Assembly: GCA_044450345.1 (NCBI GenBank)
Contig: JBIOIY010000048.1
Span: 1-23,466, forward strand
Source of the DNA: Thermodesulfovibrionales bacterium
Lineage (GTDB): Bacteria > Nitrospirota > Thermodesulfovibrionia > Thermodesulfovibrionales > UBA6898
Direction of reading: 5' to 3'
DNA: 23,466 nt
The notes beneath the pieces are model-generated. The model saw nothing but the letters and a program-made list of their open reading frames with translations. It made no database searches and was not told where the DNA came from. This document shows, one piece after another, positions 1 through 23,466 of the stretch. Position numbers and translations under genes: made by a program. Numbering within the stretch: position 1 is the first letter of the stretch; the number at the start of each line of letters is the position of its first letter.

Positions 1-506
1 GGAGTTGTCGACCCCGTCCGACAAGGGGGAAGACCGCAGCATCTATCTTGACAATAACTACCGTAACCGATAGATGGGCTCCCGGGGTAACAGGGGTGAC
101 ACGCAGGGGAAGCCATACGACGATGAACACGGGAGACCCTTGTCGATGCTGTGTATAACGGCAACTGGTGAATATAAGGAAACGAAATTTCACTGGGTCG
201 GAAAGGGAGTCGGAGTTGCCCATAGTGTACCGTTTGTATCTCAAAGACAACATAACTTTGGGAGAGGGAAGGGGCAATACCTTCATCATGCTTCTGAAGG
301 AGAGAAGGAAAGGAGATTGCGGCAACGCTATAAACTCCAAATGTTCCGGGATCTCCGGTGGGAGCTATACCGGAAGGCCAAGCGAGAGTGAAAGCCTCTG
401 GAAGAAGATGATTGGAAAGCCGTGTGCGGGAAAACCGCATGCACGGTTTGACGAGGGGGAGCTGGAGATAGAACCACTCGGTTACTACGCCAGCTCTCTA
501 CTCTAC
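1..506 (+). mobile_element. Group II intron, 3' portion (5' end upstream of window), RT ORF deleted
   Basis: Domain V AAGCCGTGTGCGGGAAAACCGCATGCACGGTTT (417-449) has the AGC triad. Domain VI stem GGGGGAGCTGG...CCAGCTCTCT-A-CTC has a bulged A at 500 and ends in AC at 506. Upstream motifs (GAACACGGGAGACC, GGGAGTCGGAG, GTACCG...GGGAAGGGGC) are typical of domains I-III. Only a ~16-codon RT-like remnant (MFRDLRWELYRKAKRE*, 342-391) remains in domain IV. Confidence 0.9.
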
Positions 507-633
507 TGAACTTTTCAATCCCCCCTGCAAGGTGAGATAGAGGATTTCCATATGAAAGTTAAAGTCAGTAATTCCGCCGACAAGAGGTATCAGCGCAACT
601 GCTTCATAGCTCGTAATCTAACCGAAGGAGAGG

Positions 634-813
634 TCATTCGTCTGCCTCTTTTTGCTCCTCGTCTTCTTCCTCTTCCTTCTTTCCCGGGACCTTGTATTCC
701 TCCGATGCCCACGCCCCGAGATCGATGAGTTTGCACCTCTCCGAACAAAAGGGCCTGAACCGGTTTTCTTCCCATGTGGTCAGTTCCTTACAGACAGGAC
801 ATCGTATCTTCAC
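634..813 (-). CDS. yacG: DNA gyrase inhibitor YacG (59 aa)
   Basis: Manual translation gives [44 protein letters not shown] plus an acidic tail, with the CPxC...[16 protein letters not shown] signature. The GTG start overlaps the upstream TGA (GTGA) and GGGAGG RBS lies upstream. Absent from the ORF track. Confidence 0.95.
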
Positions 814-1358
814 CGGACACGCCTCCCATCCTCGTTATCATTTTGAATTCTCCCGCCTTTTTTTTTCAACAGGTTTTTTAATAGAAGGCCGGAGACCGCG
901 CCGTTGGCCACTCCGGTCAGGGTCCCCAGAAGGACAATGATGGGGCCGATTACGAACATCGCCTCCATCCTCTGTATAAAAAGGAAATAAGCGAGTGTCA
1001 GCTGGGCGGTGTTATGGAAAAATGCACCGACCAAACTCAGACCTACCGGCCCGAACATATCCCTGAACACGAGAAAAGTCAGTCCCATCGCCGCAGTGCT
1101 CGTCACACCCCCGCCGACGCTGAGGACAAAGGACGGGCCGAGAAATGTTCCGGTAAAGAGCGAAGCCAAAATCACCCTGATCAGCGTGACCGTCATTGCA
1201 GTGCGGAAGCCGTAAAGCACAAGGGCGACGACGGTCACGATGTTGGCAAGCCCCAGCCTCAGCCACGGGATGGGAGTCGGGACAAGGCTCTCGATTCCGT
1301 GCAGCGCAAGCGCATAGGCCGAAAGGACTGCGATCCGGTACTTATCCTGTAATTGCAT
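810..1358 (-). CDS. Gx transporter family / heptaprenyl diphosphate synthase component I-like membrane protein
   Basis: Motifs [20 protein letters not shown] and [15 protein letters not shown], several TM helices. Start set at MQLQDK (1358), overlapping the upstream gene. Confidence 0.88.
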
Positions 1359-1728
1359 CGACGTCCTTCGGGGAATGAGCAGCCTTGCCGCCCACAGAAA
1401 TGACAATACGGTTGGGCAGGCAGACGATGACCCCTTTTGTTATCCAGCCCTGTTTTTCGCAAAGCCTGTTGGGACAGTGGGCCTCCCTGACACGAACTTT
1501 CTTGTCCTTGATTTCGATGACAGTGTCGCCGCATGGGCCCGGGACCGGAAACGTCCTGTCTTTATCCAAGGCAAACGTATAGGCGGTTTTGCCGTTTATC
1601 TCTACGACGACATCCGACCCCTTAGGCATCGCGTCCCTTGAGACGAATATTCCTGCGACCGATGCCGTGACCAGGAAGAGGAAGAGCAGCCTGTCGGCAA
1701 CCGTTGTGTTTCTAATGACCGTCTTCAA
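1342..1728 (-). CDS. NusG domain II-containing membrane-anchored protein (DUF1312-like)
   Basis: N-terminal TM helix, then EAHCPNRLCEKQGWI...IVCLPNRIVI signature; typical position between apbE and a Gx gene. Confidence 0.88.
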   Translation of the reverse strand: MKTVIRNTTVADRLLFLFLVTASVAGIFVSRDAMPKGSDVVVEINGKTAYTFALDKDRTFPVPGPCGDTVIEIKDKKVRVREAHCPNRLCEKQGWITKGVIVCLPNRIVISVGGKAAHSPKDVDAITG

Positions 1729-2725
1729 ACTTCACCATTCCCTTGATCCCGGGTGTTGTATGGACACCCCCGTCCTTGTCTATGATCACTGCGTCGACCC
1801 CGGCCTCTCTGACAAGCTTCATGCCCTTTTCAGGTCCTGAGACGAATACTGCCGTAGAAAACCCGTCTGCAAATACACCGCTGTCGCTTATCACAGTCAC
1901 GCTCCTGCACTGACCGGCGGGATAGCCTGTTTTTGGATCCAGTATGTGATGGTATCGCATGCCGTCTTCAATGAAATATCTTTCGTAATCACCCGATGTC
2001 GATATCGCTTTGTTGGTGAGACTGGCCTTTGCGATCAGCTCGTCGGCCTCGCTCTGCTGCCGCGGGTTCTTGATCCCGATGTTCCACAATGTCCCGTCGG
2101 GTTTTAGACCGAACGCCCTTATATCTCCTGCTGCCGCAACAATCCCGGCGCCGATACCGTTTTGCTTGAGATTCGCCAATGCCAGGTCCGCCGCGTATCC
2201 CTTCGCAATACCGCCGAGGTCCATCAGCATGCCCTTTCTGCTGAGAAATACAGTAGATTTATCACGGTCAACAATTATGTCCCTGTAATTTACGAGGGAA
2301 AGTCTTTTCTTGATAGCTGAATCCGCCGGCCTTATCTTTTTAAAGAAGTCCCACATATTTATTTCAGGTCCTATTGTCGGATCAAAGGCGCCGTTGGATT
2401 TTTCCGAGATATAGACCGCCCTTTCTATCACCCTCAGGGTGTCCGGAGAGACCTTTACCGGAGTTGTCCCTGCGTTCCTGTTTATCGCGGAGAGTTCGCT
2501 TTTGCCGGAAAAAAAATTGATCTTGTCGCCGAACTGTTCGATGACCGAAAATGCCTTATCGATAGCCTTGTTCGCTTGTTCGTCCGACCCCGCAACGACC
2601 GTTACCGTCACAAGGGTATCCATAAGGGGCTTTGTTTTTTTGTACATTGAGAGTCTGCCCTTGCCGCAGGACAGGGGGAGGGCGAGCATGAAAATAAAAA
2701 AAAGGAGAAGGACCTTTGTTTTCAT
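1712..2725 (-). CDS. apbE: FAD:protein FMN transferase ApbE (lipoprotein)
   Basis: Lipobox LPLSC; motifs [48 protein letters not shown]. Confidence 0.96.
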
Positions 2726-5250
2726 GAGGGCGTACCCACTAACCGTCCCCGGGAGAGCTTTTCCTTCAGGAATCTCCCTGTGTAGGATGCCGTGTTGTCC
2801 GCTATCTCTTCGGGAGTTCCTTCTGCGACGAGACGTCCCCCCTCTTCTCCGCCTTCCGGTCCAAGATCGATTAAGTAGTCGGCCGATTTTATAATATCGA
2901 GGTTATGTTCTATCACGACCACCGTGTTGCCCTGGTCGACGAGCATATTCAGGACGTCGAGCAGCCTCTGGATGTCTACGAAATGGAGGCCGGTTGTCGG
3001 CTCGTCGAAGATATAGAGGGTCCTGCCCGACGATTTCCTGCCGAGTTCACGCGAAAGCCTTATGCGCTGCGCTTCTCCGCCGGACAGTGTTGTGGCAGGT
3101 TGTCCCAATTGGAGATACCCGAGGCCTATCTCCTCAAGGACCTCGAGCCGCCTTCGGATATGGGGGATGTTTTCGAAAAACCGGAGCGCCTCCGATACGG
3201 TCATATCGAGGACATCGGCAATGTTCTTGTCCTTATAGGTGATATCGAGCGTCTCGGCATTGTACCTCCGCCCTTTACACTTGTCGCATACCACGTAGAC
3301 ATTCGGCAGAAAATGCATCTCGACCTTGATCAGGCCGTTTCCTTTGCAGGATTCGCACCGGCCGCCCGAAACATTGAAACTGAACCTCGAGGTCTTATAG
3401 CCCCTCACCCTCGATTCGGGAAGCAGGGCGAAAAGGTCCCTGATGAAGGAGAAGAACCCTGTATATGTCGCGGGGTTGGAACGGGGCGTCCGTCCTATAG
3501 GCGCCTGGTCGACGCTTACGACGCGGTCGATGAGGTCCAGTCCGGTGATCTTCTCATGTCGTCCCGGCGGGAGCAGTTCCAGTCCCGTTGAAAATTTTTT
3601 TCCGGCCGCCCGGTAAAGGATATCGAAGATCAGCGTGCTTTTCCCGGAGCCTGACACCCCGGTGACGCAGGTAAAGAGCCCCAGGGGGATATCAGCGTCG
3701 AGGTCCCTGAGATTATGTTCCGACGCGCCCCGTATTCCTATAAAGCCGTCAGGCGTTCTTCTCCTTGCCGGTATTTCTATCGACAGGGCCCCGCTGATAT
3801 ACCGGCCGGTCAGCGACCTCTCATCTTTCTCTATCTGTGCCGGCGTTCCCGCCGCAACGACCCATCCTCCCCTGACGCCCGCGCCCGGCCCCATGTCTAT
3901 AATATAGTCGGCCCACCTGATCGTCTCTTCGTCATGCTCGACTATGATGATCGTATTGCCTGCGTCCCTTATCGAAGAAAGGCTGTCGAGGAGTCTTGTG
4001 CAGTCCCTCGGGTGGAGTCCGATGCTCGGTTCGTCGAGCACGTACAGGACACCCGTAAGGGAGGAGCCCATCTGGGTGGCAAGCCTGATCCTCTGCGCCT
4101 CTCCTCCGGAAAGGGAGAGTGACGGCCTGTCGAGCGTGAGATATCCGAGACCGACCTTTACGAGAAAGGAGAGCCTGTCGTTGACTTCTTTGAGGATGCG
4201 CGAGGCTATTATGCGCTCCCTCTCGGTCAATTTCAGCCTTTCGAGGAAGGAGAGCGCTTCATTGACCGACATCCTGCTGAGCTCGCCGATGTGAATTTCC
4301 CCGAACTTCACGCTCAGCGCCTCGCGTCTCAACCTGAAGCCCTTGCAGGCACGGCAAAAGCGCTGCCCGCCGGGTTCAAGACTGTCTTCGGATATGTCCC
4401 TGAAGCCGAGGCCGTCGCATGTCGGGCATGCACCCGCCTTGCTGTTGAATGAGAAGAACCTCGGCGATATCTCCGGATAACTTATCCCGCATTTCTGGCA
4501 TGCAGTCGTCGTTGAGAACAGGATGTCCTTATTGTCCTTGAGCAGGTTTGCCACCACGGTGTCCGAATACTTGAAAGCGGTATCGACCGCCTCCTTCAAC
4601 TGACGTTCGATGCCGCCCCTGATGATGAGTCTGTCGATGACTATCTCTATCGTATGGCGTTTTTTCTTTTCGAGGATTATCTCCTGGGTAAGGTCCGCCA
4701 TTTCATTGTCGATCCTCGCCCTGACGAACCCCTCATTCCTCATCTCCTGGAGTTCCTTCCTGTAATTGCCTTTCCTGTCCTTGACGATCGGGGCGAGGAC
4801 CTGGATCCTTGTGCCCTCCGGCAGGGCAAGGATCCCCTGCATGACGTCCCCGGCTTCCTGCGTGGAGATCTCGGACCCGCAGTTATAGCAAAAGGCGGTC
4901 CCCAGTCTCGTATAAAGTACGCGCAGATAATCGTATATCTCCGTGATCGTGCCGAGCGTCGAGCGGGGGCTCCTGCTAACCGTCTTCTGGTCTATCGCGA
5001 TCGAAGGCGAAAGACCTTCGATAAAATCGACGTCGGGTTTCTGGAGCTGTTCGAGGAACTGCCGCGAATATGCCGAGAGGCTTTCGACGTAGCGCCTCTG
5101 GCCTTCCGCGTAAATCGTGTCTATGGCGAGGGAGGATTTTCCGGAGCCCGACGGGCCGGTGATTACGGTGACCGCCTGCCTCGGTATCTTCAGGTCGATG
5201 TTCTTGAGGTTGTGTTCCCTCGCGCCCTTTATGTTGATGTATTTCTGCAT
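2722..5250 (-). CDS. uvrA: Excinuclease ABC subunit A (short form, 842 aa)
   Basis: [33 protein letters not shown], two LSGGEAQR signatures, second Walker [10 protein letters not shown] and Zn fingers. Start set at MQKYINIKG (5250). Confidence 0.97.
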
Positions 5251-5363
5251 GCCTTGTCTTTTACTATAACCGAATATATTCGCATAAGTTAAGGGAACCC
5301 ATGCAATTGTCGGGTGGCGGGTTAGGTGCACTTTTACCGTGAGCTCGTGTAAAATGTAATCAT

Positions 5364-6056
5364 ATGAAGAAAATAGTCTTATTGGTATTCATTCTCCTGG
5401 CAGCAAGCGCCGTCTCGTATGCGCAGCCTGTGATACGTTTCGAAAAAGTGGAAGACGATCTCGGGACGATAACCCAGAAAGAGGACAGGGTCGAGCATGT
5501 CTTCGAATTCGAGAACCGGGGCGACATGGACCTTCTGATAGAGAAGCTGGTCCCCTCCTGAGGCTGCACCGCAGCGATGGCTAGTTCGAGCCGTCTCAAG
5601 CCGGGAGAAAGAGGGATGATAAAACTATCGGTGGACATCAGGGGGAAACTCGGGGCCATGTACAAGACTGTCCAGGTCCACACAAACGATCCCCTCACGC
5701 CTCAAGTTACACTCGCGGTCAGTATGGGCATAAAGGACCTCGCCCATATGAAGAAGTATTCCGCATCAGAGATATTCAACGGGACCTGCAAGAGTTGTCA
5801 TGTGCTGCAGGGCAAGGGAAAGCAGAGCTTTGACCTCTTTGTCGCCGACTGCATCATGTGCCACGCCGCGGGTAAGATCGCCTCTGCCGCGCGCGATTTG
5901 CAGCAGAAGTCCGAAGAGCGCATAGAAAGGGCGATCAGAGAGGGGTTAGACAAGACATCGATGCCGGGATGGGATTCGAGACACGGCGGACCCCTCGGGG
6001 AGGAAGAGATCAGGAGTCTTGTCGATTACCTCAGGCCGGCTGCCGGGAACAGATAA
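5364..6056 (+). CDS. Probable secreted selenoprotein: signal peptide + DUF1573-like domain (S-U-G-C-T) + diheme cytochrome c
   Basis: ORFs 5364-5561 and 5577-6056 are in the same frame, separated only by TGA (5559-5561) followed by GGC TGC ACC GCA GCG. Readthrough gives KLVPS-U-GCTAA, matching the DUF1573 SCGCT motif. The C-terminal part has CKSCH, CIMCH and SMPGW. 230 aa in total. Confidence 0.82.
5559..5598 (+). promoter_or_regulatory. Putative bacterial SECIS element
   Basis: Stem GATGGCT (5576-5582) / AGCCGTC (5589-5595) with loop AGUUCG, G at loop position 2, and the loop separated from the UGA by 21 nt. The UGA can pair with UCA at 5596-5598. Confidence 0.65.
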
Positions 6057-6064
6057 TTCATAAT

Positions 6065-6925
6065 ATGAGCGCGATTTTTCAGAAAATAACCCTTTATCTC
6101 AGGATGATAAAATTTTCGCATTCGATCTTCGCGCTTCCGTTCGCCTTCACGTCTGCCCTGATCGCGGCGTCCGGGGTCCCCTTGCCAAGGCAGATATTCT
6201 GGATAGTCGTGGCGATGGTCGGGGCGAGGTCGGGTGCGATGGGTCTGAACAGGATAATCGACAGGGGGATCGATGCCGCAAATCCACGCACCGCCGGAAG
6301 GGAACTGCCAAGAGGGGCGATAGGCGCGGCAGAGACTGTTTTATTCGTAGTCGTCTCTTTCGGCTTTATGGTACTCGCCGCATATATGCTTAATCCTCTT
6401 TGTCTGAGACTGTCGCCTGTTGCGATAGCCGTCCTTTTTATGTATTCATACACCAAGAGGTTTACATGGGCGTCACATTTTGTCCTCGGCCTTGCGATAT
6501 CCGCCTCTCCGCTTGGGGCGTGGATGGCGGTGAAGGGGACCTTTGATCCTGCAATCATACCGCTTGCCTTAGCCGTTATATTCTGGCTTGCCGGTTTCGA
6601 CGTGCTCTATGCGCTCCAGGACCTCGACTTCGACAGAAGTCACGGGCTCTACTCGGTTCCCAAAAGGTTCGGTGTGAAGAAGTCGCTCTATCTTTCGAGG
6701 TCGCTCCACGCGGCCAGTTTTTTCCTCCTTGTCTCGAACGGCCTTATGTTCAGTCTCGGCGCTTTTTACTGGACCGGCATGCTCGTCACTGCAGGACTAT
6801 TTATCTACGAACACTCACTCATAAAGGAGAATGACCTCAGCAAACTGGACATGGCCTTTTTCAACATGAACGGCTATATCAGCATGACGGTCTTCCTCTT
6901 TACGCTGATGGACTTTCTCGTATGA
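6065..6925 (+). CDS. ubiA: UbiA-family prenyltransferase (MqnP-like, menaquinone futalosine pathway)
   Basis: MIKFSHSIFALPFA, NRIIDRGIDAANPRT, YSYTKRFT, AGFDVLYALQD, AFFNMNG. Start set at MSAIFQK (6065). Confidence 0.93.
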   Translation: MSAIFQKITLYLRMIKFSHSIFALPFAFTSALIAASGVPLPRQIFWIVVAMVGARSGAMGLNRIIDRGIDAANPRTAGRELPRGAIGAAETVLFVVVSFGFMVLAAYMLNPLCLRLSPVAIAVLFMYSYTKRFTWASHFVLGLAISASPLGAWMAVKGTFDPAIIPLALAVIFWLAGFDVLYALQDLDFDRSHGLYSVPKRFGVKKSLYLSRSLHAASFFLLVSNGLMFSLGAFYWTGMLVTAGLFIYEHSLIKENDLSKLDMAFFNMNGYISMTVFLFTLMDFLV

Positions 6926-7527
6926 AAAGGTATGTCCTCGGAATAACCGGGGCGACCGGCCCTGCCGTCGGACTGCGTGTTCTGAAGGAGCTTTCGAGGA
7001 CTGCCGAAGTCCACGTGATCATCTCCCGTCAGTCTTTTTCCATCATCCTTGAGGAGACCGGTGCGGATCTGTCGGACGAAACCGCTGCGACGGTTGAGAA
7101 GAGGCTCAGGAAGTTTGCTGCATCGAAGAATATTTATTATCATGACGAAGGTGATTTCGAGGCGCCCGTGGCGAGCGGTTCGTTTAAGACCGACGGGATG
7201 TTCGTTGTGCCGTGCTCGATGAAGAGCCTCTCAGGGATTGCTAACGGCTATGCGAACAGTCTCATCGAACGTGCTGCAGACGTAACGATCAAAGAGGGAA
7301 GGGCGCTGCTCCTTGCGCCGAGGGAGATGCCCTTCAGCGCCATCCATCTCGAAAATATGCTGAAGCTGGCCAGGCTGGGCGTAAAGATCGCCCCTCCGGT
7401 GATGGGTTTTTATCACGGCCCGAAGAGCCTGGACGATATGGTCGATTTCGTAGCCGGAAAGATCCTCGATGCGATGGGAGTAGAACACGAGATCTTCAGA
7501 AGATGGGGGACAAAGAAAAAGAAGTAG
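6922..7527 (+). CDS. ubiX: Flavin prenyltransferase UbiX
   Basis: GITGATG, APVASGS, PCSMKSL, RAADVTIKE, PREMP, FYHGP; ATGA overlap with ubiA. Confidence 0.95.
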   Translation: MKRYVLGITGATGPAVGLRVLKELSRTAEVHVIISRQSFSIILEETGADLSDETAATVEKRLRKFAASKNIYYHDEGDFEAPVASGSFKTDGMFVVPCSMKSLSGIANGYANSLIERAADVTIKEGRALLLAPREMPFSAIHLENMLKLARLGVKIAPPVMGFYHGPKSLDDMVDFVAGKILDAMGVEHEIFRRWGTKKKK

Positions 7528-7741
7528 GGCCAGAGTTTATGGACAGCCTCTATTTATGACAACCGGCGCCTCCTATCTGAAACGTTGCCGCTGGAAATGC
7601 GGAATAGCACCGACGAGTCCGCAGGTATTAGAACTCGAAACTATTGAAGATTTCCTACAGTAATGTGCACGCAGGACTACTTAGCAATATTGGGCGAGGT
7701 TTGGATCGAAAGCAATTCCGTTAGAGCGGTTCCAGTGCAAA

Positions 7742-7782
7742 TTCCATGAGAGAGGTCCCAAAGAGAGCCTCTCTGCATGGAA
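7742..7782. terminator. Imperfect hairpin between convergent genes, possible terminator
   Basis: TTCCATG-AGAGAGG...CCTCTCT-GCATGGAA inverted repeat 7 nt past the stop of the minus-strand gene; weak U tract. Confidence 0.45.
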
Positions 7783-7789
7783 GAGGGCT

Positions 7790-9817
7790 TTAAGGAATCA
7801 CAAAAACTGTTATCCAATGGTAATAGCTCATCAGACTCCCTGGCGGAGTTACTAATATATGGACGGTATATGTCCCTGACGGCAATATAGAAATTGGCAG
7901 AGTGCGGAAGAGGGCCTCGCCCACAGGCCCGGTCGTATTCTGCTTCCAGGGCATAGCTCCTGGAGGAGGTGTCCCTGCCGAGAGTGCCTGGATTACAGTA
8001 TTGATGGAGAACGACTGAAAGGTTCGGTCCGGCTTTAAATTTTTGATAGTCGATGGGTCTGCCGAAGAAGCATATGCCAGGTAAATATCCACATTACCAG
8101 TAAATGGCAGGAACCACGCTTCGAAATTGAGAAGACCGGTGGTTAAATCTCCCACTGCAAAAGGCATGGCATCTCCAGGATTCGGGCGGAGGAGAGGATC
8201 GATACTCTGAGCATAGGGATGGCTTTCACGATCAGTAGGCACAAACATCACCGCATGTTCGACAGAGCCTATATCCACCCCGGCGCCCACAGGCCGCTTT
8301 ACTCCTCTTTGGTCCGTGGCAGGTGCGCCGTTGCTGTCGCCCGTGTCAATGGCGGGGCTTCCCGGAAGCAGATCATAGGTCTGCGTATATCCGCCGTTAT
8401 TCTCAAACGGCCCAAGAAGAGGGTCTGTGTTGTTAAGGTCGCCCGGGGCATTCAGAGCACAGGTAGCGTCGCTCGATATGTTATGCCCCTGAGAGGTGAC
8501 GGGACCCAGGCAATTTCCTCCCGAAGGACTATTAGCGACGATTGTATTTTTCAGCGTCGTAACAGGGTTCGTGTTGCTGCCTTTGTTGTTCAGGACACCA
8601 CCACCATTGGGTGAGGAGTTGTCGCTGATTGTTGCGTTAAGAATGCTTAGGCTGCCGTTATTGTTGAAAACACCTCCACCTATTGTGCCTGCGGTGTTCC
8701 CGCTGACAGTGCCATTTGTTACCGTCATGATGCCGGTATAGTGAAAGATCCCGCCGCCGACCACCGCACTGTTACCACTGAAGGTTACGTTGTTCATATT
8801 TACAGTGCCATTGAAGTTGTTGATGCCGCCGCCGTTATTGGCGGCACTGTTACCACTGATGGTAATATCTGATAGTGTCAGCGTGGCAATAGTTGAGCCG
8901 CCTGGGGTTGAACTGCAGGTGGTGGGACCAACAAAAATGCCACCGGCATCACCCGCTGACGTGTTGCCGGAAATTATGCCCGAACGCTTGTCGAGGCTAC
9001 CGCCATTGGAAATACCTCCACCAGCGCTTGTAGTGGGCGTTGTCACGCTATTATTAGTGATATTGGCGCCATCAATGCTTGTGGAGGAACCCTGCGCTGC
9101 GCAAATTCCGCCACCTTCGTGTCGTGCGCTGTTACCATTGACTGTCCCCCCAAACATATTCAAAACACCCTCGTTCCAAATACCACCGCCAGAAAATGCT
9201 GTGTTTCCAGAAATCGTGCAATCATAGCAGGTTACACTGCTCGGGAGATCGATATAAAGACCGCCTCCGCCACCCAGGGTACTATTGCCAGAGATATTGC
9301 AATTCGCCATCGTCAAGGAGCTGTCGAGAACTACTATTCCGCCGCCACTGTTGTTTAGACAGTTGACATTGGTTAGTGTAAGGTCGCAGCTAGAGCAGAG
9401 AATACCGGCTGTTCGCGCATTTTCTATGCTAAGATCGGAGATGAAAACTCTAGGGCGCGGTTTCCCACTAATCCCACTAACGCTAAAACCTGTTGTACCA
9501 GGAGGACCATTTATCTGAAGAGAATAAGATTCCGGACCGGAGATTGTTAAGTCCTTGTCAGTAATGGGGATTAAGCCAGTCAAATTGATAGGACCTTTGA
9601 CACTGGGATCAAAGATGATAGTGTCACCGGAATTCGCTTTACCCACCGCATCTCGAAGCGAGCCAAGGCCGCTGTCATTTGAATTCGTGACAATGAGGGT
9701 GGCGGCCTGCGATTCTGACACGATGCCTATCCCCACCGATATTAGTGTTAATGCTACCACACAAAGATATAGTCTTCTCCGGAACCCGTTTTGTTTGACT
9801 ACTCGCACACTTGCCAT
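7790..9817 (-). CDS. Secreted/surface parallel beta-helix repeat protein with choice-of-anchor Q region and an unknown C-terminal domain
   Basis: Signal peptide; VTNSNDSGLGSLRDAV; repeated ISGN(S/T)A..GGGI units; LGPFENNGGYTQTYDLLPGSPAIDTG...TDQRGVKRP...DIGSVE. Confidence 0.88.
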   Translation of the reverse strand: MASVRVVKQNGFRRRLYLCVVALTLISVGIGIVSESQAATLIVTNSNDSGLGSLRDAVGKANSGDTIIFDPSVKGPINLTGLIPITDKDLTISGPESYSLQINGPPGTTGFSVSGISGKPRPRVFISDLSIENARTAGILCSSCDLTLTNVNCLNNSGGGIVVLDSSLTMANCNISGNSTLGGGGGLYIDLPSSVTCYDCTISGNTAFSGGGIWNEGVLNMFGGTVNGNSARHEGGGICAAQGSSTSIDGANITNNSVTTPTTSAGGGISNGGSLDKRSGIISGNTSAGDAGGIFVGPTTCSSTPGGSTIATLTLSDITISGNSAANNGGGINNFNGTVNMNNVTFSGNSAVVGGGIFHYTGIMTVTNGTVSGNTAGTIGGGVFNNNGSLSILNATISDNSSPNGGGVLNNKGSNTNPVTTLKNTIVANSPSGGNCLGPVTSQGHNISSDATCALNAPGDLNNTDPLLGPFENNGGYTQTYDLLPGSPAIDTGDSNGAPATDQRGVKRPVGAGVDIGSVEHAVMFVPTDRESHPYAQSIDPLLRPNPGDAMPFAVGDLTTGLLNFEAWFLPFTGNVDIYLAYASSADPSTIKNLKPDRTFQSFSINTVIQALSAGTPPPGAMPWKQNTTGPVGEALFRTLPISILPSGTYTVHILVTPPGSLMSYYHWITVFVIP

Positions 9818-10266
9818 CTTGACCTCCTTAACCCTCTTTATAAAGGTGTCTATAGAAAAATGTCACTTTTCCCATGATTGTAAAAACATAAACACTAAGG
9901 CTTATTCGCCAAATAATTATCTGGCATATTCTTAAATAAAAAGGCAGAACTTACCGAAAAGATTGCCTCTTCTCTCTTGCTCTTTTTCATTAGGGAGACC
10001 TATCAATCTCAGTTTCGCTGATCGTCTTCAATGGATTGCGTTTCCCCTTATGTCTGCACAGTGGTTGTCCCTAATGTCCCGAGAAACCGTTTCCAACGGG
10101 ATAATCTTAGGAACCAGCATGCCTTCATGCTGCCGCGAAACAGGAGTCGTGTGTTCCCCCTGTCTCATGACAGACCTACAAAGGGCGGCCGCAATCCAAC
10201 ATGCGATCTACTTACCCTTAATAAAGATGATTCAGTATCAGGTCAAACATCCTCTCTGGTGCATTA

Positions 10267-10692
10267 TTATTGACCAACAACAAAGGAATAACCGTGTGTT
10301 GATACGGAAGTCCCGTCAGGAGCGTATAGGACAGCCCAAAGAAAGTAAGTTCCCGCAGGAAGCGGGGGGATGTTTTGATTAGTTACAAAGCTGCCAGCAC
10401 CAGTGGTGACCGTGACGTTCGGGGCGATGACTACCTGACCGACACTGTTTGTGACCACCAATATCAACTTTTGAGAGCCGCTTTGTGCAACTATCGTGTA
10501 TGCCACATAAAGGTACACTGTGTCAGTAACAGCAAACACAGGCTGGTGTGGAGCAAACCCTTGCGTAAGTGGTGGGCCAGCGGTGTATACGTCCTGTATG
10601 TAAGACTTATCTGCGACCGCGGCTTCAGCGGTTACGAGACTGAAAGCCAAAACCATAACTACTGCTACTGTGACCGAAAAAAACTTAAACAT
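10267..10692 (-). CDS. Secreted hypothetical protein (beta-sandwich-like, 141 aa)
   Basis: Signal peptide ending AEA/AVA; AGGAGG RBS; beta-strand-rich; LPAGTYFLW motif. Confidence 0.8.
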   Translation of the reverse strand: MFKFFSVTVAVVMVLAFSLVTAEAAVADKSYIQDVYTAGPPLTQGFAPHQPVFAVTDTVYLYVAYTIVAQSGSQKLILVVTNSVGQVVIAPNVTVTTGAGSFVTNQNIPPLPAGTYFLWAVLYAPDGTSVSTHGYSFVVGQ

Positions 10693-10845
10693 AGCATCCT
10701 CCTTTTTACTGAACTGTTCACATTGCGTCTAAGCCGCCAAAGAGAGACGAACTACTGAGTACACGCAAATCCATTTTCCCCCGATCATAAGTCACTTCCA
10801 CAGGGGCTAAAAGCAAACCGCTTTGATTGCCAACCACCTAATCAA

Positions 10846-10873
10846 AGTGTATCCTTTTAATATCGGTTGTCAA
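10846..10873 (-). promoter_or_regulatory. Sigma70-type promoter for the 141-aa secreted protein gene
   Basis: TTGACA-N16-TACACT on the minus strand, about 150 nt upstream of ATG 10692. Confidence 0.55.
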
Positions 10874-11345
10874 GACAGTCCCCTGGCCTTTTAATCTCCC
10901 ACTGGGTAGCCCTTGATCCAGGGCTTGGGATAATGGATTAGGCGTTCAGAGAAGTGCTGTTCCAGTAAGCTGCTTGATCTATGCACCGCAAAGGCTCTGG
11001 TTGTAAACGCAGTCGTACAAGGGAAGACTTGTCCAGAAGAACAAAAAGAAAAAAGAAGTTCTCTACTCTTTATAAGTCATTCACCCCATGTTTACAAATG
11101 CCAATTTCCGATTGAAATCTTCATAAACGTAGCAGGGTCCCTGGATGCGGCTTTCAGGAAGAAGTGAACGCTAAAGTTTGCCGATGCGGCAACTGAGACT
11201 TTTACCCCATGCACTATGGGCAATCATTGTTCATCACGACATGCTGAATATTACGATAAATGTAATCCCGCATAAGCGTCTTCAGCACGTCGAGCTGCTC
11301 GGGAATGGGCCGATATTGTGACTCCAAAGCCTCGCTGTCCCGGGT

Positions 11346-12011
11346 TTAAAGTTTCTCATCCTCCTTCACACCCTCTATGAGAAGATAGACATCATGCTTC
11401 AGAAACGTAGTGCGAGTCACCTTTAATTGCCCCATCTCGGCCAAATGCGCGAGGGTACGCCTGTCGAAACGCGCCCCATAGACCTTCTCAACAAAGGGGG
11501 CAAAGAAGTCCTGCCTTTTTCTTATCTTTGGCGTCTTGGAATAAATCATTTCGAGGAGGCGGAAGCGTCCCCCCGGCTTCAACACCCTCGCGAACTGTTC
11601 GAGCACCGAGCGCTGCAGTTCTTCAGGAATAACGCAACACAAGTACGTCGCAATGACCCAGTCGTGACTGCCCGATGGTATCGACGCCATGTTGCAGGCG
11701 TCTTCAAGAACAAAGTCCACTCTGCACCTGGCATGACGCGCCCGCCGCCTTGCGCGCTTGAGCATCGCGGAGCTGAGGTCAATGGCGGTGAGTTCCACGT
11801 CGGTATGATAGTATTTCAAGTTACGACCTGTGCCGACCCCTGCCTCGAGAACGCGTCCTCCGAGGTCGCCCACCAAAGACGGTCTCCATTTCCTGTACTG
11901 CCGCTCCCACGGGCAATCGAGTATATCGTAAAGCCAAGCCGTTATTTCATATCTGTCGAGATTCGCGCGGGTTTTCGGATGAAGATTTCTGAAATACACG
12001 GTGCTTTTCAC
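11346..12011 (-). CDS. Class I SAM-dependent methyltransferase
   Basis: VLEAGVGTGRN motif I, AIDLSSAML, RVLKPGGRF; GTG start. Confidence 0.92.
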   Translation of the reverse strand: MKSTVYFRNLHPKTRANLDRYEITAWLYDILDCPWERQYRKWRPSLVGDLGGRVLEAGVGTGRNLKYYHTDVELTAIDLSSAMLKRARRRARHARCRVDFVLEDACNMASIPSGSHDWVIATYLCCVIPEELQRSVLEQFARVLKPGGRFRLLEMIYSKTPKIRKRQDFFAPFVEKVYGARFDRRTLAHLAEMGQLKVTRTTFLKHDVYLLIEGVKEDEKL

Positions 12012-12121
12012 TATGGGTATATTCTAGCGCAAATTGTCCGGTCGCAGATGCGATCGATAAACGCCCTCGTTTCTACCCTTTTGAGAAGAAGGCGTCCATC
12101 GACTATAGGAAGGAGGTGACA

Positions 12122-12430
12122 CTATAAGGAAGGTTTGTTCGCCAAGGTTTCGATCAATGTATTAATTTTTACTTTCTGCTCATCATTTAGGTCAATAAAC
12201 ATAAGCCCAAATCCAATTCCCGGCTGACAATGTTTGACCTCTGCCTTGAGCACTAGCTTCTCTCCCTTAAAAGGGATAGTTACGTCAACTACGTTATTTT
12301 CTTCAAAAGAGTGAACTGCACTAATGTAAAGACCACGCTCACTGATATCACTACTTGTGCACCGTTTTGCACCGTCCACCGTAATGTCCTCTATAAAAAC
12401 AAATCTTTCGTATTTTCTTTTGTCTTCCAT
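12122..12430 (-). CDS. Single-domain PilZ protein (c-di-GMP receptor)
   Basis: RKYER (RxxxR) and DISERG (DxSxxG) motifs, GFGLMF; AT-rich relative to neighbours. Confidence 0.88.
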   Translation of the reverse strand: MEDKRKYERFVFIEDITVDGAKRCTSSDISERGLYISAVHSFEENNVVDVTIPFKGEKLVLKAEVKHCQPGIGFGLMFIDLNDEQKVKINTLIETLANKPSL

Positions 12431-12554
12431 ATTTTGGCTGTCCGCTAGTCTTCATTATAATATTAGAAAACAATATTATCAATGAAAATAATCCACATTT
12501 CCAGTTGAAGTCTGCACCATTTCGTCATGCTTTAGAAGAGGAGGAAGGAGTTTT

Positions 12555-12795
12555 CTAATCTACGAGCATTTCCTTGATGACTGCCTTCACTTTTTTTACC
12601 GTCTTTTTGTCGAGTGAGCCGAGTTTTTCCGTGAGCCTCTTCTTGTCAACCGTTCTTATCTGATCGAGAACGATCCAGCCGGTCTTCTCCTGCAAGAAGA
12701 CGTTCACCCTCGTAGGGTAGGCATGTGACTTGGTCGTCATCGGGGCTACCATAATTTGTTTTTTATGATCAACATCATATCCTTTAATCTACCAT
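12555..12795 (-). pseudogene. mazF: MazF/PemK toxin remnant
   Basis: C-terminal half VAPMTTKSHAYPTRV...IVLDQIRTVDKKRL is present. The DP...E..K.RP catalytic region is absent. A possible frameshifted N-terminus (ATG GTA g ATT AAA GGA TAT GAT GTT) starts at 12795. Confidence 0.75.
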
Positions 12796-12811
12796 CTGTT
12801 AAAATAGTTAT

Positions 12812-13078
12812 ATGGGAATATTAAAAGAAGGATGTCCGGGAAGCAGGGAGATAAGGACCCCTTATCCTGAAGAGGTGACGTGTTTCTGGTGCGAAACGGC
12901 GAATGAGATGTGGACGGACGAGGTCGAGACGGATTGTAAGAGATGCGGGAAGAAAGTGACCCGCGAGATGGGACCTTCCTGTATCGAATGGTGTCCCGCC
13001 GCGAGGGAATGTGTCGGCGCCGAGAAATACGAGAGGCTGATGAAGTCGATCAAGGCACAGGCCGGCGGGGCAAAATAA
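12812..13078 (+). CDS. Small Cys-rich metal-binding protein (88 aa)
   Basis: Eight Cys: CPGS, CFWC, CKRC, SCIEWCPAAREC. Host-like codon usage; followed by a terminator hairpin. Confidence 0.8.
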   Translation: MGILKEGCPGSREIRTPYPEEVTCFWCETANEMWTDEVETDCKRCGKKVTREMGPSCIEWCPAARECVGAEKYERLMKSIKAQAGGAK

Positions 13079-13103
13079 AAAAGCCCCTTTGAAAAAGGGG
13101 CTT
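13077..13103. terminator. Intrinsic terminator between convergent genes
   Basis: AAGCCCCTTT-GAA-AAAGGGGCTT hairpin with a T tract on the minus strand, downstream of csp. Confidence 0.8.
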
Positions 13104-13122
13104 CAAGTTTTCAGTTATTTTA

Positions 13123-13326
13123 TCAAACTCTCGTGACGTTCACCGCCTTCGGACCTTTCGGACCATCAGCCAATTCGAATGAAACAGCCTGGCCTTCGGA
13201 AAGTGTTTTAAACCCATTGGCCTGAATCTCCGAATAATGAACAAAGATGTCTCCCCCGTCTTCGCTTGTGATGAACCCATACCCTTTGGTTTCGTTAAAC
13301 CACTTCACTGTTCCTCTCTGCTGCAT
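13123..13326 (-). CDS. cspA: Cold-shock protein (CspA family)
   Basis: [15 protein letters not shown] (RNP1), DIFVHYSEI (RNP2); GGGAGGAG RBS. Confidence 0.97.
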
Positions 13327-13365
13327 GCTGCTTTCTCCTCCCAGTAAGAAATATAGATCAGTGTG

Positions 13366-13441
13366 AGTTCCGGAAATCCAAAAAAAACCGCAAAGCTCAA
13401 AGTCTTTGCGGCCCTGTCGTAAGACAAAAACTTCCGAAACT
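13366..13441 (-). promoter_or_regulatory. Structured csp 5' leader containing a terminator-like hairpin
   Basis: CCGCAAAG-N8-CTTTGCGG followed by U8 (13411-13380), enclosed by a 12-bp stem (13430-13441 with 13366-13377). Confidence 0.65.
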
Positions 13442-13449
13442 TATGAAAA

Positions 13450-13479
13450 AATATGACATAGAAACAGTCGAAAGGTCAA
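13450..13479 (-). promoter_or_regulatory. Sigma70-type csp promoter
   Basis: TTGACC-N18-CATATT with extended -10 TG. Confidence 0.5.
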
Positions 13480-13574
13480 GATTTTTTCTGGCGGTTCGCA
13501 GAAGGTTCGGCTGGAATCAACAGGGTGTTTTCGCGGGCGTGAAAGTGAAACCGGAAAAAGAATATAATAGACCG

Positions 13575-14180
13575 ATGCTGATAGCCGGACTGACGGGAAA
13601 TTTCGGGATGGGAAAAAGCCATGTCCTCTCCCTCTTCGGGGAATTCGGAGCGGTCACGCTCGAAAGCGACCGGATCGTTGGGATGCTCCTGAGTGAGGAG
13701 GGGGTCGTTGTAAAAGTGAAGGGCCTGTTGGGAAACGACGTGGCGACCCCCGCTGGGACCCTCGACAAGAAGGCGATCGCCGATAAGATATTTCATGACC
13801 GGGAATTAAAGGAGAAACTCGAGGCGTTGCTGCACCCCCTGGTATTCGAAAAGGCGGAGGATTTCATCAGTAAGATAGGGAACAGGGATTCTGTCGTGAT
13901 AGTCGAGGTCCCCTTGCTTTTTGAGGGAAATTACCAGGACAGGTTCGAAAAGATCATTACGGTCTATACCTCAGATGAAACGGCACTCGAGCGACTCGAT
14001 AGGTCGGGTGTCCCGAGAAGAGATGCACTTGCAAGGATGAAAAACCAATTGCCTATTTCCGAGAAGAAGCGTCGGGCCGATTACCTGATCGACAACGGCG
14101 GCTCGAAGGAGGAGACGAGAAGGCAGGTGGAAGAGGTATACAGTTCGCTTCGCAAAGAGTTGACGAAGCGGAAGAGTTGA
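13575..14180 (+). CDS. coaE: Dephospho-CoA kinase
   Basis: GLTGNFGMGKS P-loop, LEALLHPLV, VEVPLLFE, ADYLIDNGG. Start set at MLIAGLTG (13575). Confidence 0.95.
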   Translation: MLIAGLTGNFGMGKSHVLSLFGEFGAVTLESDRIVGMLLSEEGVVVKVKGLLGNDVATPAGTLDKKAIADKIFHDRELKEKLEALLHPLVFEKAEDFISKIGNRDSVVIVEVPLLFEGNYQDRFEKIITVYTSDETALERLDRSGVPRRDALARMKNQLPISEKKRRADYLIDNGGSKEETRRQVEEVYSSLRKELTKRKS

Positions 14181-14228
14181 GCCTGTGTGGCCGAACGGTT
14201 ATCAGACCTCCTGATTTCAAAGGCAGGG

Positions 14229-15860
14229 TCAATATGCCCAATAAGGGCCGCTGCCGAGGCCCGATGCGGTCCCCTCGATTCCTAAAAAAACGTCTTTCCC
14301 GAAGAAAAACGGGAGCCCCCAGTCAAAATCGCCAGGCTCATCTCCTCCGATGTTGGAAAACGCGCGGTTAGACGAGTTCAGCAGACTGATGAAATCTCCT
14401 ATTTGAAACGCCACACTGCCGGCCGAAGGACCGAAGGCGCCCATGTTTATCGCGGAGAGGTCCGCGATTGACGGCGGACAGAACCAGCCCCTATTAGGCA
14501 AGGCACAGGACGGAAGCAGCCCCGACGAGGGTGGCGGGAAAAAAAGGCCGTTTGATCCGGTGTCGATGAAACTGGTGTAAAGGGAACCATCGAAACTGGT
14601 GCCGATGTTTCCGAACTGGTCGGTGGCATATGTTATTACACCGGAAGGGGTGTTGTTGGCCCGGGTGCCGACGCCTAAAACGAAATAGCCGCTCGATGAA
14701 GGAGATCCGTCCGGCAATACGCCCGGAAGCCGGACCATCAGCCCGTTATTGTCGAGGGGGAGAAGGGCTACGGGATTCGGGACCTGGTCTGACAAGGCGA
14801 CCGTCGTTGCCTGGCAGCCAGATCCGCTGCAGGCGTAATACATGCCATTAGTGCGAAGTCTCGAACAGGTCGGACCGCAGTCTTCCGCAAGAGGACCGAT
14901 GCCGAGGATCCCGGTATACCCGGCTTCCTCCGGACTCGAGTCCGCATTGCTGCAGGCAGCGGGAGGAAGGCCGAAGGCAGCATCGATGACCTGGATCGGG
15001 ACGCGAACGGCAGGCTCATTTCCCAGGATAACGTCCGCAGTCTGGACGGGGCCCCAATCCGCCGAGCCGTCGCCGAAGTGGATGCACTCGGCGAGAGAAC
15101 CAGTGCTCCCGGTTACCTGATCGAGCGTTATGTGCAGTGCCTGCTTGAATATCCGCAACCCGGTACTTCCGGTATCGAGTAATACGTCATCGATCGTCTG
15201 ACACGCAGAAGTGCCGGGAGAGCAGACCGTTACGCTGACGCACGGCTTGTTTTCATATGAGCCCGGGGCACAGAGAGCGCCGTTTACCGTGACTGGGACC
15301 ACGTTATCTCCGAAGAGGGCTGTTGTTTTCCAGAGGTAGTAACTGGAAAGGCTGCCGGCAGGTGTGACGAGGAGATAGAGGGAATAAGTCCCTTGCGGCA
15401 GCGAAGAGACAGCCATGCTCCTGAGCACCTTCTCATCGAAGTTGCCGGACGTATTGGCCATCCACGGGCTAAACGTAACAGAAGAGAGTTGGAACGTGCC
15501 GTTCGGCGTCAGGCTGTTGAGTGGTACATGCTGCAAGGTGACATTATCAGGCATCAAGATATAGATGTAGTCCGGGTTTATCGCGGGAGCGTATATACCG
15601 ACATAGATATCAACCGGGCCGGAAAACTCGCCGATGCCGATTTGTAAAGTGACTGTTGTTCCCCCCGTTGCCGCGGAACCCAGCCCGATAGGCATAGCCC
15701 GCGCGGGGTCTGTGCTTACCACCGGCAGGGTCATCGGGCCATACGACGGGAAGACATGCTGACCTGACGGCACCGCCATCGACGAACTCCAGACAGCAGG
15801 GGCAAAGGCCGCGCCGGCAGCAAGAAACAGAGAAAGACAGAGTATCTTAATTGATTTCAT
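14229..15860 (-). CDS. DUF3443-family secreted protein (aspartic-protease-like) with an extra N-terminal domain
   Basis: NKPCVSVTVCSPG, VLLDTGSTGLRI, AECIHFGDG..WGPV, FIDTGSNGLFF, FDWGLPFFFG; signal peptide. Confidence 0.88.
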   Translation of the reverse strand: MKSIKILCLSLFLAAGAAFAPAVWSSSMAVPSGQHVFPSYGPMTLPVVSTDPARAMPIGLGSAATGGTTVTLQIGIGEFSGPVDIYVGIYAPAINPDYIYILMPDNVTLQHVPLNSLTPNGTFQLSSVTFSPWMANTSGNFDEKVLRSMAVSSLPQGTYSLYLLVTPAGSLSSYYLWKTTALFGDNVVPVTVNGALCAPGSYENKPCVSVTVCSPGTSACQTIDDVLLDTGSTGLRIFKQALHITLDQVTGSTGSLAECIHFGDGSADWGPVQTADVILGNEPAVRVPIQVIDAAFGLPPAACSNADSSPEEAGYTGILGIGPLAEDCGPTCSRLRTNGMYYACSGSGCQATTVALSDQVPNPVALLPLDNNGLMVRLPGVLPDGSPSSSGYFVLGVGTRANNTPSGVITYATDQFGNIGTSFDGSLYTSFIDTGSNGLFFPPPSSGLLPSCALPNRGWFCPPSIADLSAINMGAFGPSAGSVAFQIGDFISLLNSSNRAFSNIGGDEPGDFDWGLPFFFGKDVFLGIEGTASGLGSGPYWAY

Positions 15861-16317
15861 CGGCGTTCACCCCGAAGGGGACCAGGGCCGGTGCATAGGC
15901 GCGCCCCTGAAGGTTTCGCATATGCCCCCATTTCTCCACTACGATGCGGTCGGTCTTAACCTGCATTCGTCTGTGTCCCGGCCTGCGGGGAGTCTGTTGC
16001 AGGGCCTCCTGATATTCGTCGCTATAAGGGCCCAAAAGCTGCGTGAGATCAGGGTGGAGGAGTCCTTTCCAGGCAACGCCGAACACTATCCCGGACGGCG
16101 ATACGTATTGTCTGACGACGGTTGAACCGGAATCGATTTCATGAATCGTATACCCGTTGTGGGCAGTTGCGCTGTTCCGCAAGGACAAGAGCGCCTCCCG
16201 GTCTGCCGCGATCGACTCTTCAGTTTCCCCCAGCGCGGCACTGACCCGTTTATCGCTTGCAAAAAAAGCCGCCGCAAGACAGAGACTAAAGATCAATGCG
16301 TATAGTATTCGTTTCAT
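15847..16317 (-). CDS. DUF2844-family secreted protein
   Basis: AALGE, TVVRQYVSPSGIVFGVAWKG..HPDLTQLLG, GHMRNLQGRAY; usual partner of DUF3443. Start set at MKRILY (TTG at 16347 is an alternative). Confidence 0.88.
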   Translation of the reverse strand: MKRILYALIFSLCLAAAFFASDKRVSAALGETEESIAADREALLSLRNSATAHNGYTIHEIDSGSTVVRQYVSPSGIVFGVAWKGLLHPDLTQLLGPYSDEYQEALQQTPRRPGHRRMQVKTDRIVVEKWGHMRNLQGRAYAPALVPFGVNADEIN

Positions 16318-16484
16318 ATATTGGATTTTCCTGTCCGGTAAAGGCAATATATTAGTCTATCAGAAATTGTCCGTACAGCGCACTTATTGCCGGTGTTGCA
16401 ACCCGCAGCCCCTCTTTCCGGCGAAGCCTTGCCATCCGAATGAGCAAGGGAGACTGCTTAAGGGCAGGCCATATCTGCCGGCGG

Positions 16485-18404
16485 TTACGCCGGGTCCACG
16501 TCGACCGCGATTTTTAAGCCCTTTACCCCTTCATACATATGCAGGACCGATCTCGCCGCATCGTTCAGGGCCTTTCTGCTGCCGGACTTGAGGAAGACAG
16601 AGAATTCATCTTTCCTTTTTTTATTTTTGGATGCAACCGGGCCGAGTATTTCAATACCTTTTCCGACGTCCCTGATCTTCGCGAAGAATGCGTCCCCGAG
16701 ACGGCTGTTTCCCGAGACCGTGATTTCCATGAGTTTCGAATAGGGAGGATATGCAAGCTCCTTTCTTGCAGCGAGTTCCTCTTTTACGAAGGCGTCATAA
16801 TCGCCCTTTTTTAAATGCCGGAAAAGGCTGTTTTGCGGGAGCCTTGTCTGTACCAGGACGTCACCGCCCGGTTCAGCCAGGTCGATCACGGTCGACAGCT
16901 CACGATACGCCTTTTCGGAGGCCCTAAAATCCGGGAAATTCAGATAGGCATCCGTATTCAGGACAGCGGCCAGAGAAAACTTTTCGGCCGCTCCGATCCG
17001 CTTCGTCATCATCTTCGTCCCGATGATTATATTCGAAGAATCCCGGGAAAGACTCCCGAGGAGTTTCCTGACCTCCGATTTTTTCTTCACTCCGTCACTG
17101 TCGAACCTGAGCGATTCCATGCCGAAGAGTTCTTCTATCTCTTCCTGCACCCGCTGCGTGCCGGAGCCCCGAAGCTCGATATGAAGCCCCCCGCATCTTC
17201 CGCACCTTTCCGGTACGGCGCGGGCCTTGCCGCAGTAGTGGCATTTCAGGGCTTTTTCATCCCTGTGCATTACAAGAGGTATGTCACAGTTGTCGCACCT
17301 TTCCTCATGGCCGCAGTCGGCGCAAAGAAGAAGGGTGGAATAGCCCCGTCTGTTGACCACGAACATTATTTTTTTCTTTGCCTTCAGCTTATTCCGTGCG
17401 GCATCGAAGACCTCCTTGGAGATGCCGGGCCTTACCTTCCTGGCGTATCTCATATCGATTATCGTTACCCGCGGCCGCCTGACCTGCACGGCCGGTTTAA
17501 GGGGAATATATTTTTGCGTCAGGGCGTTGAAGGAAGATTCGATAGACGGCGTGACCGAAGAAAGGAGCACTGTGCACTTTTCGAGGAAACCCCTCATCAC
17601 TGCCACATCCCGGATATTATATCTGAGCCCTTCTTCGAGTTTGTACGAGCCGCTGTCTTCATGGACGACTGCGATCAGGGACACGTTCTTTATCGGCGCG
17701 AAGAGGGCGGCCCTCGTCCCTATGACGATGTCATGCTTCCCTGAAATGATGCCCGCCAGAGACTCGGAACGTTTCCCCCGTGAGATCCCGCCATGGAGCA
17801 GACAGGCCCTGTCCTCCAAAAATCCCGAGGCCGCCGAATAGAAAGTTTCCGCCTGGGAGACCTCCGGAAAGATCACTATCACGTTACTCAAAGCGGCCTG
17901 CAGCAGGTTCGATATAAAAGAGTATTCATAGCTAGTGGAGGGTGCGTGGACGAGGAAGGTGCGGTATCGTTTCTCGGCGGCGGATTCTCGTATCAGGGCG
18001 ACTTCTTCCGGAGGGACATCGAGGAGGCTGAATCGGGGGCCTTCCCCCTTTTTTGCGGTCTTTCTTGCTTTCACCCTTACGAACAACTCCTTCGGGGCGA
18101 TCTGCTGGAGTACGCTTCCTTCAGAGGCAAGGTAGTAGTCCGACATCCAGCGAAGAAGCTTCAACATGCCTTTTCCCAGGACCGGGAAATCGCCGTCAAT
18201 TGATGAAAATTCCTTAATCGGTCCTGCGGGGGGAGACGCAGTTGCCTCCAGAATGATACCCTTCGCGGTCCTGTTTCTGAGGGGTGCGGATACGATCATC
18301 CCGGGCCTGGCCTGTCCCGAAAGATGTTCAGGACATTTGTAGGTCAGGGGCCGGAGGTTGACCGGGAATACAATATCGAAATAGTGCACAAGTAATTTTA
18401 TCAT
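16485..18404 (-). CDS. priA: Primosomal protein N' (PriA) with degenerate helicase motifs
   Basis: N-terminal 3'-binding domain (LTY..P...PG..V..PL), IVIGTRAALFAP, NRRGYS, four CxxC pairs, GTQRVQEE, PDFRASE, YPPY. Confidence 0.93.
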   Translation of the reverse strand: MIKLLVHYFDIVFPVNLRPLTYKCPEHLSGQARPGMIVSAPLRNRTAKGIILEATASPPAGPIKEFSSIDGDFPVLGKGMLKLLRWMSDYYLASEGSVLQQIAPKELFVRVKARKTAKKGEGPRFSLLDVPPEEVALIRESAAEKRYRTFLVHAPSTSYEYSFISNLLQAALSNVIVIFPEVSQAETFYSAASGFLEDRACLLHGGISRGKRSESLAGIISGKHDIVIGTRAALFAPIKNVSLIAVVHEDSGSYKLEEGLRYNIRDVAVMRGFLEKCTVLLSSVTPSIESSFNALTQKYIPLKPAVQVRRPRVTIIDMRYARKVRPGISKEVFDAARNKLKAKKKIMFVVNRRGYSTLLLCADCGHEERCDNCDIPLVMHRDEKALKCHYCGKARAVPERCGRCGGLHIELRGSGTQRVQEEIEELFGMESLRFDSDGVKKKSEVRKLLGSLSRDSSNIIIGTKMMTKRIGAAEKFSLAAVLNTDAYLNFPDFRASEKAYRELSTVIDLAEPGGDVLVQTRLPQNSLFRHLKKGDYDAFVKEELAARKELAYPPYSKLMEITVSGNSRLGDAFFAKIRDVGKGIEILGPVASKNKKRKDEFSVFLKSGSRKALNDAARSVLHMYEGVKGLKIAVDVDPA

Positions 18405-18434
18405 ACGTTAAACTTTGGCACACAGTCGGAGGTA

Positions 18435-20999
18435 TCAGAACAGTATCCTTCTTTTTTTATTAATGACCTTAAACCCTTCGAACCACAGTATGCTCACCGC
18501 TCCCGCGACCAGACAGACCAGCAGATCGAAGGCGTGAAGGGTGCTGAACCTGAAGAGGTCGCGGAGGAAGGGCACGTAGATCACGAAGGCCAGGAAAAAA
18601 AACGCGCCTCCCGCGACAGACCAAAAGGCCGCATTGGGTGTGCGGAGCGAATCGAACATGGAGCGGGTCCAGGACCTGTTGGTCATTATCAGGCCGATAT
18701 TTGCGATAATGAGAGTGGTGAAACTGAGTGCCCTGGCTTCGTATTCCCCCAGCCCCCTTTGCATGGCGACAAGAAAGACGGCAAGGACTATGCAGAGCAC
18801 GCCTACACCCTGAAGCAGGCTGAAGGCGAGCGTCCGCCTGTTGAACATGGGGTCTGTGAGATCGCGCGGCGGACGCATCATCACGGCTGCCTCTTCGGCC
18901 TCGGCCTCAAAGACTATGGAGCAGGCAGGGTCGATGATCAGTTCGAGAAAGACGATATGCACCGGAAGAAGGACAAGGGGCCAGTTGAAAACAACCGGGA
19001 TCAGGGACATTCCCGCTATGGGCACATGGACGGCCATGATATAGGCCATCGCCTTTTTGATGTTATCGAATATCCTTCTGCCCATCCTCACCGCCTGCAC
19101 GATCGACGAGAAGTCGTCGTCCAGCAGAACGATTGCTGAGGCCTCACGGGCGACATCGGTCCCCCTCCCCCCCATGGCGATGCCGATGTGGGCGGATTTG
19201 AGCGCCGCCGCGTCGTTGACCCCGTCGCCGGTCATCGCCACCACTTCACCGACTGCCTTGAGCGCATTGACCAGACGGAGTTTCTGTTCGGGGACGACCC
19301 TTGCAAAGATGTTCACCGTCCTGATCCGTTTCTGCAGTTCAGCTTCATCCATCTTTTCCAGTTCCTGCCCTGTGATGACATTTTCAGGCTGTTTCAACCC
19401 TATCTGTTTCCCTATATTCTGGGCGGTGACGGGATAATCTCCCGTGATCATCACCACGCGGATGCCTGCCTCGTAACATTCGCGTATCGCCTCTGCCACG
19501 CCCGGACGCACAGGGTCGGCAAGACCTATAAGACCCAGGAAATCGAATGTGAAGTCGTGCTGTTCGCCGGGGAGGGAGGGCTCACTGAATTGCGCCTTTG
19601 CGACCCCGATTACCCGAAGCCCGGCGGTAGCCATGGCATTTATGCACTTCGACAGGTCAGCGATCTCTTTTTCATCCAGGTGACATATATCGAAGATAGC
19701 CTCAGGAGCGCCTTTTGCCGCGACCACGTATTTTTTGCTGTCCGGCGACTTCCATACGCGCGACATCGCCAGGAGGTGCGTCGAAAGCGGATATTCCTGA
19801 ACTAAGGACCAGTCATTGTGGAGGTGCTCAGTGTTCCTGAGACCTCGTTCGCCGACTTCGCGCAGGGCCTTCTCCATCGGATCGAACGGGTCTTGCTGGC
19901 TGGCGAGGATACTGAATTCGAGTACTTCATGGCTGTCTTCATCGAGCGCACCCGACCCGGCTTCAGGATCGCAAAACTTTTCACGGATATACACCTGACG
20001 GACCGCCATCTGGTTCATTGTCAGGGTCCCTGTCTTATCTACGCACAGAACACTCGCAGATCCGAGCGTCTCCACAGCCGGCACCCTGCGGGTCAAAACG
20101 CGCTTTTTCGATATCCTCCATGCACCCAGGGCAAGAAAGATCGTCAGCACCACAGGGAATTCTTCCGGAAGCATGGCCATCGCAAGGGTGATGCCGGCCA
20201 GCAGCCCTTTCAGCCAGTCATGCCGCGTCAGTCCATAGACTACCACGACCACCGCGCAGAGCGACAGCCCTATCAGCGCGAGTTTTCTGACGAACTCTCC
20301 CGTCTCACGCTGAAGCAGCGTCTCTTCAGGTTCTATCGATTGCAATGCCTTCCCGATCTTGCCCAGTTCGGTATACGGGCCGGTCGCAGCGACCTTAGCT
20401 ATCCCCACGCCCTGAACCGCAAGCGTTCCCGAATAGAGACAGGGCAGGTCGTCACCTCCCGGCCGGCACATTTCTGCCGGTCCGGTCGTATGGGTCTTTC
20501 GGACCGGAACCGACTCGCCGGTGAGCAGTGATTCATCGACTGAAAGGTTTACCGAAGAGATCAATACCGCATCGGCAGGGACCCTGTCCCCTTCGGATAC
20601 GATAATGATATCGCCCCGCACGACCTCACGGCCGGAGATCCTCTTCTGAATACTGTCTCTGATAACCAATGCCCGGGGGCTTGACAGGTCCCTCAGTGCC
20701 TCCAGGGCCCTCTCCGTCTTTCGTTCCTGATAGAGTGTGATTCCCATGACCACAAAGACAAAGCCCAGCAGCATCGCGGCTTCCTGCACATCTCCAAGCA
20801 GCAAATATATCCCACCGCCCGCCAGAAGAAGAAGGAACATCGGCTCTTTGACCACTTCGTAGGCGATCGCAAAGAAGGTGCGCCTTTTTGTCGAAGGGAG
20901 TTCGTTGTATCCTTCTTTCCGAAGTCTTTCGGCGGCCTCCGATTCGGAAAGGCCCTGGATATTCCCGGCTTCAAGCCCTGTTTCTGTAAGCCTGCTCAT
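18435..20999 (-). CDS. Cation-transporting P-type ATPase (type II-like)
   Basis: DESLLTGES, PEEFP, DKTGTLT, KGAPE, MITGD, TGDGVND. Confidence 0.96.
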   Translation of the reverse strand: MSRLTETGLEAGNIQGLSESEAAERLRKEGYNELPSTKRRTFFAIAYEVVKEPMFLLLLAGGGIYLLLGDVQEAAMLLGFVFVVMGITLYQERKTERALEALRDLSSPRALVIRDSIQKRISGREVVRGDIIIVSEGDRVPADAVLISSVNLSVDESLLTGESVPVRKTHTTGPAEMCRPGGDDLPCLYSGTLAVQGVGIAKVAATGPYTELGKIGKALQSIEPEETLLQRETGEFVRKLALIGLSLCAVVVVVYGLTRHDWLKGLLAGITLAMAMLPEEFPVVLTIFLALGAWRISKKRVLTRRVPAVETLGSASVLCVDKTGTLTMNQMAVRQVYIREKFCDPEAGSGALDEDSHEVLEFSILASQQDPFDPMEKALREVGERGLRNTEHLHNDWSLVQEYPLSTHLLAMSRVWKSPDSKKYVVAAKGAPEAIFDICHLDEKEIADLSKCINAMATAGLRVIGVAKAQFSEPSLPGEQHDFTFDFLGLIGLADPVRPGVAEAIRECYEAGIRVVMITGDYPVTAQNIGKQIGLKQPENVITGQELEKMDEAELQKRIRTVNIFARVVPEQKLRLVNALKAVGEVVAMTGDGVNDAAALKSAHIGIAMGGRGTDVAREASAIVLLDDDFSSIVQAVRMGRRIFDNIKKAMAYIMAVHVPIAGMSLIPVVFNWPLVLLPVHIVFLELIIDPACSIVFEAEAEEAAVMMRPPRDLTDPMFNRRTLAFSLLQGVGVLCIVLAVFLVAMQRGLGEYEARALSFTTLIIANIGLIMTNRSWTRSMFDSLRTPNAAFWSVAGGAFFFLAFVIYVPFLRDLFRFSTLHAFDLLVCLVAGAVSILWFEGFKVINKKRRILF

Positions 21000-21205
21000 T
21001 TCTCAGCGGTTCTCCATGATGAAAGGTCATAAGAAAAGAATAGCGTATTATACTACACAAATCGCGGGTGCAAAAAGAGGGAAAGGGTGGCGGACGTTCT
21101 TCTGAAGACGGCAGGAAAAAGATGTCAGAGACTCTTAATGTAAGAGAGGCGGAAGAGATGAAAGATTAATGGCGGCGGGATAGCGTTTCCGGACTTTATC
21201 TACGG

Positions 21206-21286
21206 CTTCAACGCGATGCGTGACCGCAGGCATAGATTGAAAGTGCGCCGCGCTTAATTCCAGCCGGGTTGACGCGGGTGTTATAA
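21206..21286 (-). other. attC-like integron recombination site
   Basis: Minus strand: R'' TTATAAC, 5 nt, L'' CGTCAACC ... L' GGTCACG, 6 nt, R' GTTGAAG. It starts 9 nt after the antitoxin stop. Confidence 0.65.
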
Positions 21287-21295
21287 CCGGCCTGC

Positions 21296-21511
21296 TTATT
21301 TTTTCAGAATGTCTTCTGCTGTGAAAAAAGAGGCCTTCCCTTTTCTCTCCCTGGCCTCAAATTTCTTTATCTCATCCAAGTCCATGACATTTTCATAGAG
21401 GTCTAATAATGATTTTTTAACCAGCGCCGATTTATCCTCATGAAAATGTTCGGATAATTTCTTCAATATCTTTTCCTCATCTTTATTTAATCTGATGGAT
21501 ATCACTCCCAT
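21296..21511 (-). CDS. Ribbon-helix-helix antitoxin (DUF6290/RelB-like)
   Basis: MGVISIRLNKDEEKIL...KSALVKKSL...DLDEI...TAEDIL; GAGGAGG RBS; overlaps the relE remnant stop; AT-rich. Confidence 0.82.
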   Translation of the reverse strand: MGVISIRLNKDEEKILKKLSEHFHEDKSALVKKSLLDLYENVMDLDEIKKFEARERKGKASFFTAEDILKK

Positions 21512-21630
21512 TTATCGTATACCTCCTCTCTTTTTGCAATTGAGATAACAAAGAAATTACTTTCTTCGATATAAAAGATAGCTCTATATTTTCCCTTTCT
21601 GACGCGATAGTATGTTCTCTTTTCGTTATC
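21502..21630 (-). pseudogene. relE: RelE/ParE toxin C-terminal remnant
   Basis: Manual translation DNEKRTYYRVRKGKYRAIFYIEESNFFVISIAKREEVYDKWE* fits the RelE YR.R.G.YR..F...R..VY pattern. No start codon; an in-frame stop lies just upstream. Not in the ORF track. Confidence 0.78.
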
Positions 21631-21814
21631 GGCGTTTCATCTGCACCTGCAAACTTTGCAACATATTCTTTGCTTCCGTGTCATTCCCATTATAATAAAG
21701 TGCTTCTTTATAGTCTTCTACTGCTTTTTCCAGTTGTCCTATGTTCCATAAACATCCGGCCCGGCCGGGCGCTTCCTTCGGCTTCCGATGATAAATATAT
21801 TTCGGACGTCCCAC
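21626..21814 (-). pseudogene. TPR-repeat C-terminal fragment
   Basis: LWNIGQLEKAVEDYKEALYYNGNDTEAKNML resembles one TPR unit; the 5' part does not look like genuine coding sequence. Confidence 0.5.
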
Positions 21815-21922
21815 ATTGATGCAGTCACCATGAATAATCCATCTGCAACCGTTCCGGGGATAAAAAGCGGGGTAACTATCAAGGCATAGGTGTAGCCCAA
21901 GACATTATTATAGCGGTCTACG

Positions 21923-22492
21923 TCACTTGTGTGTCCGGCAGCTTACACTGCCACTCACTGCTGGACTATCCGCATCATGAAAACGTAACAGCGTATCTTT
22001 CCATTCTTTTGCGTACTCAATGCCGATACGTTTACTTCTTTTTATCCGCGGTCGTATTCGGGAACCGGAGAGGAGATACAACCTGTCGCCGCATAGATCC
22101 ATGCTATGGTAAGATCGGGTGATTTTGAGACCGCGCGTGAGTTTGCCCGGACCGGAAAGATCAGCTTGCCACTCATCGAGAGGTTCGGCCGCGCGGATGA
22201 GCACGGCCTGTGCTTTGCCAGTTTTACCCGCGACAATATTGAACATGTTGTACATCCCGTAGATGAGGTAGACGTACGCATGACCAGCAGGGCCGAACAT
22301 GACCTCGGTCCGTTTTGTTCTGCCTTTGGAGGAGTGGGAAGCAAGGTCATTGGGGCCGAGATATGCTTCGGTTTCTACGATGCGCGCCCGGTACTCCTTG
22401 CCTCGAACACGATGCACGAGAATTGTTCCGATCAAAGCGCGCGCAAGCGTGATCGCGTCTTGATGATAAAATGACCGGCCGAGCTTTTTCAT
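21923..22492 (-). CDS. mpg: DNA-3-methyladenine glycosylase (MPG/AAG family)
   Basis: RIVETEAYLG..DLASH, MFGPAGHAYVYLIYGMY, AVLIRAAEP, GPGKLT, RIGI. Confidence 0.95.
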   Translation of the reverse strand: MKKLGRSFYHQDAITLARALIGTILVHRVRGKEYRARIVETEAYLGPNDLASHSSKGRTKRTEVMFGPAGHAYVYLIYGMYNMFNIVAGKTGKAQAVLIRAAEPLDEWQADLSGPGKLTRGLKITRSYHSMDLCGDRLYLLSGSRIRPRIKRSKRIGIEYAKEWKDTLLRFHDADSPAVSGSVSCRTHK

Positions 22493-22532
22493 AGCACCGT
22501 AACCTTACCATCAAAAATCAGAATGTTGATTT

Positions 22533-22592
22533 CCCTAACGCGGCGCTGAGCAGCCCCCCGAAGGGGGAGTCTGTTCGAGTGCCTGGTTCTCC
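22533..22592 (-). other. attC-like integron recombination site (60 bp)
   Basis: Minus strand: R'' GGAGAAC, 5 nt, L'' ACTCGAAC, central CCCCC-TTCG-GGGGG hairpin, L' GCTCAGC, 5 nt, R' GTTAGGG. The plus (bottom) strand folds with one extrahelical G. Confidence 0.7.
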
Positions 22593-22608
22593 CGCAGCGT
22601 AGTGGTAA

Positions 22609-22771
22609 GGTCAGGCTTTTGTAATTTGGTATTGATCTGCCTGGCATCAAGGCTGACTTCCTGACCCTACTCCCTTGTCCCGATAATTTGATCTGCGCAT
22701 TATTTTATAAACTGCAAGCATCAACATTCTCAACATTTCGGTTCACAATATCAAGATAGCAAAGCCTGACC
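22609..22771. repeat. Imperfect 25-bp inverted repeat pair (REP/MITE-like)
   Basis: GGTCAGGCTTTTGTAATTTGGTATT (22609-22633) versus the reverse complement of 22747-22771, GGTCAGGCTTTGCTATCTTGATATT: 20/25 match by eye. An internal partial copy CCTGACCC lies near 22660. Confidence 0.6.
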
Positions 22772-22820
22772 CCACCATAATTCATCTGAAAAAGAAGTCG
22801 ATTCAGGCTGAGCTTTTTTA

Positions 22821-22867
22821 CTCACTTTTTCGTGAGGGGTCCGGTCAAGTGGAGGCGAGTGTTATGT
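22821..22867 (-). other. Truncated attC-like site (left half only)
   Basis: R'' ACATAAC contains the stop codon of the upstream ORF, then 5 nt, L'' CCTCCACT-TGAC and hairpin CTCAC-GAAAAA-GTGAG. No L'/R' follows. Confidence 0.55.
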
Positions 22868-23359
22868 GCACGTATCTGGTAATCCAATTACTTCACCAAA
22901 TTTCATCCGTTTACCGGTGTGCTTGACGATCAAGTGTGAGATATAGCATTGGCTTCTGTTCTTCTTTTCGAGAAAAATCATAGTTTTCCACATAGTGTGA
23001 AGCACCTTTGTGACGTCTGACGCATCGATCTTGATAGGACTAATATTTAACCCCAGCTTTTTTGTCTTGTTATTGCTACTGTCGACAGAGTTTCTGTACT
23101 TCTTGTCTCCGCTGCTTTGTCTGTTTATTGACTGCGGCATTATGCCTTTTTCATCATCCCACAGGAAATAGATTTCCCATAGATGATTATGAGCAATCAA
23201 GTCACGAAGTATAAATATTTCTCTTACTTCCTCCATTAATGGAAAATCCGGATAAAGCTTAGCCAAATACTCAGGAACTGATGTTTTATCTATCTGTGCC
23301 TGAGTTGCCTTGTTTATATATCTAACCATCAGCGTCCGACTGTTTTTTGCATAAAGCAA
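22862..23359 (-). CDS. AT-rich cassette-like hypothetical protein with RxxxxH (HEPN-like) motif, possibly 5'-truncated
   Basis: LRDLIAHNH motif in a helical context; stop codon within an attC R''-like box; TTG start with no evident RBS. Confidence 0.6.
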   Translation of the reverse strand: MLYAKNSRTLMVRYINKATQAQIDKTSVPEYLAKLYPDFPLMEEVREIFILRDLIAHNHLWEIYFLWDDEKGIMPQSINRQSSGDKKYRNSVDSSNNKTKKLGLNISPIKIDASDVTKVLHTMWKTMIFLEKKNRSQCYISHLIVKHTGKRMKFGEVIGLPDTCT

Positions 23360-23466
23360 TATAACTCATTGAAAGAATAATATAATAATGACATTTCGAC
23401 CTGTTACCGACTTGAAATATTTTCAGCCAGTCGGTCATCGTTCCGGGGACACCCGGAAGGAGACGA

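Follow-up and report, generated by a model that had tools for sequence, protein, structure and literature searches.

Selenocysteine (Sec) forms of DUF1573, a very large protein family, have been on record since 2007, when OS_HP2, a DUF1573 protein with a UGC motif, was named among the predicted new selenoproteins of the Olavius algarvensis symbionts (PMC1976440); as far as the available text of these papers goes, Sec-containing DUF1573 proteins also appear in the tables of PMC9312934 and PMC13188914. The idea of a Sec-DUF1573 protein is therefore not new, and an earlier note on this DNA was right to caution that such proteins may already be catalogued. A second point of comparison is MccSep (ExtKL, GSU2937-2936) of Geobacter sulfurreducens, which the available text of PMC13510729 describes as a pentaheme cytochrome c selenoprotein acting as a polysulfide reductase. 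An Ig-like domain carries its Sec on a loop next to a heme with His/Cys ligation; MccSep cannot reduce polysulfide without this Sec, and the family is common in Thermodesulfovibrionia (PMC13510729, available text). A full-text literature search returned no DUF1573 protein with a tested function; it also returned no description of a heme-fused Sec-DUF1573 form, and the catalogued OS_HP2 representatives may include the fusion.

The window analysed here, by which we mean the whole stretch of 23,466 nt of contig JBIOIY010000048.1 from a Thermodesulfovibrionales bacterium (assembly GCA_044450345.1), carries such a form at 5364-6056 on the plus strand. Two small open reading frames at this position are almost certainly one exported Sec protein, composed of a DUF1573 domain and a diheme cytochrome c. 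What sets it apart is the fusion to the diheme cytochrome c: Sec-containing DUF1573 proteins are already known, and among Cys forms the same heme-fused architecture is common.

A reading frame that continues across a conserved TGA

The first open reading frame (5364-5561, plus strand, as are all features of the gene) starts at ATG 5364 and is closed after 65 codons by TGA 5559-5561, past which the same frame continues with GGC TGC ACC as far as a TAA at 6054-6056. With the TGA read as Sec, the whole gene has 230 codons and the TAA stop, and its product of 230 residues contains P-S-U66-G-C68-T. The earlier note had proposed that the two frames are parted only by a TGA which falls on the first Cys of an SCGCT-type motif, and the coordinates agree with this, as the codon occupies the first position of S-U-G-C-T and corresponds to the initial Cys of S-C-G-C-T in DUF1573. 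Cys68 (TGC, 5565-5567), the partner thiol of the U-G-C centre, hardly varies in alignment A2, and not at all in alignment A3 of the Cys forms. Pfam assigns residues 24-115 (5433-5708) to DUF1573 (PF07610; 75.4 bits against a cut-off of 26.1), a PapD-like Ig fold according to the structural model and Foldseek as well, so that the domain crosses the TGA; residues 157-223 match Cytochrome_CBB3 (PF13442; 41.2 bits, cut-off 27). Residues 1-20 (5364-5423) form a putative signal peptide with predicted cleavage after SYA; this was judged by eye, as was the persistence of the pattern, with small residues at -3 and -1, across the alignment of relatives. The second called frame begins at ATG 5577 (M72), comprises 159 codons and, as had been claimed, has no signal peptide of its own.

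That gene callers would split the gene was also anticipated, and public protein sets do show only the truncated C-terminal piece, the 25 closest clusters being of 132-165 amino acids and covering 57-69% of the query. The best NCBIfam match, NF041425 'OS_HP2 family (seleno)protein', reaches 64.9 bits (59.9 on the genome) against a cut-off of 100, and 12 relatives scored between 46 and 85 bits, none of them at that cut-off. As the gene is both mis-split and below the OS_HP2 cut-off used in NCBI naming, counts of the Thermodesulfovibrionales selenoproteome are likely to miss it.

Sixty relatives and the genome of the window itself were searched in six frames; 40 of these 61 genomes gave matches, from which a set of 31 full-length homologues of 212-233 amino acids was taken. 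Relatives at 42-75% identity align over the whole length of the readthrough protein. The TGA is present at the aligned column in 27 of the 31 (S-U-G-C-[T/A/S]); two others (L084 and L085) have Cys there, as SCGCV and SCGCT, in an uninterrupted frame, and the remaining two have neither Sec nor Cys (T-S-G-N-T and T-A-G-N-T) with all else kept. Upstream of the TGA, F47, N51, G53, L57 and I59 are conserved, and in alignment A2 invariant residues flank the codon on both sides (N51, L57, I59, G67, G84 and others). Homologues with TGA or Cys at codon 66 and conservation on both flanks, which the earlier note had proposed to look for, were thus found. A wider, profile-guided scan with one genome per species yielded 452 matching stretches, and in the best 80 of these 452, which partly overlap the set of 31 relatives, the Sec column held U in 43, C in 35 and neither in two, while two CxxCH motifs were present in all 80. 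The TGA is therefore not peculiar to this assembly.

Contigs of four runs from four studies span 5559-5561 and none lists another letter there, which speaks against a sequencing error at the codon; one of the four runs may be the source sample and so does not count as independent support. Within the gene these contigs show strain variants at 21 positions, 13 of them third codon positions by hand count, and one of the contigs is from a metatranscriptome and spans 5410-5645. Judged on sequence, the gene carries the marks of a bacterial selenoprotein: a conserved in-frame UGA, and homologues with Cys in its place (L084 and L085, 35 of the best 80 loci, and the 36 representatives with CxC among 37 fetched from the library).

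A covarying hairpin and the selenocysteine machinery

The stem of a putative SECIS element begins 14 nt past the A of the UGA. It consists of 7 bp (5576-5582 paired with 5589-5595) and is closed by the loop AGUUCG (5583-5588), giving GAUGGCU-AGUUCG-AGCCGUC with a G at loop position 2 (5584). The hairpin alone folds with -9.1 kcal/mol, and the single-sequence fold of 5556-5625 is unexceptional against shuffles (z = -1.38); it is the covariation across homologues, not the single-sequence fold, that raises the hairpin above chance. In an alignment of 35 Sec-type homologues, of which 27 are long and eight are short (L092 was left out for its U-R-R-C layout), 95.5% of the stem cells are paired, compared with 11-45% when the partner is slid by one to three columns, and four of the seven stem pairs show compensatory changes. 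Double-change cells number 27 against a shuffled mean of 8.1, a count equalled in none of 500 shuffles, and the RNAalifold consensus contains the 5576-5595 hairpin and no other structure. An Rfam scan of 5300-6200 gave no SECIS match at E <= 10. By the geometry used in the bSECISearch literature, a bacterial SECIS element is a stem-loop shortly 3' of the UGA with a G in the apical loop; the covarying hairpin has this form and qualifies as such an element, and the SECIS-like hairpin described in the earlier note can be retained.

The peptide encoded by the hairpin follows the pattern M-A-S-S-x-[RH]-L. The M-A-S-S stretch is missing from the Cys forms, including P0060 and P0092, which the tree places inside the Sec group, and this is how release from an RNA constraint would be expected to look.

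The genome itself (3.19 Mb in 86 contigs, 91% complete) appears equipped to decode the codon, with selA, selB, selD and a tRNA-Sec all found when the machinery was checked for. selA and selB adjoin on contig 20, both over their curated cut-offs, and aragorn reports a tRNA-SeC with anticodon tca. selD is likewise over its curated cut-off and has an in-frame TGA of its own. The hairpin of this selD differs in shape from that at 5576-5595.

The heme part and the fusion family

An AlphaFold2 model built on the 31-row alignment (mean pLDDT 86, pTM 0.67) has a helix at residues 2-17, the putative signal peptide, and a beta-sandwich at residues 24-124 (pLDDT about 90-98); the part after it is helical and resembles a cytochrome. 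The model places U66-G-C68 in the turn between strands 57-64 and 69-73. The best Foldseek match was 2qsv, a Porphyromonas protein of unknown function (E = 5e-9), and the neighbours were PapD/ASH-type Ig folds which gave no functional pointer. A sequence search of the PDB returned 2qsv and weak cytochrome matches only.

Two heme motifs follow the DUF1573 domain: C142-K-S-C-H146 (5787-5801), invariant in A2 and A3, and C163-I-M-C-H167 (5850-5864), a motif inside the domain of class-I cytochrome c type that is supported by Pfam and by both alignments. S-M200-P-G-W (5958-5972) probably supplies the distal Met of heme 2, with M200, P201 and G202 invariant in A2, and His128 (5745-5747), nearly invariant in A2, is a candidate distal ligand of heme 1. 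Both CxxCH motifs are present in all 116 distinct fusion proteins examined, spaced by 21 residues in 111 and by 22 in five; a His stands 4-30 residues ahead of the first CxxCH in 114 of the 116, and an M-[PA]-x motif past the second in 113. The exported DUF1573 domain, the two CXXCH motifs and the SMPGW motif of the earlier note are all in place, the signal peptide by eye, and the CxxCH motifs, the distal Met and the Pfam score together indicate a putative c-type cytochrome. Cytochrome c assembly protein (PF01578) has three matches over cut-off in the genome.

When 1.84 billion representatives were searched with the profile of this protein, 43,277 matched at E <= 0.001, although many of these matches cover a single domain. 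Among the best 150 of the 43,277, about 45, as judged by eye from the table, were full-length matches in a single stretch. Thirty-seven full-length representatives were fetched, and these have CxC in 36 cases (35 CGC, one CDC) and two CxxCH motifs in every case. By record title the Cys forms come from Acidobacteriota, Bacteroidota, Ignavibacteriae, Vampirovibrionales, Obscuribacterales/Melainabacteria, one Gammaproteobacteria record and two Nitrospirae, i.e. from at least six groups besides Nitrospirota, and the Sec forms are all titled Nitrospirae, Nitrospirota or Thermodesulfovibrionales (one of them Candidatus Sulfobium) or only 'Bacterium'. In a midpoint-rooted FastTree tree of 137 rows (116 distinct), from which eight rows had been dropped as their local alignments extended across a stop further upstream, 62 Sec rows fall into one group of 69 together with two Cys rows and five rows lacking the motif. 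The group sits among Cys forms, and since its node support is only 80 and the root is a midpoint we claim no direction for a change between Cys and Sec. The motif-less paralogues form one clade (support 100) inside a starred Sec clade, and the host genome has one of them, split across two contig ends. Variant architectures include three DUF1573 copies followed by the cytochrome, a second cytochrome domain and, in P0075, a C-terminal DsbA-like CPHC domain; some relatives (L078-L082) have short Sec-DUF1573 genes without a cytochrome at the same locus. On these alignments and searches, we regard the DUF1573-diheme fusion as a widespread family of its own.

The surroundings of the gene were also considered. 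An MqnP/UbiA-like prenyltransferase gene (6065-6925, plus strand) starts 8 nt past the stop codon and is overlapped by a gene for a UbiX flavin prenyltransferase (6922-7527, plus strand), both assigned by NCBIfam and both probably co-transcribed with the selenoprotein gene. There is no terminator-like site ahead of 6410, and in the promoter and terminator scan the counts were at shuffle level. The same gene order is seen in relatives, at 20 loci that include duplicate records; as these are kin within the same family, this says little on function. On the other side, uvrA (2722-5331, minus strand; its real start is more likely ATG 5250) is divergent from the selenoprotein gene. Among 36 more distant loci sampled with 1.5-kb flanks, a DsbA-like gene lies directly upstream in two, overlapping the start of the fusion gene by 4 nt in L139 and lying on the same strand in L140, and in two others (L157 and L162) an HMA-domain open reading frame immediately precedes the fusion gene in the same orientation; the remaining loci have lineage-specific neighbours with nothing shared. 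A complex prediction for the Cys-form fusion of L139, with two hemes, and its DsbA-like neighbour scored 0.00, a 'no answer' that counts neither for nor against binding.

Proposed function, alternatives and comparison with known systems

The best explanation of the data as a whole, to which we give a probability of roughly 0.6, is that the gene encodes an exported Sec protein that would act as an electron relay from a selenol/thiol pair to heme. SelB and tRNA-Sec almost certainly decode UGA 5559-5561 as Sec under the direction of the hairpin at 5576-5595, giving a periplasmic selenoprotein of about 210 mature residues, whose N-terminal PapD-like domain bears the Sec66-Gly-Cys68 centre and whose C-terminal part would bind two c-type hemes, one probably ligated by His146 and His128 and the other by His167 and Met200. 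The centre would cycle between selenol/thiol and selenenylsulfide, a two-electron couple, and the two electrons would pass singly to the two hemes and then to a periplasmic acceptor. The protein would thus serve as a thiol (or sulfur-compound):cytochrome c oxidoreductase, in which Sec would be a more reactive attacker than Cys. For the central step, electron exchange between the U-G-C centre and the protein's own hemes, we put the chances a little short of even.

Where Sec and Cys replace each other at a conserved CxC, the residue is usually redox-active, and the relay is supported by just such an exchange in this family. It is further supported by the presence of exactly two hemes at fixed spacing in all 116 fusions, by the DsbA-like domain fused in P0075 and the DsbA-like genes adjacent in L139 and L140, and by other Sec-based periplasmic thiol-redox proteins of the same genome, which encodes exported DsbA-like (U-P-H-C) and DsbC/G-like (U-P-Y-C) selenoproteins. 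DsbB was not found in this genome (91% complete), but VKOR fused to thioredoxin is present and is a standard means of making disulfides; a DsbB-like role for the fusion protein is therefore not needed. Two further observations weigh against a relay. Neighbouring genes are lineage-specific, with DsbA next door in only two of 36 loci, and the motif-less paralogues keep both hemes, so that the heme part would be useful without a U-G-C centre.

Another possibility, which we consider unlikely, is a catalytic heme of the MccSep kind. Heme 1 would then have His/Cys ligation, with Cys68 on its distal side, and Sec66 next to it would attack a chalcogen substrate such as polysulfide, thiosulfate or selenite, making the protein a minimal reductase or oxidase of sulfur or selenium compounds instead of a disulfide relay. 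MccSep offers the precedent of a Sec on an Ig-like domain beside a His/Cys heme (PMC13510729, available text). The protein described here likewise combines c-type hemes with a Sec-bearing Ig-like domain, and the Sec forms bear the titles Nitrospirota or Thermodesulfovibrionales or simply 'Bacterium'. However, the fusion protein has no similarity to the ExtKL/MccSep model NF040886 at E <= 0.1, it has two hemes and not five in the reverse domain order, and His128 and Met200 already provide two distal ligands, with the corresponding His and M-[PA]-x present in 114 and 113 of the 116 fusions. Cys forms also occur in Vampirovibrionales, Obscuribacterales and Bacteroidota, which are not known as sulfur respirers.

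A role in metal handling is less probable again. The CxC or UxC motif could bind a soft metal, for example Cu(I), while the hemes set the redox state of the centre or of the metal during its delivery to, or removal from, the envelope. The HMA-domain frames upstream of the gene in L157 and L162 would fit this model, but these are the only two of 36 context loci with a metal gene, nothing copper-related lies near the gene in the window, and none of the proteins scanned or fetched has a metal-binding domain fused to it. It is highly improbable that the locus makes two products or is decaying, with translation ending at the TGA to leave a 65-residue exported peptide and the 159-codon frame giving a cytoplasmic protein or an inactive remnant. 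Gene callers give exactly this split and the short genes of L078-L082 have no cytochrome part, but the DUF1573 domain spans the TGA, and the TGA, the hairpin and both flanks are kept down to 42% identity. The downstream half as a separate protein would also have no signal peptide, and without one a cytochrome c gets no heme. An error of sequencing or assembly at 5559-5561, for which we found no support, was rejected as the same codon stands in 43 of the best 80 loci and in the contigs of the four runs.

The fusion protein can be set against four known systems. OS_HP2 has the same domain (to which the protein described here matches with 75.4 bits in Pfam), Sec at the same position of a U-G-C motif and export in common with the fusion protein. 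It differs in that the diheme cytochrome c fused here is not mentioned for OS_HP2 in the available text of PMC1976440, PMC9312934 or PMC13188914. The Cys-type DUF1573-diheme proteins are alike over their full length, with SCGCT, M-P-G-[FWY] and a spacing of 21-22 residues between their two CxxCH motifs; they have Cys for Sec, lack the SECIS-encoded M-A-S-S and in some cases carry extra domains. Among disulfide-generating relays, Erv2 with its C-G-C tail, DsbB and VKOR make use of a CxC shuttle or of a heme or quinone acceptor. The likeness to these goes no further than function, in that a dithiol/disulfide couple of two electrons supplies an acceptor: their fold is another one, and the fusion protein has no membrane domain, flavin or quinone site. 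A DsbA-like partner, fused or adjacent, is seen in three cases of the DUF1573-diheme family (P0075, L139 and L140).

The fusion protein and MccSep both have a Sec on an Ig-like domain and covalently bound c-type hemes, both are periplasmic, the present one by prediction, and each occurs frequently in Thermodesulfovibrionia and is cut in two at the UGA by gene callers; in MccSep, though, there are five hemes against two here, the Ig domain is C-terminal and not N-terminal, and the motif is D-G-U-P and not S-U-G-C (PMC13510729, available text). No MccSep match over cut-off was found in the host genome. We tentatively propose, as a possible but on balance doubtful reading, that the DUF1573-diheme proteins are a second, independently evolved enzyme class beside MccSep in which selenium (or sulfur) on an Ig-like domain sits next to a c-type heme, and that they are minimal two-heme, two-electron periplasmic catalysts which oxidise or reduce thiols or chalcogen compounds with the cytochrome c pool as direct partner. 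A redox role for the CxC is suggested by three things, the use of Sec for the first Cys, the constant presence of two hemes and the occasional DsbA-like partner. If a second class of this kind does exist, it would give the large DUF1573 C-G-C family its first function and, after MccSep (2026), would be the second design to combine Sec with c-type hemes in the same bacterial class.

Neighbouring genes and variants of the locus

The uvrA ORF that precedes the selenoprotein gene (window 2722-5331, - strand) is listed with a GTG start at 5331. Conserved UvrA sequence starts approximately 27 codons after this GTG, at an ATG at position 5250, which would leave approximately 113 nt of intergenic DNA ahead of the selenoprotein gene. 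Further downstream in the window, a 675-amino-acid ORF (7790-9817, - strand) had a choice-of-anchor Q domain as its sole family match (NF041518, 86.9 bits).

In relatives (homologous loci L078-L082), the uvrA/UbiA/UbiX locus is occupied, at the position of the window's fused gene, by short Sec-DUF1573 genes of 131-140 amino acids that have the same SECIS as the fused gene and are without the cytochrome part. The heme domain has therefore been gained or lost at this locus. The genome of the window's organism also contains a paralogue of the fused gene, divided between two contig ends (contig 26, from 38888 onwards to its end, and contig 78, approximately 8125-8331), in which Sec and Cys are both gone (A-A-A-G-N-T) and the two CxxCH motifs are retained. 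Paralogues of this type were also found in relatives (loci L064 and L083 and library protein P0059) and were placed inside the tree clade of Sec-form DUF1573-diheme proteins.

TGA usage and a SECIS match in another organism

TGA is the true stop codon of many orthologues (L054-L058 and other relatives), while an earlier TGA within the gene encodes Sec, so that the same codon is read in two ways over approximately 500 nt of a single gene. A distant DUF1573 protein (L092) has its TGA in P-A-U-R-R-C-T, a UxxC rather than a UxC arrangement. Sequencing run X6 contained one 151-nt contig from another organism that matched the window at 5559-5592 only (34 nt), with unlike sequence on both sides. This segment begins at the UGA and takes in the greater part of the SECIS hairpin.

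Thiol-redox and selenium genes

In three cases a DsbA-like protein is encoded next to, or fused to, a Cys form of the DUF1573-diheme protein. At L139 a DsbA-like gene (CPHC; 887-1504) overlaps the start of the Cys-form gene (1501-2178) by 4 nt, the same DsbA-like gene lies immediately upstream at L140, and library protein P0075, itself a Cys-form DUF1573-diheme protein, bears a DsbA-like domain fused at its C-terminus.

Outside the window, the organism's own genome has two exported thioredoxin-fold genes with an in-frame TGA at the active site (contig 2, 183397-183867, and contig 3, 185769-185963; both - strand), one DsbA-like (F-Q-U-P-H-C) and the other DsbC/G-like (P-E-U-P-Y-C). The periplasmic thiol-redox set of this bacterium appears to be selenium-based for a large part. 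Its selD (contig 28, 7518-8441, - strand) also contains an in-frame TGA (C-A-G-U-A-A-K), and selenophosphate synthetase is thus itself a selenoprotein in this organism.
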